Virus record (IMG/VR): IMGVR_UViG_3300027706_000002 | Span: 2,372-66,371 of that record | DNA length: 64,000 nucleotides | Direction: 5' to 3' (one strand) | From: a virus | The notes under the pieces: generated by a model | Database searches by the model: none | The model's input: the letters and a program-made list of their open reading frames with translations, nothing else | What the model was told of the DNA's origin: nothing | Shown here: positions 1-64,000 of the stretch, piece after piece | How the letters are laid out: each line of letters opens with the position of its first letter | Numbering within the stretch: the first letter of the stretch is position 1 | Program-made: the position numbers and the translations under genes

Positions 1-1524
1 CGGATCCAACCCAGTCCTCAGCAGGCTGCTATCTGGTGTGAGCTGGAGAAGAGCCGAGGAGCCAAGGACGTAGCCTTCGTGGCGTTCAATCGTTCCATCG
101 CCGACGAGCTCGCCGAGCGAGTACCCCCGGGTTGTGAGGCGATGACTATGCACTCGCTCGGTTATCGGGCTGTCCGCAAGGTCTACCCCAATCTCAATAC
201 GGATAAGTACCGAGTGTACAACCTGATCGCTAGGATTCTCGGACAGGATCTCCGCGAGCTCCGCCGCGAGCGTCTCCCTCTTCTCCAAGCGACGAAGGAG
301 CTCGTGGGAAAGTGTAAGATGAACTTGACGGGGTTCATCGAGGGGAAGTTGTTGGATCCGGAGGACGAGTTTTGGGACGAGCGTCTGAACGACCTTCTGA
401 TCCACTACGACCTCGATCTGGAAGAGGTTAACGTCGGGGAACTGTTGACCCTGACTCCGAAGGTGTTACACGCCTGTAAGGATTTTACAGCTGACGGGCA
501 GGTGGATTTCGACGATCAGATCTGGCTCCCCGTGGTCCTGGGATTACCTTTGGTGAAGGTCTACGATCTTCTCCTGGTGGACGAAGCGCAGGATCTGAAC
601 CGTTGTCAACAAGCTCTGGCGAAACGGGCCGGAAGGCGATTGATCCTCTGCGGAGATCCACAACAGGCGATCTACGGTTTCGCCGGAGCCGATTCGGAGT
701 CGATGCCTCGCATGACCGAGGAACTGAGCTTGACTCCACAGGGCTGTGTGACGCTGCCTTTGACGATGACTCGCCGTTGTGGAAAGGCCATCGTACAAGA
801 GGCGCAGGTCTTTGTCCCCACCTTTACCGCTCACGAGAGTAATCCTGCCGGTCAGATCCGTCGGGCTCTCTACCCGATCCAAGGCACTCGTAAGGAGCGT
901 CGAGAGATTCCCCTCGAAGAAAGCTACCAGAAGGAAGTCCAGGAAGGCGATATGCTCTTGTGTAGGGTCAACGCTCCGCTCGTCCGCCAGTGTTTCGCCT
1001 TTTTGCGGAGAGGTCGGAGGGCTAATATCTTGGGTCGGGATGTGGGAACGGGGTTGGTGAGCTTGGTGAAACGTTTGAGTGGTTGGGGAGATACCCCCGC
1101 ACAACAAGAAGAAGCTCGCTCTGTTCCGATCGCTACCTTCCTCCGGGATCTTCATGACTGGGAACACCATGAGATCTCCAAGGAACAAGCGCAACGCAAC
1201 CCCTCTGAGTCGAAGCTCGTTCTGATTGCGGATAAAGCACTGTGTCTACAGTGTTTCGCAGACCAATCGAAAACCGTCGGCGAGATGCTGGATAAGATCA
1301 ACGCGGTGTTCACTGACGATCCGACGAAGCCCGGGATTCGACTCAGTTCCATACACAAAGCGAAAGGCCTGGAGGCGAAACGAGTCTTTCTCCTCCGCCC
1401 TGTTGCCGAGGGAGCGACGATTCCGCACCCAATGGCAAAGACCGAATGGCAGCGGAAGCAAGAATACAACCTCTTGTACGTGGCCGTGACTCGAGCGATC
1501 GAAGAGCTCGTCTACGTGGACTGA
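1..1524 (+). CDS. UvrD/Rep-like SF1 helicase, 5'-truncated by the window
   Basis: Frame is open from base 1. Motifs: VAFN (Ia), TMHS, LLVDEAQD (II), GDPQQAIYGFAGA (III), TRRC (IV), SIHKAKGLE (V), LYVAVTRA (VI). Walker A lies upstream of the window. Confidence 0.92.
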   Translation, partial: RIQPSPQQAAIWCELEKSRGAKDVAFVAFNRSIADELAERVPPGCEAMTMHSLGYRAVRKVYPNLNTDKYRVYNLIARILGQDLRELRRERLPLLQATKELVGKCKMNLTGFIEGKLLDPEDEFWDERLNDLLIHYDLDLEEVNVGELLTLTPKVLHACKDFTADGQVDFDDQIWLPVVLGLPLVKVYDLLLVDEAQDLNRCQQALAKRAGRRLILCGDPQQAIYGFAGADSESMPRMTEELSLTPQGCVTLPLTMTRRCGKAIVQEAQVFVPTFTAHESNPAGQIRRALYPIQGTRKERREIPLEESYQKEVQEGDMLLCRVNAPLVRQCFAFLRRGRRANILGRDVGTGLVSLVKRLSGWGDTPAQQEEARSVPIATFLRDLHDWEHHEISKEQAQRNPSESKLVLIADKALCLQCFADQSKTVGEMLDKINAVFTDDPTKPGIRLSSIHKAKGLEAKRVFLLRPVAEGATIPHPMAKTEWQRKQEYNLLYVAVTRAIEELVYVD

Positions 1525-1559
1525 GCTTTCGAAGAACCCATTACCGCAAGGAGAAAACC

Positions 1560-1877
1560 ATGAGTTCCAAGACAAAGAAACAAAAACTGCTGAGTCCTTA
1601 TGAGAAAGTACAGGAGAAGCGGCGTCTCGATCGGGAGCGTTGGGAGAAGATCCGTCAGATTGCTCTCGAGCAGGGATTTGCGCTTATCCAAATTTCCCCC
1701 CGTCGTTACTTGGTTGCTAAGCTCGATACCGTTAGTGCTGGTCGCTACTCGGTCGTTCCTCACGGTGGCTTTTGGACCTACTTAGGAGCGACGGTTGTCT
1801 GTGGACCTACGACGTGGGAAGAATGCCGGCGTTGGATCGCTGAGAACAGCGAACCCTTACCTGAGGAGCTTCAATAA
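1560..1877 (+). CDS. hypothetical protein
   Basis: AAGGAG RBS before ATG 1560; last gene of the plus-strand unit. Confidence 0.7.
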   Translation: MSSKTKKQKLLSPYEKVQEKRRLDRERWEKIRQIALEQGFALIQISPRRYLVAKLDTVSAGRYSVVPHGGFWTYLGATVVCGPTTWEECRRWIAENSEPLPEELQ

Positions 1878-1924
1878 CATGTTAGGTCTGTCCCCCTATC
1901 TCGATCGGATCTTCGGAGATTAGA

Positions 1925-1992
1925 GAGAGAAAAGACCCCACCCTTGGTTGCGAACGCCGGAAAGGAGCAAAAAACCGGCCCAAGGGTGGGGT
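1925..1992 (-). terminator. probable intrinsic terminator between convergent transcription units
   Basis: 13-bp inverted repeat ACCCCACCCTTGG (1935-1947)/CCAAGGGTGGGGT (1980-1992) with inner GCCGG/CCGGC stem, followed by CTTTTCTCTC on the minus strand. Confidence 0.6.
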
Positions 1993-1997
1993 GTACT

Positions 1998-2735
1998 CTA
2001 GAGTTTTTCCTGCCGAAAGCGTTCCGGTCCGGCCTTTCCTCGCCTTCCTTTCCAGATCTCAACCATCTTCTTTCGCCGTTCTTGAGCTTCTTCGGGCTGT
2101 GATCCGTCTCGGCGAATTGTCGCTCGTCCGCACCAGTTTTCTCCGGCCGGGCCCAAGTGTAACACTTCGAAAGGCGGACGGATCTTCTGCGCAGAAGGCC
2201 AACGGAATTGGAAAAAGGAATCGGCTCCGCCCGCGTGTTTCCAATCCACTTCGTGCCAAGGAGGTGGTCCCAGGTGGGGATCTGCGGGATGAAAGATCTG
2301 TGAGTATCCTGCCCACTCGGCGATATTCGGGTGGATCGGATAATTCTTCCATTGTGATTCTTCAGGTATAGGTTGGAGAACGTCCTCGAACATCCTCCGT
2401 AGCGGGGTATAGAGGCAACCGATCTCCTTCGGGTATTCCGGGATCTTCCGCGGCCACAAAACATCCGCATCCATCAGGCACATCCAATCGTCGAGTTGCC
2501 GATACTCCATCTTGTCCAAGGCTTCCTCCAGAGCGAGCCACTTATTGAATATCGCTCCGTCGCGGTAGAAGGCATCGGTCACATAGAAATCGCATTGCGA
2601 ATAATACGCCAGATCTATCGTCCGGTGGTCCTGAGGAGCGGTTACAATCAGGATACGGTTGAAGTGGTGCCGGTTATAGGGAAGAGTTACCTCAAGAAGA
2701 TCAGCATAGTCTACACAAACGAGTACCGCGTTCAT
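1998..2735 (-). CDS. GT-A fold glycosyltransferase
   Basis: VCVDY..L N-terminus, FNK, MDADV (DxD); aligns by eye with 23184-24035. Start moved to the ATG of MNAVLV. Confidence 0.7.
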   Translation of the reverse strand: MNAVLVCVDYADLLEVTLPYNRHHFNRILIVTAPQDHRTIDLAYYSQCDFYVTDAFYRDGAIFNKWLALEEALDKMEYRQLDDWMCLMDADVLWPRKIPEYPKEIGCLYTPLRRMFEDVLQPIPEESQWKNYPIHPNIAEWAGYSQIFHPADPHLGPPPWHEVDWKHAGGADSFFQFRWPSAQKIRPPFEVLHLGPAGENWCGRATIRRDGSQPEEAQERRKKMVEIWKGRRGKAGPERFRQEKL

Positions 2736-2938
2736 GGGATCGATTTGCCTCGATTTTGGTTTCGGAGGGAGAATCCCCCACACGAGCCCGAATCCGGACC
2801 AAATACGGGCGTGCAGAATACCTAACTTGTGTAGGGTACAGAGTTTACGAGTTTTATAGTCCGCTATCGTAACTTATGTCTATTCCAATAGTTACGTCGA
2901 TTATCGAAAAACGGAACGTTAACGAAGCACCTTTTAGG

Positions 2939-3631
2939 CTAGAGGTAGATAATTCCTACCCCGCAGCTGCGGCCTTGCCAGTGGTAAAGCCATTGATCAT
3001 AGGAGTTACGGATACCGTTCCTTTCGACCTCCTTCCATTCTTCCGTTTCGAGGATCTGTTGAGTTCGGTAGCCTCGATTCTTGAGCACTCGGAAGGCTTC
3101 TCCGGGAATTGGATCCTGGATGTCGTGTAGGAAGGCGATGGATCCGGGTCGTAGTAGGGGACGGTAGAAATCGAAGTCCCGCTGGAAAGCTGTTTTGTCT
3201 CCGTCCAAAAAGAGAACGTCGAGCGCATCCCCCTCGAGAAACTTTACCACCTTGGGGTAGTTACCTATCTCGTAGCTCGATCCGGGAATCCAAAAGAATT
3301 GGATCTGCGGAAAGGCTTTCTCGAATTCCTCAGCGTAGGGAGTACCCTTTATCTCGATAGAGATGACCTTGCGAAGCGTCGGCAGCCCCTTGCACCAATG
3401 GTATAGACCTCCACCCTTATCGGAACCGATATCGAGAAGCGTGCGCGGCCGGACCTTGCGGGCTGCTTGTAGCATTGTCCGAAGCTCTTGTTTCCTTTGG
3501 AGAGGGAAGAAGTATCCGGTTTCGAAGACTTCGGGGTAGAGATCCCACCCTGCGGGCCGGCTACTATCGTCTCGAAAGAACCGTTGAATCTCTTCTAGCA
3601 TTCCTTCCGGAAATTTCTCTTCACTCATCAC
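2939..3631 (-). CDS. class I SAM methyltransferase (Methyltransf_24-like)
   Basis: LDIGSDKGG, DVLFLDGD, LRPGSIAFLHDI motifs. Confidence 0.8.
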   Translation of the reverse strand: MMSEEKFPEGMLEEIQRFFRDDSSRPAGWDLYPEVFETGYFFPLQRKQELRTMLQAARKVRPRTLLDIGSDKGGGLYHWCKGLPTLRKVISIEIKGTPYAEEFEKAFPQIQFFWIPGSSYEIGNYPKVVKFLEGDALDVLFLDGDKTAFQRDFDFYRPLLRPGSIAFLHDIQDPIPGEAFRVLKNRGYRTQQILETEEWKEVERNGIRNSYDQWLYHWQGRSCGVGIIYL

Positions 3632-4209
3632 TTCTCCAGATAAAAGGACCAGGGGCTCCCGTCCAACTCCACGACCAGGTGAATCGGTCTACCGCCGATC
3701 TCGCGGGCAAATTCGAAGAGTACGGGTTGTAGATATCTTCCCCAACCGCCGAGATGTTCTCCGGGACAGACGATATCATGTCCTCCCAGGATGCCTCCGG
3801 GACGCAGTTTCCGCCACCACAGGCGGAGATCCTGGAGGAAGTATTCGGGTTGGTGATTTCCGTCGATGTAAACGAAATCAATCGACTGGGGAGCGAAGAG
3901 GTTGTGAGCTTCTTGGCTCGTGAGTTTAAGGATTCGAGCCTTATTCTCGAGACGTTGACGAGCGACGGCTTCATCCTCTTGTCGGTTTTTGTGACTAGTT
4001 GGATCTTCAGGATCGTATCCCGATAACCATGGATCGACGCAGTGGAGAGTACCTTCCGTCCATTGTTCAAGGAAACGGAGGGCGAAAAGACCTTGATCGG
4101 TTCCAATTTCGACGGCGGTTTCTTTCAAGCCCCTTTGGATAAGGAAGGAGCCGAAGTTGTGACGTTCGATAAAGGGAGCCTGGTGTAGAAGGAGGTTATT
4201 TCTTTGCAT
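3628..4209 (-). CDS. class I SAM methyltransferase (Methyltransf_24-like)
   Basis: VEIGTDQG, CVDPW, DFVYIDGNH, LRPGGILGGHD motifs. Confidence 0.88.
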   Translation of the reverse strand: MQRNNLLLHQAPFIERHNFGSFLIQRGLKETAVEIGTDQGLFALRFLEQWTEGTLHCVDPWLSGYDPEDPTSHKNRQEDEAVARQRLENKARILKLTSQEAHNLFAPQSIDFVYIDGNHQPEYFLQDLRLWWRKLRPGGILGGHDIVCPGEHLGGWGRYLQPVLFEFAREIGGRPIHLVVELDGSPWSFYLEK

Positions 4210-5149
4210 TGCCGAGATAGTCCGTGGTACGTTGGATTTTGCCGAGACCTAATTGAACGAGATCGGTAACAACCTGGACGGGGCGATGGCGACGTTTAGG
4301 GCGAAAGATGGAGGCGTGGGTAGCAGAAGTCTGTTCGATACCTTCTTCAGCCATCGCGAGTTCGCCATAACCCTTTAGAGGTACGCCGCACTCGTGGCAG
4401 TGTTTGCGAACCTGGGAGGCGAAGGCGGACATCCCCAATTTCCACCAAGGTAATCCGAAGAAGAGAAGAGTGGGATCGATCCCTGTATCGGGGTAGTCGG
4501 GGTCGTCTTGATGGAGAATACTTTGCGCTCCCGCGACCTCGCAGAACCAGGCTCGTAGTTGACCGCGAAAGACTCCGATCATTGCTGACCAGTGTTGGTT
4601 AATATCACAGCGGCTGATAAGTTCCCAGCGTTGTCCTTCGTCGGCGATAATGTCTCGCATCGCGAGATGAACGGGACTGTGTCGGGAATCTCGCTCTAAA
4701 CCGACCGGATGGCACTCCGGCCAATCCCTTTTGAATTCGTCGTAGGCTGCGCGATCGAGATGAACGTTGAGGTTACTGACTGCAGGATTGAAAGTCTCCT
4801 GCATAATCTTTCCCTTGCCGACAGGGTGATTACACCATAAACCCCGTTGCTCGTAAGGTATATGCCGACGGAGGATCTCACACAACGAGGAAAATTGCGG
4901 ATGAAGAGCGGGATTACCGCCGAAGATCCCTACGACACCGAAGTAGTCTCGTAGAGATAGTACCGCTGCTTCGAAGTGTTCGGGAGAAATAAATTCGGTT
5001 CGTCCCGCGAGGTTGGAACCCTGTGTGCAGCCAAAACAGGCCTTATCGCAGGCTCTCGTGATATGGATCTGGATAACCCCTTCTCGGTATTTACCAGGTC
5101 TTCTCGTCCCCGGAGCGACCATCCTTTCGAGGGCCTCTCGTTCCGTCAT
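4196..5149 (-). CDS. radical SAM protein
   Basis: CDKACFGC (CxxxCxxC) and FGGNPALHP; additional C-terminal cysteines (FCE, CHEC). Confidence 0.85.
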   Translation of the reverse strand: MTEREALERMVAPGTRRPGKYREGVIQIHITRACDKACFGCTQGSNLAGRTEFISPEHFEAAVLSLRDYFGVVGIFGGNPALHPQFSSLCEILRRHIPYEQRGLWCNHPVGKGKIMQETFNPAVSNLNVHLDRAAYDEFKRDWPECHPVGLERDSRHSPVHLAMRDIIADEGQRWELISRCDINQHWSAMIGVFRGQLRAWFCEVAGAQSILHQDDPDYPDTGIDPTLLFFGLPWWKLGMSAFASQVRKHCHECGVPLKGYGELAMAEEGIEQTSATHASIFRPKRRHRPVQVVTDLVQLGLGKIQRTTDYLGNAKK

Positions 5150-6225
5150 GATTGGCTCCTTTCGTTATAGCGGCAACGCAACGCTTCGATATCGCGGGCG
5201 AGAATCGTTCCGAGATGATGATAGTCGTAGTAGCTAGTTGCCCGAAGAGCGAAATGGCGTTGTCGTTGTGGATCGTAGCTGGCTTCGAGGCGACTCAGGA
5301 GATCGGCGATTTGCTCGGTGGGTGTCTCAGGATGTATTCGTACAAGGTTGTCGTCGATTTCCGGGAGGACTTCGTCCCCGGGAAGATCAGTGAGAACGAT
5401 ACAACCTGCGGCGGTAGCTTCGATAATCTTACGAAGGGCATAACCGAATCGGGAGGCAGTACAGATCGCTACACGATGTCGACTTAATTGTTCAAGATAT
5501 TGTGGAGTGTGACAACCATTTTGATGGTAGCCGGGGTGGTGAAGAACAGTACAGTTCGGTAGCCGGTTTGCATCTCGGAAGAGGCGTTGGCGAAGCGGAT
5601 AGGCATTCGATACCGCCCCGGAAAGAAAACAACCGGCACGACCTTCGCTACGATAGGTGGGAACGTGTACAGGATCGAGACTGTGGTAGGTCCGAATGCA
5701 GTGCTCTTCACGGATATAGGGTGCCAAGTGTTTTACGATACGGGGGTGGTAGTAGATAATCCAGGCGTGACAACCGATTTCTTGAGCAGACTCGGCGTGG
5801 TAGTGGGGCCTTTGTTGCGAGTCTTTGAGGATTGTGAGCTTGAAGCGTTCTTTGTCTTGAGCGAGGCAGTCAATACGGTTGAAGCGGGCTCGACGATCGC
5901 GGAAGTCCCGTGGTTGCGCGTCCCACTCTCGTTTATCCTGGACGACGATAACTCCGGGGTTGAGGTGGCGGACGATTCGTCCTACGTCGGTCTCGTTGCG
6001 AGGTAGGCCGTAGCCCACGAGAAGATAGCCCGCGTGTTCGAGAGCGAGGGCTATTTGCCAACCTTCGTCGGTGGTATGCTTTTGCATCGAGGAAACGGCG
6101 AGCATCACCCTATGCCGATTCTCCTCGGGCGGAGGGGTGTAAGGCGGAGCTTCTAATCGACCGGGAGATAGTTGCTCTCGGGGACCAATTCCGGCGATGA
6201 CTTCTGCGATAGAAATCGGACGCAC
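5146..6225 (-). CDS. GT-B glycosyltransferase (CgeB/Glyco_trans_1_2-like)
   Basis: YPLR, HPGY, Y..QL, RKIIEATAAGC C-terminal motifs; GTG start at 6225 after GGAGG. Confidence 0.7.
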   Translation of the reverse strand: MRPISIAEVIAGIGPREQLSPGRLEAPPYTPPPEENRHRVMLAVSSMQKHTTDEGWQIALALEHAGYLLVGYGLPRNETDVGRIVRHLNPGVIVVQDKREWDAQPRDFRDRRARFNRIDCLAQDKERFKLTILKDSQQRPHYHAESAQEIGCHAWIIYYHPRIVKHLAPYIREEHCIRTYHSLDPVHVPTYRSEGRAGCFLSGAVSNAYPLRQRLFRDANRLPNCTVLHHPGYHQNGCHTPQYLEQLSRHRVAICTASRFGYALRKIIEATAAGCIVLTDLPGDEVLPEIDDNLVRIHPETPTEQIADLLSRLEASYDPQRQRHFALRATSYYDYHHLGTILARDIEALRCRYNERSQS

Positions 6226-7028
6226 TAGAGCACCTCCCTTCCGCGATCGACGGTTAGATTGCGCGTGTAGGCTGCTTGGAGAATGTGAGGATCTTGCCCA
6301 GCTTCCAGGAGGAGTCGGATCGCCTGTTGAAGATCTTTGGGAAGGCAAGCTCCACCGAAACCATAACGTCCGTCCGGTCCGGGGACTCTCGTGTGGAAAG
6401 GACTGACCCGACCGTCGGTAAGAATCCCAGACAGAACTAGATTCCAGTCGAGTCCTTTCTTTTCGCAGAACGCTTGTATTTCGTTGAAAAAAGCTACCTT
6501 GGTGGCGAAGAAAGCGTTAAGAAAAAGTTTCACCGCCTCACTCTCATCGGAGGTCATCCAGAGTAAAGCGACTCCTGGAAAGCGTTGTTTGAGTAGGTGG
6601 GCCAAACGATAACCAGTTTCGTTTTCTTGAGGAAGGTCGTTACCTGGGAGACCGATAATATTTCGACTCGGAATCTGTGCGTCGATTTCTGCGCAACGAG
6701 CGGTTAGAAATTCGGGACAATGGACGACGTTGCGGAGACCGTGGATCTCGTAAAGTTTGCGGGTGAGTCCGACGGGGCAGCTTGATTTAATGACAAAGTG
6801 GTTTTGCCGTTCGTTGTCGGGGATGTCCCGGAAGAAACCTTCTAACTCTCCCTCGGGGATACAGATAAAAACGAGATGACTGAGTAAAACTTCCTCGATC
6901 TCGTGTGTACGTCGTTCCTCCATCTTATCGTAAATACGGATCTCTTGAACGTGTTCGATCCAAGCTCTCGCTGTAGCTCGGCCGACCACTCCTCCTCCAA
7001 CGATTCCGAGACGGACTCGGTCTTTCAT
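6225..7028 (-). CDS. UDP-glucose/GDP-mannose dehydrogenase family (short, lacks C-terminal domain)
   Basis: GGGVVG Rossmann motif, IKSS, CPEFL, K.FLN, FGGACLPKD catalytic motif. Confidence 0.9.
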   Translation of the reverse strand: MKDRVRLGIVGGGVVGRATARAWIEHVQEIRIYDKMEERRTHEIEEVLLSHLVFICIPEGELEGFFRDIPDNERQNHFVIKSSCPVGLTRKLYEIHGLRNVVHCPEFLTARCAEIDAQIPSRNIIGLPGNDLPQENETGYRLAHLLKQRFPGVALLWMTSDESEAVKLFLNAFFATKVAFFNEIQAFCEKKGLDWNLVLSGILTDGRVSPFHTRVPGPDGRYGFGGACLPKDLQQAIRLLLEAGQDPHILQAAYTRNLTVDRGREVL

Positions 7029-7255
7029 TCTTGCTCCTTCGACTCTGCTGGATCCTGTCCGAGAATACGTCGCAAGTATTCTCGGGCTCCTTGAACCTTA
7101 CCTTGGACAACACGACGAGCCCAAAAATCAAGAGCGTTAAGTCGCTCGCGACGTCCCTTACAACCACATTCCTTCCCCAAGAGTTTCTGGACTCGCTCCT
7201 CCGTAACGCCTACCGTTTCCAAGGCTTTCTTGACTAAGTCTCCGAGGGGTTGCAT
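7025..7255 (-). CDS. small hypothetical protein with CGC motif
   Basis: LGD.V...CGC..RRE.LN pattern; overlaps both neighbours. Confidence 0.6.
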   Translation of the reverse strand: MQPLGDLVKKALETVGVTEERVQKLLGKECGCKGRRERLNALDFWARRVVQGKVQGAREYLRRILGQDPAESKEQE

Positions 7256-7956
7256 GTCTGTCCGGTTTCCTGTAAAAATCGGAGAGCGTCGTAACCTTCT
7301 CCGCGAAAATTGGGAGCTTGTGGATGCGGACGATTGCCCATCGAGCTAGTTAAGCCTACGTGTTGGACGAGACTGGGCGAGTGCACATATTCCTTACCGC
7401 CTGCTAGGTTGAAAGCGGTGACGATACCGCCGTCAATACTTCTCCAACCTCGATCCGGATCGGCCGCACGGTCCCATAGATGATTCGAACCGAGCAGGGT
7501 CAAAACACCCGCTCGATCGAAAACAAGGGCTACCGCTCCTCGACCCCTTTGGTTCGATTCGTACCAACCGACACGACCTTGGGCTAGTTTCTCATTAGCC
7601 GGGAAGGTGTAAAGATTGAAATAACCTCCCTTGGGATAGGGAGTACGTTCGAGATACTCGCGAAGATTGCGATAGGTCACGAGATCGTCCTGGAAGATGG
7701 CATAACGTTCTGCTGTAGGCTGACGAAGATAGATCTCGGCCAGAGCCAGGGTCCAGTTGGCAGCAGTTCGTATCTTCGGCCAGTGATTCGTTACTTCGAG
7801 CTCGTAACGATAGTCTTCTGTGACCGATCGCGAAGAACAATCGTCAACGAAGATCCAAGGCTTATCGAAGCCGGCTCTTGCCAGACTCGTAAGAGTTCTG
7901 GGAAAAAGGTCGTCCTTGCGAGAAGGTACAGTAGTAATACCGTAAGACCATTGCAT
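7234..7956 (-). CDS. GT-A glycosyltransferase (GT2/GT25-like)
   Basis: GITTVP.R, IFQDD, PSLVQHVG..S motifs. Confidence 0.75.
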   Translation of the reverse strand: MQWSYGITTVPSRKDDLFPRTLTSLARAGFDKPWIFVDDCSSRSVTEDYRYELEVTNHWPKIRTAANWTLALAEIYLRQPTAERYAIFQDDLVTYRNLREYLERTPYPKGGYFNLYTFPANEKLAQGRVGWYESNQRGRGAVALVFDRAGVLTLLGSNHLWDRAADPDRGWRSIDGGIVTAFNLAGGKEYVHSPSLVQHVGLTSSMGNRPHPQAPNFRGEGYDALRFLQETGQTCNPSET

Positions 7957-8798
7957 TAGTGGTTAAATTCCTCAATCGACCACACGGTGTGACCTTCGGC
8001 GGCCAAGGTGTTGCCTACGAGAAGGTTCAGAGGTCCGCCACTATTCTGATAAACGTAAACAGTGAGGAGATTCGTAGCAGCTAAAGGAGATATAAAAGAG
8101 CAATTATGTGCGGTGTAGGTGCCGTTTACCGCATTAACCGTATTGTCGGCTAGTACGAATCCTGTATCTTCGTAAACCTGTATCTGTCGATAGCCAGTTG
8201 CGTTACTCTCCCAAAGGGCTTGCATAGTGAAGAAATAATAACCGAAAAACGGAATGTGGATCGTACTGCTTAGAGCGGAGGGTATGTAGTTATCTGTATC
8301 ATAGTTTTGCGCACTCAAGGGCCATTGGATTGGGGTGAGGGTATTATTAGGGATAGATACGTCAAGAGCGAGACCGTAGGAGGCTCTGGAGTAACGGAGA
8401 GTAGAACTTCCTCCAACAGCCGTAGGCACCGCCCACCAGGTTCCATACTTATCTCGAGTGACAAGAATCCAGCTGTGGCCGGGAATCGCCGAACCGAGAT
8501 TGTGAACCGTTTTGCTAAACTTTTGCGGGAGGAGATCGCAGGTGGTCGTTGGGTTAAGGAAACGATAGATCTCGCAAACAGCTGAACCGGGGCAGTTCCC
8601 GGAACCTGTACCTGTTCCTTCGAAGTTGATCGCCGGAATCCCCCCGGAAGGAGTAAGAGCCGCGTAGACTTCGGGAGCGGTGTTATCTGTCGTAGGAATC
8701 GCCGGACGACGCTGCGTGTTGAGAATGCGCCTATGTTCCGCACGCACGGTCTCCAGAAGAGCCTTTTTCTGCCCGGGAGTAAAGCCGTGGTTTTGCAT
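7956..8798 (-). CDS. tail-associated protein with C-terminal beta-rich (C1q-like) domain
   Basis: Last of the post-TMP genes; G.Y.F...W and V.VYQNSG pattern. Confidence 0.5.
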   Translation of the reverse strand: MQNHGFTPGQKKALLETVRAEHRRILNTQRRPAIPTTDNTAPEVYAALTPSGGIPAINFEGTGTGSGNCPGSAVCEIYRFLNPTTTCDLLPQKFSKTVHNLGSAIPGHSWILVTRDKYGTWWAVPTAVGGSSTLRYSRASYGLALDVSIPNNTLTPIQWPLSAQNYDTDNYIPSALSSTIHIPFFGYYFFTMQALWESNATGYRQIQVYEDTGFVLADNTVNAVNGTYTAHNCSFISPLAATNLLTVYVYQNSGGPLNLLVGNTLAAEGHTVWSIEEFNH

Positions 8799-9166
8799 TA
8801 GCTAGGCACCGCCAAGAGGGAGATCTTCGTCGGCCCGCCGAGAGAACGTAGTTGTAACGGTCCCGCCGGACGAAAGCGAACGGAACGGCCCGGATCGATG
8901 AGAGCGAAAGGTACAATCCCACAACAGAGAAGGACGGTGTGATCCTTGCCCTCGTTGCGTATACAAAGCATCGAAGGATGCGGGACCCAACCGAGATCGA
9001 GATCCAATAGCTCCGTTCCTAAGGCAATCCGGTTACGAGCGTAAGGCTCTTCTCCGCTGTGTAACCAGTACCCGAAACGACTCTCCCAGGATACCGGTTC
9101 ACCTTCCGGAGACTGGTGGTAGGTTTGTTCAATTACGCCAGCACGACACTTAGGGGAAGCAGACAT
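8798..9166 (-). CDS. hypothetical tail-region protein
   Basis: Translationally coupled within the late operon. Confidence 0.6.
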   Translation of the reverse strand: MSASPKCRAGVIEQTYHQSPEGEPVSWESRFGYWLHSGEEPYARNRIALGTELLDLDLGWVPHPSMLCIRNEGKDHTVLLCCGIVPFALIDPGRSVRFRPAGPLQLRSLGGPTKISLLAVPS

Positions 9167-9573
9167 TAGTAGTCGAAAGCCTCCACGAGAACGTTAGCAG
9201 TAGCGTGCGCCGCCTTGATGCGCATCGTACCCATCGCGGGGTCGATACGGAAGACCGATTCTTCTCCAGGAAAGAGCCAAGCGAAGTTGATCAAGACCCC
9301 GCCGGATTTCGGACCGTATTGTATGTAGTTGTTATTAATCGAACCGGTGCCGACCGTACTTTCGTTTTCCAAATTCATAATACGGCACCAACCACCTTGC
9401 TGGTGGAGTTGTGATAGATTGACGTCCACTCCCGAGGTCGTTACCTGAAGAGCTCCGGGAGTAGGACCGAGGCTCCCTTGCATATCCGCCGTAACCGTTT
9501 GTGGTTGCGACTGATACTGGAGTTGCCCCTTTTTGATTTGTAATCCCGTGGTAATTCGGACTTCGTTGGCCAT
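9166..9573 (-). CDS. hypothetical virion protein
   Basis: AAGGAG RBS; beta-rich sequence; operon position. Confidence 0.6.
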   Translation of the reverse strand: MANEVRITTGLQIKKGQLQYQSQPQTVTADMQGSLGPTPGALQVTTSGVDVNLSQLHQQGGWCRIMNLENESTVGTGSINNNYIQYGPKSGGVLINFAWLFPGEESVFRIDPAMGTMRIKAAHATANVLVEAFDY

Positions 9574-9585
9574 CGGCGAAACTCC

Positions 9586-10815
9586 TTAGAAGGTGAGCGG
9601 GATTCCCAGGAGAGTAAAGTCGCTTTCCGGGTACTTTTGGATAATGTTGTATCCCGCTGTCGTTGAACTGAGGTTGACGAAGAAGCCTCCTGAACCCGTA
9701 GCGTTCCCGGAAGAAGGCGTGTGAGAAGGATCGTCCGGGTGATAAGAAAGCTCGAAGGTTGTAGAGGTTAGGACATTGATGACCCAAATACCGTTGGCTT
9801 CGGTATTCAGTTGTACCTGGGAGATAGAGACGATATTTCCTGTAGCGAGACCGTGTGGATTCACGGTCGTGATGACGATAGGTTCTGTATTCGATGCGCT
9901 CGAGATCGCTCCGTATACAGCGGAGGTAATCGGCTTTCCCTGACCGTCGAGGACAGCGTGCATCGGGTTGCCTTGTAGGTCGTAGAGACGGATAAAGTGT
10001 GAAGGGTTAAAGCGACTAGGAGGCTGTCCACCGATATCGTCTAGAACCCAGTTCCCGGTGCTGGGATCCCAGTGACCGTTGAGAGCCTTCGAACCTTCGT
10101 CCAGGAGAATCCGATCGAATCCCAAGACGTCGGTAATCGACTTTGGCGCACGAATATCGAACTCGAAGGTTCGCTCATAGTAGAGATAGCAAGAACCGTA
10201 GAACTTTCGTTCCCAAGAGACGTTGGATAACTTGATCGTTCGCCGGGGGAGGCCCCACAAAGGAAAAGCGTTCACCGTGTCTACCATCGGTAAAAAGAGA
10301 TCGATCTCGAGGGCAGCCCGGTTTTGCGAGATTTTGACCGTAGGACGGTTAGCGTCGAACTCTACCTGAGGTCCGCGAATCTGTTCAAAGGCCGAATTGA
10401 GGATCTGCCGACCGAAACGATCGAAGGTAGCCTCTTCTTGATATTTACTGAAGGTTCCGGAAATACGATCGGGTACCAACAGAGGATCATCCCACTGCTG
10501 ATCCTTACAACGTTTATCGTCTCCCTTCGTGGAGAAGGTCTGCTCAACGATCCAGAGATTAACCCGCTCTCCCTCGGTATACTGCGGATGCGGAGTAACG
10601 ACGGCATCGAGCTTACAAGTTGCCCAGAGATCCACATCACCGTCTACAACCCAATACTGTCCTGGTTGAGGAAGTCCAGGACACTGGAGGACGGTTGCCG
10701 GCCCGTCGAGCGAGGAAGAAGTCTCGATCTGCCAACGAATTTTGTATTCACGGTGCCCGTCTCGATCTCGAGTCATCGTCCATGTGCGAGGTCCGCCGCG
10801 TAGTCTAGCCGTCAT
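9586..10815 (-). CDS. tail tip/baseplate-type protein
   Basis: Directly after the TMP; contains an IT...HGL.TG..V.I insert typical of phage beta-sandwich modules. Confidence 0.55.
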   Translation of the reverse strand: MTARLRGGPRTWTMTRDRDGHREYKIRWQIETSSSLDGPATVLQCPGLPQPGQYWVVDGDVDLWATCKLDAVVTPHPQYTEGERVNLWIVEQTFSTKGDDKRCKDQQWDDPLLVPDRISGTFSKYQEEATFDRFGRQILNSAFEQIRGPQVEFDANRPTVKISQNRAALEIDLFLPMVDTVNAFPLWGLPRRTIKLSNVSWERKFYGSCYLYYERTFEFDIRAPKSITDVLGFDRILLDEGSKALNGHWDPSTGNWVLDDIGGQPPSRFNPSHFIRLYDLQGNPMHAVLDGQGKPITSAVYGAISSASNTEPIVITTVNPHGLATGNIVSISQVQLNTEANGIWVINVLTSTTFELSYHPDDPSHTPSSGNATGSGGFFVNLSSTTAGYNIIQKYPESDFTLLGIPLTF

Positions 10816-12242
10816 TAGAAGTCTCCTCCCTCGCCGGAATATTCCGTATCCCGTGGACTCGGATTGGTATTTTCTACCATCTTGTCCACTTTCTTGGAGA
10901 TCTCTTTGAGGATGGGAGTGTTAGCGTCCGGTTTCGGTCCGGCGGTGCTACCGAGACCTTGATTCGCCTGGATACGCGAGATAGCCTCCGCGGAACCGAA
11001 GAGAGCGGCTTCGAGTCTCGACTCGGAGCGACCTCCCTTGGCTCCTTTTTCTAGAGAATCTCCAATACCTTTTCCTACAGCGAGCGCAGCGTCCTCGGCC
11101 TTTTTTCGATCGCCGAGAAGCTCCTTGACTCGTTGTTCAACGTAAACGGCCATGCTGGCGTCAGTTTTCTTCGCTAGTTCGATATATTTTTGAGAAAGCT
11201 CAAGCTCCAGTTTGCCGATTTCCCGCTCCGGCATTTTGAGGGACTTGGAGAAGTCTCCGGACTTGATAGCGTCCCCGAGCCAATCGAAAAGAGCTTTGGC
11301 CTTGTGGACGTAGTGCTCGAGGTCATTGTACCAAGTAACCACCTGAAGTTTAAGTCCGGTCCAGATAAAGCTGGAGATGTCTCCGAAGTGACTGAAAACA
11401 GCCTCTACCCAAACGAACGCTCGAACGATTGATTCCGCCCAGCCTTTCCAATCGACAGACTTAACCAGATCCTTAAACCAATCCGAAAGCCGACGAAGGA
11501 GGGGTAAAAACGGCGTAATTGCTGAGTTGATAAGCAGACCGATATTTTTCTTGAGATCGTCGAAAGTACGACCGAGTCGTTGCATCTCGGCATCGTTTGT
11601 CGCTCCCGCGTCACGAGCCTGTTCCCAAGAAGCTGCTAGAAATTTTTCGATTTCCGCTGTTCTCGTGGCTTCGTCTGCACTACGAGCGAGACCCAACTGA
11701 TGAGCAACGAGATGGGTATTCCCCTTCGCCAGGGCGATCGTTGAGTGAAGATAAGCCTCTGCTTCTCCCCCTTTCGCTGCGGCGATCGCTACGGCGTTTT
11801 TGACCGCAGCCTTTGCCATATCATCGGTCAAACCAGCCGTCTGCGCCTGCTTGAGCATCTCGAGAGTTTGACCTTTAGAGGTCGTGGTGATATCAGCGAG
11901 AGCCGCAGCGAACTTTTGGTAATCGGCGATGACCGATTGGGCGTCCCGACCGCTCATACGGATCGCTGTCGCCAATTGTGTCATGCGGAGTTCGGCCTGC
12001 TCACTCTTTTCTCGAGCTCCTTCCAACCACTTAAGACTACCGATCGTGGCTCCCAGGAGAGCGAGAGCCTGACCAATCCCCGGGATCGCGGAGACCGCTT
12101 TGCCGATCGCTTCCATCTGGGTCTTGATTCCCTGGGTGGCCTCCGCCGTCTTCTGCATCGCCTCCTGCAGCATCCCCATATACTGCGCCGCGTCTCCGGT
12201 CAGGCGGACTAACAGATTCTCGAGTTCGGTTTCGTTGGCCAT
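10815..12242 (-). CDS. tape measure protein (short, 475 aa)
   Basis: ELENLLVRLTGD N-terminus, Ala-rich helical sequence, follows the chaperone pair. Confidence 0.8.
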   Translation of the reverse strand: MANETELENLLVRLTGDAAQYMGMLQEAMQKTAEATQGIKTQMEAIGKAVSAIPGIGQALALLGATIGSLKWLEGAREKSEQAELRMTQLATAIRMSGRDAQSVIADYQKFAAALADITTTSKGQTLEMLKQAQTAGLTDDMAKAAVKNAVAIAAAKGGEAEAYLHSTIALAKGNTHLVAHQLGLARSADEATRTAEIEKFLAASWEQARDAGATNDAEMQRLGRTFDDLKKNIGLLINSAITPFLPLLRRLSDWFKDLVKSVDWKGWAESIVRAFVWVEAVFSHFGDISSFIWTGLKLQVVTWYNDLEHYVHKAKALFDWLGDAIKSGDFSKSLKMPEREIGKLELELSQKYIELAKKTDASMAVYVEQRVKELLGDRKKAEDAALAVGKGIGDSLEKGAKGGRSESRLEAALFGSAEAISRIQANQGLGSTAGPKPDANTPILKEISKKVDKMVENTNPSPRDTEYSGEGGDF

Positions 12243-12519
12243 GGTACCCTACCGCTGCGAACCATTCGGTTTTCGCTTGTTCCGTTACCCGTTCCACGTC
12301 CTGGGAAGAATTCTCTGTATCTGCGCTATCGAAGCGAATCACGAAGTCACTGAGTCGGACCCTATTACCGTGGATCTTGGCAAGCGTTTGGGCGATCTGC
12401 ATAGCATAGTAGTCCGCCCGTACTGGAATGTTCTGTTGTTGGGCTAACCAGGCGATCCAGACCAAAAACTGTCGGTGCGTAAGAGGTTTCTCGACCCCGA
12501 AAAGCTCGTTGAGACCCAC
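12037..12519 (-). CDS. tail assembly chaperone, -1 frameshift extension (gpGT-like)
   Basis: In frame with the -1 reading from A AAA AAC with no intervening stop. Confidence 0.7.
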   Translation of the reverse strand: MGLNELFGVEKPLTHRQFLVWIAWLAQQQNIPVRADYYAMQIAQTLAKIHGNRVRLSDFVIRFDSADTENSSQDVERVTEQAKTEWFAAVGYHGQRNRTRESVSPPDRRRGAVYGDAAGGDAEDGGGHPGNQDPDGSDRQSGLRDPGDWSGSRSPGSHDR

Positions 12520-12527
12520 TCCCAGAT

Positions 12528-12905
12528 CTAGGCTGAGGCGGAAGTGCCCGGCGTGGGTCTTGAGGAGTTTTTTAGGTCATCCCCCCTTACTTCCAACCAG
12601 GCTTGAGCCCGATTGTAGAGAGTTTGGACGACTCGCTTGGGCCAACTCTTTACCGTTGCCAAAGGAACCGGACGATTCTCTTCGTCGAAAAGACACAAAG
12701 AGACGAGAAGAGGCACGGTTTCCGGGACTCCTTCCAGGACACGCGGCTTTCCCTGTTCGTCGAACTTGGCTCCACGAAGCATCGCGGAGCGGTAGATTAC
12801 ATGGGCCCCTTCCGTCAGTTCCCGGAGCGTATAGGCTTTACCACCTAGACGCACCGGGATTTCCTGAGGAAGGAGGTTGTCAATCACAATGGATTCTTCG
12901 GACAT
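12528..12905 (-). CDS. tail assembly chaperone (gpG-like)
   Basis: Between tail tube and TMP; ends DDLKN at a slippery site. Confidence 0.75.
   Translation of the reverse strand: MSEESIVIDNLLPQEIPVRLGGKAYTLRELTEGAHVIYRSAMLRGAKFDEQGKPRVLEGVPETVPLLVSLCLFDEENRPVPLATVKSWPKRVVQTLYNRAQAWLEVRGDDLKNSSRPTPGTSASA
12567..12573 (-). other. programmed -1 frameshift slippery heptamer A AAA AAC
   Basis: CTA AAA AAC in frame 0; the -1 frame reads KLLKTHAGHFRLSLDLGVGLNELF into ORF 12037-12519. Confidence 0.8.
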
Positions 12906-12929
12906 TGGTTTGCTCCTTTAGGTCGTTGT

Positions 12930-13406
12930 CTAGGTTCCGGCCGCTGCTGTGAAGACCGGAGCTTCTTCTGTAAAGGTGTTCGGATCCCAATTGGTCGGGG
13001 TCACCGTGATATTAATCATCGGCATCTCGCCTTCCTTGTGTTCCTGGACTTCGGCCTTTTGGAGAAAACCCCAGAAACACAAGGTAGAGTGATCCGGATA
13101 ACGAATCGTAATCACAGTGGTATCGTTCAAAAGTTCCAAGATACCAGGGTAGACGTCAGGATCGTAGGCGCAAGAAGCCGAAACGTCGGTGAGAGTCTTC
13201 AGAGCTCGATGCTCGTAAGTTCTCCACACGTCGTTATGCATCGTGGTGGTATCGATCTTATCTCCGCCGTCAAATCCCGGCGGTTTGACCGTCTTTTCCC
13301 ACAATTGAATGGCGGGATTGAGTCGGAAGGTAATCAGAGTGCGATAGCCATCCGGCATTTTGAAGCCAGAAGGCTTAACGCGAGTACTGGGTGTTGGAGC
13401 AGACAT
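12930..13406 (-). CDS. major tail (tube) protein
   Basis: IDTTT, YDP, TI.YPD.S...FWGF pattern; canonical position. Confidence 0.75.
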   Translation of the reverse strand: MSAPTPSTRVKPSGFKMPDGYRTLITFRLNPAIQLWEKTVKPPGFDGGDKIDTTTMHNDVWRTYEHRALKTLTDVSASCAYDPDVYPGILELLNDTTVITIRYPDHSTLCFWGFLQKAEVQEHKEGEMPMINITVTPTNWDPNTFTEEAPVFTAAAGT

Positions 13407-13425
13407 CGTACCTCCTCGGTTCCGT

Positions 13426-13872
13426 TTAGCTGAGGCGATAGGTAGCTAGGGTCATGTTAATGGTAAACAGACTACGTTTGGTATTCGGCGTATCTTTTCC
13501 CAGGACTAGTATGGTGCTCCGGGCGATGTTGTAGAGTTCGTAGGTTGCTCCGCTAAGCGTGAGAAGCATGCCGTAAAGGTCTTCATCGAGACTACGGCGG
13601 ATTGCGTAAGTTTTTACATATCCCGTCGCATGATCGGCCCCACGAACGCGAACCTGGATACCCCGATGTTCGAAACTTTCTCCATCTACCATCGCTCTTC
13701 CGTCGCCCTGCGCGGCGGTATCGTAGACCGTGATACAATTGTCGGGCATGGACGGTTCGTTAGTAGCGTAGACCGGCCATTGCCCTCCCAACAGCGGATC
13801 GCTCCCCAAGCCGAGCGCAATAAGAGCGTGTCGGATCAGGTCTGCCGGGCTGTGAAGGAGAGGGAGGGACAT
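13426..13872 (-). CDS. tail terminator / minor capsid-family protein
   Basis: PD..ITVYDT, IQVRVRG, LGKD...R.LFTIN pattern. Confidence 0.75.
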   Translation of the reverse strand: MSLPLLHSPADLIRHALIALGLGSDPLLGGQWPVYATNEPSMPDNCITVYDTAAQGDGRAMVDGESFEHRGIQVRVRGADHATGYVKTYAIRRSLDEDLYGMLLTLSGATYELYNIARSTILVLGKDTPNTKRSLFTINMTLATYRLS

Positions 13873-14231
13873 TAGGACGACTCCTTCCGCGTAAACGCAC
13901 TGGCCTTTAGAGCCCCTGTATCCACGGGGCAAAGTTTTTGCGATTCCCTCTGAAGACGGAGACCAGCAAGGAGAAGAGACTGTTCCAAGGTCTGTCCTCG
14001 GCTGGCTGCTTCGCTGATAATCCGGCGAAGAACGGGTTGTAGCTCCCGGGCCGGTTGTTCGAGGAATTTCGCTTGACCAACGGGATGGTGGGCTTGCAGG
14101 TTTTCATGGACGTAGATCGCGTAGGCCTGCGTGTAACCCACGACGACGGCAGCACCGTGATCCTGCTTGGCTTTATTAAGCCGAGCTTTCATCTTAGTTA
14201 ACAGTTGCTCGATTCTTTCGACGCTTGCCAT
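13872..14231 (-). CDS. HK97 gp10-like neck protein
   Basis: YAIYVHE, GQAKFLE, PVDTGAL..S motifs. Confidence 0.8.
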   Translation of the reverse strand: MASVERIEQLLTKMKARLNKAKQDHGAAVVVGYTQAYAIYVHENLQAHHPVGQAKFLEQPARELQPVLRRIISEAASRGQTLEQSLLLAGLRLQRESQKLCPVDTGALKASAFTRKESS

Positions 14232-14233
14232 GG

Positions 14234-15403
14234 TTACACTTGTATGGTAATTCCGCCGTTGCTCATGTCGACGTAGCTATTTCCTTCGTCGTAGAAATAG
14301 GCCGGAGTCGCTCCATCCAAAAATCGAATCGCACCCATTCCCCAAGACCCCGAGTAGGCGTAGACATTATCGCGGTGAGTTCCTCGTGGTTGTCCGAATC
14401 GCAACGCAACGAGAGGGGCGTTACTATTGATCGACTCGAAGTGATTTCCCACGATATGAACGGGGCCTTCGTGATTGAAGTCTAGACAGTAGTCTCCTGG
14501 AAGGAGGTTAAAAGCAAATCGGCAATCGGTGATCTTGATCGGAGCAAGAGGACCGTGACCGCCTTGAAAGTGGGTGCTCCAAGCCCTTCGCAGATTCTCG
14601 CCGTTACAGGCTTCCATTGTACAGACACCGGGGAAGAAATCGTCTTGACGGATCGCGGTGTCTTGGCCGTTAAAAGTACACTGATGACAATGGGTGTAAC
14701 AACCATATTTACACCAGATACCGTAAGTGCCGCCATTAAAGCCTACGTGATTGAATCGTAGGAAGTGCGCTTGCGAGGATCCGGCAACAACCACTCCACT
14801 ACTACATTGGTCGATTGTACAGTCTTCCCAGATATGCGAGTCGTTGTTGACATCACCGCCGACTCCGCCGGCGATTGTAAACCCTTGGGAGAACCTCTCG
14901 ACTCGTAGACGGCGAAAGAGATTGCCCGTAGAAACGACTCCGTAGGGCGTGGAAGCAGCGTTGCTCATTAGCACCGCCGTCCAACCCGGATTCTGAGCGT
15001 CGTCGTGGAGGAGCAGGTTGCCGATATGGCACTCTTGACAAGACTCCATCCAAAAGAGAGCGGCCGGATCGATTGAGGCTAGCTCCTGTCCGCCGTGGTA
15101 GTGAAGTTGTGTAGCTGCTGGAGAATCTCCGAAAATATAGAGGCCGAGGATACTGGGAATCTTGATCGGACGGTCGATGTAGTAGTGTCCTGGGGGAATG
15201 TAAACTGCTCCGGCCGCGTAGGTGTTATCTTGTGAACACTGTTGGTTGATCGCTAGCTGAATCGAGCAGCGATCAATCGACTCGTCAAGAGAAACTGCGA
15301 ACGGGTAGATAGTCTGCGCTTGCGCCAGACTATTGAAGCGTTCACTGAGCTTATAGAGCCTACCCGTCGCTGGAGCCTTAACCGTTTTCATGAGAATCCT
15401 CAA
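14234..15403 (-). CDS. right-handed beta-helix (pectate-lyase-like) spike/depolymerase
   Basis: IQLAIN, VYIPPGHY motif followed by Asn/Cys-ladder repeats. Confidence 0.7.
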   Translation of the reverse strand: MRILMKTVKAPATGRLYKLSERFNSLAQAQTIYPFAVSLDESIDRCSIQLAINQQCSQDNTYAAGAVYIPPGHYYIDRPIKIPSILGLYIFGDSPAATQLHYHGGQELASIDPAALFWMESCQECHIGNLLLHDDAQNPGWTAVLMSNAASTPYGVVSTGNLFRRLRVERFSQGFTIAGGVGGDVNNDSHIWEDCTIDQCSSGVVVAGSSQAHFLRFNHVGFNGGTYGIWCKYGCYTHCHQCTFNGQDTAIRQDDFFPGVCTMEACNGENLRRAWSTHFQGGHGPLAPIKITDCRFAFNLLPGDYCLDFNHEGPVHIVGNHFESINSNAPLVALRFGQPRGTHRDNVYAYSGSWGMGAIRFLDGATPAYFYDEGNSYVDMSNGGITIQV

Positions 15404-16386
15404 CCGTATTGATAGACACGAACTTCACCGCGAGCACCGCTGCCGCCCTGCCCTCCGACGTTCGTCCCGCCGCCCCCTCCACCGCCACCCCCTCCTGGAG
15501 CTCCGCCGTCTCCGCCACGTCCACCCGTCGTGGAGTTACTCCCTCCTCCACCCCCGCCACCTTGTCCTGACTTGATGTAATTTCCTGCGGTTCCCGCTGT
15601 TCCCGGATTACTTCCTGCTGTTCCTCCGCCTCCACCGCCGCCGCTATTACCGCTCGCTCCACCTCCAGCACCGCCTGCTCCACCGGCCTGTTGCGTGCCG
15701 GGATTGGCGTTCGTTACTCCGCCTCCTGCGCCGCCTCCAGAACCTCCCCAATAGGAATTACCGCCGGCCCCTCCGGTGGCGGCCCCTGTACTAGAAGCGT
15801 TACCGCCTCCTGCTCCACCATACTCCGCCGCGAGGCCGGCTTGCGCCGTCGCGGAAGGGGCTGAGGCTCCGGCTCCACCGAATCCAGCGAGGTTATTCGT
15901 AGATTGAGGTCCGCCTCCAAGATTATTACTGTTACCGCCCTGACCGGCGGACATGATTCCCCCGCCCGCTCCTCCAGTACTCGTATTGACGTTGCCGCCG
16001 TTGCCTCCACCTCCTCCATAAGCATAGATGTACGTGCCGAATTGGGAAGTTCCTCCGGAAGAACCCGAAGTGCCCGCCGCTCCAGTACCGCCTCCACCAC
16101 CGCTATTCGGACACGTACCCACAGTTATGGAAACCGTATCCGTGATGTCCTTGGCGTTGAGAAAATCTCCGTTTCTTGCTCCGCCCCCTCCTCCTCCGCC
16201 CCCCTGGCGGACGTTAGACACTGCGGCCCCCTGCCCTCCGCCACCCTGCCCGCCGGCCCCGATAACGTCCGGATAGACGAGCTTAGCAAATGGGTGTTTG
16301 TACCAGGTTCCAGAAGCAGTAAAGATCTGTATATCGATCAACCGCATGCCTGGAGGAGCCTTCGGGGCTAGCGTACCGAAGCTCAT
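15400..16386 (-). CDS. glycine-rich virion fibre protein
   Basis: FTASGTW..P...GAGG.GG start, GGxGG repeats, GARGEVRV end. Confidence 0.75.
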   Translation of the reverse strand: MSFGTLAPKAPPGMRLIDIQIFTASGTWYKHPFAKLVYPDVIGAGGQGGGGQGAAVSNVRQGGGGGGGGARNGDFLNAKDITDTVSITVGTCPNSGGGGGTGAAGTSGSSGGTSQFGTYIYAYGGGGGNGGNVNTSTGGAGGGIMSAGQGGNSNNLGGGPQSTNNLAGFGGAGASAPSATAQAGLAAEYGGAGGGNASSTGAATGGAGGNSYWGGSGGGAGGGVTNANPGTQQAGGAGGAGGGASGNSGGGGGGGTAGSNPGTAGTAGNYIKSGQGGGGGGGSNSTTGGRGGDGGAPGGGGGGGGGGTNVGGQGGSGARGEVRVYQYG

Positions 16387-16802
16387 AGATCGGCTCCTGT
16401 AGCCAAGATGTTGATTTGCTTACCGCTTGTAACGGTCACCGGAGCGTAGGCGTAGAGCGTGTAGCCGCTCGGCAGATCTAGGTACTTGTTCCCGAAGGCG
16501 TCCACCGGCAGGTTTGAGAAGTTGCTGTTGTTGAAGACGGACACCGTCGGCGTGGAGTCGATCGTACCCGCCGTGATCGGTATCTGTATCGTCCACAGGT
16601 CGTAATTCGTAGCACTGACCGTCACGCCGATCGTGATATCGCGGGCGGACGTATCCGTGGAAGATACCTGAAGCCCGTAGAGTCGTGAGCCATTAGCTCC
16701 GGGCGTGAAGATCGTCTTCTTCGTCTGCCCGTCGGCGTTAACGATCGACTGGATAGCATCGTTGATCGCTTGGTGAAACACCGGAGTCGGAGTAACGGCC
16801 AT
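16383..16802 (-). CDS. small virion protein adjacent to the fibre gene
   Basis: TPGANGSR, STDT motifs; coupled to both neighbours. Confidence 0.55.
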   Translation of the reverse strand: MAVTPTPVFHQAINDAIQSIVNADGQTKKTIFTPGANGSRLYGLQVSSTDTSARDITIGVTVSATNYDLWTIQIPITAGTIDSTPTVSVFNNSNFSNLPVDAFGNKYLDLPSGYTLYAYAPVTVTSGKQINILATGADL

Positions 16803-19045
16803 TATAAAGCTCCTCCTACAACAGTAAGTAGACTCGGATTAATCGCGATAATATCGGTAGCACTCGTTCCGCTATTGTCCCGAGCGATCGTACCGCCCCC
16901 TCGGAAGTTAAGGACAGTGCGAGCGGTCTGCGCTGTACCGTTTCCCTGTATCGTTTTGTAGGCGTTGACGGTTAATGCGCCTGTCGAAGCTAAGGAACCG
17001 TCTCCGGAAACGCTTACTGGTGCGTAAGCAGTACCTCCAGCATTTCCGACAAGAATCTGCCCCGCTCCTGGAGCGGTATTGGGGACAATGGCCGCCTTTG
17101 TCTGGGTGTCGTTGGTAACATTTCCCAGAGACACATCGCTAGCCGCGAGGTTCAGTGTACTGCCGAAAGTCAGAGCATGTCCAGACAGGGTGAGGAAGGT
17201 GTAGCTACCATCTAGACTGATCGTACCGCTCGTAGTGATCGGTCCTCCAGTGAGTCCTGTCCCGGTAGCGACGCTCGTCACGGTACCGGTCGTAGTCGAG
17301 AGCGTCTTCCAGGTGGAACCGTTGTAATACGTCGGCGCAGCCAGGGTGCTGTTGTAGATGAGCAGGCCCGTCCTGGGGGACGTGATGTTGTTCTGCTGCG
17401 TCGTCGTCAGGGAGTTGAGCCCCAGCCCGACGGTCGTCTGCTGTAGGTCGATGGCGCAGGAGGCGTCCGGCACCAGGGAGCCGCCGATGCCGAAGTTGCC
17501 AGATTGCGTGAAGGCGGCTAGGACGTTGTCGGAGTCGTTCGTCCAGAACAGAGTGCCATTGTTAATCATGCCATGGCGGCCTTTGTGGCCGGTCGTCTCC
17601 CAGACGATGCACGGCTGGTCGGTAGCAGCCACGCCGAGGCGGACGCTGTTGTAGCCGAGAAGGGAGCCGGACACCGCCCTCGCCACTGTCAACGCCTGCG
17701 TGGTCGTCCCCTTGGCAACGCCCACGCCGACGTCGGTCATGAGCCACTGGTCGTTGGCGACGGCCCGCCAGGTGCTGCCGTCGGAGAAGATCTCCAGGTA
17801 GTTCTGGTCCCCCAGGATAGTGAGGCCCGTCTGCCCGTCGATCGTGCCGCCACCCTGGACGGAGAGGTTCGCTTGGCTGCCCCCGGACACCTTGAGGACG
17901 ACGCGTGTGCCAGCTGGCAGGCCGAAAGCCGGGTATAGGCTCACGTTGGCCGCACCGGCACTCGTGTCGATGAGCACGTAGCGGTCGGATACGGCGAGGC
18001 TGGCGGTGCCGCTGACGGTGCGTCCGGAGGCAACCACCACCTCGCCCGACTGCTGCGGGAGGGAGATGGTGTAAGTCAGGACGGAGGCAACGTACTTGTT
18101 GAAGCGCAGCTGGGAGCCGTTGTCGTCGTAGACCTCCCAGTAGGTGGTCGCACCGGCAACGTTGAACAGGCGGAGGCGCACCTGGTGGCTGCTGCCGGCG
18201 ATGATCGTCTCCGAGCCGCCGACGTATACCATGGGGTTGTTGATGTCAGCTAGGTCGCAGCGGAGCTTGCCGAGAGCGTCGTTCCCCGGAGCTGAGACGA
18301 TGCCGCCGGCCAGCTGCAACTCGATGTTGGCGTTGGCTGCGTCCGGGTAAATGCCGGCGTTGAAGACGGTGTTACTACCGATAGTCCCGGGTATGTTTCC
18401 CCAAGTGATACAGGCATGTGAATTATTCGGATCTAGCTGAATCCCAGCCTCAGTACTCCCGAAGATGTGAACACCGATAGTCCCGGTGAAGTGTTGCTGC
18501 GCCGTCCACGTGTTCTGGTGCCCCACGTTAATGGAGGCGACCACCGCTCCGGTCGTTGGACTAATCGTCAAGGAGCCATCGGAGTTGCTAACGGAGGTAA
18601 CGCCTCCGGCTGGAGAAACCCAAGTACCGTCGGCTCGTAGAAAGTTAGTCGTACCTCCCCCAGAAGCAGGGACAGCCCCTTGATTGGTAGAATCGAAAAG
18701 AGGTAGGTCTGTGCCGAGGAGAGTCCGAAACGTTGGCTGAGCCGCTGGTCCCGAACCAGGACCGGCGAAGATAGTCCCGGCTACCTGGACGTCGAGTCCA
18801 AGAGTTAAAGTTCCGGAGGAAGTAACCGGAGAGCCGGATACGGTAAAGAGACCGATCGGAGCAGCTAAAGCTACCGACGTGACCGTGCCCGATCCAGAAA
18901 TCGGAGCCCAAGTGCCGTCTCCATGAAGAACGTCCCCCGCGTTACCTGAGAGAGGCAAATCGGTCACGATCAAAGGATCGAACTCGACTAGCTGGACGAC
19001 CCCGCGATTAAGAACGATTCGGTGTAGGAATTCGCGTTGGCTCAT
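16802..19045 (-). CDS. tail/neck fibre protein
   Basis: GTVTSV repeats, PASGGGTTNFLRADGTW, TGLTGGPITTSGTISL, LGNV.N motifs. Confidence 0.8.
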   Translation of the reverse strand: MSQREFLHRIVLNRGVVQLVEFDPLIVTDLPLSGNAGDVLHGDGTWAPISGSGTVTSVALAAPIGLFTVSGSPVTSSGTLTLGLDVQVAGTIFAGPGSGPAAQPTFRTLLGTDLPLFDSTNQGAVPASGGGTTNFLRADGTWVSPAGGVTSVSNSDGSLTISPTTGAVVASINVGHQNTWTAQQHFTGTIGVHIFGSTEAGIQLDPNNSHACITWGNIPGTIGSNTVFNAGIYPDAANANIELQLAGGIVSAPGNDALGKLRCDLADINNPMVYVGGSETIIAGSSHQVRLRLFNVAGATTYWEVYDDNGSQLRFNKYVASVLTYTISLPQQSGEVVVASGRTVSGTASLAVSDRYVLIDTSAGAANVSLYPAFGLPAGTRVVLKVSGGSQANLSVQGGGTIDGQTGLTILGDQNYLEIFSDGSTWRAVANDQWLMTDVGVGVAKGTTTQALTVARAVSGSLLGYNSVRLGVAATDQPCIVWETTGHKGRHGMINNGTLFWTNDSDNVLAAFTQSGNFGIGGSLVPDASCAIDLQQTTVGLGLNSLTTTQQNNITSPRTGLLIYNSTLAAPTYYNGSTWKTLSTTTGTVTSVATGTGLTGGPITTSGTISLDGSYTFLTLSGHALTFGSTLNLAASDVSLGNVTNDTQTKAAIVPNTAPGAGQILVGNAGGTAYAPVSVSGDGSLASTGALTVNAYKTIQGNGTAQTARTVLNFRGGGTIARDNSGTSATDIIAINPSLLTVVGGAL

Positions 19046-19533
19046 GGGTGTATTCCTGAACTAAAGTCTCCGGTGAGTCCGCCCGGAGGTGTGACGAGCG
19101 GCACCGATTTCGCGTTGGGAATCCGCATGAGCCCCAACTTGTGGAAACTGTGTCGAGCCTTGATATCCGGGGTCTCGTTACGCCACTTCACTTCGTGGAG
19201 TTCTTCGTCGAAAGCAGCAGAACCGAGATCGTAGGCTGGGGCCGCAGGAGCCGTTCCGGTTCCGTAGCGAGTTAAGGCCCCGTGACCGCTATACCACTGT
19301 TCGAGATCTCCTTTCCACATCCAAGAGTTCATCGGTACGTGTTGAGCAACCACCACCTCCGCGTCCAAGGCGATCGTATTCCCTTCCGGATCGAGAACCT
19401 CGCGATGCTTCATCAACCAACGACAAGGAATCTCGATAGGAAAGTCTACAACGGGTTGGCCGTATTCGTCGTAGCCCAAAAACGGCCAGACAACCGCTCG
19501 CTGTCGCAGAAATGCTAGCTCTTGTGCTGGCAT
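19042..19533 (-). CDS. head-closure protein (putative)
   Basis: D.YGQP....EIPCRW motif; follows the adaptor gene. Confidence 0.6.
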   Translation of the reverse strand: MPAQELAFLRQRAVVWPFLGYDEYGQPVVDFPIEIPCRWLMKHREVLDPEGNTIALDAEVVVAQHVPMNSWMWKGDLEQWYSGHGALTRYGTGTAPAAPAYDLGSAAFDEELHEVKWRNETPDIKARHSFHKLGLMRIPNAKSVPLVTPPGGLTGDFSSGIHP

Positions 19534-19565
19534 AGAACCCCTTCCCGGTTAACTCCTGGGAAGAA

Positions 19566-19901
19566 TCAAGCTCGCCGCGAGCGTGGCTTACCGCCTTGGG
19601 CTTGAGGAACTGAGGGACGCTTTCCCTCGGTGAGCGATTGTAGGGTTTTCTCGAGAGCCTCAGTCCGTTGCGCCACAGAAGTCTGGTAAGGCATCCAACG
19701 GCAATGGGCTTCAGCGGCTGGTACTGGATCTTCGTCTTGAAGAAGACGGATCGAACCGTAACCTTCTACAGCCCCACTCGGGGAGAAAACTGTTACATTA
19801 ATCAAGCGTTCGTTCCAAACCTTCGTGACAATAGCAGCCTGTTCCTCGGCATCCCCCCGCACGTAGAACCATACAATTCTACCCACTGTCGGTCGGATCA
19901 T
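19566..19901 (-). CDS. conserved phage hypothetical protein
   Basis: PTVGRIVWF...AAIVT.V....IN.TVF pattern. Confidence 0.65.
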   Translation of the reverse strand: MIRPTVGRIVWFYVRGDAEEQAAIVTKVWNERLINVTVFSPSGAVEGYGSIRLLQDEDPVPAAEAHCRWMPYQTSVAQRTEALEKTLQSLTEGKRPSVPQAQGGKPRSRRA

Positions 19902-19910
19902 TGTTTCTCC

Positions 19911-20345
19911 TTACCATACATCCGGACAAGGACACCAGGTACATCCTCCGCTTCCCCTTGTCCCCATCCAGAATCCGCGAGCGAATTGTCGCTTACTAAT
20001 CGCCGAGAGGCATCCGCTAAAATCGAGATTGATAGCCACCTGGCCGTATTTACTTCCTTCGACGGACATTGTCGTTTGTCCCTGAAAGGTCGCTGAGGCT
20101 TCTGAGGTTGATTTCACCTGGTAAAGTTGATCCATTACGTGGTAGTAATGGCAAGCTAACCAGCGTTCAATCAGTTCCGCCTTAGCGTCGGTCAAAATGA
20201 TCGTCGGAGGGAGTCGGCTTCTAGAACAAACGACCACGTCATCAACCACCGCACTAGCGGTATCAATAAAGGGCTGTAGGTCCGTGAAATCGTCGTAGTT
20301 ATCTCCCAGAATCGCCTGGACTGCAGCTACTGTTGTTCTCGCCAT
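19911..20345 (-). CDS. head-tail adaptor (putative)
   Basis: RTT...V..I, L.PFI.TA, ELIERWLACH, S.YGQ.A..LD.SG motifs. Confidence 0.7.
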   Translation of the reverse strand: MARTTVAAVQAILGDNYDDFTDLQPFIDTASAVVDDVVVCSRSRLPPTIILTDAKAELIERWLACHYYHVMDQLYQVKSTSEASATFQGQTTMSVEGSKYGQVAINLDFSGCLSAISKRQFARGFWMGTRGSGGCTWCPCPDVW

Positions 20346-20409
20346 CGCCGACTCCTCTGCCGACCCTCAGGGAAGCACGCCTACCTCACACGGAGGTTCT
20401 GCGTCAGCG

Positions 20410-20913
20410 TCAGCCTCCTCCGATACAGCCTCGAGAGCCTCCTGGGAAAAAGAAGGGCTGTTGTACCCGAGGAGCGAAGGCCGGAGTAGCATAGGTGAAA
20501 GCTCCTTCGGCCGGAACGGTCGGAATTCTCTTGGCCGGAGTCTTTTGTAGAAATTGTTTGATTCGGGTCTCGTTGGCCGGCCCGTAGATCTCTGCCCGGA
20601 CTTCGAGTTCTCCTCCGCTAGGAACCGCAACGACAACTCCTACCGGAAGGAGTCCGGGTAATCCCTTCGAGCTACAGAGCACTGCTCCGCGTACCGAAGT
20701 GCTGGGTACATTGATAAAGACGACCAAGGGTCGATCAGAACGCAGTGCAGCATTGTAGGCTTCTGTGTAGTCCCCGTAACAGCTACAAGGATCGCAAGTA
20801 CAATCCACGCCGCAAGAACAGGTGGGAGTGGTAAGTTTGAGGCGTTCCGGTTCCGCCGCGTTGACTAGTAAAGGCAAAGCAAAAGTGAAGAGGAAGAGGA
20901 GGGTCTTATACAT
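20410..20913 (-). CDS. secreted Cys-rich protein
   Basis: Signal peptide (MYKTLLFLFTFALPLLVNA), CSCGVDCTCDPCSC, C-terminal GCIGGG. Confidence 0.6.
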   Translation of the reverse strand: MYKTLLFLFTFALPLLVNAAEPERLKLTTPTCSCGVDCTCDPCSCYGDYTEAYNAALRSDRPLVVFINVPSTSVRGAVLCSSKGLPGLLPVGVVVAVPSGGELEVRAEIYGPANETRIKQFLQKTPAKRIPTVPAEGAFTYATPAFAPRVQQPFFFPGGSRGCIGGG

Positions 20914-20971
20914 GGAAGTTCCTTTCTTGTAACGAAATTCGAGGTCGAAACATTGAGTACAGTCTAGAGAA

Positions 20972-21346
20972 TTAGGCTCCCGGCTGCGGTAGGGGAAACA
21001 GAGCACTGAGGCTATCTTGGATCATCTGGGTGAGGACCTTTAGACCGTTTTCCGGCACGTCGTACCACACGAATTGCGAACTGGCGAAGACCTTACCACT
21101 GGCGTGCTTCTGATTATTCTTTCCCGTCTCGAGTACGGTCAGGTTCAAGGTAACCACCGGGGTCCGGCCTCTAGGATTACCAGAATCTGAAGGTGGAGGG
21201 TTTTGCGTGATCGTGCTGACGAAGAGAGCTAGACCCATCTCCATCTTCTGGAGAGTTGGATAATCTACTCCTCCCCAGCTACGGATCAAAGGAATTCCCG
21301 GGCCGTGTAGGGTGACCGTGACGGTGAAGGTCTTATTCGGTTGCAT
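20972..21346 (-). CDS. hypothetical protein
   Basis: AAGGAG RBS; operon position. Confidence 0.6.
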   Translation of the reverse strand: MQPNKTFTVTVTLHGPGIPLIRSWGGVDYPTLQKMEMGLALFVSTITQNPPPSDSGNPRGRTPVVTLNLTVLETGKNNQKHASGKVFASSQFVWYDVPENGLKVLTQMIQDSLSALFPLPQPGA

Positions 21347-21355
21347 AGGGACTCC

Positions 21356-22279
21356 TTAGAGTTTGCGCCAATCGATCGTCGTGGGCGGAAAACCAACTGC
21401 GTGTGAGTAGGCGTAGGTATCGCCTTGCCGTAGATCTGGTTCGATCTCTTGGAGATCCGAAAGGTAACAGCCTGCGGGTAATTCGATCTCTTCCCCAGAC
21501 TCTAACTTAACAAGGTTGTTCGTTGAACCGAGGTAGTCTCCCCAAGAATTTTGGTAAACGACCGCTCGTCGTCCACCCTTAACGGTACAGCGACCCCGGA
21601 GGCACTGTGAATGAGGCCACTCGTTTCCTGTACGAGGACAAAAGCCGTTGGCTTGTCGTTGCATCGTCCGCGAGATAGAACCGCAGATATTAATCGGCTT
21701 CCACTGCCCCAAGGCAGCCCAAGCCTGTTCTGCGGTAGTGATCGGAGCAACGTCCTGAACGGGGTGCCGCTTGGCTTCGCCTTCGACGGGTTTTGCCCCT
21801 TCTGCTCCCCACTTCTTGCATCGCTGTACGTTATAGCCGTCGGAGAGATCGGCGTTGGGATACTTGACGTAGAAGCATACGCCATACTTGTGGAGCCAGT
21901 CCGCACACCAAGAGCCGGTAGACCCGTCTTGATAGTCTCCCCATTGGCCCCCTATCTCGCAACGAGAACCCCCATAAATCGGCTCCCGAGCTACTTCGGC
22001 TGGTGGGGTGCCGTCTCCATTGACGGCGCACTGAATCGTTAAGGTATCTTCTGCCGCTTTACCGCCTCCATGTGAGACGCAGGAACCGATCTGCCCTTGA
22101 TCCCAGACGGGGAGTAAGCGACCCCAGACCTTTTCTTCGAGCTTCCAGAAGAAAACATCTTGGTTATTATCGGCTATCTGTAACTGGGTAAGACTCCCGT
22201 AGAGACGAGTCAGTTGGAGCTTGGACCAGTATTGGTGGATCGACAAGGGCCGATAAAGCCAACCGAAAAACGGCATCAA
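21356..22279 (-). CDS. papain-like (C1) cysteine peptidase
   Basis: DQGQIGSCV (Gln/Cys), WPH (His), QNSWG (Asn). Confidence 0.85.
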   Translation of the reverse strand: MMPFFGWLYRPLSIHQYWSKLQLTRLYGSLTQLQIADNNQDVFFWKLEEKVWGRLLPVWDQGQIGSCVSHGGGKAAEDTLTIQCAVNGDGTPPAEVAREPIYGGSRCEIGGQWGDYQDGSTGSWCADWLHKYGVCFYVKYPNADLSDGYNVQRCKKWGAEGAKPVEGEAKRHPVQDVAPITTAEQAWAALGQWKPINICGSISRTMQRQANGFCPRTGNEWPHSQCLRGRCTVKGGRRAVVYQNSWGDYLGSTNNLVKLESGEEIELPAGCYLSDLQEIEPDLRQGDTYAYSHAVGFPPTTIDWRKL

Positions 22280-22971
22280 CGGACTCCTTGGAGAGATTTA
22301 CTGAGAGTAGCAAAAACCTGTTGGGCCTTCTTACGGTCGAGAAGGTCGGAAGGCTTGCCGCGCAACTCTTGGTTGAGGTAGTCTCCGCAAGCGGTTCGGA
22401 GGGTTAAGAGATCTCCGTCGGCTAGAACCTTTTTACGTTCTTGTTGTAAAGCGTCGAAAAGATCGCCGAGAGTCTGTACAGAGTTGTCTCGTATATGGGG
22501 TGGAGCGAGATCTTTGTAGAGACGCTTCAGAGCGGCAAGGTGTTGAGCCTTCTGCGGATCCTTGTCATTGAGATAAGCCTGCCGCAGAGCCTTCGTGAGG
22601 TTATCTGCGGCAGGATCGGGCGGGGCAGGGGGTGGAGGATCCGGCGAGTCTCCCACGACTACGAGACAAGTGGCCGCGTCCGACGGAACGTCTCCTTCCG
22701 CCGTCCAGGCAATAATACGATAGCTTCCCTCCTGAGGAGCTACAACCACGAGGGTCTTTGTATCCCGCAAAAGTTCAACGGGAAAGACGTTGAGACCTTC
22801 GTCCAAAGCGTACCACTTCACGACCTTATTAAGGGTCTGCGCCTTAATCTCGATGAAGGCTCCGGGTTTCCCCGTAACCTTTTTCGGGAGTTGTAAAGCA
22901 GGATCTCCTGCCAAGGCTAAAGCGGTTAACAGACAAAAGGTGCAGAACGCCAACGAACCTTTGTATCGCAT
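22276..22971 (-). CDS. secreted protein with Ig-like N-domain, Pro linker and helical C-domain
   Basis: Signal peptide, PDPPPPAPPDP linker. Confidence 0.6.
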   Translation of the reverse strand: MRYKGSLAFCTFCLLTALALAGDPALQLPKKVTGKPGAFIEIKAQTLNKVVKWYALDEGLNVFPVELLRDTKTLVVVAPQEGSYRIIAWTAEGDVPSDAATCLVVVGDSPDPPPPAPPDPAADNLTKALRQAYLNDKDPQKAQHLAALKRLYKDLAPPHIRDNSVQTLGDLFDALQQERKKVLADGDLLTLRTACGDYLNQELRGKPSDLLDRKKAQQVFATLSKSLQGVR

Positions 22972-22984
22972 GGAACTCTCGGAG

Positions 22985-23143
22985 TTAGATCTTGTTGACC
23001 TTTGGCAAAATTTTCGGAATCAGTTCGATCGCTAAGGCATGGAGTGTTCCTACCAAGAAAAGCATGAACGGTTTGCCTCGAAGAGATTCCTCAAGGACGT
23101 TAAAGATCAGATCGATGAGGTTCTTCAGCTGATCGGGAGTCAC
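22985..23143 (-). CDS. 52-aa hydrophobic protein (below the ORF-track cutoff)
   Basis: GGAG RBS and GTG start; MTPDQLKNLIDLIFNVLEESLRGKPFMLFLVGTLHALAIELIPKILPKVNKI; fills the gap between neighbours. Confidence 0.6.
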   Translation of the reverse strand: MTPDQLKNLIDLIFNVLEESLRGKPFMLFLVGTLHALAIELIPKILPKVNKI

Positions 23144-23183
23144 TTGTTTTCTCCGTTTTTGTCACGGGGGAGGAACGATTCGC

Positions 23184-24035
23184 TTAACGTTCTTCCCACC
23201 ACTGCCTACAGATCTCACAAAAACGACCGTGCTTACCGTGATGTGGGTGGGGTGGATAGCTATTGTGACCGTGATGACAACAACCCCAGTTCTTCGGTAC
23301 GGGACTACCCGGGGCCGCAAAACGCTTCGTTGTCCTTCCTTGCCAATTAGCTCCGAGCTTCGATTCCTCAGCTTCCAGGTGTAACGCTACGATCTCGGGA
23401 AGGTGAATCCGCTGTCGGCGATCCCACAAAAGGGCGAATTGTACATCGGTACGGGCCGCAGTACTGTGGCGATCGGGGTAACGACGATAGCGAATTCCTC
23501 TCCACTCCGCAGCGGAAGCGTACCACAGCTGACTGTAGCCAATGGGTACATAGCCGTGATGCGGGTTGACCCAACGAGTACCGATCTCGGTGTGCTTGGG
23601 GAAGTTTACGCGGCAGTGATAGTCGTGGTGTCGATGTCCCGAAGTCTTGAACTTCTGCCACCTGTCCCAACCGACGACTCGAACCCGATCCCAACCATAG
23701 ATACAATCTTCATGCAAGTGCGCCGTCTGTAGCAGCTGTCGGAAATCTGAGGGTTGAATAATATCCGCGTCCATATGCAAGTGCCAACTATCGGCTGACA
23801 GTTGCATCAGACCGCGATTGATGCCTCGAGCTTTGGCAAAGGTGCCCTTGCCCTCGCGAGTAAAATCGTCTGTAACGACGACCTCCAAATTGTGTTTCCT
23901 ACAAACTTCCCTCGTCTCCTCATCCCCAGGAGTCGTTACGATTACCCAACGATCGAATAAGGGACGATTGTAGACCGCTGTTTCGTTGAGGAAGTCTCCG
24001 TAATTGACACAGACTGTAACCGCCTCGATCCGCAT
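23184..24035 (-). CDS. GT-A glycosyltransferase, paralog of 1998-2735
   Basis: VCVNYGDFL, MDADI, GYSQL motifs; His/Cys-rich tail; AGGAGAGG RBS. Confidence 0.72.
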   Translation of the reverse strand: MRIEAVTVCVNYGDFLNETAVYNRPLFDRWVIVTTPGDEETREVCRKHNLEVVVTDDFTREGKGTFAKARGINRGLMQLSADSWHLHMDADIIQPSDFRQLLQTAHLHEDCIYGWDRVRVVGWDRWQKFKTSGHRHHDYHCRVNFPKHTEIGTRWVNPHHGYVPIGYSQLWYASAAEWRGIRYRRYPDRHSTAARTDVQFALLWDRRQRIHLPEIVALHLEAEESKLGANWQGRTTKRFAAPGSPVPKNWGCCHHGHNSYPPHPHHGKHGRFCEICRQWWEER

Positions 24036-24045
24036 AACCTCTCCT

Positions 24046-24273
24046 CTAGTCTCGGTAGTATCCTTCTGGGCGATCTTTCTTGATTCGTTGGGAGCCGTAC
24101 TCCTGTTCCGCCAGTTTCGTTTGTACCCAATCAAGACGTTGTTGGATAACCTTCATCTTGTAAAGAATCTGGTTCGCTTCGCTCTTGAGAAGAATAACCT
24201 TCCAAGCCAGTATCAAAATACTGACTGTGAGGCTAACTCCTGCGGCAGCAAGTAGGGGAGATTCTCCAAGCAA
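24046..24273 (-). CDS. small membrane protein (one TM plus coiled coil)
   Basis: Hydrophobic N-terminal helix; abuts the upstream gene. Confidence 0.5.
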   Translation of the reverse strand: MLGESPLLAAAGVSLTVSILILAWKVILLKSEANQILYKMKVIQQRLDWVQTKLAEQEYGSQRIKKDRPEGYYRD

Positions 24274-24630
24274 CTAGGAACCTCCTCGATTTCTCCCGGT
24301 TTCTGAGGTCTTATACCGCTGAACCTCTTGAGTGAGCTCGGAAACCCGTTGCGCGAGTTGCGTCATCGCTTGCGTCGTTTCCCGAGTCACCTGGAGAAGA
24401 GAATTCATAATCTTGTTATTGTGTTCTCTCGCTTCTCGCAGGCCTTCCAAGAAATCCTTCTTCATCGTTTCCAGGTGGATATCTCCGCGTTGGAAAAGCC
24501 CATCGATCCGATCTACCAGACCTTTGACCTGTTCATCTCGACTACGCACGTATTGTAGAAAATAATACATAACCACTAACGACGCAGCCGAAGATCCCAC
24601 CGCAGGGATCCAGCTGAAGTCAGCTACCAT
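24274..24630 (-). CDS. holin-like membrane protein (one TM plus coiled coil)
   Basis: N-terminal TM segment, long amphipathic helix; position after the capsid module. Confidence 0.5.
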   Translation of the reverse strand: MVADFSWIPAVGSSAASLVVMYYFLQYVRSRDEQVKGLVDRIDGLFQRGDIHLETMKKDFLEGLREAREHNNKIMNSLLQVTRETTQAMTQLAQRVSELTQEVQRYKTSETGRNRGGS

Positions 24631-24694
24631 AGCTGGCTCCTGGAAAAGGGAAGAGATTGCGGGGGATCAGCGAGACGATCGGTAATACAAGAGA

Positions 24695-25111
24695 TTACTT
24701 GATTACTCCTGTATTCTTGAGGACGCGAATTATCTCCTCTTTGCTCTTAGCTCCCTTGAGATTGATTTCTTCGGCCGCAGCCCACTGCTGTAGCTCCTTG
24801 AAAGACATCGATTCGAGAGTCTTACTCGCGTCTGCGCTACCTCCAACGACAGCCGTTTGTGGTGCGGCGGTGTTGGGCCCCGCTTGAGAATTGCTGGGAG
24901 AATTGTGAGTAGAATCGCCGACGAAATCGTCTGGAAGACGTTGGAACTTGGAGGGGAAGTCTGGATTGACCTTACTCCAGGGGGAGAATTTTTCTACCAG
25001 ATCGACGTCGGTTTCAACGATCGAACCCTGAGGATAGGTTCGGATTTCCATACGACCGTCCGGAAGACGCACTTCTTCCAAGTGTTGGCCGTGAAGGACA
25101 CGAAATTTCAT
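24695..25111 (-). CDS. head-associated protein with C-terminal Rho-N/HeH-like domain
   Basis: LESMSFKELQQWA....I.L.GAKSKEEII motif; directly after the MCP gene. Confidence 0.65.
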   Translation of the reverse strand: MKFRVLHGQHLEEVRLPDGRMEIRTYPQGSIVETDVDLVEKFSPWSKVNPDFPSKFQRLPDDFVGDSTHNSPSNSQAGPNTAAPQTAVVGGSADASKTLESMSFKELQQWAAAEEINLKGAKSKEEIIRVLKNTGVIK

Positions 25112-25131
25112 AGCTAGCTCCTTAAAGGTTG

Positions 25132-25168
25132 AACAAACCCCAGCAGGTTGGCGTAAGACCTGCTGGGG
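25132..25168 (-). terminator. intrinsic terminator after the major capsid gene
   Basis: 11-bp stem CCCCAGCAGGT/ACCTGCTGGGG followed by TTTGTT on the minus strand. Confidence 0.7.
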
Positions 25169-25190
25169 GAGGAGAAGGGCGGTTGCTCGA

Positions 25191-26456
25191 TTACGCGGTG
25201 GTCGCGTGGAGAATACCGCAGTTGCCGTAGTAGTCCGCCCGCAACTGAGGTACTTGGATACACATCACCTTGAAGTTCAATTGCATACCGCCCTTGGTTT
25301 CCCATTGGACGGTCGTAATATCCATGCCGTTCACAGCCCGAGCTACGTCCGGAGTCATCTGGACCATGAGCAGCGTAAACGGGGAAGTAGCCGTAGCCGT
25401 GAAACCTTCGCCGCCCGGACCCTTCGCCGGGTCGGGTTTAGAGGCAAACAGGAAGTCCAAACGGCGAACGTCCATGATGCCTTCGATCGATTTGAGACGT
25501 TCACGAAGCGTCTGTGTAGCTACGTTACCGCCGGTGAGAATGTAATCGTTGTCCATGTACTGATCCCAATCGTTGCTGTGGTACAGCATGAAGGGACCGT
25601 AGAACTTGTTGGCGTAAAGCTGATCGCGCATGGCGAGAACGTTACGCAGCGTGGTAGCCGCCGTCCAACCGCCGGCAGTCGGGGCGGTCAAGGTCGTGTA
25701 GGTAAGTCGATTGGGAAAGTTGGTATACCCGAAGACCGTACTGGCCCGACCATAGCCACCGACCTGAGTCGAGTTGCCGCCGTAGGTAATGCCAGTGTTA
25801 GTACCGATCAGAGTTTTTTCGATCGTCTCTGCCACACGGCGAGCGGCTGCTTCGCCCATCGTCGTATCCAGAGGCGTACCTGTATTGCGAGACACTGCCA
25901 AACGGCGAGCCGAGAACCAAAAGTCCGTATGCGTGATGGGCAAGGGCAGGCCCTGCAGCTGGAACTGCGGGGCGTCACTACGACCTTCCGCGAGACCGTC
26001 CATGTCCACGACAGCTTCGCCGGGATCCGACATCGTCTCATGTTCCAAGATCATCTTCGACATGCCGTTAAAACCGCCGAAGCTATTTGCGGCGGCGAGA
26101 TCCGCCCACGCACGGAGACGGAAGCGAGCGGCCCGTAAAACGACCGTGTCTAACTGGAGCCATTCTTCCTTTCGCAGCGAGGTCGCGTTGAAGACCGGAC
26201 TGTTAATACCCCGTTCTTGAAGGACGCGAATGGGCAGCTGCTGACGTAGGGGAACTTCCCGTTTCAGTTCTTTGTTGTAGACCATCTTGCGCGTATTCAT
26301 AATCACGCAAGGTTGTCCTCGAGTGGGACTGTTGGGATTGTCGTCGATAAACGGACGCAACAGCCCCGGATCGAAACGCACATCCATCAGTTGTTCCGCC
26401 AACGACCCGTGCGCTTGGCCGTTGAGGATAAAATCGGTGTTTGCGAACTGGTACAT
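25191..26456 (-). CDS. major capsid protein (HK97 fold, encapsulin/linocin-like lineage)
   Basis: LRKEEW..LD..V, PLPITH.DF....R.L, A.R.VAE..E, GYTN.P.R motifs; follows protease and decoration genes. Confidence 0.85.
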   Translation of the reverse strand: MYQFANTDFILNGQAHGSLAEQLMDVRFDPGLLRPFIDDNPNSPTRGQPCVIMNTRKMVYNKELKREVPLRQQLPIRVLQERGINSPVFNATSLRKEEWLQLDTVVLRAARFRLRAWADLAAANSFGGFNGMSKMILEHETMSDPGEAVVDMDGLAEGRSDAPQFQLQGLPLPITHTDFWFSARRLAVSRNTGTPLDTTMGEAAARRVAETIEKTLIGTNTGITYGGNSTQVGGYGRASTVFGYTNFPNRLTYTTLTAPTAGGWTAATTLRNVLAMRDQLYANKFYGPFMLYHSNDWDQYMDNDYILTGGNVATQTLRERLKSIEGIMDVRRLDFLFASKPDPAKGPGGEGFTATATSPFTLLMVQMTPDVARAVNGMDITTVQWETKGGMQLNFKVMCIQVPQLRADYYGNCGILHATTA

Positions 26457-26513
26457 TGGTGGAAATCTCCGTCTCTGTTATCCGGTGAGGTAGAAGTTTT
26501 GCGTTACAAGCGG

Positions 26514-26999
26514 TTAGCCGCGAGCACCTGTAAACATGACCCAGTTCAGGTCATCTTGTTTAAGATCGTCCTCCATGAGGATGAAGGGGCCGTCTGAAGA
26601 AGAACTGCTTTGTTGGGCTAGTTCTCCCGTACCCTTCGTCACCTTGAGGCGGGTGCCGACCGATAGGATTACTGAAGTACCCGTTCCCGGGTTATCGGCG
26701 AAACGCATATTCAGTTCGTCCCCGGGTAGAGGACAGTAGAGGAACCCTCGCGTTCCGCTGACGTAGGCGTCCTCGATCGTTTTGCCCTGAAGATGGTCCG
26801 GGAGCAAAACCGCGATCAGTCGAGGATCCCCGGTCGAGCTCGGATTGTAGACCTCCCAGGTATTGCGGCCGTTCACCGGAGCGGTGCCGGCCTGTAACTG
26901 CATAACCACTCCAGGCTTGGGCGTGCCGGAGATAATCCCCTCCAAAAAATTCCCTCGCGGGTTGTTCGTAAGCACAACTCCGCTACCGTGCTGGCTCAT
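26514..26999 (-). CDS. head decoration protein (putative)
   Basis: Small beta-rich protein between protease and MCP. Confidence 0.65.
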   Translation of the reverse strand: MSQHGSGVVLTNNPRGNFLEGIISGTPKPGVVMQLQAGTAPVNGRNTWEVYNPSSTGDPRLIAVLLPDHLQGKTIEDAYVSGTRGFLYCPLPGDELNMRFADNPGTGTSVILSVGTRLKVTKGTGELAQQSSSSSDGPFILMEDDLKQDDLNWVMFTGARG

Positions 27000-27016
27000 T
27001 GAGAGTCTCCTGTAAG

Positions 27017-27116
27017 GTCATTCTTTGTACCTGGCTCCCGACACCGAGTCCCGTCCGACGTCCCCCTACAACGCCCTGGAGCCTCGATGCCGGGAACCAG
27101 AGTACAAAGGAATGAC
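27017..27116 (-). ncRNA. 100-nt rod-like structured RNA element
   Basis: Stems GUCAUUC/GAAUGAC, UUUGUAC/GUACAAA and an 18-bp stem containing 3 G-U pairs that are mismatches on the plus strand. Confidence 0.55.
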
Positions 27117-27139
27117 AAATCTTCTCTGTTCCGGGTGGA

Positions 27140-29716
27140 TTAGACCGCTTGTCGTTGTTCCTTAACCAATTCCTGCCAATTAATCCGGGGCGGCCACTCT
27201 TCGGTCGTCTCTTGGGAGACGTTGGACGTGGGAGCCGAGGGAACTCCTGGAGGAAGGTACAGGTGGGGACGGGGAGCCGAGCTTACGGAAGAGATCGAAT
27301 CCATCAACGTATTGCGGGCCGGAGTCGGCATCGCCGCAGCGAGCTTCCGCAGCTGGTTGAGATCCATCTTTTCGTAAACTTCCAAGAGGGTCTTCTTGGC
27401 GGTATCGTCCGCCGCGTTGGCCGTGATATGGTCGAGGAGTGCAGCCCGTTCTCGACCCTTCATCTCTCGGGCATACTGAATATCCTCGCGGATATCCCGG
27501 GGCAACGAGTTAAGGTTCATACGGTTCGTATTGTATTCCGACGGGATGCCTGCACCACCCGCCTGCCGTGCCTTGGTTTTCTTGGGAGGACCGTCGAAGG
27601 AGTGCAGATCCTCCGACTCCAGACCCTCCTCGTCCTCCTCTTCTCCCTCTTGGAAGTCGAGGTCACCCCCGAGATCCTTCGTCATCTTGGCGTTGAGAGA
27701 GATGAGAAGCCGATCGGACAAGCCGAGCAGCTTTTCCTTCTCCTCTTCGCAGGCGCAGCCGTTGGCCACCAGCTGATTGGCGATGGCCGTGCGCTGCTGA
27801 GTGGTCAGCGGCATCTTGAGATCTCCTGTACTGTTAGTGACGGCAGCCATATGCAGCGAAGCAGCCTTCCGGTGCATATTGGCCGCGTTATCGTGCTCGT
27901 GCGCCCGATCATGGTAGCCGTCCTTGCGTAGACGCAAGGCTTCATCTTCGTGTGCGGCTGCTGCGGAGAGATGACTCTTAGCGGCTTTCTTGGAACTCTT
28001 ACCTTTGGAGTGTCCTAGAGCTTCGACCGAGTGGCTCAACGCTCCGTCGTGGCCGGTTTGCATCGAGGCCATTCCTGCCTCGGTTGAGGCAGACCCGGCA
28101 TCGTTATAGCTCATCATGTTGCGACTGCCTCCTCCCATGTAACAATTAATCGCTCCCGGATAACCGTCCGCGTCATTTTCCACTTCCGGCTCCGCTGTAG
28201 GGTTTGTTCCCGGCGGAATGCTCTTGGGCGGTTTGGGAGTGGGTGTTTTACTTTTCGGCTGTTTGGCGGCCTTGGCCGGCTTTACAGGTTTAGCTGGGGC
28301 AGCGTCGGCTTTCTTGGACCAACCTGTGTTATCAGACTTATCCCCAGCAATCTCGCCGCCTCGAGTTAGAATTGCGTTTTGGGCCCTTTTGTCGTCGCGT
28401 TTTTCATGGTTCGTAGCGACAGCCTCTCCACGTTCGATCTTGTTCTTGTGGAGAAGAGCCTGCGCCCCGTGGTAGTGTACCTTGGAAAGGTGGTAATCGG
28501 CTTTATTCTTGTGATAGCCGGCTAGCTCATAGTCGGGCGACCCCTTCGTGGAGCCTGGATTACTCGCCTCTTCGTAGGCCGCAAGATGGGCGTTGGCCGC
28601 GTCTTGGTGAACCTTGAGAGCCTCCTCGTGCCCTGTGGGATTTTCCAGAGCGATACCCGAGGAGTGTTCGGCGGCATCGGTCAGGGCCTTAGCGTGGTTG
28701 GAACGCTTGCCGAGAGACCAGTTACCTTTCCCCAAACCCTTCGCCGGAGCGGTCGAATCAATTTCCGAAGGCTTTTCAGCGTCTTTATTCGTACTAAGCC
28801 CCAAAAGCTCGGCGATACGGTTGAGAAGAGTTCGCTTGTTCTCGATGGTATCACCTTTATGCTGCGAGGTATTTTGCCGCCCACAGTCGATACACAGACC
28901 CGTCGTGGGGTTGACTCCTGTAGGACTACCACAGTACTTACAGGTCTCTGGATACCCTTTACTGAGAGGTTGTTCCGCCGTTGGGTCACTATTGTGTGTA
29001 TTATTCCCCACGGTGCCCCCCATCTTTTTGTAGATTTCTGTAACGACAGCGTAGTAACTGTCTCCGTCGTAGTCGCCTTTATCTGCAGCTTCTTTGGCCT
29101 TTTCCCAGATGTCCTCGTCCTCAACCCAAGACGGATTAACCGTGAGGTCCATCGGGTGTTTGTCATGATTGACCAGAACTCCGCAACCGTCCTTAATCGA
29201 GCAGGCTCCCACTTCGTCGGGAAGCACAGCTACGTGGTCTGGCCGATAATTCCGAGCGATATATTCGTAGGGACGTCCCTTGTGATCCGTGCCGGACGCG
29301 GGTTCATTGTCGGTATAAAGACCGGTGGAAAGCTCGAGAGGTTGTCCTTTAAGCAGAGAATTCAGGATACGAGAGTCGAGAGCTTGGAGTCGCTCGATAT
29401 CGAACCAACCATCAGCCCGTAGCTTTCCGTTGGCAGAGGCATTCTTGATAAAGCCGATATATTGACGGGCTGCCACCCCGGGGTGTCTAGCAGAGACGGG
29501 ACGACCGAGTTCATCGAAGGGATGCCGGAGAGTCAGCGGCATACCGTCCCACTTCTGGGGATCGTCTGCCACTTCCTCGGGAGGATAGTAGAGAGCTCCC
29601 TTGGATCCATTGAGCACGCCGGGGACAATCAGCGATAGGGGGGCCACGAGATATTCGCGACCATCGCGGATTGCCCGGCGGACTCGACCTGCTACGTTAG
29701 CGAGTAGCCTTTCCAT
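27140..29716 (-). CDS. DUF2213-family prohead protease/scaffold with large insertions
   Basis: GVLNG, W.G.P.T..HP, ELSTG, DHVAVLPDEVGACSI.DGCG motifs in the first ~185 aa. Confidence 0.85.
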   Translation of the reverse strand: MERLLANVAGRVRRAIRDGREYLVAPLSLIVPGVLNGSKGALYYPPEEVADDPQKWDGMPLTLRHPFDELGRPVSARHPGVAARQYIGFIKNASANGKLRADGWFDIERLQALDSRILNSLLKGQPLELSTGLYTDNEPASGTDHKGRPYEYIARNYRPDHVAVLPDEVGACSIKDGCGVLVNHDKHPMDLTVNPSWVEDEDIWEKAKEAADKGDYDGDSYYAVVTEIYKKMGGTVGNNTHNSDPTAEQPLSKGYPETCKYCGSPTGVNPTTGLCIDCGRQNTSQHKGDTIENKRTLLNRIAELLGLSTNKDAEKPSEIDSTAPAKGLGKGNWSLGKRSNHAKALTDAAEHSSGIALENPTGHEEALKVHQDAANAHLAAYEEASNPGSTKGSPDYELAGYHKNKADYHLSKVHYHGAQALLHKNKIERGEAVATNHEKRDDKRAQNAILTRGGEIAGDKSDNTGWSKKADAAPAKPVKPAKAAKQPKSKTPTPKPPKSIPPGTNPTAEPEVENDADGYPGAINCYMGGGSRNMMSYNDAGSASTEAGMASMQTGHDGALSHSVEALGHSKGKSSKKAAKSHLSAAAAHEDEALRLRKDGYHDRAHEHDNAANMHRKAASLHMAAVTNSTGDLKMPLTTQQRTAIANQLVANGCACEEEKEKLLGLSDRLLISLNAKMTKDLGGDLDFQEGEEEDEEGLESEDLHSFDGPPKKTKARQAGGAGIPSEYNTNRMNLNSLPRDIREDIQYAREMKGRERAALLDHITANAADDTAKKTLLEVYEKMDLNQLRKLAAAMPTPARNTLMDSISSVSSAPRPHLYLPPGVPSAPTSNVSQETTEEWPPRINWQELVKEQRQAV

Positions 29717-29803
29717 CAGCTGTCCTTGGCTGTACAACCCCGGTTCCCTCGGGGTTGGGTCTAGGGATAGCTTAGCTAGCCATTCGAGGAAGGTAAACTT
29801 GTA

Positions 29804-30073
29804 CTAATAGGGCTTAGGCTTTTCTTGTCCATTACTGTAGGTATCGAGACAGTAATAGGTACAACCTTCCATGATTTTACAGGAGATCGTAAAACCATGA
29901 TGACGGAGTTTCGCACGTAAGCGGGAGATGTGAAATTGGATCGAGGTTAACGCGGCGAGTTCATCATCCAGACAAGCGTGGAGTTCCTGGCGAGTGTGGA
30001 AGTGGCGATCCCGTAACACCGTAAACATACGGCGTTGTATCGGTGTCAGGGAAACGGGTAAATCATCAAGCAT
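29804..30073 (-). CDS. winged-helix DNA-binding protein (OmpR C-terminal-like)
   Basis: LTP.Q.R...L, HISRLRAKL motifs. Confidence 0.7.
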   Translation of the reverse strand: MLDDLPVSLTPIQRRMFTVLRDRHFHTRQELHACLDDELAALTSIQFHISRLRAKLRHHGFTISCKIMEGCTYYCLDTYSNGQEKPKPY

Positions 30074-30082
30074 ACGTCTACC

Positions 30083-30676
30083 TTAACTCGCCCAGCGATA
30101 GAGCTTCCTGCGGAGATGGGCTAGTGCTTTTTGTTCTTGGAGTTTAATCGCTTGCCGAGACAGACCTATCTCGCGGCCGATTTCGGCCCCGTTTCGATAC
30201 TTGTAATAGATCTCTTCCAAGAGAGCTCTTTGCTTCTTGGGAAGTTCTTTAAAGGCTTTCTGTAGAGCCTCTAGAAGCTCGAAGTCCGGATCTTCCTTCG
30301 GTCGAGGAGCCTGAACCATCTCCTCCAAACAAAGATCCTCATTTTCTAGACAGATCTGGTTCGCCAATTCGTTACGACTCTTACGCAGTAACCCATGATT
30401 TTTATTGACATAATTAAGCAAGTGGTTCAAGATACACTTTACCGCAAAGGTACTAAAAGCCACTGGCTTACCTGTTTTCTTACTCGGACGGTGAGGGTCG
30501 TACTGGTCCACGGCCCGAACGAGAGCGAAAGTACCCTCTGCTAAGAGGTCGTCCCAACTACCGATCGTACGAAGCTTCGGATCGCGATCTTTTGCGGGGA
30601 AAGCTCGCCCCGCAATCCAATAAACAAGCGGTAGATTTTCCGTAATCATCCGATCACGTTCCGGACCCTGTTTCAT
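30083..30676 (-). CDS. sigma-70 family sigma factor
   Basis: ENLPLVYWIA, DDL..EG..AL..A...YDP, FSTFA (region 2); EIG...GLSRQAI..Q..AL..LR (region 4). Confidence 0.88.
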   Translation of the reverse strand: MKQGPERDRMITENLPLVYWIAGRAFPAKDRDPKLRTIGSWDDLLAEGTFALVRAVDQYDPHRPSKKTGKPVAFSTFAVKCILNHLLNYVNKNHGLLRKSRNELANQICLENEDLCLEEMVQAPRPKEDPDFELLEALQKAFKELPKKQRALLEEIYYKYRNGAEIGREIGLSRQAIKLQEQKALAHLRRKLYRWAS

Positions 30677-31053
30677 CGGCGATTCCTCGGTGGTGCGTCG
30701 TTGTCTTCGTCCGCCTTTTCTTCCATCTCGCGAAGAGATTCCTGTCCGGTTTCTCCCTCCGTCCGCAGTAAATCCTCGTCTTCCCCCGGAGGGAAAACCC
30801 CGATCGTCTTACCTCGCCCCGAACGTTTTCGTAGGACTCGTTCGGTCGCTTCTTCTCCTTCTTCTAGCTCTGGGACGTGCATCCCCTCATTATATACTGA
30901 TTCGGTAACTGTTTCAGGATCAACCTGAACTCCATTTATCCAATATTGCGTGTAGTCGAGAGTCGGCACGTAACGGGTAACCAATTCCCCCCGTACTGTT
31001 TCAGGAGGTAATTGACGATCGTCATCTCGGAAAGTCTTCGCGGCTACTTCCAT
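30673..31053 (-). CDS. acidic hypothetical protein downstream of MuF
   Basis: Overlaps the MuF stop and the sigma start. Confidence 0.55.
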   Translation of the reverse strand: MEVAAKTFRDDDRQLPPETVRGELVTRYVPTLDYTQYWINGVQVDPETVTESVYNEGMHVPELEEGEEATERVLRKRSGRGKTIGVFPPGEDEDLLRTEGETGQESLREMEEKADEDNDAPPRNRR

Positions 31054-33917
31054 TGGATATCCCGAAAAGGAGTATCGCTACGCGATTGATTACAGGCGAG
31101 ACAAGCGGGTACCAAGTTATCATGGCGGTACTTTCCGCCTTCTCGAGCCGTATAGATCTTATCGCGGGTCACCGTATTCTCGTTTAATTCTACCCCACAG
31201 TAGACACAGCCGCACGTGGTTCCGTCCCCGAATTCCTTAAGAAGACGCAGACGACTCGCTCGGCGATCCTTGGAGCTTCCCCGAATATTCGCTTCGTAAC
31301 GGTCGGCTCCGAGACGATCAATCTTTTCGTGGGCTGCGGCGACCTCTTCGGCCGTAGGTCGCAGGGCGGTAGCCGCCTTCGCTTGAGCTTGGAGGCGGAG
31401 TTTTTGTAGGGCCTTTTTACCTACTGCTCGGATCTTACTTCCACTACCCCCACTGCTCCCCCCTTCTTTACCGCAGCTAGGATCGACTCCTCCTCCTACA
31501 CCCGTCGCGCAAAAGACGTTCAAGGTCGATTGGGGCCGGCTTTTCGAGACGGACAAATCGATATCCGCTTCGTGAAGGGCTGCGTCGATCGAGGATTTAC
31601 TGCGTTTTTGTCCTTCGGTATCCTCGCCGACGTTAGCCGGAATCCAGGCACATCGGCAGTTTGGATGCACCGGGATTATCCCACGAGCTTCCTCGACCTT
31701 CAAGACAACTCCTTCCAACGCCTCACACTCAGGACAAACGGTATCGTCTCCGGCGGAAGAAAATTCGACAGCGGCCCCAACCTCCTCCACACCCATCTGC
31801 TCCAGAGCTTCCAGTTGCCCCTCCGCGTGGGCTCGAATAATCTCGGTTCTCGCGATCAATTCGGCCCGTTGTCGGCTGAAGCCGATATCGTCCTCGAGGT
31901 CGTCCGCAATCTGTCGAGGACTCTTTCCCTGGACGAGCCCGTCGGCTAGGGTCCGACTCATCCGCTGCGAAAGATCCGCCGTGACGTTCTGCATCTCATC
32001 GAAAGAACGGGCGGCGAGCAGCTGGACCTTCTCGACCGCGACGGGGCGGCCGAAGGCACTCCGCAGGAATTCCTGTTTTGTCCCTTGATAAAAGTCCAGC
32101 TGCTGCGGCTCCGTGGCCGCAACGCGCACCGCCGCCCGCGTATCGTCGAAAGCTCGTCCCGCACCCTTGCGGAATCCGGATTCGATAAATCTTCTCCACA
32201 ATTCCTCAACTTCCGGTGAGGTAAGATCCTTACCGAACTGTTGTTTGAGCCAGGCTTGGAACTGTTTGAGCTTTTGTGGATCGGAGGAGAATTTCCAACG
32301 AGTATTGGAAAGAATTACCGAGTGGGCTGGATGTCCGGCTCCCGGAGAAAAGTGCGACGTCCCCTCGATCCAGACCTCTCCATGGAGATCGGCGAGGAGT
32401 TCCTGAACTGCTTGCGCGATGAATCCTTCTTCGCTTCCTTGCGAATGGAAAACCAGATTACCTGTCAACGGACTGATAAGACGATGCATCTCGGCGAGAG
32501 CGATCACCGGAGCAGCGGTAACTAAGGAAGCTCCTGGAAGAGGGACAGGAACTCCGGCTAAAGCCGCACCGATAATCGCCTTGGCGTAGGTAGCTCCGTA
32601 ACGCTTTTCGAGCTTGGCGTACTTCTCCTTAACCTTGTCTTTGATTTGCTGGTAGATCTTGTCGGGAAGACCTTTGACGAATTTGCCTATTTCCTGCAGC
32701 TTAGTTCCTGCTCCTCCTTGTCCCGGAGAACAGGTAGGATCAACGCCCCCACCCGGCCCGGTTGGGCAGAAAGCGTTGATCGAAGGAAAACCGGGGATGT
32801 TTCTGCCGTCGGAATCGCTCGGTAGACCTCCTTCGTTACGTCGTGTTGGGCCTACGTTTTTCGCGGGACTCTCCCAGGCTCGTTCCGTCCCAACTGAATC
32901 CCACAAGGCGCAACAATTTCGGTCGTTCACCGCGAAACGGACCTTGGGATGAGTACAAAAGCCTGTTTGAACGAATCGACAATTCCCACAATTCGTACCC
33001 GAGACTCCGGGCGGTAAAGTAACAAAGTCTACAGCCTTCGCCCGATCCTTATCTTCGGGGATAACTCCTCCGAGCACATCCAAGGGTGCGTTACCTTCCT
33101 GGGAGAAAGTAGCCGAAGGCGGACCTACGGCGATACCGTAGCGGATAAACTCATTGCCATAGACATCCTTATCATGCCACAACCGCAAAAAGTCTTCCGC
33201 GTCGATCATCACTCGTCCCGGTTTCTGGACGGAACCCGAGTCGGCGATAACATTATCCTCCGAAGAATCCTGGCAAAATACATACCCCATTCCCACTCCG
33301 ATCACGACCAGATAATGGCCGTAATCGAAGCGAGCTTCGGGAGGAACCCAGGGTCCATAGTCTTGTACTGGAACGATCACCGGCATTCCAGCTTCGATAT
33401 AACTCCGCAACTCCCCGAGACCTAACTCTTGCTGCGCGATAACCGTGCAACCTAAGCTCTGGAAATACCCGACAATCGCTTGCGGATGGGTCGATTGTTC
33501 GACATCGGTTCCCAGAGCCTCCTTCCACTGTGGTAGCGTCTCTGGACCTACTCCCAGGTATCTCCCCACGACCATACTAGCCGCTGCGCCACAACTGTAG
33601 TGATCTCGTTGTCGCACGTCGGGGACTTCGAGAATTTTACAAGATTTCTCGGTGTGTACAGGTTGCGGCTCTTCCTGCGGAATAGGGTACTTCCGCTCAT
33701 TGAGAGCGAAAGGATCGTGGGAAGATTCCTTTAGTCCTAAAGCATCCTCCTCAACGATGAGGTGGACGACAGCTTTTTGTAGAAGGAGAAAACGTTTCCG
33801 TAATTGGGAGACAAAGGTACGCCGCAACGTGGCGGTGCGCGAAGGATCGAGCCGCAGCGGATTACGCTTTCTTGCAGCGGTAACCAAGACACCCTTACGA
33901 TAGCGACGCTTTTTCAT
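31044..33917 (-). CDS. MuF/SPP1 gp7-like head morphogenesis protein with C39 peptidase, Cys-rich and HNH-like domains
   Basis: DPSRT..LR N-terminus; RAELIARTEIIRAH, D..VCPEC, IPVHPNCRC (MuF); RQ..HYSCG, GHY, QD (C39); CVYC...NLV.AC..CN (HNH). Confidence 0.85.
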   Translation of the reverse strand: MKKRRYRKGVLVTAARKRNPLRLDPSRTATLRRTFVSQLRKRFLLLQKAVVHLIVEEDALGLKESSHDPFALNERKYPIPQEEPQPVHTEKSCKILEVPDVRQRDHYSCGAAASMVVGRYLGVGPETLPQWKEALGTDVEQSTHPQAIVGYFQSLGCTVIAQQELGLGELRSYIEAGMPVIVPVQDYGPWVPPEARFDYGHYLVVIGVGMGYVFCQDSSEDNVIADSGSVQKPGRVMIDAEDFLRLWHDKDVYGNEFIRYGIAVGPPSATFSQEGNAPLDVLGGVIPEDKDRAKAVDFVTLPPGVSGTNCGNCRFVQTGFCTHPKVRFAVNDRNCCALWDSVGTERAWESPAKNVGPTRRNEGGLPSDSDGRNIPGFPSINAFCPTGPGGGVDPTCSPGQGGAGTKLQEIGKFVKGLPDKIYQQIKDKVKEKYAKLEKRYGATYAKAIIGAALAGVPVPLPGASLVTAAPVIALAEMHRLISPLTGNLVFHSQGSEEGFIAQAVQELLADLHGEVWIEGTSHFSPGAGHPAHSVILSNTRWKFSSDPQKLKQFQAWLKQQFGKDLTSPEVEELWRRFIESGFRKGAGRAFDDTRAAVRVAATEPQQLDFYQGTKQEFLRSAFGRPVAVEKVQLLAARSFDEMQNVTADLSQRMSRTLADGLVQGKSPRQIADDLEDDIGFSRQRAELIARTEIIRAHAEGQLEALEQMGVEEVGAAVEFSSAGDDTVCPECEALEGVVLKVEEARGIIPVHPNCRCAWIPANVGEDTEGQKRSKSSIDAALHEADIDLSVSKSRPQSTLNVFCATGVGGGVDPSCGKEGGSSGGSGSKIRAVGKKALQKLRLQAQAKAATALRPTAEEVAAAHEKIDRLGADRYEANIRGSSKDRRASRLRLLKEFGDGTTCGCVYCGVELNENTVTRDKIYTAREGGKYRHDNLVPACLACNQSRSDTPFRDIQWK

Positions 33918-34096
33918 AGGTGTTTCAGGTAACGAGCTTTCCAAGAGTTAGTAGCCAAGCGTACCAGGAGGTAATTCCGCAATCTCCTGAGCCGCTCGGC
34001 TTCTTGGGTATCTTGTAAATACTCAGCGATCTGCCGCTGTTTGAGCACTTCGCTGAGCATACGCTGGCTCCAGCTTTTCCGAAAGAAACGTAGCAT
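33914..34096 (-). CDS. small basic hypothetical protein
   Basis: Fills the operon gap with coupled ends. Confidence 0.45.
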   Translation of the reverse strand: MLRFFRKSWSQRMLSEVLKQRQIAEYLQDTQEAERLRRLRNYLLVRLATNSWKARYLKHL

Positions 34097-34099
34097 TCT

Positions 34100-34468
34100 C
34101 TAGTATCCTCCCGTCCGTATCCAGGCGACGATTGCGCTGATTGTATCTCGCCAACGAATCGAACGTACCTTGGCCGTGGCTTCCGCTGCTTCCTCTTCGG
34201 GGTTGTAAAGACGTTGCTCGCGAGCTTGCTTTTTGCGGAGACGCTCGGCTGCAGCCTTTCGATCCGCTAACCAGACCTTATCCCCTAACCACTTAATACC
34301 GCCGATAAGCAATTGGGAGATAGCCATGTGTTCGAAGGGATAGCAATATGCCATCATCACACGAATATCCATGGCGGCCGTCCCTTCCCCGGGAGTAGGC
34401 CCCTGGAACCGAGTGGGTTGGGCAAGAGAAACACAGGCTTGTCGCTTATGCTGTGTGTCAACGGCCAT
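34100..34468 (-). CDS. hypothetical protein
   Basis: Overlaps the sigma gene stop; operon position. Confidence 0.55.
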   Translation of the reverse strand: MAVDTQHKRQACVSLAQPTRFQGPTPGEGTAAMDIRVMMAYCYPFEHMAISQLLIGGIKWLGDKVWLADRKAAAERLRKKQAREQRLYNPEEEAAEATAKVRSIRWRDTISAIVAWIRTGGY

Positions 34469-35057
34469 GAGAGTCTTTATCCTTTAAGGCCCGAAGCTTC
34501 CGCAGACCTTTCCACATCTTATTCCAGATTCTTTGCTCTTTACAACCTAACTCCTGGGCGATATCTCTACAGCGACGTCCCCGGATCCAGTGTTCGTAGA
34601 GTAACCAAGCCGTCTCTCGATCAGGTAATTGTTCGAGAAGCGTCGCGATCTCTTCTTTTACCTGATAAACCTTAAAAGGATCTTCCGGCTGCTCGAGTTC
34701 GTTGTTGAGTTTCTCCCAGGAAACCCGCGAGGAAGCCTCTCGATAGCTCGTTCGACTGCAGCGTATCAGGCCGCTGTGTTGTCGTATCCAATCGAAGATA
34801 GCTCCTTGCGCTCGGAGACCCAGGTAGGTTTTCGGTTGGCTTCGGGCCGGATTATAGCGTGGAATTCCGTCCAAGATTCCCAGTACAGCCACATGGACCA
34901 GGTCTTCCAACTCACAGTCCATCCGCTTTCGACTGCGTCGAACCTTGTGGGCGAGAAGACGAGCGAGAGGGAGATAATACTCACACAACCTACGGCGAGA
35001 TTCGGCTGTGGGTTGTCGGAAATATTCCTCCCATAGTCGCTTTTCTTCCTCTGTCAT
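34458..35057 (-). CDS. sigma-70 family sigma factor (FliA/WhiG-like)
   Basis: LW..Y......R..L...YLPL, EDL......G....I.RY.P, TY...R..GAI.D..R; region 4 DIAQELG; GAGGAGG RBS. Confidence 0.85.
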   Translation of the reverse strand: MTEEEKRLWEEYFRQPTAESRRRLCEYYLPLARLLAHKVRRSRKRMDCELEDLVHVAVLGILDGIPRYNPARSQPKTYLGLRAQGAIFDWIRQHSGLIRCSRTSYREASSRVSWEKLNNELEQPEDPFKVYQVKEEIATLLEQLPDRETAWLLYEHWIRGRRCRDIAQELGCKEQRIWNKMWKGLRKLRALKDKDSHGR

Positions 35058-35067
35058 CGTCCTCCTC

Positions 35068-35823
35068 TTACTGGAACTTTCCTCGGGTGAAGAGAGTTCC
35101 ATCGTCGCTCACCGAAGCAGCGGCCACTACCGTCGCCCCGTTATCCGCGTAGACCGTCTGAACGGCTGCCGTTTGCGTGATCTTATTGCGAGCAAGCATA
35201 CTAAGCCATACAATCTTGTCTCGTAAGGTATCGTTCGCGGTCGGTGGAGCCGCTAGTTCACCGTTCGTATCGACCACGAGAGCGTTGTACGCTTGTAGCA
35301 TCCGTGCGCCGGCTTGCGGAAGTACATAAGGACCGGGCAGGTTGGTGCTCCAGACCGCGTCTGCGATATCCGTCGGCGTTAGGCTACACAAGGTATAGCC
35401 GACAGTGCCGATCGCGTAGTTGACGCAATCCAGGGTGGTATTGAGGATCTCGTCGACGATCGCCTGGGTAGCTCCGAGATCCACTTCGATCGCCACCGGA
35501 GCCATGTTGGATGCCCCGGAGAAGCTGAAGGCTACGCTCTTCGCTCCAGAGGCTAAAGCTGCGTTCGGCGGACAAAACTGATACCAACCCGCCATAAACG
35601 AATCGCTGATAACCTTGAAGCCTCCTGAAGTGTAGGTGCCCAAGGTCATATTGTTTAGCGTTACCTGCGTCGGGGTCGTATCGGTGTCCCGATGGTAATA
35701 ACAGATAAGCCCTGGACTCGTGTTAGAGAGACCTGTGAGACCTGAACCGTCGGTAACGGAACTATTCTGGATGAATAGGTGCCAGATCTCGTTCAGCGAT
35801 CCCGGTCTGCGTATCAGCTTCAC
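35068..35823 (-). CDS. putative virion structural protein
   Basis: Thr/Ser-rich; IADAVW and SDDGT..TRG motifs seen in phage structural proteins. Confidence 0.5.
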   Translation of the reverse strand: MKLIRRPGSLNEIWHLFIQNSSVTDGSGLTGLSNTSPGLICYYHRDTDTTPTQVTLNNMTLGTYTSGGFKVISDSFMAGWYQFCPPNAALASGAKSVAFSFSGASNMAPVAIEVDLGATQAIVDEILNTTLDCVNYAIGTVGYTLCSLTPTDIADAVWSTNLPGPYVLPQAGARMLQAYNALVVDTNGELAAPPTANDTLRDKIVWLSMLARNKITQTAAVQTVYADNGATVVAAASVSDDGTLFTRGKFQ

Positions 35824-36106
35824 GTTTCTTTCTCCGATAATACTTGCGCTGGGCTGCGCGAGCGGCTTCAGGATGTTCTCGATTCCACTGCTTAGCTCTT
35901 TCGATCATCTTTTCGCGGTTCGCCGCGTAGTAAGCTCGGCGGCAGCGTTTCAGGCTCTGCTTATTCTTCATGTACCACCTCCGCCGAGCGGCACGCGTCT
36001 CCTCAGGATGCTCGGCAGCCCAGCGACGGGCTTTAGCGATGTAGTAGTCTCGTTTGGCAAGGTAACGCAGGCGATTCTTGAACCTTTGAATCTCCTTACT
36101 CGTCAT
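35762..36106 (-). CDS. basic helical-repeat protein
   Basis: Repeated R.W/Y...N/H.E units resembling HNH N-terminal repeats; no nuclease domain visible. Confidence 0.5.
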   Translation of the reverse strand: MTSKEIQRFKNRLRYLAKRDYYIAKARRWAAEHPEETRAARRRWYMKNKQSLKRCRRAYYAANREKMIERAKQWNREHPEAARAAQRKYYRRKKREADTQTGIAERDLAPIHPE

Positions 36107-36114
36107 AAACTCCT

Positions 36115-36312
36115 CTAGCGTAGCAGGTCACGTATGGGAACTTGTACTGGAAGTTGTGCCTCCGCTCTTTTTTGTAGTTCGTTGAGGTGGTTCTCCCACC
36201 AAGAAGGTCTCTCGATTCGGGAACTCCCCCGGTTACTTTTCATACATCTCCAGCAGTATCCCGACCTCGGTTTCCGTCCCATAAGAACTCGACGACAACC
36301 TAAACACTCCAT
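36115..36312 (-). CDS. small zinc-finger protein
   Basis: CLGC...CWRC; ATG 36312 just after the upstream stop. Confidence 0.5.
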   Translation of the reverse strand: MECLGCRRVLMGRKPRSGYCWRCMKSNRGSSRIERPSWWENHLNELQKRAEAQLPVQVPIRDLLR

Positions 36313-36316
36313 TGGG

Positions 36317-38164
36317 CTACCCCTTGGGTCCTCCTCCGTAACCCGGGTGGACGAGCATACCGCCCGTTGCTGCAGGCGTTTGTACTGCTCCGATGTCCAC
36401 GTAGGAATCTTGAGTAATAAACGGAATGCCGGTTTGCACCGTTTGCCCCGGCTGTCCCGCCCCACGTAGAGCCCGACCCGCCCCTGCCGTATTGTTAAGG
36501 CCGAAATCCGCTCCGGCAGAGTTGAGAAACGGATCGGCAGACAGAGCCGCGTAGTGGATAACCTGGATTGCTTTTACCGTACTGAACAGAGTTTCACAGT
36601 TAAATGCAGAGCAATTCATGAAAAGATTACTCGCTACGGGCTGTCCGGACGTGAAACCAGCACTTCCCGAACCTGCGAAACCTACGGCTAAGCAGTTGAT
36701 ATACCAACCGCCGATGACGGTACCACTCGGGTTCGTCGAGAAACCGATATTACCAGTGTGCGGAGTGGAAGTTCCCGTCGTGTCGTAGGCCGTACAGTTG
36801 ACAAACAGATTACTGGAAGCGTCGCTGTGGAAACCCTGCCCTGCCGATACCTGCGCAACGCAGTGGACACAGCTAGCATTTCCAACCAGGTCGAAACCGT
36901 ATCCCGAGGAGGAAACATTCGCCATACATTCGAAGAAGACAGTGCCGTTGCCGCCCGTGTTGGACCTGAAGCCCTGGCCGGCGTCGCCGTCGGAGAAGCA
37001 GCGGAGGAAGAAGTTGCCGACGTTCGTAGAATCGAAGCCAGTGGAGAAGCCGCCCGTCGTCTCGCAGTCCCTCACCAGGTTGTTGCGGTCCGTTGTGGCA
37101 ACCGCTGTCATCCCAGAATGGGTATTGGCGTCGAATTTGATATTCGCTACCTGGTTGTAGGTTTTCGCGATCGTCAGGATTGTCGTGGAATCGGTGCCGG
37201 CCTTAATTGTCGGTTTCGTTTGATCCTGGTTGTAGGTAAAGCGGTTCGTGTTATAACCGATGAACTGTGCCTGGCTAGAATCGCTGCGGATAAGACCCCC
37301 GGAAACATTCGTAGAACCGCTCGTCAAGGTGTAGGTGCCTGCCTTGATAAATACGCAACCCGAGTCGATACCAGCCTCCAGCTGAGCACCGGCAAGACCC
37401 GGAGTTGCTAAAGCTCCGCCGAGCTTTCCCTGACCGCCTGTGGAGCCGAGTGTCCCTGCACTCTTATCGACGTAGTAGGCTCCTGACCCATCGACGTTAA
37501 CGATCTCCAACCGTTGCACCGTAAAACCAGTCCCGCCAGTAACGTTAATCGTATTACCAACCAGGTCCACCGTTCCGGGATGGGTGACACTCGTGAGTTT
37601 TTGGTTATTCGAACCGTCAATAACAAGATCCGTATAGGTCAACTGGACGCCGTCTTGCTGGGAGTAGTCCGTTCCCGGTGGTCCGTAATCGTTGGCGTTC
37701 GAGGTATCAAAATTGTTATCGAGAACAGTATTGGTACCGACGGTATTGTGGAAGGTGTTGGAGGATCCGGTGCCCGCATTGACAGGATGGTAAGGACCAC
37801 CCGGCGTCGTTGCCATATAGATACAGTAATCGATATCGCCGACGTCGCCGACTCCCGAAAGCAGGGTTGGGCGAGATGGGCTATTGACCTGGATATTCGC
37901 CGCACCGCTTAGCGTGATACTCGACTCGGCGGACATCGGTGATTCGAGAGTTCCTTTACCACCGCTACCTGTACCGAACGCTCCGTTATTTTGCGCATAG
38001 GTCAACACGAAGTAATAAGTACCCGCTGAGATACCGCTCCCCCCGGCGTTGACCAAGGTAGGGGCTGCTGGAGGCGAGATACTCCAACCACCCCGGAAAC
38101 CGCCAGAGTTATTATCGTTGCCGGTGGTCCGGACCTCCCAGCACATACGCTCAGAAAAGCTCAT
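36317..38164 (-). CDS. beta-helix virion appendage protein
   Basis: WEVRTTG.D.N.GGF, FIKAGTY, Cys/Asn-ladder GF repeats, DIGAVQ end. Confidence 0.65.
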   Translation of the reverse strand: MSFSERMCWEVRTTGNDNNSGGFRGGWSISPPAAPTLVNAGGSGISAGTYYFVLTYAQNNGAFGTGSGGKGTLESPMSAESSITLSGAANIQVNSPSRPTLLSGVGDVGDIDYCIYMATTPGGPYHPVNAGTGSSNTFHNTVGTNTVLDNNFDTSNANDYGPPGTDYSQQDGVQLTYTDLVIDGSNNQKLTSVTHPGTVDLVGNTINVTGGTGFTVQRLEIVNVDGSGAYYVDKSAGTLGSTGGQGKLGGALATPGLAGAQLEAGIDSGCVFIKAGTYTLTSGSTNVSGGLIRSDSSQAQFIGYNTNRFTYNQDQTKPTIKAGTDSTTILTIAKTYNQVANIKFDANTHSGMTAVATTDRNNLVRDCETTGGFSTGFDSTNVGNFFLRCFSDGDAGQGFRSNTGGNGTVFFECMANVSSSGYGFDLVGNASCVHCVAQVSAGQGFHSDASSNLFVNCTAYDTTGTSTPHTGNIGFSTNPSGTVIGGWYINCLAVGFAGSGSAGFTSGQPVASNLFMNCSAFNCETLFSTVKAIQVIHYAALSADPFLNSAGADFGLNNTAGAGRALRGAGQPGQTVQTGIPFITQDSYVDIGAVQTPAATGGMLVHPGYGGGPKG

Positions 38165-38169
38165 CGGCC

Positions 38170-38592
38170 TTACTCCACAGTGACCTTACTCTTGGATCCG
38201 TCTTCGTGTTCGATCGTGAACTGTCGCACGGCTGGTGTAGGAACTTCGACGTGTACCGCTGCTTCGGGTACGTTGATTGTAGGCCGCAGTTCCATCCCAG
38301 CTAAAACTTGCGCAAGCTGAGCCACCTGCTCCCGACCCTCCGCCAACTCGTTCAACACAGGAGCCAGAGCTTCTGCAACAGCGGCCCCGATCGCTTCGCC
38401 GAGTGTCCGGGTATCGACGTTGATCACTGGCTGCCCTCCCCCTGTACTGATTACCGTGGGGGAAGGTTGCGCATTCGTTGTCGCTGGAGCCATCCGCTCC
38501 AAGAGCCTCTCCAGGCGTCCGAAGCTCTCCTGGATGGAAGAGCCGATGGCTTTTCCTACCATCTGTCCGATTTCGATGTCAGCTTCGTTCAT
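38170..38592 (-). CDS. hypothetical protein downstream of portal
   Basis: P.INV/V.V.VP repeats; operon position. Confidence 0.6.
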   Translation of the reverse strand: MNEADIEIGQMVGKAIGSSIQESFGRLERLLERMAPATTNAQPSPTVISTGGGQPVINVDTRTLGEAIGAAVAEALAPVLNELAEGREQVAQLAQVLAGMELRPTINVPEAAVHVEVPTPAVRQFTIEHEDGSKSKVTVE

Positions 38593-38595
38593 CTT

Positions 38596-40653
38596 CTACC
38601 CTCGTAAGCTCCGTAACAGAGCTCCCCAGAATTGGTAATTACGAACCACCTTGGGACGCGGTGGGTCTACAACTTCTTCGGCCCCAGCCGGCACCTCACC
38701 GTCCTCCGGCTTCCGTTGTGCGTCAACCGTTGCTACGTGGGGTGGACGATAGGTTTCTCGGGTTTGCTTCAGCTTCTTGGAATAGCGTTTCGCTTCTCCA
38801 CGACCTTGGCTCGTCGCTTCGGCTTCTTCAGCTCCCCCTCGGGTATCGCGAGCGTAGGAAAGATTGGCGGCTGGGGTCGGCTTTTCGAGTTCCTTTTCCC
38901 TCGAAGTCTCACTCGCGTGCTCGGCCTTCGAAGACGGATTACCTTGGGCTGATCCGAGAACGGGTGGAGGGGGTTTCGGCTTACTAAAACCCGGTGGAGG
39001 AGCCGGCTCGAACCCATGCTTATCGGCTAGAGCTTCCGCCTCTTCTTGTTTATCCTGTTGAGCTTCCTCAGCGGTTTCCAAAACAGCTTCTGCCTCTTCC
39101 TCGTCCCAACCGAGAATGCGAGTCAGGTAATCTCGGGGAGGAACAACTCCTTCGACTCCGCCGGCCACATAGGCCGCGATGGCTTGGGTCGTCTGTAGAG
39201 CAATGGCCGCTTTGTCCTTCTTCGTCGTCGAGTCGAGATCCGGCCATTCAATCGAGTACCCGGAAGGTTCCGGCAAGACTCTCAGAAGAATCAATCGGTC
39301 GATAAAGGGAGCGATAATCCTGGGAGTAATGTGGAACTTCTGCCTCGCTCGTAGACGGTCGTTCCAGGCCGCGTCGTCCTGGGAAGAAGCGAGTTCGCCG
39401 CGTTCACTCCCCATAAAGACTCGCAGCGGTACGCCCAGCTTAATACAGATCGCTTCCAGTTGCACACGGATCTGCGGACTCGGATCTACCACCTGGGGAG
39501 CAAGGGATTTCGCGGTCATCCCCAACAAGCTAATCCAACGTTGTAGTCCGCTGTGATAATCCTCCATCATCTGGCGCAATCCGCCGATGTCGAGGATCGC
39601 GTCCCCACCCATCTCGGGATGCGTCTCGATGGATAACCCCGGAAAGGCCCCCCGCCAATACATCTCTGCAGATCCTCCATAGAGCTTACGGAGATCGAGG
39701 ATCGTGTTGAGAACGGCCCGCATCCGAGGAGCCCCGAAGATCTCGGAGGACTGGAGATTATCGGCGATATGGATAACCCGGCTCCAGTGGACGCGGACCG
39801 TCGCGAGAGGAAGGCCGATCCCAGTGTGGGGTTGCCTGGGATCGTTGAGGGTAACGCGGTACATGATAGGCATACCGAAGCGAGGGCTATACATACTCGC
39901 TTCGTACTGTACCACTTGCACGAGATGTTCGTCGAAGACCCGCAGAAACAGCAGCCTGCGCTGCTGGCTGTCCTTCCGCTGCGGTTGCATCGGCGTGAAT
40001 TGAACTCCGAAATACTGCGCGTCGGTTCCCATCGTCGAGGCTAACGGTTGCTCGAGAGCCTTGGGTAGTTGTCCGCCGTAGATATCCTTCGAGGTCAGAT
40101 CGCTCACCCCGGTCACGTCGATCGGTGCCCCATCCGGCGGTGCGCCGTCTACAGGTTCCTCGAGCAGTTTTCCGTCGTCCAATCCCAACAGCAGAATTCC
40201 GTAGGTGCCGATTCCTGACATAATATCGGCTCGAAGCAGGTAACTCCACACGAGGGAGCCTTCTTCGTCCTGTAACCAGGACTCGCCGTTAATCATCAGG
40301 TTAGAACCCAAAGCGTCCCAGGCTTCCTCGAACTCCGTCGCGTTTTCGGCAGACTCGTCTTCGTACACCGTTGGACTCATCTGCCAACACTCTTTCGGAT
40401 AGACCTCCACGACCCGTTCGGCGATCGGGTTACGATCGTAGAGACTGCGATAGAGTTCAGCGTTAAGAGCGTCGGGCCAACCGCACTCGTTCTCGATATC
40501 TTTATGTTGAGAATTGAACTGCTTAAAGAATTCCTGGCGGCAGGTCCACCAGTTATTAACCAGCTGCTCCAGACGAGCGAAGCGTTGTTCCTCGTTGAGA
40601 GTGGGAACGCTGTTTCCTGCCGGTTTTGTCGTCTTACGTGACGTGGACGCCAT
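38596..40653 (-). CDS. portal protein (DUF1073 family)
   Basis: Y.RN.IA.RVV...P.ECW, VHWSRVIH, GGSAE.YW, P.R...G.ERGELAS.QD motifs; follows the terminase genes. Confidence 0.88.
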   Translation of the reverse strand: MASTSRKTTKPAGNSVPTLNEEQRFARLEQLVNNWWTCRQEFFKQFNSQHKDIENECGWPDALNAELYRSLYDRNPIAERVVEVYPKECWQMSPTVYEDESAENATEFEEAWDALGSNLMINGESWLQDEEGSLVWSYLLRADIMSGIGTYGILLLGLDDGKLLEEPVDGAPPDGAPIDVTGVSDLTSKDIYGGQLPKALEQPLASTMGTDAQYFGVQFTPMQPQRKDSQQRRLLFLRVFDEHLVQVVQYEASMYSPRFGMPIMYRVTLNDPRQPHTGIGLPLATVRVHWSRVIHIADNLQSSEIFGAPRMRAVLNTILDLRKLYGGSAEMYWRGAFPGLSIETHPEMGGDAILDIGGLRQMMEDYHSGLQRWISLLGMTAKSLAPQVVDPSPQIRVQLEAICIKLGVPLRVFMGSERGELASSQDDAAWNDRLRARQKFHITPRIIAPFIDRLILLRVLPEPSGYSIEWPDLDSTTKKDKAAIALQTTQAIAAYVAGGVEGVVPPRDYLTRILGWDEEEAEAVLETAEEAQQDKQEEAEALADKHGFEPAPPPGFSKPKPPPPVLGSAQGNPSSKAEHASETSREKELEKPTPAANLSYARDTRGGAEEAEATSQGRGEAKRYSKKLKQTRETYRPPHVATVDAQRKPEDGEVPAGAEEVVDPPRPKVVRNYQFWGALLRSLRG

Positions 40654-40867
40654 TGGCGTCTCCTTCGCTAGAAGAAGAAGTCAGTGGGGCGGAGAATCGG
40701 GTTGGCTTAGGGGTAGACCCGGGGTAGGGCTGCCTGTCCCTTTTCCGCTTCCGTACTTTCCTCGGGGCGAACGTACCGAACTCCCTTACGATCCTTCGTA
40801 CAAGACAAAGACAGTCGTCCCTAGGATAGCGGAAGCCTAAGTGAAAGCCTAGGGGAATGTTACGCTG

Positions 40868-41809
40868 CTACCCTCTCTCGTGGATCGCTCCCACCTTACG
40901 CCGCGTACCGACGTGTTCACTTCCCCACACAGCCAACACGAGAGCGTCGGCCTGATCCGGGGAACACCCAAGTAATTCCTTGAGGGTCTTTTGTTTCGAT
41001 TGTGGATCCTTTTTATCCTTCGGGAGAAGGTACAGCCTTCCCTCAGGATCGTAGGTTAATGGAATCGGAGCGAGTTGCCGACGAAGCTCGGTATAGTCAG
41101 CGGGCAAAGCAAAACCCTCGGGGTTAGCGGCCGGATCCAACTTCGAGCGTAGCAATCCATACATCTCCGCTCGCCGGTTAACGTAAGCGTACTTCTCTTC
41201 CTGCTGTTCGCGACGATCGGATACGGGATAACGGCTGTAGCGAATCTCCAGAGACGGAACCTCGCCGAAAGCCACCGTGACGACCTCGTATCCCATCGAC
41301 CGCAGGCGATCGGCGTGTTGTTTTCCTCCTCCGCCGCGATCCATGTAGACCTTGTGGGAAGGAACGGAGTGCTTCTTGGCGAAGGCTAGTAGCTCGCTGG
41401 TAATCACCGAAGTATCGGGGGTCTTCTTTGCAACGAGCTCGATAAGACCTCGCTTATCGACAGCGGCCATCGTCGTCTCCGCTCCCCCTTCTCCTGGATC
41501 CACACCGATAGCAATCGCGGTACGGGCCACATAACGCAATTCCTCCGCACGTCGGGCTGCAGCGTTTAACCAATCCGGAGGAAACAGTAGATTCTCCGCA
41601 CCCTCATAGAACTCCGCGTCCAGGCCGATACACTGACGGACCTTGTCCCAAGTGACTCGCCGTTTTGCGTAATCGATCCAAGGTAAGACACCCGGCAGTA
41701 AGACTTCTCCCGTCGGCTCCAAGCCTCTCGACCTCTGCTCCAATCCCCAACGCACATTAGGGCTGTCTTCGGCCCGGATGCGGATAATCTTGCGGTAGTA
41801 ACGAGACAT
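40868..41809 (-). CDS. terL: terminase large subunit, C-terminal part (lid plus RNase H-like nuclease)
   Basis: DSPNV, AEF, IGVDPGEGG, DRGGGG, NRRAEMY, SPDQADAL motifs. Confidence 0.88.
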   Translation of the reverse strand: MSRYYRKIIRIRAEDSPNVRWGLEQRSRGLEPTGEVLLPGVLPWIDYAKRRVTWDKVRQCIGLDAEFYEGAENLLFPPDWLNAAARRAEELRYVARTAIAIGVDPGEGGAETTMAAVDKRGLIELVAKKTPDTSVITSELLAFAKKHSVPSHKVYMDRGGGGKQHADRLRSMGYEVVTVAFGEVPSLEIRYSRYPVSDRREQQEEKYAYVNRRAEMYGLLRSKLDPAANPEGFALPADYTELRRQLAPIPLTYDPEGRLYLLPKDKKDPQSKQKTLKELLGCSPDQADALVLAVWGSEHVGTRRKVGAIHERG

Positions 41810-41812
41810 ACA

Positions 41813-42130
41813 CTAGCTCGGCTCAGAAGGAGGTTGTGCGGGAGTGGGAGCGTAACCGGGGGTTTCTCCCCAGGAAAGCATTGCCCCTCGTAAGGCAGCG
41901 TAAAGACTCTCGAACATTGCGGCGGAGATCTGGACGAGAGCCAATTTACCGTCCGGCAGATAACAAAGCAGAGCAACGCTGCTCTTTCCTGATTGCATAC
42001 CTCCTTGTAAGACGATAAAACGATCGAGAGAGATTTCTACTACTTCCTCTTCGGCTAGTACTTCCTCTTCGGCTAGTTCCGGAAAAGGAGGCGGATCGCC
42101 CTGGCGTAAAATCTGAATCCTCGTATGCAT
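41813..42130 (-). CDS. hypothetical protein between the TerL halves
   Basis: Intact ORF with GGAG RBS; GGM.SGK.SV motif. Confidence 0.65.
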   Translation of the reverse strand: MHTRIQILRQGDPPPFPELAEEEVLAEEEVVEISLDRFIVLQGGMQSGKSSVALLCYLPDGKLALVQISAAMFESLYAALRGAMLSWGETPGYAPTPAQPPSEPS

Positions 42131-42408
42131 CAGTCGTCTCCGTTGAGAAGGTATTCGACGGCCTCCTGGGGAGAATCGAAATAGCGAATCCCTGCCGTCG
42201 TAAGAAGGATCTCGCCACTCTTAACGATCCTACCTTTATCGTCCAAGTAACTACTCAAGCATCTCCACAAGAACCACTTGCCAGGTTGGATAGGTCGATT
42301 CGGGCTGCCGGAAGGATAGATCCTCGATCCATCGCTAAGCAGATAGAAACCGAATTGTTTATCCGGAGCGGGCAGCCGCACTTTGCCCTGTTTCTTGCGC
42401 GAGAACAT
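42130..42408 (-). CDS. hypothetical protein between the TerL halves
   Basis: ATG lies within the 3' end of TerL-N; coupled to the next gene. Confidence 0.55.
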   Translation of the reverse strand: MFSRKKQGKVRLPAPDKQFGFYLLSDGSRIYPSGSPNRPIQPGKWFLWRCLSSYLDDKGRIVKSGEILLTTAGIRYFDSPQEAVEYLLNGDD

Positions 42409-43009
42409 CCCCACCTTGCACCCCCCTGTAGAAGAAGTTACTGCACGGATAGGGGTTGCCGATAATCAGCTTGCGCCGTGCCCAAGTATCCGAACGTTCG
42501 TAGCTCACGTCGTCTACACCACTCGCTTCGTCAGCGATAAACAACGTCCGGGGAATCCCGTCCCCCTGTTCTGCTATATGATGTCCGAGCATCCCTTCGC
42601 CCTTGGCCGCCACTCGGCCTATGAGATAACTCAGACCACAGACCTTTCCTTTGACCACTTTGCGGATGTGGAGATGATTCACGAGTAGCGGTCCACCGTG
42701 GTTCGTATCCAAAGGTTGCGCAGCCGATTGAACGAAGCGACGGATTTCACCCCAGAGCACTCCCTCTAGCTGCGTGTGGTCTACCGAGGTCGTCACGATC
42801 CTACAAGGATGTCGACTGAGAAAGAACCACAACGCGGTGAGTCCAGCGATAAAATCCTTACCAAGCATATTCCCCGCCGGTACATAGGTCTCATCGTTGT
42901 CCTGTACGGAATAGAGAATCTCCCACTGCTTATCGTACAGTCGGATATCGGGCCAATAGCGGCTGATAAACCGAACCGGATCAATGACCTTCGTTGGAAT
43001 TGTCGCCAT
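42359..43009 (-). CDS. terL: terminase large subunit, N-terminal ATPase part
   Basis: Q motif (KQ), AGNMLGKD Walker A, LFIADEASG Walker B, IGNP coupling motif; stops soon after. Confidence 0.88.
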   Translation of the reverse strand: MATIPTKVIDPVRFISRYWPDIRLYDKQWEILYSVQDNDETYVPAGNMLGKDFIAGLTALWFFLSRHPCRIVTTSVDHTQLEGVLWGEIRRFVQSAAQPLDTNHGGPLLVNHLHIRKVVKGKVCGLSYLIGRVAAKGEGMLGHHIAEQGDGIPRTLFIADEASGVDDVSYERSDTWARRKLIIGNPYPCSNFFYRGVQGGDVLAQETGQSAAARSG

Positions 43010-43586
43010 TGGAAACCTCGCTCAGCTGACCGATCCGTTCCTGGAGCAGACGAGTTACAGGATTGGCGGCGAGATCCTGCCGCTCGTAAAGCTCGTCCCA
43101 ATCGATCCCTACGTTGACGGTTTGCGAAGAGTTGGCTTGGAAGAAGACTTGGAGATGCGGATCGTTCTTGAGTACACCTAGCAGCTTGAGACGGGTTTCG
43201 ATACAGCGTTGGACGGTTTCCAGGTAAGCCACATTACCCGTTTGTCCCTTGCGCTGCCGCTCTTCGGAAATCCCGTTGGCGTTTTCGCGTACCGTAATCG
43301 TCTCTGCATCCTTTTGGCTTCTTTCCCAAGCAGCCCACGCTTCTTTCTCTACCGCATCCATTCTCGCCAGTTCTTCCGCCAATCGAGCCGCATAGTCTTG
43401 GGTCGCTCGTTCCTTCCACATCTCCCGAATCTTCTTCAGGAGCACGTGGATACGAGGTTGCGTGACGCCCACCTTGGCCGCGATTTGCCGCTGTGAATAG
43501 CCCATCACGTAAAGTTTCGCTACCTCAGCGTACAATTCTTCTTTCGCACGCATCGAGGGACGTTCAATTCGTCTTCGTCCTGGCAT
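42981..43586 (-). CDS. terS: terminase small subunit (HTH)
   Basis: GYSQRQIAAKVGVTQ HTH, AWERS, G...YL......R.KLLG; directly upstream of TerL. Confidence 0.75.
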   Translation of the reverse strand: MPGRRRIERPSMRAKEELYAEVAKLYVMGYSQRQIAAKVGVTQPRIHVLLKKIREMWKERATQDYAARLAEELARMDAVEKEAWAAWERSQKDAETITVRENANGISEERQRKGQTGNVAYLETVQRCIETRLKLLGVLKNDPHLQVFFQANSSQTVNVGIDWDELYERQDLAANPVTRLLQERIGQLSEVSNGDNSNEGH

Positions 43587-43688
43587 CGTCGCGGACCTCT
43601 ACAGCGATTACGTCGTTGAAGATAACTGCCGATCTATCGCACAATACAGCTCAATTCTAACAGTTTTCTAAGCGATTTAACTCGATCA

Positions 43689-44339
43689 CTACGTCGTTTT
43701 CTCGATCGCTGGTAATCCGGCGATACGCCGAACGTGGTCCAAGGATTCAATCACTCGTACACCGTCCAGGTAGACGTAGCTTCCAGCAATCCGAGGACTC
43801 AGGTCGATAAAGTGAACTTCTCGAATCGGTTGGAGAAGAACCATCTTCGGCCCCCAATTAAACCAGAAAGTACTACGACAGTAAATCGATTCCGTAAAGC
43901 CTTGGCGAAAACTGCAAATAAACTCTCCCAACTCTGAACGAAGTTTGTCATAAAGATGGACATGATACCAGAAGTTCGACTGAAGAAGATAAGTCTTATC
44001 CGAGGGATACTTCGATACTCCGCAGTCTGCGGAGAGAGAATCGTAAGCCTCGTGTAGCCAGAAGGACCAACAGTTATCCAGTAACTCCCGCTCGCGGCGG
44101 CGCAGTAACTCGCCCCGCGTTAGGGCGGCAGCTGGCCCGGGTTCTGTTCGGTAGAGTAAGATAGTGTGATCAGGATGCGGAATTGCCGTCGTTAGTTCGA
44201 TCTGCAACCGAATGAACTCCGCTCGCTCTTCCTGACCATGATCCTCCAACCAATCAGCGTAGATGAGGCGCAGGCCCCTATCCGAAGGTTCTCTACAGAT
44301 CGCCTCGAGAAATCCTCTATCGTCGGAAAAGGCCCCCAT
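43689..44339 (-). CDS. TIGR02996 domain-containing protein
   Basis: FL.AI...P.D...RLIYADWLED.G..ERAEFIRLQIEL and F..GF...P motifs. Confidence 0.88.
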   Translation of the reverse strand: MGAFSDDRGFLEAICREPSDRGLRLIYADWLEDHGQEERAEFIRLQIELTTAIPHPDHTILLYRTEPGPAAALTRGELLRRRERELLDNCWSFWLHEAYDSLSADCGVSKYPSDKTYLLQSNFWYHVHLYDKLRSELGEFICSFRQGFTESIYCRSTFWFNWGPKMVLLQPIREVHFIDLSPRIAGSYVYLDGVRVIESLDHVRRIAGLPAIEKTT

Positions 44340-46550
44340 CTAGAACCCCTCCTGTTGCTCCTCGCGAAGTACCCGCAAGTATAAACCCCGTACCTTTTCC
44401 GTGAGCTTCCAACGTTGTCTTCGCGTACCCGGACAGACATAGGATTCTACCGCTCCGATCCGACGTAGAAACCGCAAAAAGAGGCTCAGACGTTCGCTTG
44501 ATTCTCCGGTTAGAATCTCCAAAGCCTGTAGATCTCGGCCTTGCGAGCCTACTTTGGCGAGCTCCTTCGTGAGCGTCAAGATGAGACCTCGAGCCGTATC
44601 CAGAGCCACCCTTCGGACTCTTCGCATCACTTCCGCGTCCAGTTCCGAACGATTCAATACTACTGCTAAACAAGCAGCTAACCGTTGGATTTGCGTGACG
44701 AGACGGGCCGCAAATTCTCGCTCGGCTACCTCCTGTTGCTTCGTCGAGGGACGAGCTCGCATAAAGGCTACCAGCTTTCCGTAGCGGATACACTGATGGA
44801 TTGCCTCATCCGACATGTGGATATTCCCCAGGAGCTTCGTAGCATTGTTCCGCAGATACTCCACGTAACCCCCCGTGAGACGCATCGCCTGGACAATCTC
44901 CGGCGGAAACTGTGTATCCATACTTCCGTTCGCTTCCATGCCGAGATTGCGACGGTTCCGATTTGCTAATCGTAACAGAACCTCATCCTCCAACGTATCA
45001 TCGATCCCATCCATAATGACACAATCGAGAAAGCGTTCCCCCAATTCCGAAGAGTCGAGAATCCGTAACGAGCTCGTTCCGCACAAGATCCAGGTCATAC
45101 GGATCCCCTGGTAATCTCGGCTCATCCGGTTACGGTAGTGGGTGCGAGACGTAGTGTCGTAGATATCTCGAGCTTCTGAGAGAATCTGTCCGAGATTGGG
45201 AGATTGGAGAAGAGTATCGCCGTCCTTCGTGATAAGCGTCTTATCTTTAAGCCGAATCAGAAGAGAATTGTCTTCCTTACCGTCGCGATCGGACTGAAAC
45301 CCGCTGTGAAAGCCCCGAATCGTACTCTTGCTAACCACGTATTGTTTTGCTACGGCTAGAGCTTCACACAAGGTACTTTTACCGCAGGATGCAGGACCCA
45401 TAATCTTACACCACAGTTGGTCCCCTACCGCCTTCGTCGAGGTTACGCAAGCCAGCATCACACTCAGAGCCCGATCTAAACCTTCTGTCCACTTTAGGGC
45501 TTTCTTCCAGGAGTTAACCAGGGTTTTCCAATCAGTACACTCCAGAGGGTCCATATCCAAGGCCCCCTGCGCGGGTCGCTCTCCTTCCCGACGTACCGCT
45601 TTCCAATCCTCCGGAGGCAGTGAAATCTTGGCGAACAGTTGTTCGGCTCGATAGAGACGTTGCTTAACGGTAGTGCCCTGGCGGAGCCAATCTCGTACAT
45701 CGTATCCGTCCGCTAAGGCCGGGTCGTATCCCTGCGGACCCCACAGAAGAATCTGTACGGATTTCGGTGGTTTCGTTGCTGCTTCGAGCTTCCGCAAGGC
45801 TCTTTTCATCCCATCGGCTCCTGGGGAAAAGAAACCTCCTCCAGCCGTTCGTTCGCGAGGATGATCCGAGTCGTACAGAAGAGAAACCGTCTTCCCCTCG
45901 AACATCTCCACCCACTCGTCCAGAAACGTAGAACAAGAAGGAACTGCCAAGACGTTGGCGTGCCGATCGCGTTTTCCCAATCGCAGAGTTTCCCACAAGG
46001 CAATAGCGTCCCAGGGGCCTTCACACAGGTAAACAAGGGACTTACCAGCGTGGTAGAGATTGCAGCCGAAGAGTTGGTGGCCTCCCACGAAACCTTCTCC
46101 CCCTTTCAAGGCTTCGTGAGGAGCCGCCAATAGAGCTTTCCGTTGGGGAGTTCTGGCATAGCGGTAGAGTTGTACGAGTCTCCCGTCCGCTAGCCAACCC
46201 GGGAAAAGCCACTCGCTCGTTATTACCGAACGAGCGAGGCCCCACTGTTGTAGCGTCCCGGGGTCCAAGAGTCCACGCTCTTCCGCTAACTCTTTCCAGT
46301 CTTTTGTGGAGGAGAAGCTGATCGCGTATAGTCTACGCAGAAATTCCAGGGGGTTGCCGTGTTCTCCGCAGACCTTACAATCCCAGCTACCGTTCTGCGG
46401 ATTGGCGTGGAACTTGTTTTCCTTACCGCAAAAAGGACAATCGGCTATAGCTTGAGATTCTCCTTCTTGGTATCGAAGTTCTACCCCGTAGAAAACAAAC
46501 GGTTTGAGGTTGCGAGGAGTAGTTGAAGACGGCGTGGTATTTCTTGGCAC
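44340..46550 (-). CDS. primase-helicase (Zn finger, TOPRIM, AAA+ helicase)
   Basis: CPFC...CKVC, CEGPWD, YDSD, GPASCGKST motifs. Confidence 0.85.
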   Translation of the reverse strand: MPRNTTPSSTTPRNLKPFVFYGVELRYQEGESQAIADCPFCGKENKFHANPQNGSWDCKVCGEHGNPLEFLRRLYAISFSSTKDWKELAEERGLLDPGTLQQWGLARSVITSEWLFPGWLADGRLVQLYRYARTPQRKALLAAPHEALKGGEGFVGGHQLFGCNLYHAGKSLVYLCEGPWDAIALWETLRLGKRDRHANVLAVPSCSTFLDEWVEMFEGKTVSLLYDSDHPRERTAGGGFFSPGADGMKRALRKLEAATKPPKSVQILLWGPQGYDPALADGYDVRDWLRQGTTVKQRLYRAEQLFAKISLPPEDWKAVRREGERPAQGALDMDPLECTDWKTLVNSWKKALKWTEGLDRALSVMLACVTSTKAVGDQLWCKIMGPASCGKSTLCEALAVAKQYVVSKSTIRGFHSGFQSDRDGKEDNSLLIRLKDKTLITKDGDTLLQSPNLGQILSEARDIYDTTSRTHYRNRMSRDYQGIRMTWILCGTSSLRILDSSELGERFLDCVIMDGIDDTLEDEVLLRLANRNRRNLGMEANGSMDTQFPPEIVQAMRLTGGYVEYLRNNATKLLGNIHMSDEAIHQCIRYGKLVAFMRARPSTKQQEVAEREFAARLVTQIQRLAACLAVVLNRSELDAEVMRRVRRVALDTARGLILTLTKELAKVGSQGRDLQALEILTGESSERLSLFLRFLRRIGAVESYVCPGTRRQRWKLTEKVRGLYLRVLREEQQEGF

Positions 46551-46577
46551 GGAAAGTATCCTCCCTAATAGAAGAAC

Positions 46578-47036
46578 CTAGGCGTCCTCGGGGAACGCGG
46601 CCGGCTTCTTGTCCTGCGAACCGGAGACTGCACGCCGTTCTGCTTCGGTATCCCGATTGGCTCGATCGGCAGACGTACTACTATATCCGTTCGGGTAACG
46701 AACGGCTAGCTTAGCCAGATTGTGGAGAAGAACGTCCTCCAGACGTATCCCCAAAGCGTTGCAAGCTAACGCCACGTACCACAGTAGATCGCCAAGCTCG
46801 GACTCCAGAGCTCCTCGATCGAGATCCTTTCCATAGTACAACCAGTTCTCCACGCAAGAATTGATCTCTCCAGCTTCACCGGCGATACCGATAGCCGCGT
46901 GGAGAAGACGGATCGGGGTTAAGAGCCCGATCCCCGGAGAGGTGGGAAGAGCGGGAGGACTGAAGATCCGTATCCGAGACTCCTGCTGATCGCATTCGGT
47001 TCGGCTGGCCATCTTTTGATAAGCATCCAAGTCCAC
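46578..47036 (-). CDS. MazG-like nucleotide pyrophosphohydrolase
   Basis: G..GEAGE, ELGDLLWY, N..KL..RYP motifs; GTG start after AAGGAG. Confidence 0.88.
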   Translation of the reverse strand: MDLDAYQKMASRTECDQQESRIRIFSPPALPTSPGIGLLTPIRLLHAAIGIAGEAGEINSCVENWLYYGKDLDRGALESELGDLLWYVALACNALGIRLEDVLLHNLAKLAVRYPNGYSSTSADRANRDTEAERRAVSGSQDKKPAAFPEDA

Positions 47037-47053
47037 AGTACATCTCCTTTTTG

Positions 47054-47293
47054 TTAAAGAGATCCATGTAGTTGTTGTTTCGCTCGTTCGATTTCCAGGT
47101 ACTTTTCCAGATAATGCTTGGCTTTTTCCAGGTCTTCGATACCTCCTTTCTTCTTCCATCGACAGATGTACTTCGTGATGACTCCTTGAAAGTAATCGAG
47201 ATCGTTGGCCGCTACGAAGTCCCAGTGTTGTATGGTCATCGTTTGGTAGTGATTACCGCCTACCTGTCGATCGTTGGCGGCTTTCGAGCTCAT
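47054..47293 (-). CDS. DUF3310 (SaV-like) protein
   Basis: QVGG.HY, G...KY..R...KGG.EDL.KA.HYL motifs. Confidence 0.85.
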   Translation of the reverse strand: MSSKAANDRQVGGNHYQTMTIQHWDFVAANDLDYFQGVITKYICRWKKKGGIEDLEKAKHYLEKYLEIERAKQQLHGSL

Positions 47294-48426
47294 GGTATCT
47301 CCTCCTTCTTTTTCTTCGCCTGCAAACGTCGCTCGATCCAGTTGCGGGCTGCGATTTTCCAATCATCGGCTTCGATATTTCTCGTCCAGAGTAGACTCGT
47401 TGCGGAACCTCGCTTGTAGTGCTGGTAGGCTAATAGGAGCGGAAAGGCCACATATCTGAGAAACGGCTCTTTCCATTGTAGTTTTTCAGTATCGAAGACT
47501 TCTCCGGAAAAGACCTCGACGAAGTGTGGAAGTTCTTTTTCGAAAACGACGGGATCTTGTACAAGGGGCACGAAGTTCCAATTAGAGGTTCCGTACCATT
47601 CATCGGATTTTGCGCCTCCTATTTGATACTCCTCGAGCCACTCGAGCGGTTTCCAGTTGTCCAGGTATACATGGAGGTTGTTGGTAAATTGATTGTAGAC
47701 CCCTACCTTGAGCCCCAATCGGGCCGCCAGGTACTCCTGGAGAAAAGAGAAATGTACTGCGTTGGCTCCGAGGGTTCCCCAAATCAGGTCGTTGCTGCGA
47801 TTACAGACAGTAAGGTTGAGATAGGCGGGGACATCGTGGGGCTTTCCCTTGCAGCGAGGACAGGTTTCTACGCTAGAGGAATCTTTTCCTGCACACTCTG
47901 GACAGACTCCGCTTTCCACGGACAAGTAAGCGTGAGTATTACAACAGACGTCCAGACTCCTCTCCACCCAAAGCAGATCATCTTGAACGGACCACATCTG
48001 CAGTACCGCTCGCCGCGAAAACGGATTCTTTTGGAGATGGTCTACCAGGATATCGAGTTGATCGTAGAATTTCGTACCGTTGTATGCGAGAGCTTTTCGC
48101 CAACGGTAGCCGTAAGCTCCGCGTAGCGTGGTTCCATCGTCGGAGTACTGAAGCATGCGCTTATTGTAGCGAGCGAGAGATTGTACATCGTTTCTCCCAG
48201 CGAGCATCCATAACGCTTCGTACAAGTGGAAAAAGGGATTGGCGTCTCGGGCCGCGTTGAAGAGTACCCTTTCCCAAGGTCTACGGTAGGTCACTAGGAC
48301 AGGCTCATCGTAGTAAGCCACCTCACCGTTTCGGCTCGGACCTGTTTCGATCGGGCCGAATCCGCTGAAAAAACAATGGACCAGACGAGCGAACGCGGTG
48401 TTGACGTTGCGGGTGCTTAGCTCCAT
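47290..48426 (-). CDS. thymidylate synthase homolog, probable dUMP hydroxymethylase
   Basis: NPFFH..EALW.L.G, SDDG....GAYG.RW, SRRAVL, DVCCN, RSNDL.WG..GAN (Asn indicates dUMP specificity), NLHVY; clusters with hmdU-processing genes. Confidence 0.82.
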   Translation of the reverse strand: MELSTRNVNTAFARLVHCFFSGFGPIETGPSRNGEVAYYDEPVLVTYRRPWERVLFNAARDANPFFHLYEALWMLAGRNDVQSLARYNKRMLQYSDDGTTLRGAYGYRWRKALAYNGTKFYDQLDILVDHLQKNPFSRRAVLQMWSVQDDLLWVERSLDVCCNTHAYLSVESGVCPECAGKDSSSVETCPRCKGKPHDVPAYLNLTVCNRSNDLIWGTLGANAVHFSFLQEYLAARLGLKVGVYNQFTNNLHVYLDNWKPLEWLEEYQIGGAKSDEWYGTSNWNFVPLVQDPVVFEKELPHFVEVFSGEVFDTEKLQWKEPFLRYVAFPLLLAYQHYKRGSATSLLWTRNIEADDWKIAARNWIERRLQAKKKKEEIP

Positions 48427-49013
48427 GAGGGAACCTCCTTTTTGTAGACGCACGCCGTTTTCTCCAGGACTTCGCTGAGCCTGGCGAGGGGATTGTCTTG
48501 GTACGGATGCTCGGAATTGTGGTGGCGGGGAAAGACGATTCCTTGTCCTCCGGCGGCGCAAAAGCGTTCAATGTTCGTATCTCGATCATCTATCAGGATC
48601 ACCGATTCTCCGGCGAAGATCTCCTTGTGAGGAGTGATGGCGAAGCGATCGAAGCGAATTCCGAAGAAACGCTTGAGCCAACGGACTTTTCCACAGTAGC
48701 TACTCACGCAACTCGAAGGTGCGCTGATTACATGCCAATCTTCTGTAATTTCTTGGGTAAGAGCCAAAACTCCTCGAGCCCAAGGTGTCGGCTCTAATTT
48801 CGCCCAGAACATCTCCGAACCGTTGATTCGATCCCAAAATTCTGCTTCTAGTAGGGGCCGCTCTCTTCCTAAAGCTCGGCTCAGTGGCGGAATCAAGTCC
48901 CAGACTCCTTTTTCCCAATGTCGGAGTACCTCTTCCTTCCGCACTCCCCAAGCTCCGCAGGCTGCCCCGACGAAGTCACACAAGACCTCGTCTAGATCGA
49001 GTAGAATTCTCAC
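48417..49013 (-). CDS. HAD-family 5'(3')-deoxyribonucleotidase
   Basis: LDLDEVL.DF, SAP, GK..W, LIDD...N motifs. Confidence 0.85.
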   Translation of the reverse strand: MRILLDLDEVLCDFVGAACGAWGVRKEEVLRHWEKGVWDLIPPLSRALGRERPLLEAEFWDRINGSEMFWAKLEPTPWARGVLALTQEITEDWHVISAPSSCVSSYCGKVRWLKRFFGIRFDRFAITPHKEIFAGESVILIDDRDTNIERFCAAGGQGIVFPRHHNSEHPYQDNPLARLSEVLEKTACVYKKEVPSWS

Positions 49014-49074
49014 GGTCTTAACTCCTGAACTAATTCGTGGTTACAACTATTTTCAAAAATTTTTACAAATGGGC

Positions 49075-49102
49075 TTGTATTTAAATCCCACCCTATTATA
49101 AT
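49075..49102 (+). promoter_or_regulatory. sigma70-type promoter with AT-rich UP element
   Basis: TTGTAT-16 nt-TATAAT, preceded by TTTTCAAAAATTTTT; upstream of 49150. Confidence 0.7.
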
Positions 49103-49149
49103 GTACAGTAGTCGGAGATTACTAGTACACGAGAAAAGGAGCCTCCCCG

Positions 49150-49401
49150 ATGAACGACACCGTAGCGAGTCTGGTCCACCTGTACAAAACTGCCGCTGAT
49201 CTGGAGCGCAGCGAGCAAGAGTTTCAAGACACTCTCGGCCTGCTCGACAGCCTGAACAAGCCAGCCTTACTAACTTTGACTCGCCAGATGAACCTGGTCC
49301 TACCTTCGCGGATCTCCACCGAGCTCCTGCGCATCCGTATCCGCGAGCGGATCCGCAACCGTCGCGGTATGGCGTTACGTTGCGAGATGTTGGGTTACTA
49401 A
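49150..49401 (+). CDS. hypothetical protein (putative early gene)
   Basis: AAGGAG RBS; downstream of a consensus-like promoter. Confidence 0.7.
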   Translation: MNDTVASLVHLYKTAADLERSEQEFQDTLGLLDSLNKPALLTLTRQMNLVLPSRISTELLRIRIRERIRNRRGMALRCEMLGY

Positions 49402-49421
49402 CCAGGAAGGAGCGATTCCCC

Positions 49422-49457
49422 TTGAATCTTTCAACGACCTGCGGTACAATCCGCAGG
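49422..49457 (+). promoter_or_regulatory. sigma70-type promoter whose -10 box sits inside a 7-bp inverted repeat
   Basis: TTGAAT-17 nt-TACAAT; CCTGCGG-TACAAT-CCGCAGG. Confidence 0.6.
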
Positions 49458-49460
49458 GAT

Positions 49461-49533
49461 GGGCCCTGTTGATCCACCTCCCCGATTCGGTAGGGCCTGG
49501 AAACGCTGGGAGTTCCAGCGGCTAACGGATCAA
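49461..49533 (+). ncRNA. HDV-like self-cleaving ribozyme
   Basis: P1 GGGCCCU/AGGGCCU (G1-U wobble); P2 UUGAUCC/GGAUCAA; P3 ACC/GGU; L3 UCCCCGAUUC; P1.1 CC/GG; P4 CGCUGG/CCAGCG; J4/2 GCUAAC with putative catalytic C49522. All elements are in HDV order. Confidence 0.85.
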
Positions 49534-49550
49534 ATACAAAGGAGTCTCGC

Positions 49551-49943
49551 ATGCCAGTTTCTACCAAGTCCACTTCCTCTTCCTCCAAGAAAACCCACAC
49601 GGAGAACGGCAACGGCCATCGTGGACGGGCACGTAAGGAGGGTCTGCGATCTCCGCAGATTCGTATTCTACAAGCTCTCTCCAAGGCCAAAAGTCCTATG
49701 ACCCGCTCGGAGATCGCAGCGAAGTCCGGAGTCGATCCCGCTTGGTTCACGTCCTACATCGGGGCGCAAGACGAGCTTCGTATGAAGGAACTGGAGCGGA
49801 TCCGGGGGTTCAAGTCCCTGATCGCTCTGGACTACGTGCGTCGCGAGCGTCACGACGTTGAGGGTCGGGATACCGATCTCCACCAGATCACCGTCCAAGG
49901 CCGCAAAGCTCTGCAAAAGGCTCTACAAGCGGCGGAAGCGTAG
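49551..49943 (+). CDS. winged-helix DNA-binding protein
   Basis: QIRILQAL.....PMTRSEIA..SG HTH and IT..GRKAL wing; AAGGAG RBS. Confidence 0.7.
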   Translation: MPVSTKSTSSSSKKTHTENGNGHRGRARKEGLRSPQIRILQALSKAKSPMTRSEIAAKSGVDPAWFTSYIGAQDELRMKELERIRGFKSLIALDYVRRERHDVEGRDTDLHQITVQGRKALQKALQAAEA

Positions 49944-49988
49944 TTCCTCGGTTTCCACGTTCCTTGGAGTCCTACTTGGAGTCCTACG

Positions 49989-50186
49989 ATGCAACTCCAC
50001 ATCGATACCCGGATGATTCGCAACCAAGGCCGAAGAGCCTATCGGGCTTGTGTGCTTGACCGCGATTCCCTGGAGGAGATCTACACTACTCCGCGTAGCT
50101 ATCCCACGGCCCAAGACGCTTCTGACGTGGCTTGGGATTGGGTCCAGGAGAACTATCCCTTCGCGTCCGTGACTACGGAGGACTGA
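49989..50186 (+). CDS. small hypothetical protein
   Basis: Duplicated CTTGGAGTCCTA RBS region upstream; terminator downstream. Confidence 0.65.
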   Translation: MQLHIDTRMIRNQGRRAYRACVLDRDSLEEIYTTPRSYPTAQDASDVAWDWVQENYPFASVTTED

Positions 50187-50225
50187 GCCTCCTCTCCTCT
50201 CCTCTCCTCTCTGGAGCTATCTCTC

Positions 50226-50267
50226 CTCCCCGTCCTCTCCTCCCCGAGAGGACGGGGAGTTTCGTTT
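50226..50267 (+). terminator. intrinsic terminator closing the plus-strand cassette
   Basis: 14-bp perfect stem CTCCCCGTCCTCTC/GAGAGGACGGGGAG followed by TTTCGTTT. Confidence 0.85.
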
Positions 50268-50382
50268 AGACCTAACGCTCTCCTATCCTTCCCCCTAACG
50301 CTTCTCCTTGGCTAGGATCGTCTAGGACGAACGCGAACTCCTTCGTTGTGGGGTGGGTCAATTCCCTAGACGATCGCCCCAC

Positions 50383-51423
50383 CTACCACAAGCCTGCAAG
50401 TTTGCCGGCCCGATAGAGCCTTTGGACGAGCCGAGATCGGCCGAAGCGAGCCAGAGAGCGGCGGCAGGCCGCGATATCCTCACCGACATGGTAGCGTCCC
50501 CGAGTATGCGCCTCCCACTTGCAGAGGATCGTCTCGGCTTCCTGGACGTTGAGGGGACGGTCCTCCCTCGGAGGAGCCTTACGGCCGGATTGCCCTCGAA
50601 GGACTCTCCGCACCGCCCACAGCCCTAGATCGGCGGGGAACTCCCCCTTGCCGGTCTCCTGTCTCCACAGCCGAGCGGCCCCTTCGAGGGGTGAGGAGTA
50701 GAGGGCAAAGACAGACTCCGGAGGAAAGCGGACGCGAGCCAGTCCTAACCGCTCGAGCATATCAGAGGCCTTGAAGCCGATCCAGGGGCCGAATCCGATC
50801 CAGCCCTGGACGTGCCGGAGAACCTCCACTAGACTCTTCGCCGTCTCTTCCCCGGTTAGCAAGGGTCCGAACAGCCTGTCGATCCCTTGCTGCCTCAGCC
50901 AAGTAGAGGACCGCACGGCGATCTGTCCTCGATAGTGCCGACGTTCCTTCCCGCGAGGATAGTAAGCGGAGCGGGCTGCACGACAGAAGGCTCTCCAGTA
51001 GTGAGGCTCCTCGTGCTCCGCGATCCAACTTGCGGTTCCTATATCGTAATAGGACCAGTAAGCGAGAAGCCAACGACTACACAGTGCTAGGTCCCTCGAG
51101 AATCCGGCTGTATGGAGAAGTACATAGACAGGATCGAGATCCCGAGTCTCCAGGAGCTTCCGACCGAAAGCGTCTACGTCAAGGTGAGCCAAGCGAGGAT
51201 GGTAGGCACCGCCTGCTCTACGCTCTTGCGGTAACAGGGTACTCCCTTTTCCAGAAGACGGAGTCTGGCCTTGTAGATCGTTTGTACTCGGTGTACCGTA
51301 TTGTGGGGATTGAGTGGTTTGTCGTTGCCGACGCTGGCCCTTCTTCCTTGAATCCTTTGTAGGCATGTTTCGACTGCTGTAGTCAGAAATAACACGCGAA
51401 GTTGTGGAATCCTGGCGGACCAC
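50383..51423 (-). CDS. amino acid:DNA transferase (aGPT-Pplase2 family); start uncertain
   Basis: FG..LL.T.DLDPVY, WL.AYW.YY, PRG.ERRH.RG, FGPWI.FK..DMLER, QE.ETILCKW motifs. Confidence 0.82.
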   Translation of the reverse strand: MVRQDSTTSRVISDYSSRNMPTKDSRKKGQRRQRQTTQSPQYGTPSTNDLQGQTPSSGKGSTLLPQERRAGGAYHPRLAHLDVDAFGRKLLETRDLDPVYVLLHTAGFSRDLALCSRWLLAYWSYYDIGTASWIAEHEEPHYWRAFCRAARSAYYPRGKERRHYRGQIAVRSSTWLRQQGIDRLFGPLLTGEETAKSLVEVLRHVQGWIGFGPWIGFKASDMLERLGLARVRFPPESVFALYSSPLEGAARLWRQETGKGEFPADLGLWAVRRVLRGQSGRKAPPREDRPLNVQEAETILCKWEAHTRGRYHVGEDIAACRRSLARFGRSRLVQRLYRAGKLAGLW

Positions 51424-51710
51424 TTGACGTCTTCACTCAAGAGTAAACCTTCGCAAAGCACCTTGGGAAAATCTCGGCGGACCTTTTCTAGTAAACGGAA
51501 GACTTCGGCCGCAGAACCGATTGTATCACAACCGCCGCAAGGAGTCTCGTAGTGTCCTAAGATAGCCATCGGGCCATCGAGTTGGTAGTAGTACAATGGT
51601 TTTCTACGGCCGGGGACGTAACGCGGTTCCCACCTTCCTAGAGCTTCCATGACTCTTCGAACCACGGTGCTTTTGCCAGATCCGGAAGTACCGCGTACTT
51701 GTATAATCAC
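51174..51710 (-). CDS. P-loop nucleotide kinase of DNA hypermodification clusters
   Basis: RGTSGSGKST, LGHYE..CGGCDT, EGLL motifs. Confidence 0.82.
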   Translation of the reverse strand: MIIQVRGTSGSGKSTVVRRVMEALGRWEPRYVPGRRKPLYYYQLDGPMAILGHYETPCGGCDTIGSAAEVFRLLEKVRRDFPKVLCEGLLLSEDVKWSARIPQLRVLFLTTAVETCLQRIQGRRASVGNDKPLNPHNTVHRVQTIYKARLRLLEKGVPCYRKSVEQAVPTILAWLTLT

Positions 51711-52225
51711 AGTACAAGCTCCATCGGTTCTAAAGCCTGACCCATGAAAGCTGCGTAGATATTCTCCGCGTTGAGAAGGTAGCGTACCTCTTCGAAGACG
51801 TTCGGCAGGATTACTCCTTTGTGCCGAGCTTTCTTGAGGAGAGAGCTAGGACAGAACCGGCGATAATCATCCTTAAACGGATGCGGAGATCCTGCGAGAT
51901 AGTGCCCCTCAGCGGCTGCTGCTCCGTAGAGAACGAAAAGGAACTTCTCTCGCGATCCCTCGAGAAGAAAGTCCGCTCCAGGGAGCATCCAACGACCCGT
52001 TCCATGCGAAGCAGCTAGATCGGCCGCGTAGACGATCAGGCCTCTTACATATTGAAGTTTACTGGCCGGCCAAAGTAGGTTGACCTCCAAAACGTCTCCT
52101 GGAACTGCGGGACGGTCCGGAGGTTCTTCCAGGAGGCTAAAGCCGACACTCTTGCTTACCTTGCGGACTTCGTTGAAGACCACGTTGCTCATGTCTTGGA
52201 AACTGACTTCGTTCGCAGTCATCAC
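51707..52225 (-). CDS. hypothetical protein
   Basis: AAGGAG RBS; overlaps the kinase start. Confidence 0.6.
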   Translation of the reverse strand: MMTANEVSFQDMSNVVFNEVRKVSKSVGFSLLEEPPDRPAVPGDVLEVNLLWPASKLQYVRGLIVYAADLAASHGTGRWMLPGADFLLEGSREKFLFVLYGAAAAEGHYLAGSPHPFKDDYRRFCPSSLLKKARHKGVILPNVFEEVRYLLNAENIYAAFMGQALEPMELVL

Positions 52226-52256
52226 TGTACTCCTTTTAAGGATCTCGGCGAGTACC

Positions 52257-52487
52257 CTACACGGTTCGTAAATCTCTCACCCAGGATGGTTCGGGAAGAC
52301 GTACCACGTCATCGTTGTCAGAAGCGTGTAAGTGCTCCCGCATCGCCCACTCGAAAGCGGCTGCACGTTGATCATAGGTCCAAGAGGCGATTCTAGCCTT
52401 ATCCACTTCCTCGAAGTCCGCGAGCAGAAGAGCCGTCGCGACTGATTTCGGATCAGTAGTGCGCTGACAGATGTTGAAATCGGTCAT
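52257..52487 (-). CDS. hypothetical protein
   Basis: Coupled to the FkbM gene. Confidence 0.6.
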   Translation of the reverse strand: MTDFNICQRTTDPKSVATALLLADFEEVDKARIASWTYDQRAAAFEWAMREHLHASDNDDVVRLPEPSWVRDLRTV

Positions 52488-53191
52488 CGTTGTGCTCCTT
52501 TACAGAAAATCAGGCGATCGAAGTAAGTCTTAGCAGAGTTCCCTTCACGGAGAAGCCGATCATATTCTGGGGGATAACGGACTTCTCGAAAACGACGGTG
52601 GAGTTTCTCGAGTCGTCTACGCAGATTGTCTACGCTTGGATCTCGGCTGGTGTGATATTCAAGAACGAGCTTTTCGCACTTCGGCAGGAGATCTTCGTCG
52701 AGGATACCGAATTCACTTCCCTCGATATCCATCTTGATCCCTTGGACAAAATAGAACTGTTTCTTGAGTTCTCCAGCCCAGAGATTCTCTACCGTCCTAT
52801 GTTGTTTTGACCCTCGATACTCCAAAAGGCTTCCGCGAGCGTATTTACCTGACGCAGAGGACTGAAAGAAAGAGACTCGAGAGTCTTTCTTACAGCTTAC
52901 TGCTCGGTTAATACAGCGGAAGTCTACGGCGTTACGGCGTAGAATCGCAAAGCAATCCGGATCCGGTTCGTAGCAGATCGCCGTAGCTCCTACTGTTTTG
53001 CAGTAGACAGCGAAAGCTCCGATATTCGCCCCTAGGTCCAACCAAGTCTCCCCAGCTTCTACATCGAAACCGAACGAAGGCCGGCGGTAACACTTCCGCT
53101 CGAGGACCTCCTGGAGAATATTCTCGTCCGAGGTTCCCGGGCGGTAAACCAACGGTATCCCTTCGTATTCCTTGTATTTTAACGATTCCAT
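52484..53191 (-). CDS. FkbM-family methyltransferase
   Basis: R.GTSD, WLDLGANIGAF, YEP, IKMDIEGSE, LEYH motifs. Confidence 0.88.
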   Translation of the reverse strand: MESLKYKEYEGIPLVYRPGTSDENILQEVLERKCYRRPSFGFDVEAGETWLDLGANIGAFAVYCKTVGATAICYEPDPDCFAILRRNAVDFRCINRAVSCKKDSRVSFFQSSASGKYARGSLLEYRGSKQHRTVENLWAGELKKQFYFVQGIKMDIEGSEFGILDEDLLPKCEKLVLEYHTSRDPSVDNLRRRLEKLHRRFREVRYPPEYDRLLREGNSAKTYFDRLIFCKGAQR

Positions 53192-53634
53192 AACCTGCGG
53201 ATCTCCTGTTTGATGGCCCGTTCTAGCTCCGCCTCATCCCGGAACGGTCTGGGGTTTTGCCATAGTTTTAGAGCCAATCGCATACCGGCCCTCCTTTCGG
53301 GACTTCTGGTAAGCTCCAAAGGACTTCCTGGCCGATAAGCCTCTTTATGGGACTCCGTAGTACCAATCAGGTTCATCAGACCTTTGCGGTACTTCTCGGC
53401 GGAGACCCATTGCGGACGACATCTGTAGCAAACCTGACGGAGAAACGGTATGACTTTTTGTATAAACTCGAGGGCCTCTTTAATGGTGGACACGAGGTTG
53501 TGGGCGATAAGGGTCCTCCCCATGTTCTTGACCAGGGTGAGAGTAATTGATTTTATCTGTTGCGTTTCAGGCTGTACACGAGTCGGGTGTAGACCGTCGG
53601 TGCGGTAGTTCTTGTAAGGCTTTCTTGCGTTCAT
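53179..53634 (-). CDS. hypothetical protein
   Basis: Overlapping start/stop with both neighbours. Confidence 0.5.
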   Translation of the reverse strand: MNARKPYKNYRTDGLHPTRVQPETQQIKSITLTLVKNMGRTLIAHNLVSTIKEALEFIQKVIPFLRQVCYRCRPQWVSAEKYRKGLMNLIGTTESHKEAYRPGSPLELTRSPERRAGMRLALKLWQNPRPFRDEAELERAIKQEIRRLWNR

Positions 53635-54503
53635 GTTGGTAATCCTGAGTAAAGCTGTTTCGGTCGGCCCTGTCCCCAAAGGGCACGTTCGTACTTATCC
53701 CACTCACACAGACAATTCTGGAGGTCGATAGCCTCGAGCCGAGAGTAGATTTTGTTCGGTAGTTCGTTCGAACAGAGGACGAGGAGCTTACCGAACTCCT
53801 GTTCGAACTGTTGACGGAGGAGAGAGGTCTTATAGGGTCGATCATACAATCGGTTCATTCCTCGGACCGATCCTGGACCTACAGGAGCCCAAGTCTTTCG
53901 ATCCCTCCAAGTACCCGCTACCGCCCAACGGAGATCCGCTACAACCTGTCCTGCCATAAAACTACTAAACCCCCAGTAGGGTAGTAAGGCTTCCACCGAT
54001 TTCCGCATAGAGTTCAGGTCTAGAATCGGTGGATGATTTACCAAGGGTTGACAGACCTTATCAATCACCATCTCCGTCTTATCCGTTGTTCCAATGCCGC
54101 GTACCATATAGGCCGCGTTGAAAATCCGCTCGCCCTGGCGCTTTAACTCCCGGAGGATGCCTTTAAACAGGAGTGGTTTCCAATCCTTCGGGAAACCGAT
54201 AGCCTCCAAGGCGAGCGGTTGGTTGAAATGCCGAGCTATCGTACAAGCTACAAGCATGTGGGGGTGATCGTAGTTGGGTAGATACCAATTTTGGAGTAAC
54301 CAGGTACTCACCTTATCGTCCATGCGCCGCACATTACAGAAACGGTACTTCTGAAGAATCTCATCATCCGTCCAGGGCCGCAATTGACCGGCGGTTTTGC
54401 GACAGCGAATCGCCTCCCGTTCCTCAATCCAATAGAGGAAACGCTCGGTATTCTTCAAACGTTTTACCTGTTCTATGCGCACGGATCGACTTTCCTTTTG
54501 CAA
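53631..54503 (-). CDS. 5-hmdU DNA kinase (aGPT-Pplase1 helical domain)
   Basis: ERE.IR..K..G...PWT.D.IL..YRFCNV.R.DD, FMAGQV.ADL, GPGS.RG, QNCLCEWDKY.R motifs. Confidence 0.88.
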   Translation of the reverse strand: MQKESRSVRIEQVKRLKNTERFLYWIEEREAIRCRKTAGQLRPWTDDEILQKYRFCNVRRMDDKVSTWLLQNWYLPNYDHPHMLVACTIARHFNQPLALEAIGFPKDWKPLLFKGILRELKRQGERIFNAAYMVRGIGTTDKTEMVIDKVCQPLVNHPPILDLNSMRKSVEALLPYWGFSSFMAGQVVADLRWAVAGTWRDRKTWAPVGPGSVRGMNRLYDRPYKTSLLRQQFEQEFGKLLVLCSNELPNKIYSRLEAIDLQNCLCEWDKYERALWGQGRPKQLYSGLPT

Positions 54504-54505
54504 AC

Positions 54506-56614
54506 TTACAGGGTAATTCCTTCGCTCCAGTTATCGGGATGGTACTCACAGCCTACGGGGGTCGGAATCCCAAAATCCAATTCCCCACCTTTCGCCATCA
54601 GCTGTTGAATAACACGTATCCTCCACAAATTGGAAATTGGGGATTTCTTACCGTTACGACCCGGAGAAGCCTGCGCTTCGGCTACGGGATCTCCTCCTTT
54701 CGGAAAATCAAGTACGAGTTCGTCGTGTACTTGCATTGTAATTCGACCGTCGAATCCTAGTTTTTTCCATTCGTTGAGTTTCTCCTGAACTCGTAGCATC
54801 GCTTTCATCGTCCACCACATCGCAGAGCCTTGGATATGATAGTTCAAGGGAACAGTTTCCAAGATCTTACCGAACTCCGTCCGTGTACACAGCAGCGGAT
54901 AGCCACGTTCTGGATCGACCGTCCGATCGGGAATCGTCTCCACATAACCGAAACGGTTCGCCAAGTCGATACACTTGCGGTTGAGAGCCTCGAGCTTACC
55001 GAATCGTTCTTTCAAGCGAGCGTGTGAACCGAGACGGTGGAAAGCTCGATCAGCGGTTCCCCACTGTCGAGGATCGTTTGGGAGAACTGCTCCGTATTGC
55101 ACTGCGAATCCGCCGTTCTTACACCACTGATACCAGGTGGCCGCGTACTTCTTTTTACAGTGCGGACCCACCTTCTCCCGTCCGACCTCCCGAAGCTCCT
55201 TTTCCCAGATATCAGGGTAGACGGTGTGGAAATTAAGCAGGTGTGTTGAACCATAATAGGGCGGATCGTCCGGATGCTCAAAGAGTTCGATCAACTCCTT
55301 CTCGCCCGACTCGTAAGCCGGCAGACGTAGCTCGATATTCTTGGCGTCTAGAGACCACCATTCCCTTCCCGGAGCCGGCCCGAAACAGTAGCGGAGGTTA
55401 AAACCTTCTTGCTTACTGATGTTTTGCTCGTTGGGGTTATTGCTACTCCAACGCAGGGTATCGGTTCCCGTCGGGTTAAGTTGCGGATGGAGAAGAAACC
55501 ACTCTTCGGTATCCTCTTTTCCAAGAGGAAGCCAAAATCTTCTGTAGGCTTCCATATAGGTAATCGCAGTGTCTCGCCGTCTCTTCTGTTCGAGAGCCTC
55601 GAAGTACCGTCGATACTTGCTACGTTCGGGTAGCTGCTCTTGAAGAAGACGTAAGGCCGCTTTATTGAGACTGAGGGAGCCTTTTTCCGTTCGAGGGATA
55701 GCGATACTCCCCGCGTTACTGCGACGAAAGCCTTCGTTAAGCACCGCTACCGAGCATTCTAGGAGGGACTTATTATTTCCAGATTTGGGAAGACGGAGTT
55801 CCTTACCGAGCGAACTGGCAATCGAAACCATTACCCGACCGAGTCGAGAAGACTCTTCACGGTATTCTTGTAAGAGCTTGATTTGTCGTTTTCGGCTAAT
55901 CGTAACTCCTTCTCGCTCCATCGTGTGGGCAATAGGTAAGACCTTACGACGTTCTTGATAGATGCGCAGGAGCTTTCGCTTTTCCAAGAGTCTCTCAAAA
56001 ACTTTCCAAAGCTCTAAGGTCACCGCCGAGTCGGTGTTGGCATAATCGGCGGTAATGGTTTTCCAAGATTCAGGGGTTGTTTCCGGCTCGAGATTGTATA
56101 ATTGCCGGGGAAGCCACAGATCGAATTTCCAGGTAGACTCCTTAGCGGAAGGCATATGCGGATCGCCTTGGGTAGCGATTCTCCAATCCATACCCTTGGC
56201 AATTCGGCGAGCCTGGAGGAGAGCCTCCTTGAGCCGAGCCTCGTAGGGCTGGATATCCTCGTTGAGGTAGAACAAAGCCATCGAGGTCAGGTCGTGCGGC
56301 CGATTAGAAGCAAGAAGATGACCGGCTAGCAGCGTATCGTCTACCTTTTCCCAAGGTACAACGATTCCCAAGGTTCTTAGTGCGGCTATGTCGAACTTGG
56401 TGTTTTGACCGACGATACGTTGTGCAGATAGAAGAAGAAAGCGAATCTCATCGAGATCGCTAGCAGGGACTTTCGGTTGTCGATTTTCGGGATCGACCTC
56501 CCACTCCCAGTAGAATACCTCTCCGTCATCTCGAGCAATCGTCACGAGGAAAGGTTTCGCTCCGTGGTAGAAATCAACTCCGGTGGTTTCTGTATCCAGT
56601 GCGATCATCCGCAT
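54506..56614 (-). CDS. polA: family A DNA polymerase with 3'-5' exonuclease
   Basis: LDTETTG, N.KFD, TLRWSS.NPN.QN, DAKNIELR (A), K...F...YG (B), QVHDEL (C). Confidence 0.93.
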   Translation of the reverse strand: MRMIALDTETTGVDFYHGAKPFLVTIARDDGEVFYWEWEVDPENRQPKVPASDLDEIRFLLLSAQRIVGQNTKFDIAALRTLGIVVPWEKVDDTLLAGHLLASNRPHDLTSMALFYLNEDIQPYEARLKEALLQARRIAKGMDWRIATQGDPHMPSAKESTWKFDLWLPRQLYNLEPETTPESWKTITADYANTDSAVTLELWKVFERLLEKRKLLRIYQERRKVLPIAHTMEREGVTISRKRQIKLLQEYREESSRLGRVMVSIASSLGKELRLPKSGNNKSLLECSVAVLNEGFRRSNAGSIAIPRTEKGSLSLNKAALRLLQEQLPERSKYRRYFEALEQKRRRDTAITYMEAYRRFWLPLGKEDTEEWFLLHPQLNPTGTDTLRWSSNNPNEQNISKQEGFNLRYCFGPAPGREWWSLDAKNIELRLPAYESGEKELIELFEHPDDPPYYGSTHLLNFHTVYPDIWEKELREVGREKVGPHCKKKYAATWYQWCKNGGFAVQYGAVLPNDPRQWGTADRAFHRLGSHARLKERFGKLEALNRKCIDLANRFGYVETIPDRTVDPERGYPLLCTRTEFGKILETVPLNYHIQGSAMWWTMKAMLRVQEKLNEWKKLGFDGRITMQVHDELVLDFPKGGDPVAEAQASPGRNGKKSPISNLWRIRVIQQLMAKGGELDFGIPTPVGCEYHPDNWSEGITL

Positions 56615-56646
56615 CGCAGCACCCAAGAAAAATATCTCAGAGGAAA

Positions 56647-56869
56647 ACCCGCTCTCGTCTGCTCGGTAGAAACGATCTACCTTGTTGCGGGAAAACCCAA
56701 GTCCCAGAGAATAACCCTGGTACTTCTAAAACACGCTGCAGACGAGAACGGGTAATTCAAAAGTCTCGGGCAGGAGTCTTTGCGGATCCGGAGAGAGGTT
56801 TAGACCAGGGAGGTTCTTCCGGATATCCCCTCCATCTCCCACCCGAGACCATCGCAAGGAGAGGGTCTC
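56647..56869 (-). ncRNA. two tandem structured RNA elements upstream of polA
   Basis: 16-bp closing stem (56647-62/56738-53) enclosing three hairpins; 14-bp stem (56763-76/56836-49). G-U pairs favour the minus strand; both elements are followed by U-runs. Confidence 0.5.
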
Positions 56870-57934
56870 CTACAAACTGATCAGATCGTCCCAAGAAATA
56901 TCTCGGTAGATCTTCTGATTGTCGAGATTCTTCAGGTTCACAGTACGTTTCTTGGAGTTGACTCCGGTCACTTCACACTCCACCGGCTTCTTGGCGGGTT
57001 TCTTGGTCTTCGGATCGAGGGGGCGGTATCCGTACACATCTTCCTTGACCGGCTGGAAATCCTTCTCTTCGTCTTCCTCCGTATCCCCCTCGTCCTCAGC
57101 CTCCGAATTCTCCTCGGTAGACTCTTCTTCCTCCTCAGACTCCTCAGACTCCTCTTCCCCCGAAGCTTCTCCCCCGGCTAACACAGCCACCGCTTGCCAA
57201 TCTTCAGCTTCGTTGACCTCCTGTTCTGAGACCCCTGCAGCATAGGCAAGCTCCCGTAATTTGTTTTGGGCCTCTTCTTCACCCGCGTCCGCCGCAGCGG
57301 CCAACTCACCCAGATCCGGACTTTCCTCAGACTTCCCGTTTTTGGAGGGCTTTGTGCGATCGACCACTGCTGGAGCTCCAGCTTCTTCGTCCCACTCCGC
57401 CGGACCCGCCCAAGTGTGTTGAGTACGCGGATCAGGGTAGGCTGCTGTCGGCTTGCTTTCCCAGGTGCGGAACTTGAAATAGTGGGGGCCTTCTTCCATC
57501 CAAGCCTCCAAGGCTGCTTCGAGATCCGCCGGCTCAACCTCTCGTTCGTTAAAGCCGATCGCGTCCAGGGTCTTCTGGACGAACTTGTAGTGCTCATCGA
57601 AGGTCTGGCGAGAACGATCCGGGGTTTCGAACATCGGTTCCGGAAAAACGCTCGTGGTACCGCCTGCCACGGGACGTCCGTTGTACTCTTCAGGGAAGAC
57701 GGCCACCCCCCGGGCATAGAAATACCACTTACCCTTCCAGGCCTTATTTTTGGCGTTGTCATCGTACTGGCGGAAGCCGATTTCGGTCAGCTTGGCGATT
57801 CCGTTGTCCACTCCAGCGGGAATCCTCACGAAACTGTCGATTTCGATTTCGTCCTCCTGGTGAGCTTTGTGGGAAGCTTCCAGGTACTTGCGGTTGCTCT
57901 CGTAGAAACTGCTTCGGGTTTTCTGTGCAGGCAT
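56870..57934 (-). CDS. SSB-like protein with acidic linker
   Basis: Between the AAA ATPase and polA; beta-rich N-domain, very acidic region, small C-domain. Confidence 0.55.
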   Translation of the reverse strand: MPAQKTRSSFYESNRKYLEASHKAHQEDEIEIDSFVRIPAGVDNGIAKLTEIGFRQYDDNAKNKAWKGKWYFYARGVAVFPEEYNGRPVAGGTTSVFPEPMFETPDRSRQTFDEHYKFVQKTLDAIGFNEREVEPADLEAALEAWMEEGPHYFKFRTWESKPTAAYPDPRTQHTWAGPAEWDEEAGAPAVVDRTKPSKNGKSEESPDLGELAAAADAGEEEAQNKLRELAYAAGVSEQEVNEAEDWQAVAVLAGGEASGEEESEESEEEEESTEENSEAEDEGDTEEDEEKDFQPVKEDVYGYRPLDPKTKKPAKKPVECEVTGVNSKKRTVNLKNLDNQKIYRDISWDDLISL

Positions 57935-57945
57935 CTTCCTTCTCC

Positions 57946-58833
57946 TTACTCGGGTTTAATCAGGGAACGAATCTTCTCGTAACTGGGATCCACGATACAA
58001 GCAGGAATTTCTCGGGCACTCCTTCGAGGAGTGCGGAACTTTGCGTAGTACACCGGATCGGGAGCCGTGCGTAGACAGAACTCGACCTTACCTCCTTTCC
58101 TCTGTATTGTTTTAAACTTATTGGGACCGATCTTGATCTTTTTCTCTACGGCTCCTTCACGGAGGAAAGTCTGGACGACGTAGTCTACCGCTGTGTTCAA
58201 CCATCTCGCGATGGAAGGTTGTAGACTAGCCCCCACATAGGGAGCGAGAAGCTCCTGATTATCTTCAGCAGAGAATTCTCGCTCTTGAGCGACCACGACC
58301 ACGTGTTGCTGTATTCGCAGAAGATCGTGCAGGTGTTTTCTGAAACGAACGGTCACTTGACCGTACTGTTCGCGACTAGCGAGACCCCAATTCTTTTGCA
58401 AAAGGGTCCCTTCCTCCAGTCCGAGAATCTCCTGCAGGAGAAGATCCTGGAAGCCGGAAGCGTGGTCGAGAACGAGGGTGCGATACTTACCCTCTTGTCC
58501 ACGTAACCAAGTGAGGATCTCCTCCAATTCCTCGCTCTCTTGGAGAGCAACCTGATGGATCGTCTTACGATACTCGGGAGTATCAATGCTTCGCAGTTCC
58601 CCGGATTGGTTTCCTCCGGAACTAATAATTGCCAGGATTGGCTTGGGGAAGGTCGCCCAGAAGGTGGTCTTCCCGGTTCCACTTCGGCCGTAGACCAACA
58701 TCTTCAAGCCTTCTTCTTCATCGAAACCGATCGGAGCGATACGATTAACGATTCCTGGAACAGCCTGTCCGTTGACCGTCCTAGGGTCAGACTTGGAGAT
58801 CGGGATCGGGCGTTGCGGGGTCACCTTCGGCAT
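57946..58833 (-). CDS. AAA_24 / Sak4-like ATPase
   Basis: LVYGRSGTGKTT, TLVLD, VVVAQE motifs. Confidence 0.82.
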   Translation of the reverse strand: MPKVTPQRPIPISKSDPRTVNGQAVPGIVNRIAPIGFDEEEGLKMLVYGRSGTGKTTFWATFPKPILAIISSGGNQSGELRSIDTPEYRKTIHQVALQESEELEEILTWLRGQEGKYRTLVLDHASGFQDLLLQEILGLEEGTLLQKNWGLASREQYGQVTVRFRKHLHDLLRIQQHVVVVAQEREFSAEDNQELLAPYVGASLQPSIARWLNTAVDYVVQTFLREGAVEKKIKIGPNKFKTIQRKGGKVEFCLRTAPDPVYYAKFRTPRRSAREIPACIVDPSYEKIRSLIKPE

Positions 58834-59008
58834 CTTGTTGCTCCTTGTTACGTTGTTTTTCCAGATACCGTTCTTCTCGTTCGACGGGAACGTCCGGAGG
58901 AGCCTGGATTCCTAGGCGAACCCGGCCTTCGCGTTGCGAGATCACGACGATACGAATATCGTCACCGATCACGATTCTTTCACCGATTTTTCGAGTGAGT
59001 ACCAGCAT
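58787..59008 (-). CDS. csrA: carbon storage regulator CsrA homolog
   Basis: MLVLTRKIGERIVIGDDI.I.V......VRLGI.AP.DV.V.REE. Confidence 0.93.
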   Translation of the reverse strand: MLVLTRKIGERIVIGDDIRIVVISQREGRVRLGIQAPPDVPVEREERYLEKQRNKEQQDAEGDPATPDPDLQV

Positions 59009-59069
59009 CCTACTCTACCTCCTTTAAGTGGGAAGATCGTTATACCCTAATGCTAGGTCGGACGCTAGG

Positions 59070-60173
59070 TCAGTCTTCCTCGAGTTCTCTGAATAATCGC
59101 TCAGTAGCTTCCAGGCCTACCCTCGAACCACTTTCCAGGTACTCGTCCAGATCGCTCGCTCCCCCTTCATTCAAGATATTCCACACTCCGTAAGGATGTT
59201 GCCAGTGTAAGGAACCCCAAGGTTCCCGACCTTCTTTCCAACAGAGAAGCGTCCACTCCCACCAGTCATATAGCTGCTCGAGAATAGGCTCCAAGCACCT
59301 TTTACGGAACCGTTTCAGATCACAGGGAGGAACTTCCACTCGCCAACGGTAAAAATATTCGTGCGGTTCGTTGCGAATACACTCGGCCAGCCGAGCGTAG
59401 TATTCTCCCCTCGATTCCGTCTTCTTCTGGACAATACTCCCCTTTCCTCCCGAAAGGGGCCGGCGAACGACGTTGTAGCGTACTCCGTTGATCCTCCAAG
59501 AATCGCTACCTAGAACCTGAGAAATTTCCGTTCGCTGTTGTTCGAGGGCGGTAAGATACAACATCGTTTGTAGGTCGAAGGTTAGCTGCTTCTGAATGAT
59601 CAGTGGATCGACCTGCCCCTTCGTCTTGTTTTCTTGGAGATACACGTGTTTATCAACGAAGTCTACGGAGTCCCAACGTCCCCGTAAACGAACCTTTCGC
59701 CCAGTAGGTAAGGTGTAAGGTACGTCGAAAACTTTTTCTTGGAAGATGGGTTGTCGTTGGACGACGTCGGGGTGCTTTTTCCAATAGTCCAGGTAGATCG
59801 GATATTGTATCTTTACCACTTGGTACCACTTTTCGACTTCTTCCTGGTGTAAGGGATAACGCGCAATAAGTTGCGTCGCGTATTGGAGAAGAGCCTCCTT
59901 TGTCTCGGGCCAATTCTTACCTGCCGCTGTCGCCTCTTCGCAGTGATGCCACAGATGGCCGAATTCTAGACGATGGTTAAAATCCTGTTTCGTTCGCAGT
60001 CCTTCGAAAGTCAGAATCCGAAAGCGTTCTCGGCAGACGAGCCATCGGGACAAAAGCGAATAGGTAATCCCGTCTTCCCTCGGTCCTTTCCAGAGAGGCT
60101 CCTGGGAAGAAGGAGAAGACGACGGGGAAACCCCTTTATACTTACGTTTCTGGACTTCTTTGGAAAAACTCAT
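59070..60173 (-). CDS. PD-(D/E)XK exonuclease
   Basis: TYS.L..W..C, FG...H, E, GRWD, ENKT, Q...Y motifs. Confidence 0.8.
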   Translation of the reverse strand: MSFSKEVQKRKYKGVSPSSSPSSQEPLWKGPREDGITYSLLSRWLVCRERFRILTFEGLRTKQDFNHRLEFGHLWHHCEEATAAGKNWPETKEALLQYATQLIARYPLHQEEVEKWYQVVKIQYPIYLDYWKKHPDVVQRQPIFQEKVFDVPYTLPTGRKVRLRGRWDSVDFVDKHVYLQENKTKGQVDPLIIQKQLTFDLQTMLYLTALEQQRTEISQVLGSDSWRINGVRYNVVRRPLSGGKGSIVQKKTESRGEYYARLAECIRNEPHEYFYRWRVEVPPCDLKRFRKRCLEPILEQLYDWWEWTLLCWKEGREPWGSLHWQHPYGVWNILNEGGASDLDEYLESGSRVGLEATERLFRELEED

Positions 60174-60181
60174 GGTAGACC

Positions 60182-61981
60182 TCAGCTAATAGCCCAATCT
60201 TCCTCGGAAACGGACCAAGGAGCACCCTCGCATCGCACGGTTGCCGAGAAAGGACGGTAAGCATTGTTTTGCCGGAAGCGAGCGTAGGAAGCCTTATAGT
60301 AGTTGGGAGATCCTGGAGGACTCCGCAAAAGAATCAATGGTTGTTTCGGAAGCGAGCGACCGAAATCACATTGGGAGACTCGTAACTGGGATCCTGGAGT
60401 AAACGATTGCGGTTCGATGTAGAAATAGCTCTGGGACGGAGCATAACCCTCATAGTCCAAACAAATTCCAGAAATATCCAAGCGTCCGCCGTTACTATTG
60501 TCTCGGCAGCGAAGCCAGTGCCGGGAGCGTCCACTTTCTCCCGAGAAGCAGTCCTGTAGAGTAAGGCTGCTCCCAGTGACCGCGATCGCGCAGTCTCCGA
60601 ACCCAAGAAAGTCACAGTCTTGGATGTGGCCAAGCCAATTGAACGCTTGGATCGCCGCGTAGTTGTGATAACGAAAGTTACAGCGGCGAACAGTCACCGG
60701 ATAGCTATTATCGAGAGGTAAGGCCCCCAAACCGAAAGCTCCTCCGTCGAGCGTACAATTTTCTACGTCGAGTTTCAGACACAGTCCCAATCCCAAGACT
60801 ATACCAAACCGATTACCGTAGGATTGGAGATAGAGGTCGCTAATCCGAGTCGTTTCTGTAGCGACAGCAGCGGGGATCCTACAAGCGTCCGTAAGGAAAA
60901 AACCCGTTCCGCTTCCCCAGGAAGACCAATAGGGTACTAGTTGTTGGGGATTCGGAAACTGATTAAGAGGTAGTTGGAAAATTGTATGGGGATCAGCCTG
61001 AAAGTACCGGGTGAGGTCCAGAACGGGCTGCCCGTCGAGACGAAGCGAAGGTAGATTGAGACCTTGGTTCTTATAGAGAAGACGGTCACTGAGTTTAAGT
61101 CCGAACCAGGAGAGATCAGGGACAGTACTGTAGTATTCATTACCTACGATGCGTCGGCCGCTCGCCCCTAATCGAAACGGAGCGAAATCACTGCTTTCTC
61201 CCAGAGAGCTTCCCGGGGGAAGAGTACGATCGACGGAAACCTGAAGACCGTTTTGGAACCCTTGGATGGAGCCGGAGGAGAAATTGATTTGGATAGCCCA
61301 ACGCTGTAACGAAACATCCGGAGGAACTCCCCAACCCGTATCGAAGACTGTTCCGTCGCTCAGTCGAAAGCGTAGGTGGACTCGGCTATCCTGATTGTTG
61401 AGATAGATATCCCAGGGCGTAGGGGCCCAACCTCGATCGAAGGTATTCTCCATACATCCCAGGAGGGGATAAGACTCACTCTGTTTCCACCCTCGGTTGT
61501 TGAAAACGCAGAACTCGATCGTAAGTTGTCCGAGCGGCGCAACGGTCTTAAATAAAGAACCCAGTAAGGCGGGACTCGCCGGAAAGGCTAAATGAGCGGT
61601 ATCTCGAGTACGCAGGCCACAACATCCCATTACCGAGTTGTCCAGGACCGCGTTACTGCTCGGAAAGCTCCCGTCGGGTAATTGTAGGGCACCGCCATAA
61701 CCGGGACGGAGGTTCCGACGAACCCCGGCGAGAAGAACTGGTTGTGCGTCTACACTCGCTAGCCGACTCGCCTCTCCGTCCCCTCGTAACCAAACATGAT
61801 CCCCATCGATCCATAGGGGTCGTTGCAGACGATAGAAGTTCGTCGTTCCCGGGACGTAGATCTGCGAGGGTTTACCGCTCTTCGAGGCGGTATCGAGAGC
61901 GAGTTGGATCGCCCCACTGTCGTCGTGTTGACCATCGCCGATCGCTCCAAAATTCTGGATATTGTAAAGGGAAGTTGTCAT
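60182..61981 (-). CDS. pectate-lyase-like beta-helix protein with LamG-like insert
   Basis: FGAIGDG.HDD..AIQ.ALD, IYVP, LRGDG; LTIEF insert; C-terminal beta-helix repeats. Confidence 0.7.
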   Translation of the reverse strand: MTTSLYNIQNFGAIGDGQHDDSGAIQLALDTASKSGKPSQIYVPGTTNFYRLQRPLWIDGDHVWLRGDGEASRLASVDAQPVLLAGVRRNLRPGYGGALQLPDGSFPSSNAVLDNSVMGCCGLRTRDTAHLAFPASPALLGSLFKTVAPLGQLTIEFCVFNNRGWKQSESYPLLGCMENTFDRGWAPTPWDIYLNNQDSRVHLRFRLSDGTVFDTGWGVPPDVSLQRWAIQINFSSGSIQGFQNGLQVSVDRTLPPGSSLGESSDFAPFRLGASGRRIVGNEYYSTVPDLSWFGLKLSDRLLYKNQGLNLPSLRLDGQPVLDLTRYFQADPHTIFQLPLNQFPNPQQLVPYWSSWGSGTGFFLTDACRIPAAVATETTRISDLYLQSYGNRFGIVLGLGLCLKLDVENCTLDGGAFGLGALPLDNSYPVTVRRCNFRYHNYAAIQAFNWLGHIQDCDFLGFGDCAIAVTGSSLTLQDCFSGESGRSRHWLRCRDNSNGGRLDISGICLDYEGYAPSQSYFYIEPQSFTPGSQLRVSQCDFGRSLPKQPLILLRSPPGSPNYYKASYARFRQNNAYRPFSATVRCEGAPWSVSEEDWAIS

Positions 61982-62004
61982 AGAGTCTTTTCCTTCTGTC
62001 TAAA

Positions 62005-62631
62005 CTAAGACTGTCCTAGCTGCTTAAAAGCGTTCGCTAGCTGCACCACACAACGTTGCACCGCGAAACCTTGTTGGGCGAAATTACTGCGTAGGATCGA
62101 TGCAGGATGGACAATCGCTAGTTGGGGAACCTTACCTCCATAGTAAATACCTCGTTTCCAGGTAGGGTCCAGCCAATCCTTCGCCACGCTTCCCACGCAA
62201 ACTAACAACTTCGGTTTCGCCACTTCTTCAACGAATTCCAAGAGACGCACTGAACAAGCCCTTATTGCTTCGTCGGGAGGAGCTTCCGTCTTTTCCCCGT
62301 ACTCGTCCAGGGGGATACAACAGACGACGTTGGTAAAAGCGCAGGAGAGAACAGGGGGGCGTCCCTGCCCCGTTGCGCCAGGTTCCTTCCCAGCGGTCTC
62401 CGCGTAACCTACCATTTCCAAGGCTCTACGAACGATCTCTTGTAGAAGACGACCGGCCGGACCGATGAAAGGTTTTCCCAAAGCATCCTCACTTCGTCCC
62501 GGGGCCTCCCCGATAAAGAGTACGTCGCAGGGTAATTCGCCCCGGGCGAGAACGATACGGTCTCTTGTCGCATAGAGAGGACAAGCGGTACAGTTTTTCC
62601 AACGCCTCTGGAACTCTTCCCAGCGAGTCAC
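62005..62631 (-). CDS. uracil-DNA glycosylase family 4
   Basis: C..CPL, FIGEAPG..ED..G.PF.GPAG, TNVV.C.P, HPA.ILR; GTG start after AAGGAG. Confidence 0.9.
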   Translation of the reverse strand: MTRWEEFQRRWKNCTACPLYATRDRIVLARGELPCDVLFIGEAPGRSEDALGKPFIGPAGRLLQEIVRRALEMVGYAETAGKEPGATGQGRPPVLSCAFTNVVCCIPLDEYGEKTEAPPDEAIRACSVRLLEFVEEVAKPKLLVCVGSVAKDWLDPTWKRGIYYGGKVPQLAIVHPASILRSNFAQQGFAVQRCVVQLANAFKQLGQS

Positions 62632-62858
62632 GGAGACTCTCCTTGTAGAGAGGGAGGGGAGGGTGTAAGCGAGGAAACAACCACCGATCCTTCGGCACTT
62701 CGAGCCGGGGTGTCGCTGCGGATAATCCTTCCGGAGGTTCCTTGTGGGATTCTCTCGACGAAGGTCCCACAACGGGGACACCAGTAGGCACTGCGATTTT
62801 GGTGAAGAAGCCAACCACGGTGCTGCATCCTCTGTTGACAGGACGGACAAGATACCAT
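62628..62858 (-). CDS. small zinc-ribbon protein
   Basis: CPSC...WCPRCG; AAGGAG RBS. Confidence 0.6.
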   Translation of the reverse strand: MVSCPSCQQRMQHRGWLLHQNRSAYWCPRCGTFVERIPQGTSGRIIRSDTPARSAEGSVVVSSLTPSPPSLQGESP

Positions 62859-62859
62859 T

Positions 62860-63438
62860 CTAAGCTCCTTTACTAGGGGTTTTCCGATCGGGCGGAAGAT
62901 TCCTGGGAGGAAGGGGAAGAAGGGCATCCTGCCGCCGTGTATACTCTGCCAAAAGGAGAGCATCGGCCGTCGCTAACGTGACCTCGACTCCCGGAAACAA
63001 CTGTTGAGCTTTGGACTTGAGACGGTTCTTGAAGGAGGTTTTCTTCTCGTTGGGTTTACGGTGCAGTCCGAAAGCCTTTTGCCATCGTTGGGGAGGGATT
63101 TCCTCGAAGGGTATCTCCGCCGCGATAAGGGCCATGCGTAGACGGCCGTAGCCAACTCCAAAATTGAACATGGCGGAGGAACCCGCTTTGAACCCCGGTC
63201 CGCCGATATAACCACCGACCTTTTCGATGCAAGCGGCTACCTCGAGGAGTTCCCCCGGTGCGCGTCCGCAGGTTCCCCATCCGCAAACGAGTTTCCAGAG
63301 ATCTCGCTCGGTCTCCGGCATCTTATAGGTATGCACGGCGGGGAGGAGAGGAAAGGGGTCGTCGCGAGGTAGAGTGATCGAGGCGAGACCCCCACTAGCT
63401 CCCGGATCAATACCAAGATAGATCTTCGCCCCCTTCAT
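62860..63438 (-). CDS. RuvC-like Holliday junction resolvase
   Basis: LGIDPG.SGG, IEKV, F.FG..YG, P..WQ, ADALL motifs. Confidence 0.85.
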   Translation of the reverse strand: MKGAKIYLGIDPGASGGLASITLPRDDPFPLLPAVHTYKMPETERDLWKLVCGWGTCGRAPGELLEVAACIEKVGGYIGGPGFKAGSSAMFNFGVGYGRLRMALIAAEIPFEEIPPQRWQKAFGLHRKPNEKKTSFKNRLKSKAQQLFPGVEVTLATADALLLAEYTRRQDALLPLPPRNLPPDRKTPSKGA

Positions 63439-63671
63439 CGGGTTCTCCGATTCGAGCTACGTTGTCGGTAATTAGCTACACGAATGAGTCCGGTTTCGTC
63501 GATCGAAATACTGACCGAGAGTCGGCGCATCTTGGCGTTGTTACGGATCTGTTGGGCCATCGTATGCGGCATACCGTTGTAATCGCGGCCTGGTAATAGG
63601 GTAAAGGTTTCCTTCCGGAACCAGGCGTTCCACGGATAACGTCTACCGAAACGTCCCGGATGGGTTTGCAT
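63435..63671 (-). CDS. small basic hypothetical protein
   Basis: GAGGAGG RBS; RRYPW motif; first gene of the leftward unit. Confidence 0.65.
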   Translation of the reverse strand: MQTHPGRFGRRYPWNAWFRKETFTLLPGRDYNGMPHTMAQQIRNNAKMRRLSVSISIDETGLIRVANYRQRSSNRRTR

Positions 63672-63840
63672 CGTTTTTCCTCCTCGCTCGCTAATCGAAG
63701 CAATATAAACGAAACTTTATATAAGAGTAACGGAGAATGCCTGCAAAGGATAGCCTTTCGAAAATTTTTCCGTTTTCCCCTTTACCGCCCCTCCCCTCCT
63801 CCTTATAGTAGTAGGTCTAACCTTTCCTAGGCTAAGCACG

Positions 63841-63890
63841 ACTACTCTACTACTACTACTACTACTACTACAGAGAAGAAGAAGAAGAAG
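63841..63890. repeat. (CTA)n followed by (GAA)n simple repeats
   Basis: About 8 CTA units then about 5 GAA units in a divergent intergenic region. Confidence 0.8.
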
Positions 63891-63971
63891 CGATACAACG
63901 CAGCCCGGACTACGGAGTTAGGGAAAACGCGGTATCGCGGATACGATGGGTTCCGAGCGGGAAGATTTTTC

Positions 63972-63999
63972 TTGCTTCGGCGGAGCTACTCTATATAAT
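63972..63999 (+). promoter_or_regulatory. sigma70-type promoter pointing out of the window
   Basis: TTGCTT-16 nt-TATAAT preceded by a T-tract; same 16-nt spacing as the 49075 promoter. Confidence 0.55.
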
Positions 64000-64000
64000 A

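Follow-up and report, generated by a model that had tools for sequence, protein, structure and literature searches.

A predicted HDV-like ribozyme in the leader of a winged-helix gene of a soil phage

Does a 73-nt segment in front of a small phage gene encode a self-cleaving ribozyme, and, if it does, what would cleavage mean for the genes on either side? The window analyzed here is the whole 64,000-nt stretch of IMG/VR record IMGVR_UViG_3300027706_000002, which covers all but a small part of a complete virus record of 66,371 bp that has terminal repeats. A first, sequence-only reading had proposed that positions 49461–49533 form a complete HDV-like ribozyme that serves as the 5′ leader of a winged helix-turn-helix (wHTH) mRNA. 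The long open reading frames (ORFs) of the phage are almost all on the minus strand and include genes for portal, terminase, DNA polymerase, primase, two sigma-factor-like proteins, and a thymidine-hypermodification set. The segment in question lies inside a cluster of nucleotide and DNA-modification genes (TS-like, NT5C, amino acid:DNA transferase, and kinase) and is intergenic, in the sense orientation to a short plus-strand unit.

In an HDV-like fold, cleavage takes place 5′ of the first P1 nucleotide. The parts of the candidate ribozyme are as follows.

49461–49533, plus strand: HDV-like ribozyme, 73 nt, read from the sequence, the Rfam model, the descriptor, and the segment table
49460–49461, plus strand: predicted scissile bond U49460/G49461, which follows from the HDV-like fold
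49461–49467 with 49492–49498, plus strand: P1, 7 of 7 positions paired
G49468, plus strand: J1/2
49469–49475 with 49527–49533, plus strand: P2, 7 of 7 Watson-Crick pairs
49476–49478 with 49489–49491, plus strand: P3, 3 bp, ACC/GGU
49479–49488, plus strand: L3, 10 nt, UCCCCGAUUC
49499–49500, plus strand: the GG of P1.1, after P1, which can pair with two C of L3
49504–49509, loop 49510–49514, 49515–49520, plus strand: P4, CGCUGG-GAGUU-CCAGCG, 6 bp
49521–49526, plus strand: J4/2, GCUAAC
49522, plus strand: putative catalytic cytosine, the first C of J4/2, its role taken from the family

At the sequence level, 49461–49533 is an HDV-like fold, with the double-pseudoknot elements P1, P2, P3, P1.1, and P4 all present and in canonical order. 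The letters match those quoted in the sequence-only reading exactly, and all helices pair perfectly. The cleavage-site nucleotide G49461 forms a wobble with U49498 at the base of the 7-bp P1, and P2 was recovered independently as an inverted repeat in a search of the window. The earlier placing of the catalytic position at C49522 agrees with both the Rfam alignment and the segment table, where this base, part of GCUAAC, lines up with the CUAA found in the Rfam consensus and in 13 other elements. The L3 motif UCCCCG is present alongside the P1.1 GG. Nucleotide −1 of the cleavage site is U, reported as the best −1 nucleotide for the genomic HDV ribozyme (PMC1874588). Nested, pseudoknot-free folding of the element is unremarkable (z −0.87) and adds five weak pairs to P1, which compete with P2 and P3.

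The plus-strand unit runs in the order TATAAT, ORF83, hairpin, ribozyme, AAGGAG, wHTH gene, ORF65, and terminator-like hairpin.

49097–49102, plus strand: TATAAT hexamer, possible −10 element of the unit, picked by eye in an AT-rich divergent region
49150–49401, plus strand: ORF83, small protein, first gene of the unit, with AAAGGAG upstream
49422–49450, plus strand: sigma-70-like match TTGAAT-17-TACAAT, 9 of 12 positions matching
49438–49457, plus strand: perfect 7-bp inverted repeat CCTGCGG/CCGCAGG with a 6-nt loop TACAAT, from an inverted-repeat search
49539–49544, plus strand: Shine-Dalgarno sequence AAGGAG, 5 nt past the ribozyme; the ATG follows after 6 nt, at 49551
49551–49943, plus strand: 130-aa protein with a basic disordered N-terminal tail and a MarR-like wHTH
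49989–50186, plus strand: putative ORF65, small, last of the unit, from the ORF list
50226–50259, plus strand: 14-bp hairpin resembling an intrinsic terminator, with TTTCGTTT after it; the unit probably ends here

The TATAAT hexamer is absent from the promoter scan because its −35 element is weak. ORF83 and the ribozyme are not separated by any terminator-like site, the one at 50226–50259 being the sole such site in 48900–50500. Co-transcription of ORF83 with the ribozyme rests on this by-eye hexamer and on the lack of a terminator between them. Neither ORF83 (at threshold) nor ORF65 has a Pfam or PHROG family; relatives of ORF83 were found in P0153 (64% identity, on a 596-nt contig) and P0155 (58%, on a 902-nt contig), and none among viral contigs. 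A minus-strand ORF at 49010–49750 that overlaps the ribozyme is low in complexity, matches nothing, and was taken as spurious. ARAGORN calls no tRNA anywhere in the 64 kb, in line with the lack of an adjacent tRNA noted in the sequence-only reading, and the 5-nt spacing that this reading gave between element and AAGGAG is exact.

The Pfam matches of the downstream protein, MarR_2 and HTH_IclR, are all below threshold. The protein belongs to a family with 487 representative relatives at E ≤ 1e-3 and no Pfam model of its own, in whose members a winged helix comes after a basic tail rich in Lys, Ala, and Thr. A single-sequence AlphaFold model was poor, and the alignment-based model was used; with 40 relatives it reached a pLDDT of 85.3 and consists of a three-helix bundle (helices 34–45, 52–59, and 63–70) and a beta wing (strands 96–103 and 106–113). 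The best PDB matches in Foldseek are MarR regulators (E 2.6e-4, TM ~0.48). The modeled fold and the MarR structural matches therefore support the earlier wHTH assignment, and we infer that the protein is a regulator.

As RNA, the inverted repeat at 49438–49457 would be a hairpin that ends 3 nt ahead of the cleavage site, and it is present in the minimum free energy fold of 49430–49580. The repeat is unique in the window; shuffling the promoter region 500 times gave an arm of this length 19 times, and the 40-mer upstream of the cleavage site folds at −15.0 kcal/mol (z −3.74). Its loop is the TACAAT hexamer (49445–49450) of the sigma-70-like match, and the first ribozyme nucleotide, G1, lies 10 nt beyond that hexamer.

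The same region was surveyed in fully paired HDV-like ribozymes from viral loci, together with the element L266, grouped into 17 families by upstream flank. Six families follow an ARAGORN-called tRNA, its end coinciding with the cleavage site in five and falling 10 nt short of it in the sixth, and two have T-arm-like flanks with neither an ARAGORN call nor a simple hairpin. All nine that remain carry a perfect stem of 6–12 bp ending 0–4 nt before the cleavage site, a count that becomes 9 of 11 if the two T-arm-like families are taken as non-tRNA. These nine families plus the window element (10 in all) were compared with 8000 random positions in the same sequences.

Stem of at least 6 bp: 10/10 families; 15% of control positions
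Stem of at least 7 bp: 8/10 families; 7.7% of control positions
Stem of at least 8 bp: 6/10 families; 3.6% of control positions
Stem of at least 10 bp: 4/10 families; 0.9% of control positions

A T run comes after just one of the families' hairpins, that of L122. The words "hairpin" and "stem-loop" do not occur in the main text of the theta-ribozyme paper (PMC10879173), whose supplements may note such hairpins. An upstream hairpin, P(−1), is reported to let the genomic HDV ribozyme cleave co-transcriptionally and to prevent flanking sequence from misfolding it (PMC6097654).

A hairpin rule that holds across the non-tRNA families implies that transcription normally enters from upstream, and on this ground we take the element to be a site at which an ORF83-wHTH-ORF65 transcript is processed. 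In our judgment, 49461–49533 is probably a genuine HDV-like self-cleaving ribozyme with this role in the short plus-strand unit. The RNA would fold into the nested double pseudoknot during transcription, C49522 would act as the general acid, and the chain would be cut between U49460 and G49461. The ORF83 message would then end in hairpin-GAU, 3 nt past the 7-bp hairpin, with a 2′,3′-cyclic phosphate, and the wHTH-ORF65 message would start with a 5′-hydroxyl G inside the folded ribozyme, 5 nt before the ribosome-binding site (RBS). Cleavage would in this way separate the fates of the two messages and give the regulator mRNA one structured 5′ end, whether transcription began far upstream or at the promoter-like site. 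We infer self-cleavage, co-transcription with ORF83, and effects on stability or translation. The sequence-only reading had suggested that cleavage could stabilize the mRNA or uncouple it from the upstream gene. The hairpin, common to nine of nine other non-tRNA families, points to transcripts that derive from upstream, so uncoupling is the better half of that suggestion; stabilization by a folded 5′-OH end would hinge on the RNases of the host.

The locus was compared with eight homologous loci, viral contigs encoding wHTH relatives with 36–46% identity. The NT5C-like gene is divergently upstream in five of the eight, as in the window, a PLP-dependent enzyme converges downstream in six, and a sigma-70-like match stands 50–118 nt before the start codon in seven (100 nt in the window). 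In these relatives, the wHTH gene stands alone between minus-strand genes. None of the eight has an HDV-like element within 1.5 kb (Rfam at E ≤ 5 and a loose descriptor), and none has ORF83; an Rfam search of the leaders of wHTH relatives gave no known RNA, and these leaders align poorly (33% mean column identity). The wHTH gene and its long leader are therefore old, and the ribozyme and ORF83 are peculiar to this lineage. Ribozyme-controlled expression of a phage regulator, as the sequence-only reading had called it, is thus not a conserved arrangement at the eight homologous loci.

Contigs from four metagenome studies (soil and mine) do not differ anywhere across the element, and contigs of four runs contain no population variants in 49248–50400. 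No RNA run was listed as containing this DNA, a blank that counts neither for nor against any reading. This identity leaves no variation for testing the pairing, and because the whole region is identical, it is weak evidence of upkeep. A look for covariation in related phages, which had been proposed earlier, was carried out and turned up no diverged copy: the copies in the four studies are identical, and the eight distant loci lack the element. Between members of the ribozyme class, the P1, P2, and P4 sequences vary freely, the members having been selected for pairing. The viral contig search gave no close relatives of the locus by wHTH or ADDT protein; a word-index protein search returned two proteins only, 99% and 100% identical to the query, and tblastn of the wHTH protein against cultured phages gave no match. 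The DNA polymerase matches in cultured phages have at most 31% identity, and the phage is a soil lineage far from any of them.

The position of the promoter match in the relatives also bears on a different use of the same ribozyme, one confined to the promoter. The mRNA would start at ~49457 from TTGAAT-17-TACAAT, the ribozyme would clip off a leader of 3–5 nt bearing the 5′-triphosphate, so that the message keeps a 5′-OH and a pseudoknot cap, and the palindrome would be a DNA operator rather than an RNA hairpin. Such a role can coexist with processing of upstream transcripts and competes with it only as the sole role, which we regard as rather unlikely. The match ends 10 nt before G1, and by our arithmetic the chance of a match in that 35-nt slot is ~0.005 (taking ~0.5 promoter matches per 3.2 kb of both strands); seven of the eight wHTH relatives have a comparable match upstream of a gene that stands alone, with no ORF83; and a promoter is reported to be combined with an HDV-like ribozyme at the L1Tc 5′ end (PMC3383444). 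However, the match has only 9 of 12 positions and does not rise above shuffles of the region. It is the only promoter-like match in 48900–50500, and shuffles average 0.5; the 10-nt spacing that the sequence-only reading gave from the −10 box to the element stands, but the box is weaker as a promoter than that reading implied. In addition, the −10 hexamer is the loop of the type of hairpin that precedes all nine other non-tRNA families, a hairpin that is sensible only if it is transcribed. The idea that the palindrome is a conserved operator gained no support, inverted repeats in the relatives' promoters being at chance level. The promoter-like site is nonetheless better placed than chance and matches the promoter position in relatives, so it may also be real; if it is, the ribozyme would trim both kinds of transcript to one 5′ end.

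How readily such a fold arises by chance was estimated with a descriptor that requires P1 with 7 of 7 pairs, a perfect P2 of at least 5 bp, P3, an L3 of TCCNCG plus 1–4 nt, GG, and CNRA. It matches the window once, at 49461–49533. On dinucleotide shuffles of the whole window, it matched 1 of 300 and 1 of 2965 (2 matches in 3265), and a P4 stem of at least 4 bp stood beside a descriptor match in none of the 2965. The search with HDV models that the sequence-only reading had proposed gave an end-to-end match: the HDV model RF00094 covers 49459–49534 on the plus strand over its full length with 32.0 bits, below its gathering threshold of 50, in a scoring that takes in neither P2 nor P1.1. The E value is 0.0044 for 301 nt against 4227 Rfam families, or ~2e-4 by our arithmetic when rescaled to one family and both strands of the window. 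Nowhere in the window does a hit to any Rfam family attain the gathering score, and the F. prausnitzii-type model RF02682 does not match the element at E ≤ 10. A genome search of the record with a first-look filter passed over the element and gave only a 16-bit ribozyme candidate at 53213–53278, which was rejected, with no HDV features in its sequence.

A score below threshold is normal for phage members of this class. Five of six phage HDV-like elements that were scored likewise fall below the RF02682 cut-off of 44 bits; the two strands of the HDV record itself (L152, 1682 bases) score 106 and 64 bits.

L170, tRNA-adjacent: 31.1 bits to RF02682
L122: 31.7 bits to RF02682
L148: 37.8 bits to RF02682
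L150: 27.3 bits to RF02682
L266: 29.6 bits to RF02682
L118: 50 bits to RF02682, the only phage element above the cut-off

L3 is 7–9 nt long in the other fully paired elements of the sample and 10 nt here, which bears out the earlier remark that it is longer than in the antigenomic HDV core (7 nt in L152). In a complete scan of IMG/VR, an L3 of at least 10 nt occurred in 26 pattern matches, none of them paired. The long-L3 core pattern had 147 exact matches elsewhere (26 viral and 121 in genome contigs), and none of the 147 combined P1 at 7 of 7 with a perfect P2. When the pattern was given the L3 start of the window element (CCTCCCCG), it matched five viral and at least 119 metagenome stretches; among these at least 124 matches listed, one is clearly paired, L266 (P1 7/7, P2 6/7), and its context differs, behind an ORF and ahead of a terminator-like hairpin. 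A 10-nt L3 is therefore a length without precedent among the paired elements found, and a long insertion at this position could slow or abolish catalysis.

Another possibility is that the element is a look-alike or a dead relic, paired like an HDV ribozyme by chance or descent, unable to cleave itself, and at most a structured leader. The unprecedented L3 and the score below the Rfam threshold would fit, as would the missing conservation and covariation (four identical copies and none of the eight loci), and at ~6e-4 descriptor matches per shuffled window, a scan of very many windows would meet minimal chance matches. The element is more than minimal, however: with 7 bp in P2 and 6 bp in P4 it exceeds the descriptor, and no shuffle in 2965 gave even a 4-bp P4. 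Junctions that the descriptor ignores are identical to those of class members, and the U at −1, the intergenic sense position, and the upstream hairpin are all typical of the class. Persistence of the sequence in four studies points the same way, weakly, given that the whole region is identical. On this evidence, we consider a look-alike or relic distinctly improbable.

A regulated ribozyme, a sensor in which cleavage is switched by a ligand or protein, perhaps via the enlarged L3, rather than a constitutive site, is very improbable: the candidates would be the wHTH protein and metabolites from the neighboring thymidine-hypermodification pathway, and the unusually long L3 and the location in a nucleotide/DNA-modification cluster (TS-like, NT5C, amino acid:DNA transferase, and kinase) would suit them, but the sequence has no aptamer-like feature and no conserved extra domain, with no relatives for comparison.

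With a self-cleaving processing site as the preferred reading, the element can be placed among known ribozymes. HDV-like ribozymes are reported to be abundant in phages (PMC10879173). The sequence-only reading had contrasted the absence of a tRNA with phage theta ribozymes, described as typically tRNA-associated; 58% of occurrences are indeed tRNA-associated (Kienbeck et al., 2024; PMC10879173), but the contrast was overstated, because about four in ten phage HDV-like occurrences lie away from tRNA. These isolated occurrences number 526, are mostly non-coding and sense to the nearest ORF, as is the window element, and have a function that the paper gives as unknown (PMC10879173). The theta and isolated ribozymes of gut Caudoviricetes follow the same double-pseudoknot plan, are likewise phage-borne, and share P3 ACC/GGT, the L3 motif TCCNCG, the GG, and GCTAA(N). 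The segment table shows that the window element agrees with class members in P3, in how L3 begins, and in the junctions TGGAAAC (after P1) and GGCTAAC (before P2). It differs from the theta and isolated set in its full 6-bp P4 with a 5-nt loop and in its L3 (10 versus 7–9 nt), and its best Rfam model is HDV, whereas that of the other phage examples is the F. prausnitzii type. The source differs as well, soil and mine metagenomes for this phage and gut for the set in the theta-ribozyme paper. Unlike in theta ribozymes, the cleavage site is not within 5 nt of a tRNA 3′ end and follows a simple 7-bp hairpin instead; the helix directly 5′ of the cleavage site is thus the tRNA in theta ribozymes and a hairpin in the window and in nine non-tRNA families.

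Two further comparisons concern the sequence of the core. The antigenomic HDV ribozyme (L152, 63.7 bits to RF00094) has the same P3 ACC/GGT, the same GG after P1 and GGCTAA before P2, the same first three L3 bases plus CG, and a 7-bp P1 with a G start and a G-U end. The likeness to the antigenomic HDV core claimed earlier is thus borne out, with P3 and GGCUAA identical. The two ribozymes have unrelated sequences in P1, P2, and P4, the HDV L3 has 7 nt against 10 here, and P4 is much shorter in the window element; moreover, the HDV antigenomic ribozyme processes a rolling-circle RNA, whereas the window element would process a phage mRNA encoded in DNA. A ribozyme from an Ackermannviridae phage is reported with a crystal structure and measured kinetics (PMC13635239). 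As described there, its catalytic C is in J4/2, it cleaves at ~4–5 per min, and a C-to-U change kills it; the likeness to the window element is one of description.

Position in an mRNA leader also has precedent. An HDV-like ribozyme is reported upstream of glmM in Faecalibacterium prausnitzii (RF02682; PMC6765202), likewise in the 5′ leader of a bacterial-type mRNA and with a proposed effect on downstream expression; there, the downstream gene is a chromosomal metabolic gene, whereas here it is a phage wHTH gene in an element that RF02682 does not match at E ≤ 10. HDV-like ribozymes are also reported to free the 5′ ends of R2 and L1Tc RNAs from co-transcripts (PMC6765202). Such a ribozyme forms the extreme 5′ end of a protein-coding RNA, brings about its release, and stays as a folded 5′ cap, and in L1Tc the ribozyme coincides with a promoter (PMC3383444). 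R2 and L1Tc are eukaryotic mobile elements with IRES-like translation, in contrast to the bacterial RBS 5 nt after the ribozyme here.

Given these precedents in similar positions (glmM, R2/L1Tc, and phage examples), the element is a further case of a known ribozyme class in an uncommon position and not a new kind of element. Its distinctive features are a core like that of HDV proper, the long L3, the soil phage lineage, and the tidy context. We tentatively propose, as a speculative generalization, that the shared job of phage HDV-like ribozymes is to cut after a stable helix, either a tRNA acceptor stem or a plain hairpin. Here, the module would have come to lie in the leader of a conserved MarR-like gene, with a −10 box in the hairpin loop, would convert two transcription starts into one mRNA with a 5′-OH and a pseudoknot cap while the hairpin protects the upstream message, and would have replaced the long unstructured leader of the relatives. 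If the upstream-hairpin regularity holds in larger sets, one mechanism would cover both tRNA-associated and isolated ribozymes. The locus extends the class to a soil phage lineage and to a 10-nt L3, and its complete and simple context (hairpin, cleavage site, RBS, and small regulator gene) makes it a convenient case for the effects of a ribozyme on an mRNA. An ORF led by a Shine-Dalgarno sequence within 120 nt was found in three of 29 distinct viral examples, and in the window the RBS is 5 nt away; L122 and L148 likewise have an ORF of this kind on one side and a gene or promoter-like sequence on the other.

A perfect hairpin of 6-12 bp, ending 0-4 nt 5' of the predicted cleavage site, was found in all nine of the non-tRNA families of phage HDV-like ribozymes that were examined, as well as in the window. 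At control positions, stems of at least 6 bp occurred in 15% of cases and stems of at least 8 bp in 3.6%. The upstream-flank hairpins were located as follows.

L118, 1466-1483: hairpin upstream of the ribozyme
L122, 1446-1481: hairpin upstream of the ribozyme
L266, 972-986: hairpin upstream of the ribozyme
Window, 49438-49457: hairpin upstream of the ribozyme at 49461-49533 (plus strand)
L181, L175, L231, L207, L203 and L148: hairpin also present

Taken together with the tRNA cases, these hairpins suggest that phage HDV-like ribozymes always cut, at their predicted cleavage sites, immediately 3' of a stable helix. The main text of PMC10879173, which deals with phage theta and isolated HDV-like ribozymes, makes no mention of this regularity. 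The upstream hairpins of L148 (1455-1483) and L266 (960-987) carry a near-identical loop (GCATGAC..TAAACTGC) at ribozyme loci that are otherwise unrelated; this shared hairpin may have been conserved as an element.

Among the viral families found, that of L118 (1484-1641) was the most frequent, and in it the ribozyme lies 4 nt 5' of a tRNA gene (1569-1641) rather than 3' of one. A second HDV-like match in this locus (1713-1784, 34 bits) lies approximately 70 nt 3' of the same tRNA gene. For the phage genome itself, a profile search missed the 32-bit site and returned 53213-53278 as its only RF00094 candidate (16 bits, E 0.27), which was rejected as an HDV-like ribozyme because the characteristic features were absent by eye.

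The plus-strand unit that contains the window ribozyme is flanked on both sides by genes on the opposite strand.

47290-48561, 48417-49013, 50383-51423 and 51174-51710, minus strand: thymidine-hypermodification-type gene set

The members of this set are a thymidylate-synthase-like enzyme, an NT5C-like nucleotidase, an amino acid:DNA transferase and a kinase, the last with a weak match to 5-hmdU kinase. DNA-level matches between the window and cultured phages were confined to the amino acid:DNA transferase gene (79-81% over 73 bases). Within the unit, the protein encoded at 49551-49943 is MarR-like with a basic Lys/Ala/Thr-rich tail, and belongs to a large family (487 representatives) without a Pfam model; no homologue was found in cultured phages. 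In five of the eight viral loci that encode its relatives (L362-L369), the MarR-like gene stands alone in the opposite orientation, with an NT5C-like gene on one side and a PLP-dependent enzyme on the other. The family may be a conserved component of phage nucleotide or DNA-modification modules.

Contigs from two metagenome runs have break points inside ORF83, the first gene of the unit, at 49218-49247; one metagenome contig continues past 49247 into dissimilar sequence, and one carries G>A at 49204. The database protein P0154 corresponds to ORF83 with a frameshift, by which its reading frame extends as far as the opening bases of the ribozyme. These differences suggest that ORF83 varies between strains or contains a point at which the assembly branches.

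Part of the phage's transcription probably uses promoters other than the sigma-70 type, because two sigma-factor-like proteins are encoded.

30083-30676, minus strand: sigma-factor-like protein (PHROG 351, E 9e-26)
34458-35102, minus strand: sigma-factor-like protein (PHROG 351, E 2e-15)

At the other end of the transcription unit, the unit TCCTC is repeated in tandem four to five times at 50190-50214, just 5' of the terminator-like hairpin (50226-50259). Each copy can pair with the GAGAGGA arm of that hairpin, giving alternative stems.
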